DNA of 63,533 nucleotides, filler included, from Collodictyon triciliatum (taxonomy: Eukaryota), in NCBI GenBank assembly GCA_043381765.1. It is 3 parts of 3 records of this genome, joined end to end, with 100 filler letters (N's around TTAATTAATTAA, not from the genome) between each part and the next. Parts side by side here need not be neighbours in the genome. Positions count along the whole stretch, not along the records: positions 42,917 to 63,533 come from JBHJMP010001175.1; 2 more parts are not named here. One strand, written 5' to 3'. This document shows, piece by piece, positions 1 through 63,533 of this stretch (positions are counted from its first letter, which is position 1; each line of letters opens with the position of its first letter). The position numbers and the translations under genes were made by a program. The notes under the pieces are model-generated. The model was given only the letters and a program-made list of their open reading frames with translations. It was not told the DNA's origin and made no database searches.

Positions 1-76
<76 letters not shown>
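1..76. repeat. (GA)n microsatellite
   Basis: Perfect GA dinucleotide run at the window start. Confidence 0.98.
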
Positions 77-78
<2 letters not shown>

Positions 79-479
79 CGACGTTGCGATTTTGAGAGAA
101 TCACCACCGAGTGTGCATCAGCGCGCGCCTTTCCCGCTGGCTCGACGAAATGACTCATTTATCCTTGCCCAAATAACCGTATGTTATTAGCATCATACGG
201 ACCTGAAGATACGCCCCATGGCCAACAGAGGCTGAAAGCTCGACGAGTGGGAGAGTTGGCGAAGGTGTTGGAGATGCACAGGCATAGACGGGTATTCCCC
301 ATAGGATAAGAGAGGAAGAGTGAATCAACGGGATAATAATAATAATAAAAGTGAAAAATGGAGAAGGAAACAGGTAAAACTTTTCATTTTATTCTGCTGC
401 AGTTGTTGATGGCGGCGTCTTCCTGCTGCCTGTCTTGCCCAGCTCTCTCCAGACAGCCGTGAACTCCGTGTGTCGAGGC

Positions 480-3400
480 CTAGATATGACCCTCGCCTTT
501 CAACGACGTGGCTACAATCTTCTCCATCTTGGCCATTTCTTCCTCTTTGGTTCCATGCTTGCGGAGGTTTGGAGACAGCTTCAGGCAAGATATGACTCCG
601 TGATCGTCACCAACAATTATGATGGGTTCCTGCCGGTATTAGCGAAAAGGTTGAATAGGGCGTGATGAGGAGATACATGGTGAGGAAGCTGTATGGGAGA
701 TGTGGGTGCATTGGCCTAGCCTCTTGCGGGTGTTTTGATGTGCATCCAGAAGAGAAAAAATATGTGTAAAAAAGAAATAACTATAAAGTGAAAGAAAGAA
801 ATGATTATGATAATTATGTATAGGATTATTGTCTGAGAAACCTTATGATTGAATGCAACGTGGGTCAACTTGGCCTTTTTTACGATCTGTTGTTCGCAGA
901 TAGAGTCGTTTTTGTTACGACCCAAGTCGAATATGTGAACCTGAATTATCGGTTTGAGTTATTGTGATAAGCATTTCTTATTGAAGGCAATTGACTTAAT
1001 AATTATTAAAAAAAAAATTGGAAGACTAATCATAAAAAAGAAAGAAGGGATCATCGTCTATTATTGTGTATAATGTCATAAGAGTCTGGTGTACTTTTCC
1101 ATCTGTGGTGACTGCTGCGAATGTAGTGGAAGAAAATGGAGCCCACGCAATGCTGCCAACAGAGTTACCCAAATCAAACATCATCAAAGGACTATTATGA
1201 TTGTGCTCCCATATCTTAACCGTCCAATCCGCGCTACATGACAGGAAAACGCGCGAGTGGAACGGGTTCCAGCGGAGATTGTAAACCGCCATGTCGTGTC
1301 CCTGTACGAAATAAAGGCCACTTATTTGCTGATAAATACAGAAGAATATATCAAACATAAAGGATGTAACAATGTAAAGTGCGAATGAATCTACTATCTT
1401 TTGGTTTGTATGAAAGTGAGAACCTCATAAGTCTCCAGGTAGTGACTGTTGTAAGTTTTTGAGCATTTGTGAATCTGCCCTTCCTCTGTGCCCACGAGGA
1501 AGAGATGGTCATTGAACTTATTAAAGTCGAACGAGCATCCCCCAGCTAGTCCAAAAAGGGCTCCTCCTTCTTCACCCTCAGAGACCTCTTTTGTTGAAGA
1601 TGGCTGATATTTCAGCTCCATTATATCCTGGGAAATTTACATACATCAACTTGGGGGAGATGTTTGCAGAAATTAAAGAGTAAAGAATGAACCGCTTCCA
1701 CCTTCCAAAAAAGAAAAGAAAAATACTCACTAAAACGAATAGCTGTATTATTGGATGGAATAAATTTGTCATATTTAAGCTCACATCAACAGTAGGAATA
1801 TCATGAGATTTAGAAACGTACATTGTGATGCAATTCGTTTTTGACAAGGGTCCATAGGGTGACCCGGCCGTCAGATGATATGGACATAAACTTCAAATCA
1901 CGAGCGAAGCCTTCCGGCTCCCATTTAACCTATATAGTGTTAATTAATTAATTAATTAATTCTTTTATAACTATGATTATCATCATCGTAATCGGCATCA
2001 CTATTATGATTATATCATAGTATTACTATTACTATTACTATTACTATTACTATTACTATTACTATTACTATTACTATTACTATTACTATTACTATTACTA
2101 TTACTATTACTATTACTATTACTACTCAGATAATTACAGTTGTTATCATTCTTTGTTTGTTCATTTTTATTTTTGCGAGAGGAGTTAGGGCCTTAGGCCC
2201 ATACACCATATTAATCCTCAAGTCTTCAACAAATGGCCATCCATTTCAATTGCTGAAGAAAATAAACAAATTTATCCAAACCTGCCAAACAGGGTCCGTA
2301 TGTTTTCCAGCGTTGGCGCTGGATTGAAAAATTGGTTCCGTGCCATTTGATTGAATATCAAACACCATCACACGCCCATCGTACAAACCCACAGCAAGAA
2401 GGGAGGAATACTATGCATCCATGGTATTAGAAGACAATATGGTATACATGTTCAAGATGCTCGAAGAAAAAAACGTATTATATTGACCCTGATGCATACC
2501 TGTGGATGAAAGTCGATTGCCACAACTCCAGAGTCAACCTTGAAGTAAAATTCTGGGTATGACGGGTTTTTCAATGAGAAACAAGCTATCAGCCCTGAGC
2601 TCGGTCGCATATAGTCGTAGCTCCCATAGCCAACAGCAAAGAAATCAAAGAACTCAGGATTCCATACAATAGCAGTAACTGCTTTTCTCTTGGCTTTGTC
2701 AAACTTGAATTTCCAAAGAGGCAAGAGATTACCTGTGTGATAAGGTAATTTAGGTGAGTAAAGGTCCAATTATAATAGACTAATATGGACTATGTTTCAA
2801 ATTATAGTATAAAAAAGGAGTAAAGGTGCTCAAAAGATCGAATTGCAGCATTATGAAATCCACATTCCGATTTCCATATTATTTTGCTTCGACTTATGTG
2901 TTCCTTTTTTTTTTCTTTTTTAATCGAAATTAATATGTGTCTCGTTTCGGTACCTTCTTCACGGTATTGATCAGAAGGGTCATTCCAGTATTTAAAGTCG
3001 TGCATGATTTCGCTGTAGATGTTTTGATTCACCATTCTCTCCATGATAATTAGAGATTTGTGGAAGGCCTCTGTGTGCAGCATTTCGTCCCCGTTCAAGA
3101 GCCTTACTTTTTGATTCTGTGGCTCAGGTGCCTTGTCTGGAATCAGCTGCATCAGCTCCTTACTTTCTTTTTTCTGAATGGGTATTCGTGATGATTATAG
3201 TTTTTCATGTTAAAAATTGCTTGTGGATCAAAGATGGAATAAGAGAGGTTACAATTAGGTGATTTTTTTTGAAGAATAAGAAAGAAAATAGGAGAGAGAG
3301 AGAGTGAGTGAGAGAGAGAGAGTGAGTGAGTGAGGCATAGGGTGTGAAACAAGCTAATGTTGTTGACAGCTACCTCTCCATCCTCATCTTTGCTTGCTTG

Positions 3401-5210
3401 TCGAGCCGCCACTTTGCTTTTTTCTCTCTGTATGCGTTTATTCTCTTCGAATTCCATGTAAGCATCGTATATTTCCCATTGAGTGACATTCCCAACAAAA
3501 TGCTCCCGTGGTGGAGGGTCAGTCGCGGTGGTTCGATGCTTGAAAGGTAGATGAAATAGTGAGGAAGAAAAGAGAGAAAAAAAAATCATTTGCATGCAAG
3601 CTTTGCATAGGAAAATTTAAGTCGACAAAATCAAAGAAAAGGTGATGTGAACCACACCAGTAAGGAGATTTTCGATAATAATTTCTAATTGACGATAATT
3701 GAACATAATGAACATTTAGTAAGGAACTCATTGTACTTTTGGTGGCTGACTGTAGGTTTGGGTAGCTCGCTCGTTGAAGCTGAATTTATTCTTCACTGAA
3801 CGTGCCTTTGCCATAGCAGCGGCATCTTCTTCTGTTTGTATGTCTGTGTCATCCATCATGGCCTTGGTTTATCATGGAAACAAGTTAAACAAAGCTGATT
3901 TAATAGTAGAATAACAATAACGCTGCGAGTTTATGCTAAAGTCGCTATTAAAACAGTATTAAGTATATTATTCGCGCATATTAGAATTTTTGATTTATTT
4001 ATAATGAGGTTATGTGCTAATTTTATAGGTTAAACCCCAGTAATGTGTGAACCAATGTCATCATGTTGTTGAAAATATACTTGTTGCTGAAGTCGCTGTT
4101 GAGTCGCTCTAATCTGGTCAAGGAAGGCTTCTTGCTTTTTAGCATCTTCGCTCTCTTTGTGCATTGACCAACTGTGATGCAATATACCATTTGTTGGACA
4201 CACTATTTGCAATCCTAATCACATAAGAACATGATAGAAAATGACACATGAGAAAGCCTCATACCCATCAAATGAAAAATGTAATTGAAGTTGTTCTAAG
4301 GTAGGCTCTGCCTTGTAGAGCTTTTCCTTATAGCTGTAGCGAGTGATATTGCTAGGTGCATTTCTGTTTTTCGCTCGCAATATTTGTGTATGTTCCTTCT
4401 TAAGCTCCTCCTCAGTTAGCTGAAGCTGGTCTTCTGGCCGAATGACTTCACGCTAAGAAATAATCGATTGACATTAATTTCATCCCATGCAAAAGTTCCA
4501 TTAGAATGTCATAGGAGGCCACCCAGTTTTTATGAAGGGCATGAAAAAAAGAGGCTGACTTATGAAAAGAAAAACACTGAAAGAGTATGTATATGCATGT
4601 GTAATGAATTTCTAAACTATTTACAGAGTTTAATCATATGTTGATTTTCAGCAGGCTGTGAAGAAAAGAGGAGTGAAGGTGTGCGTAAAGTCTTCATAGG
4701 GATAGAAAAAGCTCATGAATCCCAATAAATACCGTCAAATAGTCGGCCACACGAGCAGATTGAGGTCGAGATGAGTCCTTGTGACCAGCCCCGTCTGCTC
4801 CCGCGTTAGTATTTAAAGACTCAATGTTTGTGCTAGACTCTCCCTGGGCCACTGAGCGCCTACTTTTGCCTCCACGAGCCGCGGTTTCAGATGGGCCGTT
4901 TCCCTGTACAGTCGAAATCATTATGTCTCAAAAAAAAAATGAAGCGGAGACCGAAGAGGTGAGTTTTAAATAGAAACAAGCTTTGAGTGTATATACATTC
5001 GTCACTATCAGACGAAAACAGAAAACAGTAAGGAAGAGGGCTTTGATCAAAACTGATTATCACAGAACTGACGAAGGGCATACACCGTTCAAATGGTGTA
5101 CCCAAGTGGGTGCAAAAAAAAAAAAAGAGAGAATTGCACTAGTTTGTCCTTTGAAAGAAGGAAAATAATAATAAAAAGGGGCTAATTAAACTTACTGGTT
5201 TTTTCGACAT
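480..5210 (-). CDS. DNAI1: Axonemal outer-arm dynein intermediate chain 1 (IC78/ODA9-like WD40 protein), multi-exon
   Basis: ATG at 5210 (MSKKP|GTAAG). Spliced exons give [116 protein letters not shown] and [26 protein letters not shown] (TAG at 480-482). These are DNAI1-family motifs. The N-terminal exon boundaries are less certain. Confidence 0.93.
2021..2125. repeat. (TATTAC)n microsatellite in a DNAI1 intron
   Basis: Perfect hexamer array. Confidence 0.95.
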
Positions 5211-5760
5211 CGAAATCGAGTATTGGTTGCTGGCTCTTTGGGTGTTTGGGATATCCTGCTGTTCATAGAGGACGGGGCATTTCAGCGAGCCTGCTTACTT
5301 GCGGCTGGATACTCGGGCTTGTCTACTGGTTTTTTTTTTTGCTTTGTTCGATGATTAATCTGTATTTTTGGCGTGATAAACTGGGACGAAAGTCCTTTCA
5401 TGGAAAAATGCCATATGTGGATAGACCGTTCGTAACGACTTTTTTACTCAATTGAAAAGGAAAACACATCTTCCTGTTTAAAAGGACTTGTAGATTCTTA
5501 TATTTGTAATACATGTGATTATTTATTTCATTTTTTGAAAATTACTAAAGCGTTTTGACAGTTACTACTGACTTATAGATCAGAAACATCATATTTTCCA
5601 CAAAAATAACAAAGTCAATTTCGTTATCTCGAGGTGCACCGGGTCTTCTGGTATTTGCACCCCAAAATGTTTTTTTTTTCTGTCTCTCTTTATTGCCCTG
5701 GACTCAGTTTCTTGGGTGAGGAGTAGCTCTTGGGATTGTAGCCACGAATGTGTAAACGAC

Positions 5761-7285
5761 TTATGGCTTTCTCTCTCTCGCAATGACTTCGGGGGCAAAC
5801 TTTATCAGAAGGGTGGTCTTTGATTTTTGTCCGTCGGGTGGGACGTAGTGCGCCGTGACTCGAGCAGGCTACGATGTGAGTAATTTGTTTGTGTGTAGTC
5901 ATGGTATATTCTTGGGCAATTCTAGTTTCATTTTCTCGAAGATTCATGCAACGTATTCGTACCGAGTCTGTGGTTTATACATGAAACTTACACCATGACA
6001 TTTGAAATTGATGCGATATGACAAGATTGATACATGAAGGCGACACACTTACAAATTCTGCCGAATCCAAGATTCCTTTTACAATACCGGCCGCAAAATA
6101 TGATGTTGTATGAGGAGCTAGTTCGGATGAATTGATTTAATGAAGGGAGAGACTAGCAACACCAAGCAGCTTGCGAGCATCATTTATACACGAATGTAAA
6201 GCAAAAAGCTCTCACGTGGGGATAATGCATAATTATGAATGTATAAACTTACCGATATCACGAGATATGGAAATGTATTTGTTGATCAGGAGTTCTCTCT
6301 CACTAATCATATCTGATCAAAAATATATTAGTTTTTTCCACCTCCAGTGAAATAAGTACTAGGGGAATATGGTCAAAAATAAGATTTGAGGAGCCCATTA
6401 AAGCAAAAAGCAATAGAAAACAAAATAGAAATAGAAAATAAAGAAAAATACGTACACTCGTCATCATTTTCTATGCTCTTCTCCAACGAGTCTGCAGGCT
6501 TCCCGAATAATGATTTCCAGACGGTACTGCTGATAAAATTTAGAATGTTGACAATCCTATCGATAAAAGGTGTAGAATTAGCTTGGATTGAAATAATAAA
6601 GATTCATGGATACTATGATATTCAGTACATTAACAAGTTGAATAGTTTTATTAAAAATGAATCAAAGAATTATTAAAACTTACTTTGTCTCTCTCTTCGA
6701 TGTAGTGCGAGCACATATTAAATCCAGGACGCGGCTCCCAACGAAAGCACCTGCGTCTTCCAATCTAATGGTGCGCATAAGAATTAGAATAATGTTATTA
6801 ACAATACCAATAATGGTCTCATCCTACTTTGAATCGAATAAAGAGAAAAATGATTCCATCATGAAAGGGTAGACCTCTTTTCCAGCTCGTGTGCTTGAGC
6901 AGCTCGACCCTGGGAGTACTGAACAAGCTCGGAGAACATGTATGCAAAGGAGCTCAAGCTAACCTAAGCATTTTAATTTTTATTATTATATTCATTATTT
7001 GGGTTTTAGAATAGAAGGCAAGTACACACATAACAAAAGGCAAAATAAGAATGTATGAGATCAGAGAAGAGTTAAAATTCTTTAGTTATGAAAAAATAAA
7101 AGGCGAGAAAGAAACGCCGGCTTGATGCTTTTGAGGGTGTTCTGCAAGCAGTTCGGATCGCCAGAGTACTTTTAAAAAAAAACTAAAAAAAACATAGAAT
7201 TATTAATATATACCTCCACTTTTCCACGACTCAGGGGACGATCCATGATATTCTGGGGAGGAAGGCGGGTTGTTTTCTTTTCCAT
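5761..7285 (-). CDS. TRAPPC5: Trafficking protein particle complex subunit 5 (Trs31), 7 coding exons
   Basis: Spliced product [95 protein letters not shown]..|[15 protein letters not shown]..|..[40 protein letters not shown]. All introns are GT-AG and phase-consistent. The ORF track misses this gene. Confidence 0.95.
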
Positions 7286-8168
7286 ATTGTGCTATTAGGT
7301 GATAGGCGAAAAATAAACATACAGGTTAGTGGGGTCAAGCTAAAGTGTGAAAGGAAGCGACAAAGAAGCCTGAGGCGTTGTTGACCAGAAGTCCTTCAAG
7401 TTCGTGTTATGAATAGTTCTGCAATACTAAAAGCGCATTCGCTCCTATGGCTGGGAGCTTTCAGCAGGAAACAGGTTCGTGACATAGATGTGGTTCTTGA
7501 AAGAGTCAGAGACTAAAAGGAAGAGTAAACAAAGGAAACTGTATAGAAAAGTGTTCTTTTGGATCGCTGCCAGCGCTATCTTGCACGAATCTAAAGGAAG
7601 AATGTTTGTTTGTTTTTTCCCTTTATTCGACCCAAAGATTGAAAGGAAGAATATATATATATATATATATATATAAGATCGCTGCCAGCATTGGCGGAAT
7701 AGAGGCGCGCCTAATTATCATTTGCTTGCTTGTTACACACGATTCACCAAAGCGCGCCCCCGAAAACGATTCTCATGGGATTGAGACAGGAAAAGCGGTT
7801 GTGTGGTATTGAGGCGTAAGGGAGAAATGGCTGCGAGATTTCTGCAACCCAGGTTTCCATTTGATCATTGATTTGATGCCGCTCCTTCTCTCTTGGTCGA
7901 ACCCTCGGTGGTTGGGAAACAGGCATCGAAGACATCGCCCATCACATCTCCAACCCTGGCTGCGTGCATCACCACCTACAAGTATCATCTTTAACATGGT
8001 TCATATACCGCTTGGCCTTCTGTTTGTCGGTCCCGTCCTTCTGCTAATATCTTTCATCCTCACAAACTTGGCTGTTTTTTTTTTATTTGCTCCCTGGTGT
8101 GGGTGACCTCTTTGTATACTTCCCTATTGATTCCATTCAGGGGAGGTTTTTCTTTTCTTTTCATTGGC

Positions 8169-8340
<172 letters not shown>

Positions 8341-8458
8341 TTGAGCCAACCCGAAAACAAGGCAGAGTGGTAAAAAAAAAAACAGGAACACTCTGATTCA
8401 CAACATATTAGTGGTCAGAAAAAAAACATGTTTATTGGAATTGATGACCAAATCGACA

Positions 8459-11183
<2,725 letters not shown>

Positions 11184-11651
11184 CTTTTGCACTCGGGTGT
11201 TTCTGTTCGATATAACGTTGGTGCCGATGAGAAACCGATTGATGGGGAGGCGAAACATTGAACAAATAACCATAAAACTGATATATCTGGAAATTATATG
11301 TAATTAATGTAATAATCCTGTTTGGTCGTAACAAATCCCATAAAATGTTAATGTTCAAGAGAATATTACACTAATTGTCATTATCAGGATAATGAGATGG
11401 TTTTGCGCAGGGTATTTGCTGTTCCCGTTTGTTATACCGGGGAGTGAGCGATCCAAGAGACCGCGGGGATTGAATCAGGATTGGCTGCCGCGTTGTGAGG
11501 TTTTTGCATTAGTTTCTCTTCTGTCATTCTATTTTCATTTCTCGGGCGCTTCCAAGACAGCTGGGTACTGAGCAGTTGTGTGCCCTGCAATCTCGTGCGA
11601 AATAAAGCAAACTATCACAATTAAATATATATTTATTTACTCTCGCCTTTT

Positions 11652-11703
<52 letters not shown>

Positions 11704-11811
11704 TTATTTATTTATTTATTTATATATTTATTTATTTATTTCTTATTTTATGTTTTTATATATCTATTCATTTACGCCGAAAGACGAGAAAGAAACCTGT
11801 GGTGCTATAGA
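11184..11811. promoter_or_regulatory. Putative bidirectional promoter region between RAP1 and CHD1L
   Basis: 628 bp separate the two divergent ATGs. There is a CG-containing core at ~11400-11600 and a (TTTC)n/(TTTA)n tract at ~11648-11770. Promoter function is inferred from position. Confidence 0.55.
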
Positions 11812-19583
<7,772 letters not shown>

Positions 19584-20254
19584 CTGTCACAAAGGTTGGT
19601 TTATTGCCAAGCATATCCGCACCTTTTCGTTCGTACCCATATTCTTACTATTAATTACCGAGATGAATGTCCCAATCATTTCTGCAAAACTGTTGGTCTG
19701 ATATTGTTCCAAAGGAACTTCCTTCTCAATACCTTTGACTTGTCACCCACGCAGCACTTTCGAGGTTCCTGACATCCCTGATGAGGCTGATGATTAACCC
19801 ACACATCCCAACCGACAGAGAAAATAAACTTAAAACGAAGCTCAAGACGAAACGAGAGGAACATCGCCAACGGCATTCATTAAATCAATCATCAGCACAG
19901 TGTTGACGTCCACAGTGGTCGGGTCAGTTATAGAAGGAAGAAGAATAGATGAGTGACTTTTCTTTATTCGGTTCACGGTTTGCTGTGGCTGGAAGACTCT
20001 CGGATGACGCGCGTAAACTAGGCGCATCGCACTCATGCGCTCCTNNNNNNNNNNNNNNNNNNNNNNNNNNNNNNNNNNNNNNNGAGAGAGAGAGAGAGAG
20101 AGAGAGCCAAAACATCAGTTCTCCTTCTTGGATTCACATCAAGGATTATTTTTTTTCTTTCGTTTCATTGATTTTTAGAAATTATGATTAGGATATAAAA
20201 TAGTAGGTGAAGGAATGGCATAGTTCACCAGAGCGAGGGATTGAATACATACCT

Positions 20255-20783
20255 TTAGGCAATACGAAGGCCTGCAAATGTCTCCTCAACAGACTTCACG
20301 GTCCACACAACAAGGTTACCATCGACACCAGATGTCGTGAAGGCCTCAGCACCGCCATTTGCGTTCTTCCACACTTGAATGCCACTGCGCGTAGCGTTTG
20401 GATGTAAATTTAGACAAGCAGGTGGTGCAACTACACACTGGTAAGACAGCAAGGGGAAAAAAGAAACAAGGAAGAGAAAAGAAAAAAAAGGCACACATAC
20501 AGAGAAACTAATATGTTATATCTTTATGAAATCTATGCCTTTTATATATATATATATATTCCCTACATTAAATGTTCTTTTATATTTTAAAAAAAAATCT
20601 AGGTATCAGATAGACAGCAAATATTACCTGATAGCGTTCTGGTGCTTTGTGTCGAGAGAGAAATCAACAGAGTCAGCGGTACCTTTTGAGGCGGTGGACT
20701 GGAAGGCCTGGAAGGCTGATTGGGTGGCTGTGCGAGCAGCGCTCGATGCCTTTTGCTTCGTGTCAATCTTTCCTTTGAGAGAC
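20255..20783 (-). CDS. ARPC1: Arp2/3 complex subunit ARPC1 (p41-Arc), last two exons only; 5' part cut at assembly junction
   Basis: Exon 20783-20628 SLKGKIDTKQK..SAFQAFQS..SLDTKHQNAI and exon 20384-20255 GIQVW..FTTSGVDGNLVVWTVKSVEETFAGLRIA*, matching the ARPC1 C-terminus (HQNxI; FxTSGxDGxxxIW). Confidence 0.88.
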
Positions 20784-20893
20784 CTGAAATAATCACGTAT
20801 GATTAGTACAAATGCCTTAACGGGGGGGGGGGGGGGGGGGGGGGGCTGGGTCGATAAAGAAAAGGTTTATATGAAAAGGGCAAAAAAAGTCGG

Positions 20894-20993
20894 NNNNNNN
20901 NNNNNNNNNNNNNNNNNNNNNNNNNNNNNNNNNNNNNTTAATTAATTAANNNNNNNNNNNNNNNNNNNNNNNNNNNNNNNNNNNNNNNNNNNN
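20894..20993. other. Artificial assembly spacer N44-TTAATTAATTAA-N44
   Basis: Exactly 100 bp with a palindromic all-frame stop linker; an identical copy lies at 42817-42916. Confidence 0.95.
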
Positions 20994-21090
20994 TATTTTC
21001 TTATATTTTCTTATATTTTCTTATATTTTCTTATATTTTCTTATATTTTCTTATATTTTCTTATATTTTCTTATATTTTCTTATATTTTC
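20994..21090. repeat. (TTATATTTTC)n 10-bp tandem repeat
   Basis: Perfect decamer array at the contig edge. Confidence 0.95.
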
Positions 21091-21437
21091 TTTCGTTTTC
21101 TTTCCTTTATTATCCTTACCCACTGTTTAAAATTGATATCATTTATTCTTTTTCGTTGCTTTTATACTGTCTTTTCGCTATTTTATTCTGAGACATTTTA
21201 CAAGAATTTCAAGTAATGATACCAAATAAGTTTTTTAAATGTGGAAAATACTGTTTGCAGTTTTCCGTCTTCCACCCTGGCCTGGATACGAATGGAAACC
21301 CTCATTTCGAATTGACCAAACCTGTGTTCTTCACGCCTTTGGCCACCATAAACCCATGTTTCAACGAGACAAATTTTAATAAGGAAATAGCAGGATGAAA
21401 AAGAAAGGCAGGATGTGGAGATGGATGGCAGATGAAC

Positions 21438-24400
21438 TTATTCGGGCTCGTCTTGTTTGCTCTGTTCCTGGTCGCTACTGTTACTTTGGGATTCTTGGGC
21501 ATCGTTCTGTTGAAGGCCTCTCAACAAAGATAACTCTGCTTCGAGTGCTTCTCTCCTTCTACTTTCTTGCTCCAAGATAGACTTCAGATTATGTAGTGTA
21601 TCTTCAAATTCACACCGTGCCGTGACAACTTTTTCGTATTTAGACTCTGCATCTTTCAGTATGTCGTATATGCTACTTGTTACTTCTTGGATATTTACAT
21701 CCTTCATCAAATTTTGGTACTTTGATGCATCACGAACAGGAAGCAAACTCATCCACTTGAAGGAGGCAATTTCTGAATTTTGTGGGGGAAATAGTTGATA
21801 GGTAATCGAGACGATGAAAAGCTCATCAAACAAATATTGCAGATTAGAAAAAGTACCAGTCTCTGGAAAACTAGGAGATGGGTCTGACTTCATATCGGAG
21901 AGCTTTTTTTATTTTTTTAGGTTAGGAAAATCGGGAGGAATTACGTAATATGAAATAAAAAAAATTAGAGAATAATTCCGAATTCAAAATATTCGTAGTT
22001 GTTGATACTTTTCGTGTTAGAAAAATGAATACCGTTTCCCCGACGTTCTCATCTAGAAACTGAATCATACTTTCTGCGATAAATCCAAGCTTTCCCCAAG
22101 AATAGGCGGTACAAAATCCATCTTCTTTACTCTGTACGAATAAGTGGTCTCCTTGTGTAACTTCGAGCGCACCATGAGCAAATTCATGAACAGTTTCCTT
22201 CGCAACTGCGAGAATAAGTCTTTGAGGTGGTGGCTAAGTGAAAACAAGCAATTAATAAACCATATAAAGTGGTCGTGAAAAGGTGGGGGAAATCATGAGA
22301 CGCAAAGGCAAACATATGGAATGAATAGAATTAATAGCGTGACATTTCATGGTCGATTCACCCAAAATAACCAGATTAATCAAGAGCAAAGGGATTCACA
22401 ATGACAATAAGATTAGATGCACATTCTTTGAACCGAATAAAGTGGGGAAAGGGTTGAATGCGCATCATGGATGCTAACCTTGATCAGGATTTGAATATGC
22501 TTTATCATAGTAGACACAACATCAGATACTGAGGACATGTTATATATTGCTGTTTGGACGTGCTGATCAGGTGGTTTCAAGAAAAGTGGGCCAAACACCT
22601 TCCCCAGGCTGTCTTCGGACATGTGGTTAAAGAGCTGCTTGTGTGACAAAAGGGAGAGGAAGCTTAATGTTTTGAATAAGAGAACGCGATTCGGCTCGGG
22701 CATAATTTTGAATAGCGCACAATATCCTTGCACTTGCAGATCCTCTTTGGACATATCTAAGGGCATGGATTATCGGAATATGTACATGATATTGAGGGGA
22801 TACAAAAGCATATCTACTATGAACTAATTAGATGTACGAAAGATATAAAACACAAACACACGCTTGGTTGCATGCTTGGTAGGTTGGTTGGTTTCGTTTG
22901 GAATGAGGGAGAAAAGAAAGTAATTACCGTGCGCAGATAGAAATCCAAAGTATAATTCAGACGGGATGAGAGGCTGGGAAAGGTCACGGAAGAAATTTTT
23001 CAATACGCAAGCAACTGCATATGGGTCGGCAGACTCTGCAATCTCAATCAAATCGCCATGGTCAAAAGCTGATTGATAGTATTCAACTTCATTTGGTTTT
23101 CCTGTCAGCATGAACAGACTGTGTGTCTCCATTGCTACATATGTAAACAGTTGGATTACATAAAGAATGTTTTAGAAACTGGCCATGTTTTTTATTGCTC
23201 TTAATTTCAATCATAACTCATTGAAGAAAAAAAGAGAGGATAATGATTGAATAGGTGTAAACCTTTCTTTGAAAGCCACGATATACATTTATCTACCACC
23301 ACAGGAATCGTTGCGCTCGGGGCGCTATTTTGTATTGCAACTTGCAGAGTAACGCCAAACATTTTAGAAGGGAGTCCAACTACAGAGGACTTAAATCAGT
23401 TGATCATGTAAAATACGTTTCATAGATTACTTGGTTTGGAGTTTCTTTTCTTATCTTTTTCAAATCTTCTCTATTCATATTTATATTTTATATTGGAGAT
23501 TAAATTTTCTTTACCCTTTAAAGTAGGCAATCAATGTCCGCATATGCATCAGAGATATCAAGGATTAATGTCGAAGAGTATGTACAATCGTTTAGGATGA
23601 AAAAATTTTTAAAAGTGTAAAAGTGGTGATTTGCTTGATGATAAAAAGAGATAAAGTTACCATAATTTCTTTCTTTCCTTTTCCTGATTGTTTGGGTTTC
23701 CTCTTCAAAAGCAAAATTCCGTTTGAATTGGTTGGATATTGTTGGCGGAGAGACTTGAATGGATCCAGAACAACTGGTAACATGTCAGCAGATGAGGTCA
23801 AGAAAAGGTCCGTGTTAAAAAAAACCCAACATACAAAATAGTATGTGGTGGCAGAAAGTTGAATATCATCGAATAAAAGATGTGGTTGCAGTCTCTTTTT
23901 CTTTTCTTTTTTTTTTTTTGTAGGATGTTCACAAAATGGTAAGGGCTAATTGTCGTTTACTTCTTCATCATATAAACTCAAATTATCGTGCAAATATATA
24001 TCTGGTATATTCATACAATTTCCATTTTGAAGAACGAAATCATCTGCAGACTTCAACTTCGACTGCTCACACAACTGTACAATTGCCGCCGATACATTGA
24101 CGGAATAGTCTACCATTAGCATCGACACTGATTTGGACTCTTCAATCAGAACCTTGATGTTCCTGGCTCTGCATTTCAACTCAACCGTGTCCTTATGTGA
24201 AGTCAATAAAAATCAGTTTTGTCTGTATTCCTTTTAGGTCCTGATATGACTTTTCTTGAGTGGTCCCCAAATGCATAAGATGAAACAAAATGTGGTGATG
24301 GTGAGTATAGCGTATGACTACATGGTTTTTGAGATGGTAGGATGACAATGGTCGTTCTTCATGCATCCAAACGCCTCCAACATGAGGATCGTCTGGCGCG

Positions 24401-24439
24401 AGAAACAATCCAAACTCGCCGATTCCACTGATGCCCGTC
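21438..24439 (-). CDS. Talin F0/F1-like + RhoGAP (arginine finger lost) + SH3-like + coiled-coil protein; start lies in or upstream of gap 24440-24852 (possible ATG near 25078)
   Basis: EFGLFLAPDDPHVGGVWMHEERPLSSYHLKNH|DTVELKCRARNIKVLIEESKSVSMLMVDYSVNVSAAIVQLCEQ (tandem ubiquitin-like folds). RhoGAP KMFGVTL..IPVVVDKCISWL..ETHSLFMLTG..DPYAVACVLKNFFRDLSQPLIP..MPEPNRVLL..NHMSEDSLGKVFGP. SH3-like LAVAKETV..ALEVTQGDHLFVQSKEDGFCTAYSWGKLGFIAE. Terminal coiled coil ending DEPE*. Confidence 0.85.
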
Positions 24440-25916
24440 NNNNNNNNNNNNNNNNNNNNNNNNNNNNNNNNNNNNNNNNNNNNNNNNNNNNNNNNNNNNN
24501 NNNNNNNNNNNNNNNNNNNNNNNNNNNNNNNNNNNNNNNNNNNNNNNNNNNNNNNNNNNNNNNNNNNNNNNNNNNNNNNNNNNNNNNNNNNNNNNNNNNN
24601 NNNNNNNNNNNNNNNNNNNNNNNNNNNNNNNNNNNNNNNNNNNNNNNNNNNNNNNNNNNNNNNNNNNNNNNNNNNNNNNNNNNNNNNNNNNNNNNNNNNN
24701 NNNNNNNNNNNNNNNNNNNNNNNNNNNNNNNNNNNNNNNNNNNNNNNNNNNNNNNNNNNNNNNNNNNNNNNNNNNNNNNNNNNNNNNNNNNNNNNNNNNN
24801 NNNNNNNNNNNNNNNNNNNNNNNNNNNNNNNNNNNNNNNNNNNNNNNNNNNNAAGAATACGAGGGTGACAAGGAATGCCTTCTGCTTTGTATTAGACTGG
24901 ACTAAAGGGAAGAGAAAGAGACAAAAAGAAAAGAAAGAAAAGATGGCCCCAAAAAACAGAGGCAAGAGAGAAATAATAAACGACGCGCAATTCTGAGGCA
25001 GGATCGAGAGGAAAAGGAAGGGAACGAACGAAGGCACGCATCAAACAAAGAAAAGGAATCCGTTTGTCTTTTCGCCATCTTGTTTGCGTTGGATAACGTG
25101 CGGCTTGTGACAAAACTTGACAGATGTTTCACGGCTGGAAAACTTGCGCAGGTGGAGCAAGCATACCCAATGGGATAATTTTCAACAAAAGAAATGTGCA
25201 GAAGAATATAATAATATTAATAAACATTTTTATATATTTTTCAAATTTAGATAATATATATTAATTAATATAAATAACATTTTTCATGTATATAAGTATT
25301 TTCCAGATATGGATTTCACTTCGTTCGCAGTCATTTGCTAATTGTGAAACCCATAAAAAAAGGGGTGATAAAAAAATCTGGTTGTGTCGCGCTCGGTTCG
25401 CAATTGGCTCCGGGCTGTACAGGTGTCATCACGATGGAGGCCGTCCTACACGCAGCGTGATAGCCACACGTATTTATCATGTAATTCTTAGCGTTATTGC
25501 TCTGCAGGGAATGTAGACAGGCGGAGAAAGTCAAAGGTTTCCAAGGTCACCATCTCGAAATTGTTCACGCCTATCAGACTTTTGGCGGTGTTCTCGCAAA
25601 ACACCCAAGGATGAAAAAAAAAAGGTGGCTAATCACTCGATTTTTTATTTGCTGGTAAGCGGCTTTTATTCAAACAGTACTGGCTATTTACAACCTTTTT
25701 TTTTTTTTAGTTTTTGTAAATTATGACAGACAGGGGTAATAAAGAATACTAGATTTTGGACGGAAGGAAGACTTGAGCGGCTAACAAGGGATGGGAGGAA
25801 ACAAGTTGACTATCCACAGGCGGTAATCACAGGGCATTTCCGACAAGGAAACGAAGAGGAGAACAGAAAAAGAGTACGACAATTAGGCCAGGCGAAGGAC
25901 GTTTCAGAGCCGCCGG

Positions 25917-26687
25917 TTAGGTCAATGTGGGGCGGGGAATCTGGTGGGTCGCCATCAAGGTCTGCAGAGTCTCGTGGGCCTCGCGGAGATCGACGGCGTT
26001 TGGCGTGAGGTTGAAGTCGAAGAAGGAGAAGAGTGCGGCTTCGAGGGTGTTCATCTGCGCGACTGGGATGCCCATGAGGAAGCCGAAGGAGTAGCTGTTG
26101 AAGGGGTTGTCCTGGTGGAACTTGCATGCCAAGGCCACGCATGTCATGTACACCCTGCGGATGACGGCAAAGGAGAAGCTGGAGCCGGCCGGCATGGCCT
26201 TGATGAAGCGCAGCAGATAGGAGAAGGCGAGCACAAGCTCTGTGTCTTCACACACGCGGTAGTGCGCCACGCCGGCGAGATACTTGCTCACAGACTGCAC
26301 AGGCGCCGCAGACAGCAGCACGCGGATTCGAGCCTCTGTCTCGGCCGACGAGACGTGCGTGACCGCACTGCTAAGCGAGTAGAGAGCCCGCTCCACAATC
26401 TGCGTCACACCCGGGTTCGACAGGTACTCTTGCATTTCGGGGAATGGCTCGGCGGTCGCGAGAGTGTCCATCTCCGAATCCACGCCCAGGAAGACATCGG
26501 CCTCAGTGCCAATCTCAATGTCGATGTCAATGTCAATGTCAGCGAGGGCGGCGGTCTCTGGCTCGGATGATTGTGACGTGTTGAGAGCGGCCGGTGCGGA
26601 GGTCTTTGCTGTGCGGCGCTTTGGCAGGATTACGTCGCATGCTTTGCTCAGGATGTTGGAGAGGGTGATGGCGTCTGTGTTGACCAT
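25917..26687 (-). CDS. PHO80-like (P/U-type) cyclin, single exon
   Basis: 256-aa ORF with PVQSVSKYLAGVAHY..CEDTELVLAFSYLLRF..RRVYMTCVALACKFHQDNPFNSYSFGFLMGIPVAQMNTLEAALFSFFDFNL, the PHO80/CYCU cyclin box; strong GC3 codon bias. Confidence 0.88.
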   Translation of the reverse strand: MVNTDAITLSNILSKACDVILPKRRTAKTSAPAALNTSQSSEPETAALADIDIDIDIEIGTEADVFLGVDSEMDTLATAEPFPEMQEYLSNPGVTQIVERALYSLSSAVTHVSSAETEARIRVLLSAAPVQSVSKYLAGVAHYRVCEDTELVLAFSYLLRFIKAMPAGSSFSFAVIRRVYMTCVALACKFHQDNPFNSYSFGFLMGIPVAQMNTLEAALFSFFDFNLTPNAVDLREAHETLQTLMATHQIPRPTLT

Positions 26688-26821
26688 TTCTTGCTTGGTG
26701 GTTGCTTGCTTGCTTGCTTGCTTGGAAGTTGCTTGCTTGGTTGCAGTTGTTTGATGATGCTTTCTGATTGCTTATGCAAACGGCTGAGAAGCTGCACATT
26801 TCGCCATTGCCTCGCATTGTG

Positions 26822-26832
26822 TTTATATATAT
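26822..26832 (-). promoter_or_regulatory. TATA-like box upstream of the cyclin
   Basis: TATATATAAA on the minus strand about 135-145 bp upstream of the ATG, in otherwise mixed-composition sequence. Confidence 0.45.
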
Positions 26833-28553
26833 GTGCCTGCGGTCAGTTGGTCTCCGGATTCATTCTGCGAAATATGACTGTGCGCGGTGGAAAAGGACTT
26901 GTTAGGTTGTGCCAAAAGCGGATGGTGAGCTGTCTGACTTCCCGGAAATCGAAGGAGATAGTGGTTTTTGCTCCGTTCTAGTTTTTTCTCGGTGGTTCCA
27001 AGCTCCGAAAGCTTGCCTCTTGCTTCGTGTAAATTTTCTCGGAAGCCTTCGGCGCGAAATCGAACATTCTTCGTGTCCTTTCTCTTTGGATTGATCGATG
27101 CGTGTGGCGGTTTGTGGATGGTTCTACAACTTTCGGTGCATATCCGACTGGTGCGGTACTTCCAATACAGGAACGACTGTTTCCCGCTTTGGAATCTGTG
27201 GCCTCTGAAATCGGCCACACAGCGTGTGATGAGCTGGCAATCGCGACGGGCAATGGTACGGTACGTTTTTGTTTTATTATTTTCCTGTATCGGCGTGACG
27301 AGCTGCAGGAGCCCAGGCTTGAACACGAGGGAAGAGGCTGCCGCATTGTCCGCTCGACTGCGATTTCGAGCTATGGTTAGTTCGGGTCAAGAGAGGGGAA
27401 GGTTTTTTGGGAAGGAGGTTGGTTGGATTGTAGGATTCCTGCTCAGTGGGCAGCGGTGATTGGGAAACACGTCCGGTTTTTTGGTGACCATTTGTGCCCA
27501 AGACACCGTACCCGTGGATTGGACTCCTTGCAGAGGCCGGCAGCAGAGGCAACTTGGGAAGAGGCGGTGCGTATGCAGCGAGGCGCCAGGAGCAAAAAGC
27601 GGCACAGAAACACAGGCAGCAAACGAACGGAAGAGAAGGCAAACACTAAGTAGATGAGGTGCAGGAGCACTCGCAAATGCCCAGTGGCTGGCTCTTGGTT
27701 TTCCTCCTAGTCTGCAGTCGTGATCCAAAGCTCCTTTTCCACCTGAGTCCTTGCTGCAGCGGCACCCACTTCCAGCGGTTGCTTGTGCTGCAGACCCTAC
27801 ATTATTCTCCTCGCTTGCGAAGCAACACCATCATTGTTCAGCTCCCTATTTCCATAGGGAGAAGGGCGCATTCTCTAGCAGGAGCGGCAAACGAACAGAG
27901 TCGCAGCCTTTCGCGACTAGAGCGCCGTCTGGGTTGGATTAGAAACGAGGCTTGGCCATTAGGGCCGAAGTGTGTATTGCGGGCTGCCAGGAGATCAATG
28001 GTTATGAGTTACACTATGGCTAGTGGGGCGGACTCACACTCAAGTCAATGGTTCGTCTCCCTCGTCCGGCTTGTTCTGGTCTCGTCTGGTCTGGTTTGGC
28101 TTGGTGTGTCGAGCGGTTGTGGTGTGGGCTGATTCATTAATTCTGATTCATGAGAAGGAAATCGCGTCAGGCACAAATATATACAAGCCCAGAAATCACG
28201 CTTTGGGTGAACACAACTGAATTAACCACAAACATCAGGTGAATCTGGATTCAAATAATCTATTATATACTACATGCATATATACATATATATTATAAAA
28301 ATATATATTATCTATTATTAATCCAAGACTAATTGAAATTTAACAAAAATATTATAATTTCCATAAATGTCGGCGGTTTCCTCGGCTTTGTTTTCTCTCA
28401 ATAAACTGTTGAAAAGAAACCAAAAAAATAATTTCCATAAATGTATATTACAATCCTTATGTTTACCCAGAACCAGAAACCAAGCGAACAAGAAAGAAAG
28501 TAAAATATTCTGTGCGATGTCACTATATAATTAAATAGAGATGTATAGTCAGT

Positions 28554-31500
28554 TTAATCAGCCTCTTCTACGTCATCGCCGCCAACTGTATCCTGTTCGA
28601 AATCTGATATACCAAACCACTCTTCCTTTTCGTTTTTAAATTCATCTTCTAATTCTACACTCCCCACAGATGCATTCGGACAGCCTACAGACGATATTGC
28701 AGTGATACGACTCTCTGGGTCCGTGAGTATCTCATCTCCCTCACCTTCATAGTCCTGGGTAAGACTAGGGCTCCCCATAAACTCTTCTTTCTGCAGGTAG
28801 GATTGCTCCCTAGATTCTACAGACAAGCTCACAGGTTCATAAACAAAATCTGTAGTCCCAGTATCTGCAGTTGCAATATTTGCTTCTTCACCGCTTAAAT
28901 GCAGCTGGGATGGAAATTTAGATGTTGGGTTTGAAGTTGGCGTGGAGCGTTCTTTTCTAGACTCAGCGAATCCCGAAGGACTCAAACTATCGTGCAGTAG
29001 AACGTATGGGCTTGTTTGAGAATCTTTCGGTTTCTTCTGATTGGTATAATGGCTTAAATCATCCGCTACCGGGGTCGACTTTGGGCGGTCTTCACCGCTG
29101 GACTCTGGGGGGCGTTTCCGATTCACGGTTACATGGTTAGCTGTCACCTGATTATTGGCTGGGAGTGCCATATCACCATGTTTTCCTGTTGGATGTCTTA
29201 CAGTTTGCGGGATATTCACATGTCCATTAGGAAATGGCTCCAGATTTAATTTTCCTATTTCATGAGTCTTTTTTTCGGCTTTTAGATTTCGGTTGACGTT
29301 TTCCGTCCCACTCCGGTCATTATGCTCATTTCCAACTTTTTGATGGATGAGAGCAAAATCTGTGACGCCTGGAGGAGGCAATTTCGAGACACTCTCTTTT
29401 TTCAGGCCTATTTGGCTCCGTAAATCTTCTTTGGGCCTTGGACTGTCATCAATCTCTTGTGTAGAATCTTGTTTTGCTCCGACATATTGCAGAGTTTCAC
29501 TGTATGTCTGAGTTGACAGAGACTGCTGACCTACTTTACTCGTTTGATAGTGATGAGTTATCAGCTTCATAAGATAATCTGCTTCGTGTTTGTATCCCAT
29601 ATTCTTTATTCTTCGCACTTCAGCCAAAGCCATCGCAAAATCATGGGATGATACAATTAGAATATATTCTGCACATTTGTCAAAATTCCTTGGAACCCCC
29701 CAGGCATTCGAAAAACACCTTACAAGTGTCAGATGAGCCTGTAATATACATCGGTTAATCTCATTACGGCCACTTTTTCCATGGGAAGAGTTTGAAAAAG
29801 ATATTGCTGTGGAAGTGTCCAAATCATTTTCTTTTGGAGCAGACTCATGTGCTATTTCGACGAGAATATGTGTAGCAGTAGTATTGAGAATCTTGGCTTC
29901 GTTCTCCAGTGAATAAATAACATCAATATTCCCATATCTTTCAAACCACTCACATTCAAGCAAATAGGCTTTTGATTGGGGCCCACTTGGGCATTTGTGC
30001 GTAACAAACCAGCGAATCATCTGACAGACAGTCCTGTACGGTATTTTGGGTATCAAATCTCTTTGAAAGTGAGCCAATTGTCTCAGTGAATGAAATGCAT
30101 GAGATTGCCCTTGACGAATAAGTTGTGCCATCTTCAGAAGCCCAGGTTCATACAGCAAACAAATGGAGTTTGCATATAACCTTGTGGCTTCTTGGAGATT
30201 CTTTTCGACAGGGTATCCCAACTCATAACCCTCACCGATGGTAAACATTAAAAAACCTCTCAAATTCTTTGACCTCATGGAATCATAAGCTGCACCTTCG
30301 AAATGTTGTATCATTTCCAATCCATTCTTGTTGTTTTCATCAAAAATACACTCTGATATTTCACGAAAAACATAGTCCTTTCCAATATCGATGTATAGTT
30401 TTACAGCTTGGAGGAGATTCTTTTCGACACCCAAGCCCATTCGAAAACATCGAGCCAAAACATTGCTAATGGGACTACAGTCACCACCTTCCGACTGGTA
30501 AAGCCTCCAAACACTCATTAAAGCCATAAATGAATCATCAGAGGCTATATTCGAAATGTTCACAAGGCTTTTCATGGCTATGATATCATCCTCAACGGCA
30601 GCCTTCAAATAAAATTCAATTGCTTTCCTTAGATTGGCAAATATACCAATACCCTTTAGATAACAAGAGGCCAAAAACCTCCTTATCTCGTTGCGTGTAT
30701 TTTTGCGTAAAAGTGCATTTTCTGTAAGTTTTTCTAATTTTCTGAAAACAATTTCCTTTGCATCACTTTTTTGTACCATGTCATACAACCGTTGTAAGGA
30801 TGCTTCACAGCCTTGTAATATAGACACATCATAATAATTTAAAGCCTTTGATATATCTTTGTTACCAAACAAGCCAAGTTCATAATTCTGGCCCAACAAA
30901 TATGCACTTTCTCCAAGGTCGATGGCTTCATCTTCAAATATGTCAAATATAGTTTCTATCACTTCATAAGTATCTTGCCGACTTGATGTAAGATTGGATT
31001 TAAGGTTATCATAACTTTCGAAATGACAAGGAAAGCAACGAATTCTCCAGTGACAGGCAAGAGGTATATCCTTCTCGCATGACCATCCATGCGTCAAGCA
31101 GTCTGCCAAATACCATTGTGCATATTGCAGCGCCTCAGACCTAGCTAGCCTCAAATACTTATTTGATTTTATCCTACTTCGTTCTTCAGGACTTTTACTA
31201 GAGCCATTTTCAAACGGAGAATATTCACCATTATCATAGAAATCCCCTCCCAGATCCAACATATCGGTCTTTATCAATTGCAAAACATAATTCTGCAACA
31301 TATTATATGCACTTGAACACCCCCTCTGGCTAAGCGATAGAATTCTCTCCATCGAATCAATAGAGAACGACAAGATGCCTCTCTCGTAATAGCGTAAGGC
31401 AGAGAATACATCAATCGGAGTGCTCCACCCTTCTTCATAACAGCGACCAATTATGTAGAAGATATCCGAGAGAAAAGGGAAATCCGTGTAGAATCGAGTT

Positions 31501-34286
31501 CCTTGCATAATTAGGTCTGCATTTGAATCAAAACCGATTTCGTGTGGGACGCGTTGGGACTTTGGTGGATAAATTGATATATCGATCAGCATGGAAAGAA
31601 GAGTAGGTATATAACACTGCAATATGTCCAATATTAAGTTAGATTTTACACTATGATATTCATGTGTAAAAATGTAAATGATTGTCTCTCTAGTCAAAAT
31701 TTCTTTTACAAGATAAGTGTGCCCTTGGAGAGAGAGGTGATGAATGTAAGTTAGGATGTCAGTGTAAACATGCGGGGTCGACTCAAAATCGTTTATCGAT
31801 AAAATCCCACTCATCATGGACATAATTTTCGCATTCAAGGACAAGCTCAATTTCTCGGAATAGGGGCAGCTCGTCACTATATCCAGGCATTTTGATGTGA
31901 TATACAATATCTCAGAGTCATCCAGCGATATTTCAGTGCTGTTTGATACAAGTTTGCTCATAGCATAAGCTTGAAGCTTTGTTGGGGTATGTGTTGCCCC
32001 TTCAATTTCTTTGAAAAACAAATAAAAGGAATATTCACATGATATTCCTCCATTTTGGTAAATAATTCGTTTCTGATTATCGGACAGACCATTTGAGCGA
32101 GATATTTGAACCCCGCTCATTAGCAAAGATAACCGTGGATACTTTATTTGGAATTGAGAATTGCTTGGTACATTCAAGGGATCGATTATGCGATTCCTGA
32201 TAACAGTTGACGAAAACGATGCAAGGGATGTTCCATTTCCAACTTTAAAGATTATACATGTTGAACCCCATGGCACAGTACATAAAGCCGAAGCTAATGT
32301 TATAAGGGAATAATCTGATAGCGTTCGAAACTCGATCATACCATTTTCCATGCGAATGGCTATGCATTCAGTTTTTGAGGATAATAAACATATGGACATA
32401 GATAAAATAGGAGATGGCCTAGGTGTTAAAATACGACGCATGGGCGAGTGCTCGTCTTGATACATATATATTGTAGAATCTATAGACATTAAAAAGCTGT
32501 TCACTTTCGAAGAGATGGGATGCTCCAACATGCAACTATAAAAAAAAGATTCTGTTGGTAAATCGCGCTTGTGAAATAGAGTAAATATTGCACCATTTAA
32601 ATTTGCATTCTCGAAAGTGCAGCCTCGTATGTCTGCTCCTAGAAACTTGGCTCCCTTCAGATTTGCAAAAGAAAAATTTGTATACTGAAATTTTGCGTGT
32701 GATAGATCCGCCCCAGCTAGATTCATGTGACTAAAATCCTTAAAAGACATGTCTACTCCAGCCTGGGACAGCACAGTTATAGCATGAGGTGCAACTCTGC
32801 GGTTTATTCTAGATAGTCCATACGTTTCTATCAGATCGAGGAGAATGATTTGATTGAGTTCTGATTTTCTTGCCCAATCAATCAGAGCTAGTCGAGTATC
32901 ACAAGGAAAAGTCGGTTTGGAAAGAACTGTGAAAACTCTTGTTCTGGTGTAGACTTCCTTCATAGAGGTTAGTTTTTGAGATTTTTCTTTACTCAGCACA
33001 TGATAAGTGATTATCTGGTAGGGAGTCATTGAGTTTGAATTTTTGGGGGCAGAAAGCAAGAGTGCAACAGATGCTTTATGCATAGTATGACTGTGGAGTG
33101 CTTTTTGCTTCTGTAAAAACTTTGATTTAGTTGAGCTGTTCATGTCACTGATGACGCACTCAATCTCTGTGAATAAAGATTCCGTTACCCTCCTCATCAA
33201 ATCATGGACTTTACTGAGCTGTTCAACAACGAGAATCTTAGCGTAGGAATAAACATGAATTTTAAAGGGCAAATCATCGCAAATGTGGACCAATAGACGG
33301 AAAGCGTAAACGATTAATTGAGCGTCACAGGTTTGATTCAACAGGACGCAGGGGTTTGCGGGAAAACAACAGCTCAATAGATCACTAAAGCTAGAGTCAA
33401 AATCCAAACCATCTAGAGTTAGGTTTCCGAATTCCTTGGATATTTTTCGAAGTAAAAAGAAGACGAATGGACAGGTAAAGCAAGACTCGTTCTCAGGACT
33501 TTGTCGAATAGTGCTTGCGTACACAATAAAGTCTCGTATCATATGAGCTCGCAAGTACTGGCATGCAACAGCGTAGGAGTCGTACCAGGGCTCAAAGCGT
33601 GTGTTTTGTGTGGTTATCAAGTGGATAGAGTTTGGAATGTACGAGCTCGGCTGTAATAGTCGCAACACGGCTTGTCGGGCAAAAGTAGTTGCCTCACGAA
33701 GGGGAATGTTTTGTGTATTCTTTTCGATAAAGCCAGAAACCTGAAAGAAGGATGCCCACGTTTTGGCCTTTTTCTCTTGGCACAAGCAATCACTATCACA
33801 ATTCTGATGCATACACGAGGCTGCCACATCGATGGATGCTATGCCTGTGGCATGAATGTTATGAAGTACCTCTGCGATGACAGCCCATTCTCCGGCCTCC
33901 ACCCGCATCTTCCTTTTGATGCGAACTTGAACAAAGTCCATCGCAGTCCATACAAGCAAGCCCAGCATCCGAGCCACAGGGGAGCGCTCCTTGGAAAGTG
34001 GGATGCGGTCCACAATCCAATCGATGGTTTCAAGCAGCTGGCTGATGCGTTCCGACTGCGTTTGATCGATGGCCAGCCGCAAAGCAGAGGCGGCAAGACT
34101 TAATACATGGACGCATTCTGTCGAGTTTGTGTGATCCCACAAGCGCACAAGGCGGCGAAGAGAAGGGACGTCGGGCAGGCTTTTGGTTTCCTTGAGCAGG
34201 AGCGAGGCCCGCTCTTGCTCGAAGCATAGACGCTGCAGTGTCTTTGATAGTTGATCGTCTTTGTCTGGAGAGGCTTCAGTGCCCAT
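28554..34286 (-). CDS. Large intronless protein (~1910 aa): pentapeptide repeats, degenerate WD40-like segment, multiple Sel1-like repeats, disordered acidic tail
   Basis: Uninterrupted 5.7-kb ORF; first ATG at 34286 (MGTEASP), with a TATAAAA box at ~34379-34385. Pentapeptides ADLSH-AKFQY-TNFSF-ANLKG-AKFLG-ADIRG-CTFEN-ANLNG. Sel1 repeats, e.g. YIIGRCYEEGWSTPIDVFSALRYYERG, AYLLGQNYELGLFGNKDISKALNYY, FLASCYLKGIGIFANLRKAIEFYLKAA, LARCFRMGLGVEKNLLQAVKLY. Confidence 0.9.
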   Translation of the reverse strand: MGTEASPDKDDQLSKTLQRLCFEQERASLLLKETKSLPDVPSLRRLVRLWDHTNSTECVHVLSLAASALRLAIDQTQSERISQLLETIDWIVDRIPLSKERSPVARMLGLLVWTAMDFVQVRIKRKMRVEAGEWAVIAEVLHNIHATGIASIDVAASCMHQNCDSDCLCQEKKAKTWASFFQVSGFIEKNTQNIPLREATTFARQAVLRLLQPSSYIPNSIHLITTQNTRFEPWYDSYAVACQYLRAHMIRDFIVYASTIRQSPENESCFTCPFVFFLLRKISKEFGNLTLDGLDFDSSFSDLLSCCFPANPCVLLNQTCDAQLIVYAFRLLVHICDDLPFKIHVYSYAKILVVEQLSKVHDLMRRVTESLFTEIECVISDMNSSTKSKFLQKQKALHSHTMHKASVALLLSAPKNSNSMTPYQIITYHVLSKEKSQKLTSMKEVYTRTRVFTVLSKPTFPCDTRLALIDWARKSELNQIILLDLIETYGLSRINRRVAPHAITVLSQAGVDMSFKDFSHMNLAGADLSHAKFQYTNFSFANLKGAKFLGADIRGCTFENANLNGAIFTLFHKRDLPTESFFYSCMLEHPISSKVNSFLMSIDSTIYMYQDEHSPMRRILTPRPSPILSMSICLLSSKTECIAIRMENGMIEFRTLSDYSLITLASALCTVPWGSTCIIFKVGNGTSLASFSSTVIRNRIIDPLNVPSNSQFQIKYPRLSLLMSGVQISRSNGLSDNQKRIIYQNGGISCEYSFYLFFKEIEGATHTPTKLQAYAMSKLVSNSTEISLDDSEILYITSKCLDIVTSCPYSEKLSLSLNAKIMSMMSGILSINDFESTPHVYTDILTYIHHLSLQGHTYLVKEILTRETIIYIFTHEYHSVKSNLILDILQCYIPTLLSMLIDISIYPPKSQRVPHEIGFDSNADLIMQGTRFYTDFPFLSDIFYIIGRCYEEGWSTPIDVFSALRYYERGILSFSIDSMERILSLSQRGCSSAYNMLQNYVLQLIKTDMLDLGGDFYDNGEYSPFENGSSKSPEERSRIKSNKYLRLARSEALQYAQWYLADCLTHGWSCEKDIPLACHWRIRCFPCHFESYDNLKSNLTSSRQDTYEVIETIFDIFEDEAIDLGESAYLLGQNYELGLFGNKDISKALNYYDVSILQGCEASLQRLYDMVQKSDAKEIVFRKLEKLTENALLRKNTRNEIRRFLASCYLKGIGIFANLRKAIEFYLKAAVEDDIIAMKSLVNISNIASDDSFMALMSVWRLYQSEGGDCSPISNVLARCFRMGLGVEKNLLQAVKLYIDIGKDYVFREISECIFDENNKNGLEMIQHFEGAAYDSMRSKNLRGFLMFTIGEGYELGYPVEKNLQEATRLYANSICLLYEPGLLKMAQLIRQGQSHAFHSLRQLAHFQRDLIPKIPYRTVCQMIRWFVTHKCPSGPQSKAYLLECEWFERYGNIDVIYSLENEAKILNTTATHILVEIAHESAPKENDLDTSTAISFSNSSHGKSGRNEINRCILQAHLTLVRCFSNAWGVPRNFDKCAEYILIVSSHDFAMALAEVRRIKNMGYKHEADYLMKLITHHYQTSKVGQQSLSTQTYSETLQYVGAKQDSTQEIDDSPRPKEDLRSQIGLKKESVSKLPPPGVTDFALIHQKVGNEHNDRSGTENVNRNLKAEKKTHEIGKLNLEPFPNGHVNIPQTVRHPTGKHGDMALPANNQVTANHVTVNRKRPPESSGEDRPKSTPVADDLSHYTNQKKPKDSQTSPYVLLHDSLSPSGFAESRKERSTPTSNPTSKFPSQLHLSGEEANIATADTGTTDFVYEPVSLSVESREQSYLQKEEFMGSPSLTQDYEGEGDEILTDPESRITAISSVGCPNASVGSVELEDEFKNEKEEWFGISDFEQDTVGGDDVEEAD

Positions 34287-34516
34287 CCGTGTGTTTGCTA
34301 AAGAGAGTGAAAGAGAAAGAGAGTGCGCTTCTATGAGCGTGTATTGTATTGTGAGCGTCTGACTCGGGAAGAATGGGGTTTTATAAGCATGAGGACAATT
34401 GCGCCCGGCCGGGTGGCGGACGATCACAGAGAAATAGTCTCAGATGCACAGTGATTGACTCAGCGCAAGATTCCATGATGGCCCTTCATCTCAGCAACGA
34501 CGGCGCTGGCTCGTTC

Positions 34517-37500
34517 TCAAACCACACAAACCACACACTTTGCAAAGTTTGACACGTAGAGGCGGCCGTCCAGTCCAAAAGCCACACCGACAGGCCGGCT
34601 TTTCACGGTGACCGACGCAACAATCTCGCCGGTCTTTTTGATGAGATGAACCACCGCATTCTCTTCATCACTCACAAGGATTGTGTTGTTTGGCCCCCTG
34701 CTGAGCGAAACCCAGTCCCGAGCCCTGGGGTATTTGAATTCGTGGAGCCGCTTCATGTTTTGGTCAAAGAAGACTACACTCTCACCTCTTTGTTGCGCCA
34801 CCGCAATCAAGTTTTCTTCGGTGACGCAGATGCCAAACGGCTGTCGTAACTCGAGGCAGGACTCGGACGCTTCATAGGTCATGAGCAACCGGCCCTCGGG
34901 TGAAAGGCGATGAAACGAACGCGTGTTTGGTGTTGTTGTGTAGATATGCCCAAACTCATCGGTTGCAATGCACCAGGGCTCCCCGTCCGTTCGATTGCGC
35001 GGAACAGAAAAGTTTGATGACTGGAGATGCGGGTCTCTTGTGTCCAGAAGCCCTCTCCCGTGGTTAAAGTGATAGACCCACTGAATGACCCAATCACGGT
35101 TGAAACACTGGATGCGGTTGTTTTCTTCATCTGCAACGTATATCCAAGTCCCGCACACACTAAACGCTACTCCACGGGGGTAATAGAATTCACCAGGGAT
35201 TGGCCCGTTTCTCCCATACTTTGCAATGAGATGCATATCGCTGTTGAGTTGACATATTTTATGTTCTCTCCACCCGACAACATAGACATCGCCGGTAAGA
35301 GGATCAATGGCCAATCCACAAGGACCATCAATCGTGAAGTTCAAACCGCTTGGTGCTGCTTCTCGTATGGCTTGAAAATGAATACTTGTGGTCGATATGG
35401 GATTTCTTTCTCGGGAGGAAAGTTTGGTTTCACTAGAGACAGGTAGCTTTTTGACCTCGACCATACTTTGTATATTCTCTGTAGAGTAGTGAATTTCCTT
35501 GAGTGTAGACGGGTCTCGAATAATCGGATAATATGCTGAAGATTGAACCCACGGGACAAGAGTAGCCTCACTCGAGGAAACGTGTTGTTGGGAGGGCGGG
35601 ATTTCCACGTTGGCAAATATCTCGGTCGTTGGGCAAATACGCGGCTTGGGGACGATAAAGTCATATACCATGTTCTTTAAAACCAGATTCTCTGTGAGTT
35701 TCAAGAGGGATATACCTTGAGAGGAGGAATGGACACCGAGCTTTGGGGACATAATAATTGGAAGAACGTTCCCTTGGGATTGTTGTCTTTGATCGTGTTG
35801 CCTAACGCAGATTTTTTTCATCTGATTTTTAACAAGAGAGAAACGGCTCTCAAGAAGACTGAATCTCTTTGTTTGTTTTTGTCGGTATTGGTGGTTCTGT
35901 TGAAAAGTGAAATCCATGAATAAAGAAAGGATATCAATTGCATACTCGTTGGTGATTATTTTTTTTGAAAAGAAAAAGACTTTGTATGATGAGCGAAATG
36001 TTAGAATAATTTTGTTCTTACAGATTGTTCCATAAACTCTGCGATAGTGTTGACTTGTGAGGAGCGTCCTGAAAAATAGGTCTGAATTGCTACATCCACT
36101 TCTTCAAACATGACAGAAATCTTAAAAAGGGGAAGAGAACTGAATGATTATTGATGTAAAAAAATAATTATACCAAGAAACATGAAGTAAAGAATAAAGA
36201 ATAAAGAATAAAGAATAAAGAATAAAGAATAAAGAATAAAGAATAAAGAATAAAGAATAAATAAAGAATAAAGAGTAAAGAATAATGAATAAAGAGTAAA
36301 GAGTAAAGAATAAAGAGTAAAGAATAAAGAGTAAAGAATAAAGAGTAAAGAATAAAGAGTAAAGAATAAAGAGTAAAGAATAAAGAGTAAAGAATAAAGA
36401 GTAAAGAATAAAGAGTAAAGAATAAAGAGTAAAGAATAAAGAGTAAAGAATAAAGAATAAAGAATAAAGAGTAAAGAAGAAAGAGTAAAGAAGAAAGAGT
36501 AAAGAAGAAAGAGTAAAGAAGAAAGAGTAAAGAAGAAAGAGTAAAGAAGAAAGAGTAAAGAAGAAAGAGTAAAGAATAAAGAGTAAAGAATAAAGAGTAA
36601 AGAGTAAAGAAGAAAGAGTAAAGAATAAAGAATAAAGAATAAAGAGTAAAGAATAAAGAGTAAAGAGTAAAGAATAAAGAATAAAGAGTAAAGAATAAAG
36701 AGTAAAGAATAAAGAGTAAAGAGTAAAGAATAAAGAGTAAAGAATAAAGAGTACAGAATAAAGAGTACAGAATAAAGAGTACAGAATAAAGAGTAAAGAA
36801 TAAAGAGTAAAGAATAAAGAGTACAGAATAAAGAGTACAGAATAAAGAGTACAGAATAAAGAGTACAGAATAAAGAGTACAGAATAAAGAGTAAAGAATA
36901 AAGAGTAAAGAATAAAGAGTAAAGAATAAAGAGTAAAGAATAAAGAAAATAGAAATAGAAAAAGAGAATAGAAAAAGAGAATAGAAAAAGAGAATAGAAA
37001 AAGAGAATAGAAAAAGAGAATAGAANNNNNNNNNNNNNNNNNNNNNNNNNNNNNNNNNNNNNNNNNNNNNNNNNNNNNNNNNNNNNNNNNNNNNNNNNNN
37101 NNNNNNNNNNNNNNNNNNNNNNNNNNNNNNNNNNNNNNNNNNNNNNNNNNNNNNNNNNNNNNNNNNNNNNNNNNNNNNNNNNNNNNNNNNNNNNNNNNNN
37201 NNNNNNNNNNNNNNNNNNNNNNNNNNNNNNNNNNNNNNNNNNNNNNNNNNNNNNNNNNNNNNNNNNNNNNNNNNNNNNNNNNNNNNNNNNNNNNNNNNNN
37301 NNNNNNNNNNNNNNNNNNNNNNNNNNNNNNNNNNNNNNNNNNNNNNNNNNNNNNNNNNNNNNNNNNNNNNNNNNNNNNNNNNNNNNNNNNNNNNNNNNNN
37401 NNNNNNNNNNNNNNNNNNNNNNNNNNNNNNNNNNNNNNNNNNNNNNNNNNNNNNNNNNNNNNNNNNNNNNNNNNNNNNNNNNNNNNNNNNNNNNNNNNNN

Positions 37501-37734
37501 NNNNNNNNNNNNNNNNNNNNNNNNNNNNNNNNNNNNNNNNNNNNNNNNNNNNNNNNNNNNNNCATCAACCCTTCTTTCGAGCTCCCCATCGAGGTCCTTG
37601 GCAACCTCCAAGGCTGTAGCTGCGTCCATCGCCACCTTCCTTTGTCCTTCTTCCTTCGTTTTCTTTGTGATCTTTATCCTGCCCGCACTTAGATCCGATT
37701 CACAGATCTCCTTCCAACCGTTCTGGGCGGACAT
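34517..37734 (-). CDS. Coiled-coil + NHL-repeat (beta-propeller) protein; exons 37734->37563 (runs into gap), 36120-36022 and 35896-34517
   Basis: NHL motifs GPCGLAIDPLTGDVYVV, GEFYYPRGVAFSVCGTWIYVADEENNRIQCF, LRQPFGICV, RPVGVAFGLDGRLYVSN. A clean 99-bp exon at 36120-36022 (AAG|ISVMFEEVD..FMEQS|GTAAG) splices in frame to CAG|NHQY. Assigning the 37734 exon (MSAQNGWKEI..) to this gene is inferred across a gap. Confidence 0.8.
36186..37025. repeat. Intronic 7-bp-unit satellite (AAGAATA/AAGAGTA/AAGAAGA/CAGAATA variants), switching to a 13-bp unit near the gap
   Basis: At least 840 bp of tandem heptamers running into an N gap; source of the spurious 'LYSLFFI' ORFs. Confidence 0.95.
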
Positions 37735-38193
37735 TGAGTCCTGAATCCTAAACTCATACTATTTCTATATCTGGAATAAGCAGAAGATTGCCAAAAACAA
37801 TATTATTTCTCGTAGCCAACATTCATCCAAGCGCCATCAGATGAAACGTGATGGCACTGCGAGTTCATTTTTGATGTGATTGACACACACCAAACACAAG
37901 TCCAAACACAAGTCCAAAGAAGCCATTTTCAAGCACGCAAACACAAACATATAGATATACATAGACACATAGACATATTCGCACACATATATCCATCGAA
38001 CCTTCGTGCCCAACAACTGTCACAATTACTGCACGAATATCCTCTGATCGCATAGAAACCACTTCTAGACGATGAATTCCTTTCTCTTGGAGCAAATTCG
38101 GGGAGGACACGCTTTACGCCAAACCAGTGAGTATATCTTTTTGAAATACCAATAGTTAAAAACAAATAAACAATCAAATAAACAATCAAATTA

Positions 38194-38288
38194 ACAAACA
38201 AACAAACAAACAAACAAACAAACAAACAAACAAACAAACAAACAAACAAACAAACAAACAAACAAACAAACAAACAAACAAACAAACA
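38194..38288. repeat. (AAAC)n microsatellite
   Basis: Perfect tetramer array between the divergent NHL and RA-domain genes. Confidence 0.95.
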
Positions 38289-38434
38289 ATGAGCAAACCT
38301 CGAGAGAAAAAAACTCCAAAAAAACACAGCCCCTCCAAAAATGAAATTGATTGGAGCACAGACATCTTGATGGGCCACACGATAATCAGAGAGATAGACA
38401 ATCATGTTAGAAATAAACCCTATTTAATACGCAT

Positions 38435-41400
38435 ATGTCCAAAGAGAACTCAAGTAGCCGAGGACAGGCCAGCAAGAGCGAGCGCTCCAACTCTGCATTT
38501 TCCACTTCATCTGCAACAGACGGTGATGCTGAGCGCAAAAACATTGTCCGCATACTTTTTGGAGATGGGACTTACAAAATATTTCCTGTGACACCAACTA
38601 CCACAGTCAACGAGCTTGGGCTCAATATCTTTAAGAAAATGAAATATCCCGAAACAGAAGATTTTTCAATGACCTTAATCGACCATGGAAAGTGTAAGCT
38701 ACCAATCAAATCTAAATAGAAGTACACCGTTCGGATGAATATCCAAAATATCCCATTTCATATTATTTCTTAATTATCTCGAATTTTCATACGCTATTAC
38801 AGTGGAAATATCTAGCTGACTATAGATTTAAAATAGTGGGTTTTCATTCTAGTCAGTGACAAGGAAAACCAATCGATTTTTTACCTAGAGCCCATGATGT
38901 TTATTTTTAAATATACTATAACTAGCTATGAGCTTGTCAAAATGTGACGTGATTTTCAAATTGATGGGTGACTGGGATGAAGAGGCTCTGAGGACGGGCG
39001 GTTCAGAGAACTATAAAATAATGTTTAGCAAATTTGTATGTTATAAATCACTATCATTGATAGCCATCCCACTTTTGCACCCGCCACTTCAATTTTTTTC
39101 TCTTTCTTTCGATTCAAAGCACCTACCACATCAATATATTATGTCTGTATCAACCTGCAGGGTTGTTTAAAAATATTATTTTAATGAATCTTTACATATT
39201 ACTTCACCAACCAGTTCCATACAAGTTTTTTCTTCATTTGAATCATTCATATGCAAATAAACCACTAGAAATTATCTCAACCAACTCCAAGCTCCAAACC
39301 TGCTGTGCCAACCACTGCCCAACCGGCTCCGCATTCTGCACCACTTGTCCCAACAATAATCCCAACCGTCATGGCTCCTGTCCAGGCACCAAAGGAATCA
39401 GCCGCGATGCCAGCGTATTCTTATGCTGAGAGAAAGCCCGAGCAAAATCCGAGCGCATTGAGCGAGGAGAAAGAAAAGGCAACGACCAACCCAACTCGCC
39501 CAGTAAAGCCTTCGATGGCGCCTCGAAATCTGAGAAGTAGGCTTTCTGTTATTTTTAATCAACATCAATCAAGGGCACGCGTTTCATTTGCATGTTGTTG
39601 CAAAAGGGTTAGATTTCACATGATTTTATGTAGTTTTTCACGGCGTTCTGTTTCATAGTTACTTATGGAGACAAGGAGCTTTCTGCTATGCTGCAAGAGC
39701 TTGGACTAGCATCACAGTTCTGACATCTTTACATTTATTAGTCTTTTTTTTTTTTTTTTTATAGATCTTATGTATTGAATAATGATAATAATAATTCCGG
39801 ATAATTTTTTTACTTTATTTATCAAAAATGTCATTTCTTTCCAACAAAGAGCGTTCTTTTTTTCCTTTTGGATTTATTATAAAGAGATAAGGATTGTGTT
39901 CATATATTTATTTATTCTGTATTTCCGAATTATTTGTCACGTTTTTCTCCACCATGATTCGACAATGATGGATAGATTCGGCGACGAGGAAGATGACCTG
40001 TTAGCCGACACTGCTGTTGACTTTGAAGCTCTTTCCACACAAGAAAAGCGCAAATATCTCCGCCAGAGTACACGCATCACTGACGAGGCAGGGCTGGATG
40101 ATCTGATGTCCAAACTTTACTCACTCAGCACAAATCAGTAGTATTCTCTATCATTGCGCATTATCAGATATCGATGAGTCGATTATTATTTTTTTTTTAA
40201 AAAAAAAGAAAAGAAAAAGAAGAGATAAACTAAAGCAATAAAATAATGTTATCGAAGTACATCCTACATCATGGGTTTCCTTCTCGATTGTTACGTGCTA
40301 AAGCATCACAGAAATGCCGAAAGAGCACATAGAAATGGGGGTTTATATGCATTTGCTGTTGTTTGGCAGAAGTCTTTGTCACTTTTGTTTTTCTTCTGAC
40401 ATACGCACTTTGCAGCCGTGCCACTGAATTGATTTATTGTCCCGCCTGGTGTTCTCTCTCACTTTTCTCTCCTTTTTCCCCTACTCCTCTTCCTTCTCCT
40501 TTTCTCTTTGCTTTTTGTCTTTGTCACACCATTTGCTTTCATGCAGCCAGCGCCGCGCGGTAGAGTTTAAGAGACTTTCCTTGCCCCTAACAGACATCTA
40601 TTCCACCCCCGACTAGCTTGCCGCAGCTGACTCTCTTCTTACTTCCCCGCTTTCGATCAGCCTCCCAAGGTATGGAGAATCTCGAGCCTGATCTTATCCG
40701 AAAGCGTTGGTACTTCGATCGTCTTCTCTTCTACCACTTCCTGACAAACGTATGTTCCAGACGATCAACACTCTTTGTCAGTTATCTGCCAATGTATGTT
40801 CCTTTTCACTAGCGATACCTCATCCTTCTCGCGTTTACGATCATTATCACAGAGACATTAACAAATAGATAGTATTATAGTTTTATGGTTTCATAGCTTC
40901 ACATCATCACATCATCACATCATCACATCAACACATCAACCCATCATCACATCATCACATCATCACATCAACACATCATCACATCAACACATCATCACAT
41001 CATCACAGCTTCTTAGCTTCATAGATTCGCAATTTAAATTTTTTTTCATATACAAGGGACGATATCCAAAGTTTAAACTTCTCATATACGAGTCGGTTTT
41101 TATTTCAAAGGGACTTGTACAAGGATGGTTCTATACAGCTCCGGTTCATACCTCCTTCTTTTGTTCGAACACATATATTTTTCTTCATTCACCTTGTGTA
41201 TTGATTAATGTATCCATCTTGTTGAATATATCAAGGACGGTTTTGTTTGGAAGAGAGAGTATTCAGATAATCTTATATCTCGAATTCGCGAGCATTGGTC
41301 AAAGGCATACTCTTTTGGCAACTTCCGCTTTATTTGCAGAGATTCTGGTACCTTTTCCAAATCGAAATACCAAATCCCTGCGCATACATCACCAATATGA

Positions 41401-42598
41401 TAGATATTATGTACCATTGACGGAAAAACTGGACTTTAGTACCTTGTTGAAACTATCATGTTCACTTCGTTTACGACCAGAAGACAAATAGTATGATACC
41501 ATTAGATATTTCACGATTAATTGGGTATCAGAGTTTGATTAAGGAACTCGAAGCGGCCGAAAGCTCCAAGGAGAAAGAGTTTATCATACAAGTTTTCTCG
41601 AAGCCTCCGTCTAGAATAAGGTATGTAAATCTCTCTCGGCCCTAAAGGCGAAGCGAAATGTAACTCAATATTTCTTTCACGCTATCGATAAGGTATTCTT
41701 GTGCTGTCACAACCACTAGTCAAGACAGATCTATCGATTTAAGAAAAGCTGAGCTAAATCTCAGGTTTGGTCGAAAGCGAAAATAAGAAAATCATGCAAA
41801 TACGATGATTCGATAGACTTCCAATTCATAAACATAACACTACGAACACCACCAACAACAATAATAATAAACATCACCATTAGTGATAATATAATAGTAT
41901 ATTGGACAAAACAGTTTACCTGGTGAATGACCAATAACATTACTTATTCTCCAGTCCATCTTCATCAGTTTTACAGTTTATTGGATCAAATGCAACCGTG
42001 AATATGGGAGATGGTTTTATTTTCATTATTTTCCATTTTCTTGATATATTCATGATAAATGTGTAATTTCTCGTATTATTAAGCAAGGCAACTCACTTTT
42101 TTTTTCAAAAATAAACGATAGTATCCGAGTCAGTATTCCAGCGCTCCATCGATACAATATTTTCGTATATTTATAGATGGTACAAAATCATATCCTTCAA
42201 AATAGCTATTGAAAATTAATAGTATTTACAAATATCATAATGTCAAAATTTCAACTTAACAAAACGAACAAAATATTTGGAATGGTAATCGACTTCATCC
42301 CGCTGGAGACAAACACTGTATGTGAAATGAATTGCATATTTCTTCCTCCGTATTCCTCCCTCTTCCACCTTCTCCCACCTCATTTATCTTGAATTTTTTT
42401 CCTATTTTTGTATGCTTTTTGCGTCAAAAATGAGAGTAAAGGGGAAGCAAAGTCCTGGTTAATTATGACTCCTTTATCTCTGAAATAAACCATATTAACA
42501 TTTAATATTCGGCATTCAATGATCAGATTGCTCTTTGCAGTATACATAGTATTATATGGGAAGTACCCGCTCGGGATATACAAGCACATGTCCAAAAG
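38435..42598 (+). CDS. RA/FERM-F1-like ubiquitin-fold protein with Pro-rich linker and LD-like motifs; 3' end not found before the assembly spacer
   Basis: KNIVRILFGDGTYKIFPVTPTTTVNELGLNIFKKMKYPETEDFSMTLIDHG..LSKCDVIFKLMGDW..YKIMFSKF (RA-like), then a P/A/T-rich exon, ELSAMLQEL and GLDDLMSKL. Further phase-consistent exons run to ..IQAHVQK|GT at 42598. Some internal boundaries are uncertain. Confidence 0.7.
40899..41006. repeat. (CATCA)n imperfect pentamer repeat, intronic
   Basis: Direct inspection. Confidence 0.9.
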
Positions 42599-42722
42599 GT
42601 CTTACCAAAATAAAAGAGAAAAAAAAGAGAAAAATAAAAAATGTCTGAATGATAAGTAATAATATAAATAAATGAATACATGTATAAATGAATGAATGAA
42701 TAAATGAATAAATGAATAATAG

Positions 42723-42816
42723 AGAAATAAAGAAATAAAGAAATAAAGAAATAAAGAAATAAAGAAATAAAGAAATAAAGAAATAAAGAAATAAAGAAAT
42801 AAAGAAATAAAGAAAT
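42723..42816. repeat. (AGAAATAA)n octamer repeat at the contig edge
   Basis: Perfect array abutting the spacer. Confidence 0.93.
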
Positions 42817-42916
42817 NNNNNNNNNNNNNNNNNNNNNNNNNNNNNNNNNNNNNNNNNNNNTTAATTAATTAANNNNNNNNNNNNNNNNNNNNNNNNNNNN
42901 NNNNNNNNNNNNNNNN
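42817..42916. other. Artificial assembly spacer N44-TTAATTAATTAA-N44
   Basis: Identical in structure to 20894-20993. Confidence 0.95.
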
Positions 42917-43058
42917 TGGGTACCATTATTTTTTTCTCATTTTCATATCCTGAAAAAAAAAAAAAAAAGCACCATTTCAAATATTGATAATTTTCTCTAT
43001 TATTTGCTATCAACACTCAATTTGCCCTATTATACATTAAATTTCTATCACAGAATAG

Positions 43059-46000
43059 CTCACGAATATGCGCATGTAATCTTGGCAGATCCTGCAGAAA
43101 AGAACATGGCTATCTGCTTGCTGAAAGAATGTGTATGTATATTTTTTTCTGAATCATAGATAATTGAGGCAACCATCTTGGAGCAATTTAATATTAATTT
43201 TCGCATTTCTTTATATTTCGGTATGAAATACAAATACATAGTATTTATCAAAATGGGTAAATATTATAATAGTTGTGAAATTTAATATTTTCTTCTTTTC
43301 TGTTGGAGGCACATGATAATTATATTTAAATATTGACCAATATCCATAAGATCGAGCACCTGTCCCTTATTCAAGAGGTTAGTGTGGATGTAATCAAAGA
43401 GAAAAAGGAATTCAAGATTAGATTTGGGAAGGAAATCGATAAGATTATCGAGCAACAACACGAACTGCAAAAGAGATACTCTAGATTGCTGTTTGAAAGA
43501 CAGAAGCTCTCCAAGATGGTCATATTAATCAATACCGCGATAACGAAATGTGATATACCTTCAATTGGTAGTCATTTTTTAGATGTGAAAAAAAATAACA
43601 TGAATTTGTTCATTAGATTGTAAATGGATCGATGATAAATGATATCGGCTCAGTATCTGTGCAAATGCAAGAAAATGACCTTCAACGACAAGAAATCCGT
43701 GACGAGATAAGAGACAAGAGGTCTGTGTCATTTTTCCCTATTACCAAGTCTTTCACTCTCATCTTTCACTAATTTAAAATTATTCTTAAAATTGTGTAAC
43801 AAAATATATCTCGAGCTTGTTAAAATATGTTATCTGACTGAGGTACTTGTACAGGGACATTCTTGATCAATTTTTTGCCAGGAGAGTGCCAAACATCGAG
43901 AACTACGTTGGCAAAATATCCAGACAAATTAACACCACCATAAGAATCATTATTTCACTAATGAAATCAGTAAGAGAGATGTTGTACATACACTTAATGA
44001 TAAGACTTTTGCTTCTATTTTGGAACATATGGAGCACATGTATATTTTTATTATTCTAACTCTTTTTAAACAAACAAACAAACAAACAAACAAACAAACA
44101 AACAAACAAACAAACAAACAAACAAACAAACAAACAAACAAACAAACAAAAACAAATACAAGAGCAAAAAATTAACAACATAAAATCAAATGGAAGGCTG
44201 CCGAAGGCAAAGCTCTTTTGGATATTGATGAACTTCTGAAACAAGAAGGGGATTCAACACGACGACAACTAGGAGTAATTTTTTTTCTAATGAATCTGCC
44301 CGATACAGGCGATTTGTGATTGCAACAATTTTTTTCCTTTATTCGATTCAAAATTTGTGATTGCAACAATATTTTTCCATCGTATTTACCTGAAGCTATA
44401 CGAATTGATTAACAAAAAATAAATAAATAGTTTCTTCTGTCCGAAGAGAACCGCCTCGCTGATAAGATAGATATGCTCAAGTATGCCACTACCCGATTGA
44501 TCCTAATTCCAATTTTTAGATTTCCCTCGCTTACATATAAGCATATACCGACCCTGATTCTAATAAGCCCCTTTTCTTAACGGTAGTTAATTTTCACCTT
44601 TATACTGATCCATACTTTGATTACGATTAAATTCAAGGCAACAAAGTAGCTCCATCGTCGAAGATTCAAAAAGGGAATTCCATGAAATGGATATCATGAT
44701 TGAAAATCTTGAAACAAAATTACGGGCTCATCGGAAAGTATCAAAAAATTTATACTTTTCTACATCTCCACCATCCTGCACAAAATTGAAAGAAAGAATA
44801 AAAAAAAAAAGTATACTTTTCTGAAAATGTTTCACCCATCTCATTACATTGTATTATTCTTCTACCAATATATATATATATTAAAAAAAAAGTGCTTAAT
44901 TATATTTTAGATGTTGGGCATCTATGAAGAATATGTCCACCATCAATACAGCATGGATTTACAGACAGTAAATTTTATTATATAAAATCTAAAATCATAT
45001 TATTGCATTATCAATCTGTCTTGTGCTCTGCATCTTGGAAATTCCACCTTTCATATTCACAGTTTTTCTTTGACTGTGAAGGTTACAAAATTAGACGAAA
45101 TGCATCTTGAAAATCTGCTGGATGAAAAGCAAATTATTGGCAAAAAGTACGCTTATTATCCATTCCAGACTGGTTAACAGATTAATATAATTACACTTAG
45201 CCCAGATATACACATAAGGATAGTTCCTTTTCATGACTTGAAGCTGCTTTTATCTACATCTAATGAAAATTCATAACTCAGGATGGAAGTTGAGAGTAAA
45301 TGGGAAAATTACACCACAGATTACTTAATCAGGTAATCTTAATATTCCTTTGTTTTTGTTTTTGTTTTTGTTTTTGTTTTTGTTTTTGTTTTTGTTTTTG
45401 TTTTTGTTTTTGTTTTTGTTTTTGTTTTTGTTTTTTTTAAAAAAAAGTGCGATATTATCAAAGAATATATGTTGTCGTCACTTGCTACCAACTGAAAAAT
45501 ATTTCTGTCATTCATAAGGAGGAAGACAGAGGTTGATGAAGAGAAAGAAAAATGGAATGAGAAGTATAGACATGTCAGTTTTGGTTCTCTTATATTTTAT
45601 CCCCAAAAAGATTTTTCGTTAAAAATTTTGTCCTTATCTAAAGAATCACCATTTTTGTGTTCTTTCTTCTTTTCTTTTATTCCTTCTTTTACTGAAAAGT
45701 AATCTTTAGGATATATCAGGTAAAAAAAGAGAAATAAACTTGCTTAAGGTGAAATCAGAGGACTTACGCGAGCGCCGAAAGCTGGCAAATGTTCGATATG
45801 AAGATTACGGTATTCGCATCGAGAAAATAAGGTATACAATTATTCTCACTTCAGCACAACTGCTTACACAAAGACATATGGATCGCCCTCTAGACTGTCT
45901 AATTCTAATCCACTCATACAATTATGTGTGCTCCTTTACAGGGCGCATAGACAGCAACAAAGACTGAGTGCCCTTTTTGAAGCTGCAGCGACATTAATTC

Positions 46001-46548
46001 AAGTAAGAGGCCAGCCAGATTATATTGCGATGCACCATATCAAAATCCATTTAATAGCCGGCTCACAATACTTGGCATATGATTTTATCGTAGGCCGCGT
46101 GGCGAGGATATGCAACTCGCAAGAAATTCAATTTTGCTTTTACGAAAAGGTGATTTACTTGATGTATTTTTTTTTTTCAGAATCTTTTACATCATTTAGT
46201 CTGCTAAAATAACGCTACTCAAAAATCATGGCATTCCATCCTGAGATAGCATGCTCAGTATAACCTTTTCATCTTTTCATCTTTTCATCTTTTCATCTTT
46301 TCATCTTTTCATCTTTTCATCTTTTCATCTTTTCATCTTTTCATCTTTTCATCTTTTCATCTTTTCATCTTCTCATCTTCTCATCTTTTTACCACGATAG
46401 ACACGCAACCAAAAAAGAAGTTGGCAACGAAAATTCCAGCAGTGCCCGGCTGAGTGGAGCTGGACCCCCTGAGAAGACAGAATCGCCCGCCCATCGCCGA
46501 GGAACGGAGACAAGGCAAAAAAAGAAGGTACATTTGCTACGGTTTATG
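43059..46548 (+). CDS. IQCG: Nexin-dynein regulatory complex subunit DRC9/IQCG-like coiled-coil protein with C-terminal IQ motif; 5' truncated, final exon uncertain
   Basis: AEKNMAICLLKEC|IEHLSLIQ..RFGKEIDKIIEQQHELQKRYSRLLFERQKL resembles the DRC9 N-terminus (VGxEISRIIxxQxxLExRYExL, recalled). Long coiled-coil exons, EKWNEKY, and IQ motif AATLIQ|AAWRGYATRKKF followed by a basic tail. About 16 short exons. Confidence 0.7.
44067..44148. repeat. (AAAC)n microsatellite, intronic
   Basis: Perfect tetramer array. Confidence 0.95.
45348..45435. repeat. (TTTTTG)n microsatellite, intronic
   Basis: Perfect hexamer array. Confidence 0.95.
46265..46388. repeat. (CTTTTCAT)n octamer repeat, intronic
   Basis: Near-perfect array. 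Confidence 0.95.
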
Positions 46549-47441
46549 CTGGGGTTGTGTCTGCAGGGCATTATGTCACAGCTGTTGCTTCCGTTTCTAA
46601 GCCGATATTGGTAGGCTGCACGCGGCCGAAAAACAAGTCCGACCAAACTGAGCCCAGGTGTTTGAAAGAGGGGAAGAGAATGAGAGAGATGCGACTCGAC
46701 TGTTCCAATGTGTGACCTTATCGTTCTAGACCTCGGGCAGCTTCGTTTCTGTGGTCCGTCCTGGAGTTATACATAAAGAAAAAAAAAATAGTAGCAGACT
46801 ATCGTCTTTGTTTTGCGATGGAGCGATTCATTATTTATTTCATTAGTTTGCTACATGCATCACATGAAACGAGTTGCGCTCGATAGATGACACATGCCAA
46901 AACCCAGAGACACACTTAAAATCCATAGTTTGTTCTACTAATAACCAAATACATATGTCTTCCTTTCATTGTCATGAACAACAACAATACCGAGAGAAAA
47001 AAAAAGTATGGTCACCCATCACAATTTTCTCTGTACCACTCTGTGCAAAAACACAATAGAATAGCGCTGGAGTATTATTATTTTCTTTTATTCGCCAATC
47101 ATGAGAGAAAACATATGGATGAAGATGAGGTACAAGATAAGAAAAAAAAAGCAAGGGGAAGAAATAATATTTGATTCCTCCTCATCATCTTTAAAGAAAG
47201 CAGAAAAGAAAGGAAAAGAGGGCGTGGCTGAGTGTGGAAATGGGGAGTTTTGGTGGTGGGAGAGAGAATTGACAAATGAAGCAAACAGGACAGGATAGGC
47301 TTCGGCAATCGCAAGCAGGTGGACCCGCACGAGAGACCGGGGAAGCGGAGGAAGACATGTCTTGGGACTTGGCGGGATGAACAGGGGAGCGAGTGCGGCC
47401 ACACTGAGGAAGAAGACCCGCGAAGCTGCGAGGCGGCTCGG

Positions 47442-48442
47442 CTAGACTTGGGGATTGAAGGATGGATCAACCTCGTGGCCGGGCAGGTAGATGGAGATGA
47501 CGGTGATGTTATCTGTGGAGCCCTTGTGGGAGGCAAAGTTGCGCATCTTGCGGGCAATGGAGTGGACGTTGCCCGAATGTGTGATGTAGTCTGCCGCCTT
47601 CTTTGCAGAAACCACGTCCCACAGGCCGTCGCAGGCCATCAGGACATGTGTGCCCGGGTACGAGTTGGACATGGTGCGGGCAGGCGGGGTTGCGGGGACG
47701 AGCGGGATGACATCCACATACGGCGCGGGCGAAACCATCGGGCGCAGAGATGTGTCGCCGAGGGCACGCGAGACCCCCAGGACGCCGTTGACGCGGCCGT
47801 CCTCCGTGACAAAGCCGCCAAGACCTTCGATGCGGGCCTTCTCCTCCTGGTCTGAGGGCTTGGCCTGCTTGGATTGGTAGACCAGTTTGCCGTTGCCGTT
47901 TGCCTGGACCTGGCTGACAATGCACATGGAGTCCCCCACAGATGCAACAACCAGCTGGTGCGGCTGGATGAGGCACAACAGCACGCACGACCCGTTCGGC
48001 ACCTCGGCTTTTGTGATGGCGTTGTCCGCGTTGCTGATTGCCTCCTTGATGGCTGTCACGCCATCACAGCCGCTCTGCAGGCGCCTCTGCACGTCCAACC
48101 CCATGACTCGCGAGAGATACACTGAGCATTCACGGCCCCCGTGTCCGTCAAAGACAGCAAAGAGTCCGCTCCAGAGCCCATGGGCATTGCCGCTGCTGTG
48201 CAGGCGCGGCCACAGAATCACCTCATCCTCCATGTGCTCTCGTGTTCCTTTTGTTTCCGCCAACGCGTACTCGCACATAGCTGGTCGTGAGGCATCTACT
48301 TTGGCCTGTTTGGAGAAATGCAGTGAATCCTCNNNNNNNNNNNNNNNNNNNNNNNNNNNNNNNNNNNNNNNNNNNNNNNNNNNNNNNNNNNNNNNNNNNN
48401 NNNNNNNNNNNNNNNNNNNNNNNNNNNNNNNNNNNNNNNNNN

Positions 48443-48522
<80 letters not shown>

Positions 48523-49552
48523 TTATTCCTTGTGATAAATGGAAATTTAATTAAATAGAAAAGATAATAAACGAACCTGTTCTGCTGCTGCTTCCTCTAC
48601 AAGTTTGTCAGAGGATTGTGATTTTCTCACAGCTTTTAGACGATACTCCACAACGATATTCCAGTCGACACACTTCAGCAAGATAGCATCCATAATTTCC
48701 CCCACAGTAGCATTACGTTCACAAAGGCGATTCAGGCGCTGCTGGAAATCAGTGTCTGTTGTGTCGAGGAGAACCTGTCGGAGCATATGGTTGCATTGCA
48801 CCAAGGATTCGATCATCGGCTGGAAATTAGCAGGAATCTTGTTTCCTCGAAGATCAAGGACGCTCAGCTTGGCTGCGGAAAAGCCGCGCTGAAGGATGAA
48901 GCGCCATTGGCGGTCACTGAGATCAATGTCCCGAAGAGAAAGGCTTTCAAGCAAATCTGTGACAGGCGACTGCAGCACAGTTTGCAACTCATCCATGGCC
49001 GGCAGCGACCAAGTGTTGCCGCTAAGGTCAAGATGGGCAACACACTTGCGATTTAAAACAAAGTTTAGGATTTCACGCAGGGCTGTTCCGGTCAGGTCGC
49101 AATGCGGAAGGCGGATCTGATCGAACCCGCCCACCTCTTCAAAGCCCTTCTGAATTAATGGGACAATCTTGTCACCCAGAGGGATTTTCCTACAGAAGCC
49201 GATGGGCAATTGCGATCGGTTAGGTTGAGATCTGGTCCATTTCTTTTCTTTTAACATATTTATATATCGCATGCTTCTCCTAGTTATTTTGAAATAAGTA
49301 AAAGACTGCGAATGAATAAAGAGGATCGTTGAAGTTAAATTGTGCCTACATTGCCACGAACGGCATCAGTTTAGCACTTGCGGACAGCTGCTGCAACTCC
49401 TTCTTGAGCCCAGCGAGAAAGGGATTAATGACAGTCTTTTTCATGGAGGGATCGTAGACCTTTGGCAGCTCTGCGCTCATGAAGGCAAAGTAGGTTTCGG
49501 CCTCTGCATTCCAGTGGATAAAGACGGGAAAGAGAGAGATGTTCAGCACCAT
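47442..49552 (-). CDS. LRR (RI-like) + PP2C/PPM protein phosphatase, 3 exons (last acceptor in gap 48333-48442)
   Basis: Exon 2 LRRs IRLPHCDLT, VAHLDLSGNTWS, LESLSLRDIDLS, LSVLDLRGNKIP. Last exon carries the PPM motifs GTREHMED, FAVFDGHGG, ASVGDS, RVNGVLGVSRALGD, MACDGLWDV and GSTDNITV; TAG at 47442. Confidence 0.9.
48443..48521. repeat. (AAC)n followed by (AAT)n, intronic
   Basis: Compound microsatellite at a gap edge. Confidence 0.95.
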
Positions 49553-49959
49553 AAAAGAGTGTAAACGTGGTTCTGGAGTCGATAAGACAAACAGCAATAA
49601 TATAGGCACACGATGAGCTCGTGCCTGTTTCTTTGGCTTTGAAGCGTTTTTTTTTTTTTTTTTTTTTTTTTTGATTATTCAGCTTTAAACCAAAGTGCGT
49701 CGAGAATAATAAGGGGAAAGTAAGGGGGCATTACATACTTGGGTTCTGAAAGAGCGGACCTTTCGCGCACGCACCTCCCATGATGAGTTTCTCTTCGTTT
49801 CGATTGTTGACCCCAGGGGCTAGACAAAAAAAGTGTAAAAAAGAGTGATGAAGGTGCATAACGATCCTCGAACGAATCAGCCAACATATTCACCCTGTGA
49901 AGTTTCTCTGGTTCACATATGACTATAAAGAACGGGAGAACAACCAGAAGAGAGGGGAG

Positions 49960-50100
49960 AGGAAAGGAAAGGAAAGGAAAGGAAAGGAAAGGAAAGGAAA
50001 GGAAAGGAAAGGAAAGGAAAGGAAAGGAAAGGAAAGGAAAGGAAAGGAAAAAAAAACAAAAAACAAAAACAAAAAACAAAAACAAAAACAAAAACAAAAA
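49960..50100. repeat. (GGAAA)n then (AAAAAC)n compound microsatellite
   Basis: Direct inspection; intergenic. Confidence 0.95.
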
Positions 50101-50751
50101 GGAATGAAAAGAACAGAACAGAACAGAATAGAACAGAAAAAAAGAAAGAAAAGAAACAGCAACGCCGCCTATTCCGCGTTGAACATCCACACAATGTCCA
50201 GACAGAGCCAAGGAGGCAGTCAAGAATGAGGCTGCACAAGACACAGCAGAAGCAGCGGCCAGAAAAGGCCCACCCAGGACGGAGGCCATCGCACCGCCCG
50301 ACTCGTTGGCCGCGCCTTCCGGCCCTCTCGACCCGCCCGAAAAACGGGATCACACACGACCGTCTGATCGCTTTGGTCGCACCTCCGCTATGGTCTCACG
50401 CAAATCCCATAATACGCCTTGGCTTCATTGTTTCTTTCGCCCAAGGCCATCGCATCCGTTATGACCAAAGGCGCTTTGGGAAGAATCTGTCTGGGGGCGC
50501 GCTTATGGCGGACTGCGTTTCATTGAAATATTCGCCGTTACGGGCTTCCTGATGTGTTGCTTTCAACGGAATATGAATGAGATTTTCCTAAAGGGGCCAA
50601 AGGGATTGCCCTTTTGTGGAGTGTTCAGATTTGCATCGGCGAGGGGCAGAAGAGCTAGTGGGTTTGCTGTCTTATCCTTGGTAAATGGCGACGGACGGTG
50701 ACGGATGGTGGGGTGGTAGGGGTGATGGGAGACAATGAGGGGTAGAGAATG

Positions 50752-51256
50752 TTATAAGTCTGCGCGTGTGATTTCGTAGTCTAAGGACAGCGTGAATGGC
50801 AAATCAACCAGTGGGTGCAAACACTCCCGAATCTGCTGTCGAGCCGTACTATTTCGGGTGAACGCAAAAGTCTCGTAGAACTTGGTCAGGTTCCCATCGT
50901 TCAGCGGAACAGCTTCAATCCAGTTGGGCAGAGATTTTGTGCTGTATCATTCAGAATCGGGCGTATTGGTGATGGATTACGAAAAGTAAATGAAGATGAT
51001 GTAATCTCTGCTTTGATATGGTGACAGGTATTGGGATATGGTTATGAATATCCTAAACATACTTTAACCCGTAGCACACAAGCGCTCTAACTTTGGCATC
51101 TTGTTTTCTGGCAAGAGATTCTATGGAATTCACTGTTTGAACTCCTGTTGTAAGGCTGAATCGCCCGGGCGGGTCTTGTGAAGTAGCTATGTGCCGTTTG
51201 AAGAGCAGGGATTTGTTTTGAATATGAACTCTTTTTTTTTCTTTTTCTTTTTCTTT

Positions 51257-51314
<58 letters not shown>

Positions 51315-54300
51315 GTTCATTTATATGCGTGTATTAAATTTCATATAAACTATATATCACAAAGATGACCACGGCTTAATCAGCACTTAAAGCTTTTAAC
51401 CCCGCATCAGGTGGAGGGAAGAGAATATGGGATAAAGAGAAGTGGTAAAACTACATGAAAATTACCAGTTTCTGAGAGCTTTTCAAAGTACTCCCAAATG
51501 TGATATTTTGAAAGAAACCGGTTGGATTTGAATCCGTAGAGCATGATTTTTGTGAAAGCCGTGCACAGTTGACCTCTGACCAAGGTATGAATTGCCATGT
51601 TTTGTGAATCATCTCCAAACGATATCTTTGTGAAGCAAAAGGATTGTGAACCAAAAATGAAACCTAATGGCTATAGATATGGGTTTATGTTATAAATAAG
51701 GTTATCAAAGGTTACTTTATCGGGCGCTTCATTAAACCTCGACCGTATTTCAGCCACCACAGACTGCAATCGAACGATTGGCTCTATTAAATCCATCCAT
51801 TAAAGAAGGGGGTAACAATTTAATTAGAACTGTATCTATTTAGTTCATTGCTGAGAAAAAAATGAGGAGAAACTGTTGCGGAACAAGAAATAGAAAAGGC
51901 ATTCGTTCAGACGTCTTACCCAGATTTAATGGAGATGGTTTTGCCGGGAGCTCCTGAATCTTTGTTTGGCTCTTATGTTGTTCTGAAACACAACATGGGG
52001 ATTGTATTAGTAGATAAGAATGTAAACGTGATTTATAATCAGGAAGCGTAAAAAAGTAATTATATGTCTGGTTGTTAAATAATAATAAAAATAGGCCCAG
52101 CCCAATATATATATAGTTAAATAAGACCATATCTAATCGGAATTCCGAGAAAGCATTTTTTTTTATTCGATGGTTGATATACTACGTGATATTAGATATG
52201 AAGGATATACCGTGGAGTGCAGAGAGCAATGATAAAGGACTCGAAAGGTTTTCGGAAAACATTACACTCCAAGATGCCTGAGAGGCTGGCTGTGTTTCTG
52301 CAGGAGCGGAGGATTGGGTAACACTTGTTTGGTTCAGAGGATTGGCAGGATTTGCCTGGTTGGCTGGCTTTTGTTGTGATTGTTGTGGTTGTTGCAGCTG
52401 CTGCTGGTTGTAAGTTTGCTGATTTTGTTGATTTCCAGTCACGTGCGTTGCTGGTAACTGCACGGGATTTGGTGAGGTTTGCATCACGGGTCTCTGAGTG
52501 ATGGGCTTCTGGGTCATGTGTGTTGGAGGGGGCTGGGTAGGAGGAAGCGGCGCCCTCTGTGAAGCAACAGTATAGTTGCTTGCTGGAGGCAACTGAGAAA
52601 TGCGAGAAGCATTTGGTCTTTGAATCGGCATCGGGTTGTAGTTGGTGATATTTGGAAGTGGTCCCGATACAGAGTGAGACGAAGTCTGGCGGGACATGGG
52701 CATAGCCGTAGGAGAAGGCTCCAACATGGGTCGGGTCTCTTCATTTGCGGGCAGAACTTGGGTTTGGAGCTTCATTATGGCAGTTTCTAAAGCAACACGG
52801 TTCTCTCGTTCTTCTTGCAGAGATTTCTCCAGCTCTTTGATTTTGTCCCACAATGACTTGGTCGCTGATTGAACAGCATCCTCCACGATACTCTTGAGTT
52901 TCTCAGGGTCGAAAAAGTGGCCTGAAGGAACTGGCGAAGATGGCGTTTGCGGTAATTGTTCAATACTTCCTGTTCCTTGGATTTGATCGGCAACTTTCCC
53001 ATCTGCACCAATTTGTGATATTTGGAGTGATGATGGTGTGGATGGCGTTTGCTGAAGAGGTTTTTCGGACTGCTTTTTATCCTCCTTCTTTGATGTTTTC
53101 TTGGTGTCTTCTTTACGGGCGAGCTCTTCAAGGCGAGCAGCAAGTTTCTGCTTTTCTGCAATGCGTGCTTCCTCTCGTAGCTTAATCAGCTCCTCCTTCT
53201 CCTTAGCTTCTCTTTCTTTGCGCTCTTTTCGCTTCTGAGAAAGTATTGGGGTGTATTTCCTTCTGACAAGCCAGCCTCGGACTCGTTTTTGTACGCGAAT
53301 GAGCCTTGCAAGGTATCTCTTGTATTTTCTTCTGGCCACAAACATTCGGATTACTACAAGCAAAGTATTTTAGTCAATATATTGCTCTGACAAAATAAAT
53401 ATGTTGCGAGTAGAAGCTATGGAATATTCATATACTATTCAATAAGAATATTCTTGGCTCAAGAACAAAAAAAAAAAAAACTGATGTAAATATGAACAAG
53501 AGTCATATATTTGATTTTTTTTAAAATAATAATAAGAATAAGAATTACAAGCTTGTATCTTTTTGGCCGCATTTCTGTATCGAATACGACGGAATCGCTT
53601 CAGGAATGTAGCCGAAATAATGAGCATCACAACCGCTGTCTGGCGGAAGCGGCGGAAAGCACGAAGGCAGCGCAACCGAACACAAACTTTTTCGAGGCAA
53701 AAAATACCAGAAAAGTATAAGTTAATTTCAATGAAAAACATAGCAGAATATAACATTTACACAAGAAAAATATTTTTACTTCTATGGAAAGCAACAGCCG
53801 CTGTGTGGGCTGACTTCCATCTCTTTCGAACAAGCCACTTTCTAACTCGCTCAGCAATTGCTGGAGCAAGTTCTTGATATTCATTTGACCGGAGTTCATC
53901 CAGAAATGCCAACTAGTTATATGAGGATGTATGAACACAGTTAAGCGACGACAAAATCAGTATCAGCCTATTAGAAGAGAAAAAGGGGATTGGCACAGAA
54001 TTTTGAAAAGAAGAAAAGGTCAAGGTATTTTGGATAGAAAAAGTATATCCAATAATCTGAGTATACAAGGATTACGGTGCTGTTATTTTTTATGGTTTAA
54101 ATTCGATGATGATACTTTTTTATTTCTCTTTTTGTCAAAATATGCAAGGATAATGCCATATAAAAATGGGAGGGGAATACACAAACCTTTCCTGCTCTAA
54201 AGAATATTTTTGTGATACCGAGCTGATAGTCTTTCTTATCGATGTCGAGTGCCATCAATAGCGCCTCACAAAATGATGAGGAATCTAGATTGGCAATTAT

Positions 54301-57300
54301 TGGAGGCATCATATCACGATACCTAAGATAGGTTGTAAAAAAAAAAGTATTTGTATTGAAAATTACACTGCTGGCCAGACAAGAGTAATTTTATTAGCAT
54401 GATTTTACTGCGGATGTATCAAATGTAACTAATAAGTACCTGGAATGCAAGTCATCATAGGGACACCGAGTGGGATATCCTGTATGCATCAATCGAAGTG
54501 CTTCGAGCATTCCACTACATCGGAGCTGTTCTAAAACCTTTGTGCCTTCAAATATACCAGACTTTTGAACCGAGTTTGGTTTAATGCATCGTATAAAATG
54601 CGATGCTGTTTGATTTAGTGACTCCATTAATTCGCCAAGTTGTTTCTATACGTAATTTTTTTTTAAAAAAAAAATCGTGTCAGAAGATATAAGAGAAAGT
54701 AAAACTAATCAGGCTATAACGACTACTTGGTTTACTTGTAGTTAAAGGAAACAAAATGTGCTCCACTTTACCGTGAATTTAGTGCCAACAGTACTCAGGC
54801 GGCCTTTCTTTTGGCTTTCCGCGCCTAGTATATCAGAGAAGAGAGACTTGATAAACTCTAACTCACTCACAGACAATAGTAACTTTAAATCGTCATGCAG
54901 AGCATCATTATTTTTTTCCAAGAATCCTGTTTTTGTATTATACATGACCTAGGTATATATAAAAGGAAAAGTATAAATTAATAAAGCTATTGATTCTGTC
55001 AAAATTGCAATATATATGTTGTTAGATATATAGCTTAGATTACGTCATTTATGCGAAAACATAATTCTACGCAAAATAACTGGGCCATGATAGACAGATG
55101 AGAATAATAACGCCTCATTACATCGTATATCATAAAAAAAAAAAGACACAAAAACAAATAAATAAATAAATAAATAAACAAATAGAATAAAAATCACCTG
55201 TCCAGCAAAATGTCTGATTGAAAATCCTTCGTCTGCTCTTAGTGTCTGGGTCTTTGAAACTTTAGGTGCTTTTAGATAAGGGTGATTAGGATAAATAGTA
55301 TGGACGCGACTGGTGAAAGTTTGATTAGTCCCTTTTGGTAGTTTTGATTCCTCGTCTAGTAACGCCAAGATACCCGTTGTTTTCTAATTTTAAGGAAATA
55401 GATTTGAGGAGACGAAGAAGAGGGGTCTGGACTGAGTGGGGTTACAGATGAAATTGGTTGGAAAAATATAATTATGCTGAGAATAGTATGGTGATATAAG
55501 GCAACCTTTTCAATCAAATCGATGCATGCTTGATTATCATCATATTCAATTCTAGTGTACTTGATACCCTCTCGGTCATAAATATCTTGTTCCTATAACA
55601 GATATATCAGCCAAAAGACAATAAGCATATGAAAATGGATATTGATTTACTCTTGTATCTCAATTGCTACTTGTTTGAATTTGAGATATTTTCGGGTATA
55701 AGAAAATAGTTCACCTGCCGGAAGATTTGTTGATTGAAGAACTGTTGCAGTTTTTCATTTGCGTAGTTGATACAAAGCTGCTCGAAGCTGTTAACCTACG
55801 TTTTTTTTTTCTTGCTTATTAACGAAAGTATGTATGAGAAGCAACGATTATTTTATTCATGTGTGTCTAGAGGGGAAGACTATCACATTAGTAATTTATC
55901 GTTTCGGAACGTGTGATAGGGATGTAAATATGGAGCTCACATCAAAATATTCGAAACCATAGATATCAAGAACTCCGATATTAAGAAATCCAGCCTCGTT
56001 TCCTTTGAGACCACCGTTTATTTTTTCGACAACAAGATCAAATAAACGAGAATACATGGCCTTTGCAAGGCCATCACGAGAGAAAGCGGCCTGCAGAGTT
56101 CGATAAGCGCGTATATCAGTAATTTTAACTTTGTAAAATGCACATTTGACAGTTAGGATTGCTTTTGGGAGAATGCTTGGCACTTACATCTTGAGCGTTG
56201 AGAGGAATTGTATAGAAACTCCCACTTTTTGACTTTGACTTCATAATCCTTGTTGTCATTCTTTGCTGGAGTGTGTCAGACGAAACTCCCAACAATTTAG
56301 CAGTGATTTCAAGCTCTGCATATATAAAAGAATTTTCAAAAAAATTAATTAATTAGTGACGAAAAAAAGATAGGCCTAATACAGGATATCAACTAAGGAT
56401 TACCCTCTGTATTTGATATGGAGCATCCCTCTTGGCGCTTCTGAGCTTCGAATTGGATGTTACAAAGATGCAATATAGCAGAAAGAATGCGAACGATGGA
56501 TTCTTGCTCTTCGTCACTAAACCCAACCAAGTGCATGGCTTCCTTTGATTGCATCAGCAAGATGAGTACAGTCACATGGATAGATCAAAAGCAACCCGCT
56601 AAGACAAAAATAGAGGAAAATATGGTTCTTGGGGATTAATGAGAAGTGTAATAGTAAGGAAGCCGAATGTAAATAAAATGAGAGTGAAAAGGTGCAAGAA
56701 AACTCACTCTAACACGAAGGTAATGATCAGAGTCGGAGACACCTTCGATTTCATAGCATCCGCTTTGATTCAATACCACAAAGCTAGATGCAGGTCCGAT
56801 ATGAAATTTTTCTATAAATTAACCGAAAAATATTGAAAATGAGGTATGTTGATTAATAATATCAAAAATATGTAATCAAAGCTAAGAAGGTGATATAATC
56901 AGCATCAATAGTTAAATAGATAGAAAATGGAAAGGTCAACACCTCTATCTTCTTTTGAGGCACCAGCACACAGTTGGTAGAAAATGTGATAATTACGCTC
57001 TCCTTTAATTTGTGTTACTATTCGAGACTAAATACGACAAGTTGGTGGCGATTCAGTAGACATTAAGAAGAAAAAGAGAGAGTATAGATGATGTCGGCAG
57101 GGGGGCAATTAATTTCAAGGAAGCAAAATCTTCTATCGGAAATCACCTTCTCAAGAAGATCTAATAACGAATACATTGAGAAATCAATTCAGTACATGCA
57201 CGAATAAAAATCAAGTTTCCATTTTCCGGTTTTGTAGAAATTGATGGATAATTTATGTTTCCTAGTCTTTTTCATAGAAATATATCTCGTGCAAAGACAA

Positions 57301-59435
57301 AAGTAAAATCTGCATATATTGGCTGGGGGAATATAGTAAAGAGCATTTACATGTCACGATGGACGCTCCACAGACGTGATATTGTTTGTTAAAATGTATT
57401 TGGGTGAATTTTCCCTGGGGTTAATTTGACAGGGTGATTAGCAACAAATGAAATTGCTAAATATGGTAAAATATTCAGTCATATAATAACACGCAAGAAA
57501 AAATAAAACGAATCTATAAAATGCGTATGTCATTTACTAATAATAAATAAATAAAAGAATTTTGACAATTTGAAAAAAAAATCAAGATAAAAACGAACGA
57601 ATCTGGACGAATTGTTGTTGCGAAGGGTTTTTGCATTTCCGAGTGCTTCGAGAATAGGATTTGCCTCTAAAATACGATGCTCAAGAATTCCAACCCCCGA
57701 ACGTCCGCCTACCGCGGCCAAGTATTTCATCACGATTTTGCTGGTCTCTGTTTTTCCAGCTCCACTTTCTCCACTGATGAAATGAATATTGGTGAGTATT
57801 GTTCGATATTTCTTCCTAAGATTTGTGCGAGGAGAGGGATGGGCTAATAAAATAATAAATGAAATATATCACAAACTACTAAATTTATGGAATGTAATTT
57901 ATACTTTTGATTGCGTTTTTTCTTTTTCTTTTTTTTTCTACTAATAACAGCGGTATGGATGACAAAAGGAAAAGTCTACGAGAAATCGGTTATGAAATAT
58001 TTTGTAATGGATTTGCATCGCACTCCATTTCTACCTGACAATAATTGACTGACTCCTTTTCTCTGCCCCACAATAGACAACAAAGCATAAAGAAAAAATT
58101 CAGTATGGGATGAAATCAAGCATTTTAATTCGTTGGGAAAGGATTATGCCAAAGAATCGAGATTTTGCTTGAAAAAATTAAATGAACAAGTGATTTGACA
58201 GAAAGAAAAATAGTATTATTAAATGGGGTAATCAATTAACCGGCTTTCATGAGACGATATGCTCTGTCGCACGTAGCAAATACATGAGGAGGTAGGACAC
58301 CGATGGATTTCCCTTGGTATTTCCTTAGTGTCTCTTCATCATACATAGGAAGGTTCCTGAATGGGTTCACCGCGATCAAGATGTATGCTGTATACGTCTA
58401 TATTTGCGATGGGAAAAATAATTGCTATTAAGTCATGATAGTTAGATTGAAATGTGGAAGGGAAATCATGTAGAAAAGAATTATGAATCTACGTATATAC
58501 ACGCACATTTTGCGTCAAAGAATATTCATATTTGATACATTTCTCTACAGAATATTAAATAAAATCATTCAAGAGACAATAGGATAGGAGAAAGGGGGAA
58601 TTGATGTATGAACCCCTTCCTGCAAATCAGAAAAATGTATACTTTTATCTTGTATTTTAAGAGCCATATTAAATCATTCGTTACATAGATTTCATTTCTG
58701 GAGAAACGATAATTTATATTGTGCAGCAAGCTGGGTTCGTGTAGATGCATCAATTGGGTATTGTCTTCTACTCCATCTTGGTTGGAGGGGTTCACCGGAT
58801 AGGCATGACCCACCGGTATGGTTTGAGTCTGTATCGGGATTGATGTGAATATGGGCAGTGAATAAAGTCAATCATTGGCCATGTATTTATATGGATCAAA
58901 CCGTATTTCAAAAAATAAGAAGGAAAAGGAAAGAAATAATAGATAATGGAGAAAAAGGGGGGAAAAAGGGGGGAAAGGAAAATTTTCCTTGGGTAGTAAT
59001 TAATTCCATGTGAAATGCAAGTATAAGGGTTTCTTTTTCTTTTTCTTTTTCTTTTTCTTCTTTTTCAAAAGAGTGGTCATGGATATCCTTACTTTTCCAT
59101 CCTTTCGTGATTTTACAGTAACTTGCCCATCATTTTGGGAGACGACGTCTGATAGAGCATATCCAGCTTCATTGTCCGCAACCCAAACAGCGGTTTGGTT
59201 CTATGTCACAAATGAGGTGAAAGTGAGGGCAGAAAAGAATTTATTCTCCTGGTTATGTCAACGTATCCCTTGTCACTAATTCCCCAAAGGCCAAAAAAAA
59301 AAAAAACTAAACTTTAATATTGGATTGTGTTGAAGAGAGGGGTTAAGTAGAGTAGCATAGGCGGAGGGGAAGACGAAAGCGAAGAATGAATAGAAAAATT
59401 GAAGTAAGGAGGCAACTCACCTGCGAATGTGACAT
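50752..59435 (-). CDS. Myosin VI-like heavy chain with 2 IQ motifs, charged helix, P/Q-rich linker and C-terminal RUN domain; over 25 exons
   Basis: Motor [112 protein letters not shown], all closest to remembered myosin VI segments. IQs [14 protein letters not shown] and [17 protein letters not shown] motifs [66 protein letters not shown] at 50752. Confidence 0.92.
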
Positions 59436-59957
59436 GACTGAAGCGTAAGAGCACTGTAAAGGACTGTCAGAAACGACCTAGCTTGGAGTGGAGAGGACCG
59501 CCACCAAGCAGCAGAACAAAGCAGAGGCACAGGACAACCACCCGCTTTGATTGGCAGAGCAAATGATCAGAGCATGGCACGACACCCGAGAATACTTGAG
59601 AGTCTGAATACCAATCAGTGGCTACAGAAAAGAGAACAGAACAGAACGGAGCGAGTGCCGCAGATCAAGCGAGCAAACCAGACGCAAGCAACAGGGCTGC
59701 CCAACAGATGCGGGCTATGCAGATTCAACAGCTCCCATTCCCGCGCTGGGACTGGTTCAAGCGGGGCAGGAGCGTGGATTCCACATAAAGACGGTCGAAT
59801 TCCCTTTATTGGCCGGAGGGCGGAGCGCCGGGCCGGCAGCAGCGCAGCGAGATGCAGGAGATACCGGACGGGAGAGAGGGGGTGCGTAGAGGATGGCACA
59901 GACAAGAGAAGAGAAGAGAAGAGAAGAATGAAAAAGAGGAGGAGGAGGCGGGTCGGT

Positions 59958-60812
59958 TTATGAGCAGAAGGCGTAGGGCCTGTGCAGGGCGGGGGCGTGG
60001 ACGTGGACGTGGACGTGGGCGGGGCGCCTGCGGAGGGGGCCGGAGTGGAGGGGGCGGTGGGGGTCGTGCGAGACGTGCGGGGAGGCGCAGGCCAAGGCGT
60101 CCGGGCGGGGGTCTCTGCGGCGGGGGCGGGCGGGGCCGTCGAGGTGCGTGATGTCTGTGCCGCGCAGCTCCTCCGTGGCGTTGAGGGCGCGCAGCTTGAG
60201 GCACAGCGGGCACTCGTGCAGGTGCCGCCGCCAGTGCTGGTTGCACGCGTTGCAGAACGGCGCAGACGCCCCCAGGTACCGGTACACCCGCTTCTTCTCC
60301 AGCCCGCAGCCGCTGCACGTGCGCGTGGCCCGGTGCTGCTCCTTGTGCGGCCCCGCCGGTGCTGCGCTCGTCGTCGTCGTCAGAAGCAGCGGCAGCGTTG
60401 TCGTCAGCGTCGGCGTGCCTGCCTGTGGCTGCCCAGCCGTCGGTGCGGGTGCTGCTGTGGCGGCGCTTGTGGCTGTGGCTGTGGCTGTGGTTGTGGCAGC
60501 ACCTGTGGCAGCGGGGCAGTCAAAGTCAAAGAAGGGATCGTCCAGGACCGGGAGGGCGGCGGCGTCCCACAGAGCGTCGAAGGAGGAGACGGGCGAGGCG
60601 ACGGACGCTTGCGAGGAGGCGGGTGGGGAGGCCAGCGGCGTCGGGTCGTCGCGTGTCCAGTGTGCGGAGTGCGTGGCGAGGAGGTGGTCCGTCCCGAGGG
60701 GTGCGCCGAACGGCTCCGCCTGCGCAGGGAGGTCCAGCAGCTCCGGGAAGAGGTCCGGGCATGAGGCGAAGAGGCTGCTGTCCAGGAAGAGGCTGTTGTC
60801 GTGGTGGGCCAT
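59958..60812 (-). CDS. Atypical GATA-type zinc finger protein (C-x2-C-x17-C-x2-C plus extra CxxC), single exon, GC-rich
   Basis: 284-aa ORF with an acidic/hydrophobic N-terminus, an A/T-rich linker and RTCSGCGLEKKRVYRYLGASAPFCNACNQHWRRHLHECPLC; strong GC3 bias; TATAAA box at ~61135-61140 on the minus strand. Confidence 0.75.
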   Translation of the reverse strand: MAHHDNSLFLDSSLFASCPDLFPELLDLPAQAEPFGAPLGTDHLLATHSAHWTRDDPTPLASPPASSQASVASPVSSFDALWDAAALPVLDDPFFDFDCPAATGAATTTATATATSAATAAPAPTAGQPQAGTPTLTTTLPLLLTTTTSAAPAGPHKEQHRATRTCSGCGLEKKRVYRYLGASAPFCNACNQHWRRHLHECPLCLKLRALNATEELRGTDITHLDGPARPRRRDPRPDALACASPHVSHDPHRPLHSGPLRRRPAHVHVHVHAPALHRPYAFCS

Positions 60813-61738
60813 CGAGTTTGGTGGTTGGTGGTTGGTGGTTGGTGGGTTGGTGGTGGGTTGGTTGGTTGGTTGGTTGGGCGCACTTGTCGGTCAGAGCAGG
60901 AAAATACGTCTGCGCTGAAAGCAAGAGGCAGGGGGGCGGGTTCTGCGGGTGGCAAAGGGGCGTTAGATCAACGGCAGGGCTTTGGGGGAGACACGTCGGC
61001 ATTTGGGGCAATGCACTCACCGGTTGGGCGAACTCGGGCGCGGGTGATCCCGGGGGAGGGCGGAGGTGTTTGGTGGGTGAGGATATTGTGATTCCCCTCG
61101 CGGAAGGGCTCCTGTTGCGCCAGTTGCGCGCTCATTTATAGTCTGCTGCCTTATGTGCAGCCGTGATCTCTGGCGCGATTATGTTCTGGATGTGTGGAAA
61201 GTGTAATTTATTCCAGATTTGTTCAAATGGATTGGGTTCTATGTGCGGTGACGTCACAGGTTGTGTATCTCCCTTTTCATTTCGGGCCTTTGCAGCAGGC
61301 GAGATTGTAAGAACAGCCCTGGAACACCTAACTGTATAGCGGAATACATACCTTTTCTATACGATATTCATACTTAATTATATATCATTCTTAATGAAAA
61401 TTATGGCAATTATTGATTGATAAATAATAATTTTATTATATTTTCCATATTAAAATGTATTCATATTAGGGGTATAGACCTCTATTACCCAAAAGAAGAA
61501 TTCAGAACGGGCGAACAGCAACGCCTGTCCACTGGCCAACCGTCCTTGGAAAACCAAGCGGCCCAAAGGGGAAGAAACAGTCAACCTTATTTGGCAGAAT
61601 TCTATTCTCGGAATTACCCGCAAGTATGTGCATATTCAGGAATAAATACCAAAAAGGATTTAAATCCAGAAAAGGTCAAATAAAGAAATCAGGGAATATC
61701 ATCGCCAAGCCTCAATTGTATGGATTCTACAACACTCT

Positions 61739-63311
61739 TTAGGCAAAGGGCGCATCCTCGTCCTCGGGCTCTGGTGCGGTGCTTCGTCCTTGTTGTGTCT
61801 GCCCTTTCTGGTGCCCAAGAGGGACTTCACCCTCGTGATGTGCCGCAGAGCCCGCAAAAAAGTGCGGGTGCAAACTTTGTGTTCCTTTTGATTGAAAGGC
61901 GCTCATAGCCCCCAAGACCTCGATTCTTGCAGGAATGGAATCTGAAGCCTCTTTCGGTAGTTCAGGGATGAGTCCTGGCTTCCTGCACCGGAGTAGAAAA
62001 CATAAATAAATAGAAAACAATATTGTAAAAATAATAAATATATCTGAGAACAGGATCTTTTCCTGCAAGGTGATCTCCCTTTTATTCAACTTATTTACTC
62101 AATATCACAGTTTGACCAATAAATATACTTTGTATATACACCCAGCTGAGATTTTTCGTCATTTTGCTATTCCCTTGTTTACAAAAAAGAAGAGAAAAAA
62201 AGAAGAGAAAAAAAGAAGAGAAAAAAAGAAGAGAAAAAAAGAAGAGAAAAAAAGAAGAGAAAAAAAGAAGAGAAAAAAAGAAGAGAAAAAAGAAGGAGGT
62301 ATATATATACTACTTGGTGGGTGCCAGTTCAGAGAGTTCGGTGTGAAGTCGTTTGAATTTTTGTAACTCATCTGAAACGTTTGGTACCTATATTTTACAA
62401 TATTTTCAGTGAGCACTAAACAATTATGTGATATTTTTGAACTTTCAAACAGAAAAATTGAAGGCAATTCATTCATTTTGACTATCATGCGCGATTCTAT
62501 TCCGAAATGAAGGTTATATCTGAGAATTTATGTCTTCATTTTCACCCAAATATGTATATCACTAGTATATTTTGCTTGATAATTCCAAACCACATTTTTG
62601 CTGGCAGTTTGAAAGAGTCTTAGAGGAACTGCTGCTTGACACTAAAGTGAAATTTAGTGTAGAAATTAAAATTAGATAAGTGAATAAGAGAAAAATTCGA
62701 CCCAAAATAAATAGTTAAATTGAGGATGTATTAACAAATCCATGAAATATTCACAAATGGTTCGTTTTCCAAAAACAAGAACTAAAAACAACCTCACGAA
62801 TGAAACGCCCCAGACCGTCATCCGAATCATCTATGGTATTCAATGCAAATATAGGATTCTATTGCATGAGCAGCAGAAATTATTACTGATTGATTGTTAG
62901 GTTGGAATTAGAGAAATTCTGTGGGGATTTCTTTTCAATTCTCAAAAAAATGGAAGAGTTCAGCCCTAGGTGTTCTACATACATCCAGAGATGAGGGTGA
63001 TGATTTTGTTGTGGCAAACTGCTCATCTTGTTTGTAAAGGCTTCCAGAACTCCCTGTTCTTGGCATTCCCTGCGGTCCAATTAGGGGTTGATTACTTGAT
63101 GTATTTAGTTCATGTGATAGCCACACCTAACGGAGGAGGAGACGGGAAAGATAGAAGATTCCTACAATGTTATCGATATGTATATCTAATTGGACAGAAG
63201 TATGATTTGGCTGGGAAATGTGTCGATTTTCTAACCCCAGTGTCCTCTTTTCTAAACGGTGCAACATTCAACTTTGCAGCCCTTGAATCCACTGAAATCG
63301 TAGAGCTAAAC
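61739..63311 (-). CDS. 3' exons of an unknown protein (continues past the window end)
   Basis: Chain of AG/GT-bounded exons FSSTISVDSR..|VWLSHELN..|DSDDGLGRFI|LSSSSSKTLSNCQQKC|DELQKFKRLHTELSELAPTK|KPGLIPELPKEASD..EPEDEDAPFA*. The last four junction phases fit; no domain recognised. Confidence 0.55.
62183..62295. repeat. 13-bp (AAAAAAAGAAGAG)n repeat, intronic
   Basis: Direct inspection. Confidence 0.92.
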
Positions 63312-63446
63312 TATTCAGATGATGAAACGATCATTTCATACATCATAACCAATAGTTTTTTTTTTAAAAAAAATTATCTCAATTATTCGCTAGCCTTAAT
63401 TATCACTACATTTTTCATCAAAAACCAAAACCAATTGAAAGTGAAT

Positions 63447-63521
63447 CAAAGCCAAAGCCAAAGCCAAAGCCAAAGCCAAAGCCAAAGCCAAAGCCAAAGC
63501 CAAAGCCAAAGCCAAAGCCAA
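63447..63521. repeat. (CAAAGC)n hexamer microsatellite
   Basis: Perfect array. Confidence 0.95.
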
Positions 63522-63533
63522 AACAAAAAAAAC

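Follow-up and report, generated by a model that had tools for sequence, protein, structure and literature searches.

The question raised by this locus is whether a myosin VI-like motor and a RUN domain belong to one protein and, if so, in which myosin family that protein should be placed. In the window, that is, the whole 63,533-nucleotide stretch of DNA analysed here, 27 chained exons on the minus strand form a coding sequence of 4203 nt for 1400 aa, from an ATG (59435-59433) to a TAA stop (50754-50752) (Table 1). The introns range in length from 88 to 287 nt, and 26 of 26 have GT..AG ends. At least 16 of them are reproduced at exact exon ends by spliced contigs from public runs X1-X4, a count made up of 15 listed joints and the joint 57773/58035 from the piece table. 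Specifically, a 2715-nt X1 contig extends from motor exon 17 through exons 18-27, which carry the RUN domain, into the 3′ UTR, and the contig joints around exons 23-25 are 51982/52211, 51783/51920 and 51625/51716. The remaining 10 introns, intron 1 included, take their support from collinearity with Diphylleia rotans P0002 (EP00002_P034221) alone, a Trinity transcript of 1360 aa that holds motor and RUN in a single ORF. P0002 is collinear with the gene model end to end and gap-free at every junction in conserved parts, with identities of 683/780 (87.6%) in the motor, 48.5% in the mid tail and 185/220 (84.1%) in the pre-RUN and RUN region. At intron 1 there is no contig joint and one X2 contig runs out of exon 2 into the intron; the N-terminus reads MSHSQNQ in the gene model versus MASHQNQ in P0002.

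Table 1. Features of the myosin gene, in window coordinates.
Feature	Position	Strand	Details
Coding region	50752..59435	minus	27 exons, 26 GT-AG introns, 1400 codons plus stop
Exon 1	59421..59435	minus	start codon and 4 codons (MSHSQ)
Myosin N-terminal SH3-like domain	58787..59191	minus	exons 2-3, residues 9-55; Pfam Myosin_N
Motor (head) domain with converter	54187..58774	minus	exons 3-19, residues 60-728; Pfam Myosin_head
Post-converter segment, alignable with myosin VI insert 2	53667..53912	minus	exons 20-21, residues 729-779
Two canonical IQ motifs	53253..53570	minus	residues 812-829 and 836-852, spanning the exon 21/22 junction
E/K/R-rich helix resembling a single alpha-helix	53067..53240	minus	58 residues, 64% charged; from composition
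Coiled coil, predicted parallel homodimer	52737..52925	minus	63 residues; two-copy complex prediction
P/Q/S/T-rich linker	52275..52736	minus	~154 residues, poorly conserved, predicted disordered
Short pre-RUN motif, SW...[12 protein letters not shown]	52212..52274	minus	end of exon 22
Short linker and N-terminal RUN helix	51716..51982	minus	exons 23 (51982-51920) and 24 (51783-51716)
RUN core	50755..51625	minus	exons 25 (51625-51466), 26 (51186-51063) and 27 (50941-50752)

It could be argued that motor and RUN come from two neighbouring genes joined in error, or from a chimera in the assembly. The Diphylleia isoform P0001 (1174 aa) stops after the exon-22 donor and has no RUN domain, and read-through of this donor in the window leads to a stop after 9 codons. 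We consider such a misjoin highly improbable, however, given that exons 17-27 are linked by one spliced contig, that the chain is identical in a transcript of another species, and that Myosin_head and RUN occur together in 14 further proteins. The window and Diphylleia have in common the conserved pre-RUN motif that closes exon 22, and its PLSLL part recurs more loosely in Rigifila and EukProt row P0005; the donor at 52211 is therefore genuine, and the contig joint confirms it. Taken together, a single expressed gene with an exon chain from motor to RUN is confirmed. An earlier note on this DNA had placed the gene between the same two ends, quoted three motor segments, given the tail order as IQ, charged helix, coiled coil, P/Q linker and RUN, and suggested RNA-seq as a check of the chain from motor to RUN exons. 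All of this holds: the three segments are present in the translation, with [15 protein letters not shown] and DIYGFE among the motifs, and the Pfam matches to RUN and Myosin_head that it suggested looking for are found both on single exons and in the ortholog.

Pfam Myosin_head scores 41.7-89.2 bits on single window exons and 829 bits across the full profile (positions 1-679) in ortholog P0002, and Myosin_N scores 30.2 bits on exon 2 alone and 33.3 bits in P0002. The catalytic motifs are intact in the translation (P-loop GESGAGKT, switch I NSSRFGK, switch II DIYGFE), and with the full-length motor match they place the protein in superfamily PF00063. In phmmer searches, the best PDB sequence matches are myosin VI at 711 bits, followed by 7dhw at 650 bits ("Motor domain of myosin", titled as a myosin-XI motor domain), Dictyostelium myosin II at 621 bits and myosin Va at 610 bits. 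Among the best 120 database matches to the motor, all are VI or VI-like except 5 plant or fungal rows.

In the motor tree, the window is excluded from the clade of myosins with the class VI cargo-binding domain (CBD-type; 100/99) and lies outside the wider starred clade of CBD-type rows, Thecamonas P0023 and PH-type rows (95/91), and the quick trees agree. The outgroup of this tree is made up of plant-type myosins and one fungal myosin only (5 rows, then 3; three with a DIL tail), and the extent of the "VI-like" clade is judged against it alone. The motor is nearest to myosin VI yet lies outside the canonical class VI clade. Additionally, insert 1 near the nucleotide pocket is absent from the window motor, where the multiple alignment has a gap, and phmmer aligns the motor in one stretch against Delta-insert-1 constructs and in two stretches against wild-type myosin VI. 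The Capsaspora CBD-type row also lacks insert 1, which is thus not universal in class VI. Because the window motor lies outside the canonical clade and has neither insert 1 nor the cargo domain, "VI-like" is correct while strict class VI membership is unsupported. The gene is probably a member of an old family of VI-like myosins with RUN tails, not of strict holozoan class VI. The earlier note had called the motor myosin VI-like and had said that a robust grouping outside class VI would count against it; such a grouping is found in part, because the window falls outside both the 95/91 and the 100/99 clade, yet the VI-like assignment survives.

Beyond the motor, Pfam IQ matches two stretches of ortholog P0002 (20.5 bits) and, weakly, window exon 22 (14.8 bits). 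In the ortholog model, the charged helix lies inside one long predicted helix (residues 740-906, pLDDT ~60), the coiled-coil segment is a helix (residues 960-1020), and the P/Q linker, which carries indels relative to P0002, has pLDDT <50. When two copies of the coiled coil are predicted together, the score is 0.46 against 0.01 for the best control, with partner pLDDT of at least 81, at least 91% of contacts agreeing between runs, and an in-register a/d contact pattern. The calibration mark that this segment passes was passed by 21 of 30 proteins solved as one-chain pairs and by 0 of 23 solved as single chains. The dimer, like both structure models, is a prediction, and the coiled-coil pass may mirror similarity to solved coiled coils.

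The C-terminal domain is a true RUN domain on solid evidence. Pfam RUN (PF02759) scores 28.2 bits on the last exon (27) alone, over profile positions 78-130 and against a cut-off of 22, and 14.2 bits on exon 25, the first RUN-core exon, over positions 1-37; in ortholog P0002 it reaches 73.5 bits over positions 1-130 of 131. Modelled with AF2, the ortholog RUN tail has pLDDT 84.4 and pTM 0.76, and the N-terminal RUN helix reaches pLDDT 93-98. All of Foldseek ranks 1-10 are RUN domains, including RUSC2/Rab35, SKIP and PLEKHM1 with Arl8b, Rab6IP1/Rab6 and Rap2-interacting protein, and at rank 11 the match drops to E = 0.56. By sequence the domain is remote from all solved RUN domains, with NESCA as the sole match found (E = 0.084). 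In Pfam searches, PF16521 (the Myosin-VI cargo-binding domain) and PF21521 are absent from ortholog P0002 and from the window tail exons; RUN stands in place of the animal cargo-binding domain, as had been claimed before.

We propose, as the likely reading, that a Diphylleia-like (CRuMs) protist expresses this locus as one gene, which encodes a dimeric unconventional myosin of the VI-like lineage with a RUN domain at its cargo end. Calmodulin-like light chains on the post-converter segment and the IQ motifs would form the lever, which the charged helix would lengthen, while the coiled coil would hold the protein as a parallel two-headed dimer. The long flexible linker may then allow both RUN domains to reach a membrane, where they would engage a Rab-, Arl- or Rap-type small GTPase in its GTP-loaded state. 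Because the RUN domains would bind the GTP-loaded form, the motor would be recruited to the organelle only while the GTPase is switched on.

The last steps of this scheme depend on the fold, which suggests that the RUN domain may act as a small-GTPase effector: 5 of the top 10 structural matches were solved with GTP-bound Rab or Arl, and 3 more are RUN domains of Rap2-interacting protein. These matches argue against a role in docking the myosin to a different motor or to an adaptor (one for kinesin or dynein, or a scaffold) or as an autoinhibitory module that folds back on the motor, which we think unlikely, albeit with points in its favour. The nearest folds are of the RUSC/NESCA type (4giw, TM 0.85 normalised to target), and RUN domains of this type also bind non-GTPase partners; FYCO1 is at rank 4, and the sequence is just 12-22% identical to any GTPase-bound RUN domain. 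Direction of travel is more finely balanced. A motor that is VI-like by descent but plus-end directed, with the post-converter segment as a degenerate first IQ of an ordinary lever arm and reverse gearing as a later gain on the holozoan class VI branch, is a serious contender that we rate a little short of even. Apart from Q and G, its segment [12 protein letters not shown] matches the IQ pattern, and the plant-type outgroup rows align their first IQ there and show a similar W..RK.F pattern, so that reverse direction would be a putative property of this motor. The absence of insert 1 and the placement outside the clade holding canonical VI point the same way, as does the profile comparison, in which the segment scores 31.3 bits on the class VI profile versus 19.4 bits on the plant-type outgroup profile, the smallest margin among the 42 rows tested (the profiles differ in size, with 12 CBD-type class VI rows in one and 4 plant-type rows, three with a DIL tail, in the other). 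On the other side, 42 of 42 non-CBD VI-like rows favour the class VI profile in this unequal 12 versus 4 comparison, and the RWLVRKRW core is nearly the same in Capsaspora CBD-type class VI. The phmmer alignment to myosin VI also continues through the segment, and the first Pfam-detectable IQ lies ~85 residues past the converter. When the ortholog model is aligned with VIA, residue ~781 is reached only by myosin VI chains that contain insert 2 and other myosin classes end by residue ~750, in a comparison with an rmsd of 7.3 Å and tied Z scores.

The history of the architecture can be weighed in the same manner. In Sebe-Pedros et al. 2014 (PMC3942036), a C-terminal RUN domain is described as common to the myosin VI homologs of T. 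trahens and E. huxleyi, which agrees with the earlier note's mention of a Thecamonas protein; the Thecamonas row in our motor tree (P0023) has no RUN domain. The design is already published, and its occurrence in CRuMs is the extension found here. Myosin_head and RUN are combined in 14 of the 120 best motor matches, including Rigifila, Rhodelphis, Picozoa (two) and E. huxleyi, and the same architecture is found in Diphylleia, so that RUN-tailed myosins are now seen in at least five named lineages. The description of the architecture as very rare has therefore to be given up; from its presence in Diphylleia, Rigifila, Rhodelphis and Picozoa, it is less rare than thought, and probably older. Nor can it hint at the host, as had been suggested, since it occurs in several supergroups; the ortholog identifies a Diphylleia relative (CRuMs), not an apusomonad. 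The motor tree unites the window with Diphylleia (100/100) and Rigifila (100/99) in one clade, they cluster again in the RUN-domain tree (100 and 92), and the gene thus predates the diphyllatean/rigifilid split. The same paper, Sebe-Pedros et al. 2014, proposes horizontal gene transfer for the Emiliania and Thecamonas proteins, and by extension the RUN-tailed myosin could have spread in this way among distant protists, the CRuMs copy being acquired rather than ancient. Besides that published argument, the occurrence is scattered, and in the motor tree the RUN-tailed rows branch at the base of the VI-like clade in an order that the tree does not resolve and do not make up one clade; 3 changes are needed, and 0 of 200 bootstrap trees require just 1. 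We nevertheless judge this spread to be distinctly improbable: the gene has 26 spliceosomal introns and a host-like composition (exons 44% GC, introns 31%), the clade with Diphylleia and Rigifila appears in both trees, and at least five named lineages carry the architecture. In the RUN tree, moreover, a single 37-row group (SH-aLRT 92, not starred) takes in 15 of the 17 RUN domains carried by myosins, an outcome that fits one fusion followed by tail swaps, as exemplified by three paralogs of Rhodelphis whose tails are RUN, PX and CAP-Gly and which cluster at 100/99 in the motor tree. A bolder history can be put forward only tentatively and is, on present balance, rather doubtful: RUN would be the ancestral cargo module of the entire myosin VI-like lineage, a RUN-tailed motor with the post-converter insert would predate the divergence of CRuMs, Amorphea and Diaphoretickes, near the last eukaryotic common ancestor, and RUN would have given way later to the animal cargo-binding domain and to the PH, PX and CAP-Gly tails. 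If true, it would settle the dispute on whether the myosin VI-type motor, and possibly reverse-directed transport, dates to that ancestor.

Compared with known systems, the RUN domain is closest in fold to those of RUSC2 (6if2, with Rab35; E 1.1e-7, TM 0.78 normalised to target) and RUSC1/NESCA (4giw; E 1.4e-7), at 22-25% identity; unlike the window protein, RUSC proteins are SH3-containing scaffolds that lack a motor. Animal and holozoan class VI (PDB 2bki, 2vas, 8w41) provides the best-scoring solved relatives of the motor, and shares with it the N-terminal SH3-like domain, a stretch after the converter that can be aligned with insert 2, and IQ followed by a charged helix. It differs in that the window protein lacks insert 1, PF16521 and PF21521, ends in RUN and lies outside the CBD-type clade. 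E. huxleyi P0099 (EMIHUDRAFT_448407) and, by published description only, the RUN-bearing T. trahens homolog (both in PMC3942036) resemble the window protein in having Myosin_head and then a C-terminal PF02759 in one polypeptide, the arrangement that defines the family. Placement of the E. huxleyi sequences in class 6 is rejected by Kollmar and Muhlhausen 2017 (PMC5583752). In this family the RUN domains share family-specific motifs and end a few residues from the C-terminus, and the E. huxleyi RUN falls in the same 37-row group as that of the window, whereas the P0099 motor is just ~46% identical to the window motor and the window host belongs to a different lineage (CRuMs). P0002 from Diphylleia and P0004 from Rigifila ramosa (EP00004_P020691) are unannotated transcriptome ORFs, and our literature search found no paper describing either. 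Both are orthologs of the window gene, and although the mid tail of P0002 is merely 48.5% identical, with indels in the P/Q linker, their domain order is identical to that of the window protein from end to end.

On the minus strand, a run of short open frames that are myosin-like in translation could be chained into a 27-exon gene with a coding sequence of 4203 nt and a product of 1400 residues (see the table). All 26 introns are of the GT..AG type, range from 88 to 287 nt in length and have a GC content of 31%, compared with 44% for the exons. The start and stop codons fall exactly at the ends that an earlier note had given for this gene, and the translation contains all three of the motor motifs that it had quoted. 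Contigs from four coded public sequencing runs (X1 to X4) supplied 15 listed splice joints and a further one from the piece table, all of them CT..AC on the plus strand and, with the cut offsets applied, all at exon ends of the model, thereby confirming at least 16 of the 26 introns, including one with an unusual AAG acceptor. The four runs were presumed, as a guess, to be RNA, and the intron-free joints at GT-AG borders leave spliced RNA as their only source; in addition, the loose ends of the X2 contigs resemble what we take to be a cDNA template-switch primer. A single 2715-nt X1 contig links exon 17 to exons 18-27 and continues beyond the stop codon, with internal lengths consistent with the exons missing from the joint table; among the X1 contigs compared, three of four were at least 99% alike. 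For ten introns, intron 1 among them, the one support is collinearity with P0002, a transcript of Diphylleia rotans.

Coordinates of the features in the window
Feature	Position	Strand	Observation
Myosin VI-like gene	50752-59435	minus	27 exons, 1400 residues
Exon-22 donor	52211	minus	read-through reaches a stop after 9 codons
Intron 22	51983-52210	minus
Unusual acceptor	56542	minus	AAG, contig-confirmed
Splice joint from piece table	57773|58035
Part of gene missing contig cover	about 56.9-58.0 kb
X2 contig past exon 2	59201-59276		continues into intron 1
T run in intron 25	51232-51312	plus	81 nt
Microsatellite just downstream of gene	49956-50156		(GGAAA)n and A-rich
PP2C phosphatase gene downstream	47445-48596	minus	Pfam PP2C, 154 bits; broken by a run of N (assembly gap)
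Open frame between PP2C and myosin genes	48550-49365	minus	272 aa, leucine-rich-repeat-like periodicity; no Pfam match at E <= 0.01
GC-rich block just upstream of myosin	59600-61200		58% GC vs 34-42% in the myosin gene; long open frames overlapping in several frames
ORF in GC-rich block	59961-60890	minus	310 aa, C-x2-C...C-x2-C motif; no Pfam match
Similar GC-rich islands	about 26-28 kb, 34-36 kb, 46-48 kb

Contig ends appear to fall at repeats such as the T run and the microsatellite. An Rfam search of the window gave no match.

In a collection of 5.8 billion proteins, from which the window's own protein is absent, the sole close relative is a pair of D. rotans Trinity transcripts (EukProt), and this cluster was also the only match of a tail-exon query in the first search. 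P0002 (EP00002_P034221; 1360 aa) is a single open reading frame with both motor and RUN domain, and it aligns with the model end to end, sharing 683 of 780 residues across the motor, 72 of 90 across the IQ part, 131 of 270 across the mid tail and 185 of 220 across the pre-RUN and RUN part. Motor and RUN exons therefore belong to one transcript, as two independent lines, the spliced contigs and the D. rotans transcript, establish. The exon chaining from motor to RUN and the earlier note's observation of a myosin VI-like motor ending in a RUN domain are thus borne out. Judged from the ortholog, the host of the gene is a relative of Diphylleia; this affinity comes from the ortholog and cannot be read from the architecture, which the earlier note had taken as a hint at the host lineage.

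Two transcript ends allow more than one reading. The second Diphylleia isoform, P0001, terminates just past the exon-22 donor without a RUN domain, as if the homologous intron had been retained, and in the window reading through the same donor likewise soon reaches a stop. In both species, retention of intron 22 could thus produce a motor lacking RUN; alternatively, the isoform may merely be unspliced RNA. At the other end of the gene, the X2 contig extends past exon 2 into intron 1, reflecting a precursor that was not spliced or else an alternative 5' end; this intron otherwise draws support only from the Diphylleia N-terminus.

Pfam matched Myosin_N, Myosin_head and RUN in single exons of the window, and in the ortholog it gave 33.3 bits for Myosin_N, 829 bits for Myosin_head, 20.5 bits for IQ and 73.5 bits for RUN, the last over profile positions 1-130 of 131. 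The tail begins after the converter with a 51-residue segment alignable with insert 2 (the reverse gear) of myosin VI, followed by additional basic amphipathic stretches, two canonical IQ motifs, a helix of 58 residues of which 64% are charged, a coiled coil of 63 residues (962-1024), a poorly conserved linker of about 154 residues rich in P, Q, S and T, a short motif conserved in the window and Diphylleia, and finally the RUN domain, whose last residue lies five before the C-terminus. The order of IQ motifs, charged helix, coiled coil, P/Q-rich linker and RUN had thus been read correctly from the DNA. A PDB sequence search with the RUN tail returned NESCA only, and weakly (E = 0.084), so a fold search was needed. 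The last 224 residues of the ortholog were modelled with AF2 from an alignment of 14 RUN-tailed myosins (pLDDT 84.4, pTM 0.76). Against the PDB, Foldseek ranked only RUN domains in the first ten places for this model, including RUSC2 with Rab35, NESCA, FYCO1, SKIP with Arl8b, Rab6IP1 with Rab6, a Rap2-interacting protein and PLEKHM1 with Arl8b; by rank 11, E has risen to 0.56. The gene points to an actin motor that would be recruited to membranes by a small GTPase, a partner that we infer from the fold. Additionally, the window's coiled coil, modelled as two copies, is predicted to form a parallel, in-register pair, with a score of 0.46 vs 0.01 for the best control, a partner pLDDT of at least 81 and contacts that agree between runs by at least 91%. 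Of 30 proteins solved as same-chain pairs, 21 reach the calibration mark for such scores, against none of 23 solved single chains. The prediction supports dimerisation through the coiled coil, with the reservation that coiled coils may pass by resembling solved ones, and the motor is a putative dimer in the cell.

Among PDB sequences, myosin VI matches the motor best (711 bits), followed by 7dhw (650 bits; deposited as "Motor domain of myosin" and titled myosin-XI motor domain), Dictyostelium myosin II (621 bits) and myosin Va (610 bits). Delta-insert-1 constructs align with the query in a single stretch and the wild type in two; the query therefore lacks insert 1. When 7999 motors were scored, VI or VI-like myosins took all of the top 120 places save five, which are plant or fungal rows. 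For the motor tree (45 rows, 693 columns, LG+C20+F+G4 with PMSF, ultrafast bootstrap and SH-aLRT), 14 of 59 rows were removed beforehand as near-duplicates, fragments, one long branch and one of odd composition, and three plant-type rows, two of which have a DIL tail, served as the root. The window groups with Diphylleia (100/100) and then with Rigifila ramosa (P0004, EP00004_P020691; 100/99). The rows bearing the class VI cargo-binding domain (CBD) form a clade (100/99), to which the RUN-less Thecamonas row P0023 (97/94) and a PH-tailed group (100/99) are added in a wider, starred clade (95/91) that excludes the window. Two quick trees agree, and the RUN-tailed lineages and other protist paralogs form no resolved order at the base of the VI-like assemblage. 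The proposed class VI affinity of the motor thus holds as VI-like by closest matches but does not extend to membership of the clade with CBD-type class VI, the bounds of "VI-like" being tested against plant-type and fungal outgroups only.

To our knowledge, myosin VI is the sole myosin class that walks backwards along actin. The post-converter segment can be aligned with insert 2, and its RWLVRKRW core is also present in Capsaspora class VI; the segment can likewise be read as a degenerate IQ motif. On a 12-row class VI profile it reaches 31.3 bits, vs 19.4 on a 4-row plant-type outgroup profile, and all 42 non-CBD rows prefer the former, although the profiles are unequal in size. In the full AF2 model of P0001 (1174 residues; pLDDT 75, about 90 in the motor), VIA alignments reach residue about 781 (rmsd 7.3 A) only for myosin VI chains that include insert 2; since Z is tied at 42-46 for all myosins and ranks no class, the aligned ranges alone were used, as weak evidence. 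An invariant tryptophan of the segment also occurs at that position in plant-type outgroup rows and was therefore not retained as a marker of class VI. Any direction of travel assigned to this motor is one that we infer.

Myosin_head and RUN occur together in 14 of the best 120 motor matches (R. ramosa, Rhodelphis marinus, two from Picozoa sp., Emiliania huxleyi, one unnamed EukProt row and eight metagenomic rows), so the earlier description of the architecture as very rare was overstated. A RUN-tail search of 1.84 billion representatives found 209 proteins at E <= 0.001; myosins had been expected to dominate, yet a motor was recognised in only five of the best 150 with a profile made for this analysis. 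Many of the other 145 are short, and some of their RUN domains are identical or nearly identical to myosin ones, that of P0133 being the same as that of P0007. Rows of this kind are probably gene fragments, and their number is therefore not a number of independent architectures. Nine long motor-less rows pair RUN with PH, TH1, VPS9 (weakly), RA plus SH3, or Pyr_redox plus FNIP. A library protein, P0153 (1550 aa), combines PH, Myosin_TH1 and a C-terminal RUN with no motor detected, and appears to be either a headless myosin-I-like tail or the product of a mis-predicted gene. The last exon by itself (62 aa, lengths "longer") is too short a query to judge absence: a word-indexed search returned 11 candidates and none of them gave a scored match.

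In a quick RUN-domain tree (133 rows, LG+G4), one group of 37 rows holds 15 of 17 myosin-borne RUN domains (SH-aLRT 92, not starred), its remaining 22 rows being mostly short and some having RUN domains identical or nearly so to those of myosins, and thus probably being fragments; the RUN domains of Rhodelphis and P0189 lie elsewhere, on long branches. Within CRuMs, the host lineage, the rows group alike by motor and by RUN domain. VI-like motors have multiplied in Rhodelphis, where the sister paralogs P0017, P0027 and P0038 (100/99) end in RUN, PX and CAP-Gly, respectively, and in Diphylleia, where at least four further paralogs (P0122-P0124 and P0028) carry no Pfam tail domain. These sets indicate that tail swapping after duplication is common.

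The age of the myosin VI class is disputed, a question to which this gene and its relatives are relevant. The wider value of the gene is evolutionary, and intron-rich, well-supported gene models can be used in dating the reversal of directionality and GTPase-coupled cargo binding. In Sebe-Pedros et al. 2014 (PMC3942036), the case rested in part on a single haptophyte sequence; Kollmar and Muhlhausen 2017 (PMC5583752) reject the class 6 placement of the haptophyte sequences, and their main text mentions neither Diphylleia nor Collodictyon. The 2014 paper is the only literature found to connect myosin with RUN/PF02759 or these taxa, although supplements may hold class assignments for the Emiliania and Thecamonas sequences. 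It does report a RUN tail in Thecamonas, as the earlier note had stated. According to abstracts, CRuMs diverge at the base of Amorphea. CRuMs possess and express the RUN-tailed form and are new to the list of carriers, to which our database searches also add Rhodelphis and Picozoa. Taken together, occurrence in CRuMs, Rhodelphis and Picozoa and co-inheritance of motor and RUN domain in CRuMs make an ancient origin more likely and favour it over gene transfer, the explanation towards which Sebe-Pedros et al. 2014 lean for the RUN tail common to the haptophyte and Thecamonas.

Follow-up and report, generated by a model that had tools for sequence, protein, structure and literature searches.

Reverse-direction and RUN-domain myosins described so far

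Myosin VI has been treated as the sole minus-end-directed actin motor and as an essentially holozoan one (PMC3942036, PMC10593786, PMC5583752). The animal protein (MYO6) carries insert-2, the reverse gear, after its converter, and also insert-1, which lies near the nucleotide pocket at residues 278-303 (PMC5762158, PMC11040104), a single IQ motif, a three-helix extension of the lever arm (PF21521), and a domain for cargo binding (PF16521).

The combination of a myosin head with a C-terminal RUN domain was described as unique among myosins by Sebe-Pedros et al. in 2014, who reported it in the "myosin VI" of Emiliania huxleyi and Thecamonas trahens, grouped these proteins with class VI (BS 25%, BPP 0.99), and placed alveolate VI-like genes in class XXIII (PMC3942036). 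In 2017, Kollmar and Muhlhausen rejected class-6 membership of the related E. huxleyi myosins because the characteristic class-6 loops are missing in them (PMC5583752), and the class VI status of haptophyte and apusomonad RUN-domain myosins is therefore disputed in print. Insert-2 is not discussed in the passages that PMC3942036 devotes to RUN-domain myosins, and a literature search found no paper describing it in such proteins. The search yielded only an AlphaFold-based prediction of 2026 for two apicomplexan myosins, PfMyoJ and PfMyoK, which were predicted to be minus-end directed by superposing models of the converter and neck (PMC13448217), the same logic as is used here. Both have an insert-2-like sequence after the converter, as does the protist myosin described below; they differ from it in lineage and tail and were not among the sequences analysed here.

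The window studied is a stretch of 63,533 nucleotides (filler included) from the assembly GCA_043381765.1 of Collodictyon triciliatum, of which positions 42,917-63,533 come from JBHJMP010001175.1. Gene structure and splicing, clade membership, a sequence signature, and a predicted lever geometry with its control are established here for a RUN-domain myosin encoded in this window.

Gene structure and domain layout

The gene lies on the minus strand at about 59200-50755 and comprises at least 21 exons (Table 1). All 20 introns of the model are GT..AG and the frame is open; an exon with the start codon was not found in the modelled gene. The model is identical to a transcript-derived orthologue, P0001, at 902 of 1149 aligned positions (78.5%), and Pfam assigns the head of P0001 to Myosin_head with 829 bits. 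From N to C terminus, the protein consists of an SH3-like N-terminus, the motor, the neck, an ER/K helix, a coiled-coil and Q/P-rich tail, and the RUN domain. In the remainder of the window, Pfam gave no match in a GC-rich open frame (59961-60890) or in the frame 48547-49365.

The initial annotation had placed two peptides after the converter on this strand, the second of them encoded by the next exon and preceding IQ1. Both are indeed encoded there, within this gene, the annotated start at 53553 falling 4 nt inside the 3' end of the exon. The first exon (53912..53780) translates to 44 residues and directly follows the exon that ends in KIFFRAGK at 54187, while the second (53686..53549) codes for the 28-residue peptide and then the beginning of IQ1. 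This arrangement is borne out by cDNA-like contigs from two public runs: one of 2715 nt from X1 and one of 981 nt from X2 that bears a loose end resembling a cDNA primer, each matching at 99% or more. Both contigs skip exactly 53354-53548, 53687-53779, 53913-54186, and 54323-54439, so that in a spliced form the first peptide runs directly into the second. In two further runs, X3 and X4, contigs reach no more than parts of the tail exon and of exon 20, and their lack of cover elsewhere carries no weight. One X4 contig has a 9-letter loose end at 53549 that fits the 53353/53549 joint, too short to count.

The long tail exon is modelled to end at 52203, and the first RUN exon starts at about 51787. 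The RUN exons (51787-50755) are located downstream of the motor on the same strand and are collinear with the tail of a related protein, P0005, in which Pfam detects RUN with 47.1 bits; in the window itself, 50752-50946 matches RUN (PF02759) with 28.6 bits against a cut-off of 22. A myosin head and a C-terminal RUN domain are thus found in one gene, linked by collinearity with P0005. In P0001, Pfam reports Myosin_head, Myosin_N, and IQ only, with neither the lever extension PF21521 nor the cargo-binding domain PF16521. A search with the RUN region of P0005 matched P0005 alone among 333 candidates and is uninformative on the distribution of this tail.

Table 1. Features of the RUN-domain myosin gene (positions count along the window)
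Feature	Position	Strand	Evidence
Whole myosin gene as modelled	50755..59200	minus	tblastn with P0001 and P0005; spliced 21-exon model, all GT-AG
Exon for most of the converter, ending in KIFFRAGK	54187..54322	minus	junction 54187/53912 in X1 and X2 contigs
Exon 19: end of last converter helix, linker, insert-2-like core (13 residues)	53780..53912	minus	gene model and X1/X2 contigs
Linker SNEYQELAP	53862..53888	minus	AlphaFold2 helix break at S-N-E; clade G/P enrichment
Insert-2-like segment, non-IQ helix, spanning the intron 53687-53779	53661..53861	minus	profile; superposes on myosin VI at about 780-825
Intron, 93 nt, GT..AG, phase 1	53687..53779	minus	gene model; skipped in X1 and X2 contigs
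Exon 20: distal insert-2-like part, segment B, start of IQ1	53549..53686	minus	gene model and X1/X2 contigs
Segment B, conserved basic-amphipathic non-IQ helix (containing the 28-residue peptide)	53562..53660	minus	alignments, AlphaFold2 model, profile
IQ1, canonical, spanning the intron 53354-53548	53298..53561	minus	18.6 bits with the 103-segment IQ1 profile; Pfam IQ of P0001 at the same place
Intron, 195 nt, GT..AG	53354..53548	minus	gene model; skipped in X1 and X2 contigs
IQ2, canonical (14-residue motif)	53241..53297	minus	18.8 bits with the same IQ1 profile
ER/K-rich stretch, 56 residues, probably SAH	53073..53240	minus	composition; first 13 residues in the model, helical
C-terminal RUN domain exons	50755..51787	minus	tblastn with P0005 tail; Pfam RUN

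Relationship of the motor to myosin VI

The closest solved motor is that of animal myosin VI. A sequence search of the PDB with P0001 ranks myosin VI first at 711.8 bits (2x51_A), followed outside class VI by 7dhw_A (650.4), Dictyostelium myosin II (621.7), and myosin Va (610.4). A motor tree (FastTree LG+G, 173 motors, 656 columns, midpoint rooted, with SH-like supports and a sample picked by similarity to the query) is divided by a 65/108 split with support 1.0, which corresponds to sequences lacking Q at the Q-position of IQ1 versus conventional myosins. The 65-tip side contains 11 metazoan-type myosins VI, 53 protist proteins, and the window's myosin. The last falls together with metazoan VI in one 50-tip clade (support 0.915, SH-like and on the similarity-selected sample) and outside the 11-tip clade of metazoan-type VI (support 1.0). 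It is thus likely that animal myosin VI has a large sister group, made up mostly of protist proteins, and that the window's RUN-domain myosin is a member of it. The Thecamonas protein (P0048), which likewise combines a myosin head with a C-terminal RUN domain, sits in another subclade.

The 26-residue insert-1 is absent from P0001, and only P0083 and P0076 carry it among 17 aligned sequences. P0001 aligns in one stretch with the delta-insert-1 constructs 2x51 and 2vas, and in two stretches with wild-type myosin VI. Whereas animal MYO6 has one IQ motif, the window's protein has two; segment B adds about 29 residues between the insert-2-like segment and IQ1, and the protein ends in a RUN domain. 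In this gene, the reverse gear is recognisable while insert-1, the other class-defining element, and the MYO6 tail are missing.

Sequence of the post-converter segment

As in MYO6, the first post-converter motif is not an IQ: a hydrophobic residue and V/A occupy the place of "IQ" and are followed by V-x-x-W-L-x-x-x-R-W-K/R. A profile built from eight metazoan-type myosin VI post-converter segments gives the window's segment 22.3 bits, compared with a median of 0.1 and at most 14.5 in 101 conventional myosins (7 more unscored), so that its likeness to insert-2 exceeds chance; the protist clade has a median of 21.6 and a minimum of 2.1 (n=54). A profile of 103 conventional IQ1 segments matches the first post-converter site only partially, over 8 residues (2.5 bits). 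One or more G or P occur in the 12-residue linker of 42 of the 54 protist clade members and of 5 of 9 metazoan myosins VI, as against 23 of 105 conventional myosins.

These data have to be weighed against a second reading, in which the lever is conventional and plus-end directed, consists of five tandem repeats of the 23-residue IQ period, the first three of them drifted, and shows a kink merely as AlphaFold2 recalling myosin VI. Several comparisons would fit it. The distance from the converter Gly to the W of the motif is 27 residues, the same as in conventional myosins and with no length insertion. When the 45-aa post-converter exon was compared with the PDB, its best match was IQ1 of myosin Va (E 0.023, gapless), and myosin VI reached no better than E 1.3. 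The neck of P0001 aligns in register with IQ1-IQ5 of myosin Va, which has six IQ motifs and a similar period of 23-25 residues, at a score of 187 with two 2-residue gaps, while two necks of myosin VI reach 98 and 86; for the post-converter part alone, the scores are 63-72 with myosin Va and 53-60 with myosin VI. A database search with residues 700-900 of P0001 returned 7 clade members and, after these, 22 myosins of class V type, the best at E 1.8e-14; myosin VI was absent from the hits, candidates being limited to sequences with exact 5-residue words in common with the query. In addition, the insert-2-like segment scores 45 with the gene's own IQ2, a value reached by 1 of 2000 shuffles (21.7 +/- 4.4). 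Judged at the level of sequence, plain pairwise comparison fails here to separate insert-2 from IQ1.

Despite this register, a conventional lever is considered unlikely. The motor groups with myosin VI, the insert-2 profile ranks the segment above all 101 scored conventional IQ1 segments, and throughout the clade the linker has an excess of helix-breaking residues. Moreover, the IQxxxRGxxxR consensus (PF00612 type) was not detected at sites 1-3, which score 2.5 (partial), 0.0, and -1.5 bits with the profile of conventional IQ1 segments; in this, too, the neck differs from that of myosin V, with which it shares canonical motifs at IQ1 and IQ2.

Predicted lever geometry

The remaining evidence comes from structure prediction. 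AlphaFold2 was run, without light chains, on residues 662-873 of the orthologue P0001 with an alignment of 52 protist clade members from which metazoan myosin VI was left out, and the best of five models was used. Of the 212 positions modelled, 190 are identical in the window's own protein, as are 52 of the 54 between residues 67 and 120. The model (pLDDT 93.1) has a helix at 67-75, a break at 76-78, and a second helix at 79-211. The break falls at S-N-E, where myosin VI leaves the conventional lever path.

Structural superposition places the model on myosin VI well beyond this point. By VIA-align, it matches 2vas_A with Z 11.8 (110 residues at 3.7 A, model 10-120 on chain 705-815) and 2bki_A over 119 residues at 4.1 A (model 11-131), whereas for myosin V, II, and I chains with levers the alignments stop at model residues 76-82, after 64-73 aligned residues. 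Similarly, Foldseek alignments of about 100 columns with myosin V have an rmsd of 13.5-14.7 A, as against 3.9-4.7 A with myosin VI. The lever of myosin V is straight and continuous with the converter helix, and the model departs from it at residues 76-82. As a control, a class XI-like fragment of equal length and with equal alignment rows was predicted as an unbroken helix (65-211). Its match to myosin Va extends through the lever (1w7j_A, 94 residues at 1.4 A; 7yv9_A, 212 residues at 4.9 A). The 50 structural matches listed for it include no chain of myosin VI.

The kink in P0001 was thus predicted without metazoan myosin VI in the alignment and in contrast to a straight conventional control, which argues against the conventional reading; the training of AlphaFold2 included myosin VI structures, which weakens this argument. 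An insert-2 is therefore present by prediction, from the profile and AlphaFold2. The initial annotation had aligned the post-converter segment with insert-2, had proposed that a converter-to-IQ2 model be superposed on myosin VI, and had named a straight conventional helix as the contrary outcome. The first point is upheld by the motor clade, the profile score, and the predicted break and lever path with their straight control, and in the calmodulin-free model of P0001 a kink is predicted rather than a straight helix.

Direction of movement and evolutionary implications

On the balance of this evidence, the whole is likely to represent a redirected, insert-2-like reverse-gear lever on a RUN-domain myosin that is sister to animal VI, with segment B as an extension. 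Briefly, the last converter helix would be broken by a short linker, S-N-E followed six residues later by a Pro, and a new helix with the non-IQ motif I-A-x-R-V-x-x-W-L-x-R-K-R-W-K would follow the insert-2 path of myosin VI. This remodelled first light-chain site would act as the reverse gear, redirecting the lever so that the power stroke points toward the minus (pointed) end of actin. Onward, the helix is predicted to run unbroken through the 33 residues of segment B, two canonical IQ motifs, and the ER/K-rich helix, an element that also follows the neck in MYO6. Since the start of the lever resembles the reverse gear of myosin VI, also in its predicted fold, the motor probably walks backwards, i.e., it is probably minus-end directed on actin. 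If this prediction holds, backward transport on actin would be old and widespread.

A broader reading is offered tentatively, as somewhat short of an even chance: the reverse gear may be the founding trait of a eukaryote-wide superclass (sampled here as 53 protist representatives and metazoan VI) and may have arisen from a first IQ period remodelled before insert-1 and the MYO6 tail, the present gene being its long-lever form. If true, minus-end-directed actin motors would be common in protists, the reverse gear would be no animal or holozoan invention, and the 2014/2017 dispute on haptophyte "class 6" myosins would be settled for shared ancestry.

Segment B and the lever extension

The initial annotation had also proposed a second IQ in the lever, and this finds support in two canonical motifs of 18.6 and 18.8 bits. 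Counting the non-IQ sites, five lever sites start exactly 23 residues apart in the model (86, 109, 132, 155, and 178), a register that the conventional reading discussed above would share. Because of this pitch, the lever is most likely a long reversed rod on which as many as five calmodulin-like light chains would sit, those at the two or three non-IQ sites being putative. Were the superclass reading correct, this lever of up to five light-chain sites, with its strict 23-residue pitch and a helix of about 18 nm, would replace the animal three-helix extension. Provided that the predicted direction holds, it would be a natural experiment on how far a reversed lever can lengthen.

Segment B comprises 33 residues within the single helix of the P0001 model (pLDDT 97-98) and is absent from metazoan myosin VI. 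It is most likely a conserved, clade-specific extension of the lever and not a duplicate of insert-2. Quite improbable is a fold in which segment B binds no light chain and instead packs back on itself like the three-helix extension of animal VI, or takes part in regulation or dimerisation. Such a fold would be favoured by a Pro or Gly that several subclades conserve midway along the segment, and by some relatives in which the segment continues straight into the ER/K helix without an IQ. Against it, the segment lies in one confidently predicted helix of the orthologue and has the basic amphipathic composition of a light-chain site, and the conserved spacing of 3 x 23 residues fits a rod along which light chains are bound. 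Calmodulin will dock on most helices that are basic and amphipathic.

The proposal of the initial annotation that the second segment is similar to the first and that insert-2 is duplicated, giving two reverse-gear-type non-IQ calmodulin sites in tandem, was not supported and is highly improbable: both segments are basic and then hydrophobic, and segment B does lie between the insert-2-like site and IQ1, where metazoan myosin VI lacks it, yet the Smith-Waterman score of the two (15) is below the shuffle mean (17.5 +/- 3.4, reached by 1669 of 2000), the model has one helix (79-211) without a second kink, and the spacing fits generic light-chain periods of 23 residues better than a copied insert-2 unit, which in metazoan myosin VI is about 40 residues long.

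Among the 44 clade rows scorable by a strict pattern, 13 have IQ1 62 residues away from the motif W, a spacing scattered over several subclades, that of Thecamonas included. The residues in the middle of segment B read, for example, IPLAR in P0003 and P0010. In P0130, P0134, and P0141, segment B is joined directly to the ER/K helix.

Gene Structure, Transcript Support, and Tail

A multi-exon eukaryotic myosin gene occupies the minus strand of the window from about 59200 to 50755. Its motor exons are AT-rich (GC 0.34-0.39), and the P-loop (GESGAGKT), switch I (NNNSSRFGK), and switch II (DIYGFE) are found in open frames. A model of 21 exons was built, guided by P0001, the nearest protein in the database and a 1174-residue transcript-derived open reading frame (94% identity on the query exon). 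All introns are GT..AG, the reading frame is open, and the product is identical to P0001 at 902 of 1149 positions (78.5%). Two micro-exons were found only through this orthologue-guided search and would be missed by a reading based on open frames.

Contigs of 2715 nt (X1) and 981 nt (X2), the latter with a cDNA-primer-like loose end, come from two public sequencing runs; they are 99% or more alike and skip exactly the modelled introns 53354-53548, 53687-53779, 53913-54186, and 54323-54439. The two peptides that the initial annotation had read as insert-2 and its duplicate are therefore real and contiguous in a spliced form; both are encoded where that reading placed them, with exon borders matched by the contigs.

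Coordinates of selected exons of the myosin gene
Feature	Position in window	Strand	Remarks
Micro-exon, 28 nt	58035-58062	minus	Motor domain, stretch before the P-loop; orthologue-guided search
Micro-exon, 14 nt	57147-57160	minus	Motor domain, Y-L-L-E-K motif; orthologue-guided search
Exon with first peptide	53912-53780	minus	Encodes LAFLDEL...; directly after the exon ending KIFFRAGK
Exon with second peptide and start of IQ1	53686-53549	minus	Spliced model
RUN-domain exons	51787-50755	minus	Downstream of the motor, same strand; collinear with the tail of database protein P0005

The Pfam RUN domain matches window 50752-50946 with 28.6 bits (cut-off 22), and the gene is, by its predicted domains, a new member of the RUN-domain myosin group. 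P0001 ends without a RUN domain soon after an LSLLSALHG motif (compared with window 52182-52260), whereas the window and P0005 run on into the RUN exons; the P0001 transcript may retain an intron or represent an alternative isoform. An intron between RUN-domain exons contains a stretch of over 80 T with short TTTTC repeats (51228-51315).

Relationship to Class VI Myosins

Among all PDB sequences, myosin VI is closest to P0001 (711.8 bits), ahead of a class XI motor (650.4), Dictyostelium myosin II (621.7), and myosin Va (610.4). Constructs from which insert-1, the other class VI motor insertion, is deleted align with P0001 in one stretch, and wild-type myosin VI does so in two; in a 17-sequence alignment, the 26-residue insert-1 occurs only in the two metazoan-type proteins. 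With HMMER, 35249 myosins were retrieved at E <= 0.001 from 1.84 billion representatives, and the best 150 were used. In a FastTree phylogeny (LG+G) of 173 motors and 656 columns, a 65|108 split with support 1.0 places the window's protein with 53 protist and 11 metazoan-type VI proteins. The latter form their own clade (support 1.0), and the window and metazoan VI fall within one 50-tip clade (support 0.915). Q is missing from the IQ1 glutamine position in all 65 motors on this side.

Published views on class VI membership of RUN-domain myosins are split. Sebe-Pedros et al. 2014 (PMC3942036), who already describe the RUN-myosin family and call its tail unique among myosins, place the E. huxleyi and T. 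trahens proteins in class VI (BS 25%, BPP 0.99). Kollmar and Muhlhausen 2017 (PMC5583752) deny class-6 membership to the related E. huxleyi myosins. With regard to strict class VI features, insert-1 and a class VI tail are absent from the window's protein, and the reverse gear is present by prediction. The myosin is a relative of myosin VI and is predicted to operate in the same way, yet it is not a MYO6-type member.

The First Segment after the Converter

Sequence alone leaves the identity of the first segment as insert-2 ambiguous. In the PDB, its 45-residue exon matches myosin Va IQ1 best (gapless, E 0.023), compared with E 1.3 for myosin VI, and the whole neck is in register with myosin Va IQ1-IQ5 (score 187, two 2-residue gaps), compared with 98 and 86 for two myosin VI necks. 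When P0001 residues 700-900 served as the query, 7 clade members came first, followed by 22 class V-type myosins (best E 1.8e-14). The segment is also similar to IQ2 of the same gene, with a score that 1 of 2000 shuffles attains. The converter Gly and the motif W are 27 residues apart, as in conventional myosins, and therefore nothing is "inserted" here; in a 178-row alignment, myosin VI insert-2 and the IQ1 of other myosins share the same columns.

Profiles, on the other hand, do distinguish insert-2 from conventional IQ1. One profile, built from 8 metazoan-type insert-2 segments, gives 22.3 bits for the window, a median of 21.6 (minimum 2.1, n = 54) for the protist clade, and a median of 0.1 (maximum 14.5, n = 101; 7 unscored) for conventional IQ1. 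With a second profile, built from 103 conventional IQ1 segments, the window's first site scores 2.5 bits over 8 residues, compared with 18.6 and 18.8 for its two true IQ motifs. G or P is present in the 12-residue linker before the motif in 42/54 protist clade members, 5/9 metazoan VI, and 23/105 conventional myosins.

Predicted Lever Geometry

AlphaFold2, whose training included myosin VI, was run on P0001 residues 662-873, which stand in for the window's spliced protein (190 of 212 positions identical; 52 of 54 in the critical model residues 67-120). Its input alignment contained 52 protist clade members, metazoan myosin VI being left out on purpose. The findings are those of the best model (pLDDT 93.1), built without light chains. 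The last converter helix (model residues 67-75) is followed by non-helical S76-N77-E78 and a single helix, 79-211. By rigid-body alignment, model residues 10-120 match myosin VI 2vas_A residues 705-815 (Z 11.8, 110 residues, 3.7 A) and residues 11-131 match 2bki_A (119 residues, 4.1 A). The match to conventional chains (myosin V; scallop, squid, and smooth muscle myosin II; myosins 1b and 1c) ends at model residues 76-82; these alignments cover 64-73 residues and have a Z of about 8. In Foldseek, myosin VI chains that contain insert-2 had an rmsd of 3.9-4.7 A, compared with 13.5-14.7 A over about 100 columns for lever-bearing myosin V chains.

A class XI-like control fragment of equal length and number of alignment rows gave a helix, 65-211, without a break. 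Its superposition on myosin Va extended along the lever (94 residues at 1.4 A; 212 residues on 7yv9 at 4.9 A), and no myosin VI chain occurred among the 50 superposition matches listed. The neck of P0001 is predicted to kink just after the converter and to follow the myosin VI path over the 110-119 residues aligned, not to run on as a straight conventional helix. The proposal of an insert-2, ambiguous by pairwise comparison, gains from the profile scores, the predicted break, and this path: it seems fairly likely that insert-2 is present and that the motor is hence minus-end directed. The same logic of superposing predicted structures has been applied with AlphaFold3 to human myosins and PfMyoJ/K in PMC13448217, and VI-like motors directed to the minus end have thus already been proposed for protists in print. 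A full-text literature search found no description of a reverse gear in the RUN-myosin family, nor of its extended lever of 23-residue pitch.

The Second Segment and the Pitch of the Lever

The proposed duplication of insert-2 is not supported. The Smith-Waterman score between the first segment and the second (segment B) is 15 (shuffles 17.5 +/- 3.4; 1669 of 2000 reach the observed value), and a second helix break was absent from the P0001 model. Segment B is also unlike the IQ region (score 20; shuffles 25.2 +/- 4.9). From the end of the insert-2 region to IQ1, the protist proteins are about 29 residues longer than metazoan myosin VI, and Thecamonas P0048 shares this extra stretch.

The motif W and the IQ1 isoleucine are 62 residues apart in 13 of the 44 clade rows scorable by a strict pattern; these rows are spread over several subclades, and other rows differ or escaped the pattern. 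With the 7 residues before W, the distance is 69, or 3 x 23, and five sites begin at model residues 86, 109, 132, 155, and 178. Read most simply, the lever would be a rod composed of five light-chain periods: the first would have become the reverse gear by remodelling, sites 2 and 3 would have lost the IQ consensus (0.0 and -1.5 bits with the IQ profile), and the last two are canonical. Sites 2 and 3 may bind light chains. An intramolecular role for segment B is possible because a Pro or Gly is conserved within it in other subclades.

Lever composition varies among relatives. One subgroup has segment B followed by an ER/K helix and no IQ. In a PH-domain subgroup of the same clade (P0055, P0065, and P0142), the insert-2-like motif leads directly into an ER/K helix with zero IQ motifs, which would represent a minimal "reverse gear plus SAH" lever.

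Genomic Neighborhood

The window contains 1591 N and therefore gaps in the assembly. A sharp GC island (60000-60999, and about 59600-61130; GC 0.70 compared with about 0.34 in the myosin gene) lies immediately upstream of the gene and carries long overlapping minus-strand open frames rich in Pro, Ala, and Thr. One of them, 59961-60890, has cysteines in the arrangement C-x2-C-x17-C-x2-C, which recalls a GATA-type zinc finger; it has no match in Pfam. A 272-residue minus-strand frame, 48547-49365, may be a neighboring gene; it shows leucine-rich-repeat-like periodicity (LDLSGN..., LDLRGNKI) and no Pfam match at E <= 0.01. Microsatellite-like arrays with repetitive translations occur at 49900-50230, 62160-62330, and 63400-63533; they include KERKG / LSFPF units, FFSS / LFFF units, and a GT/CA-type dinucleotide run at the window end.
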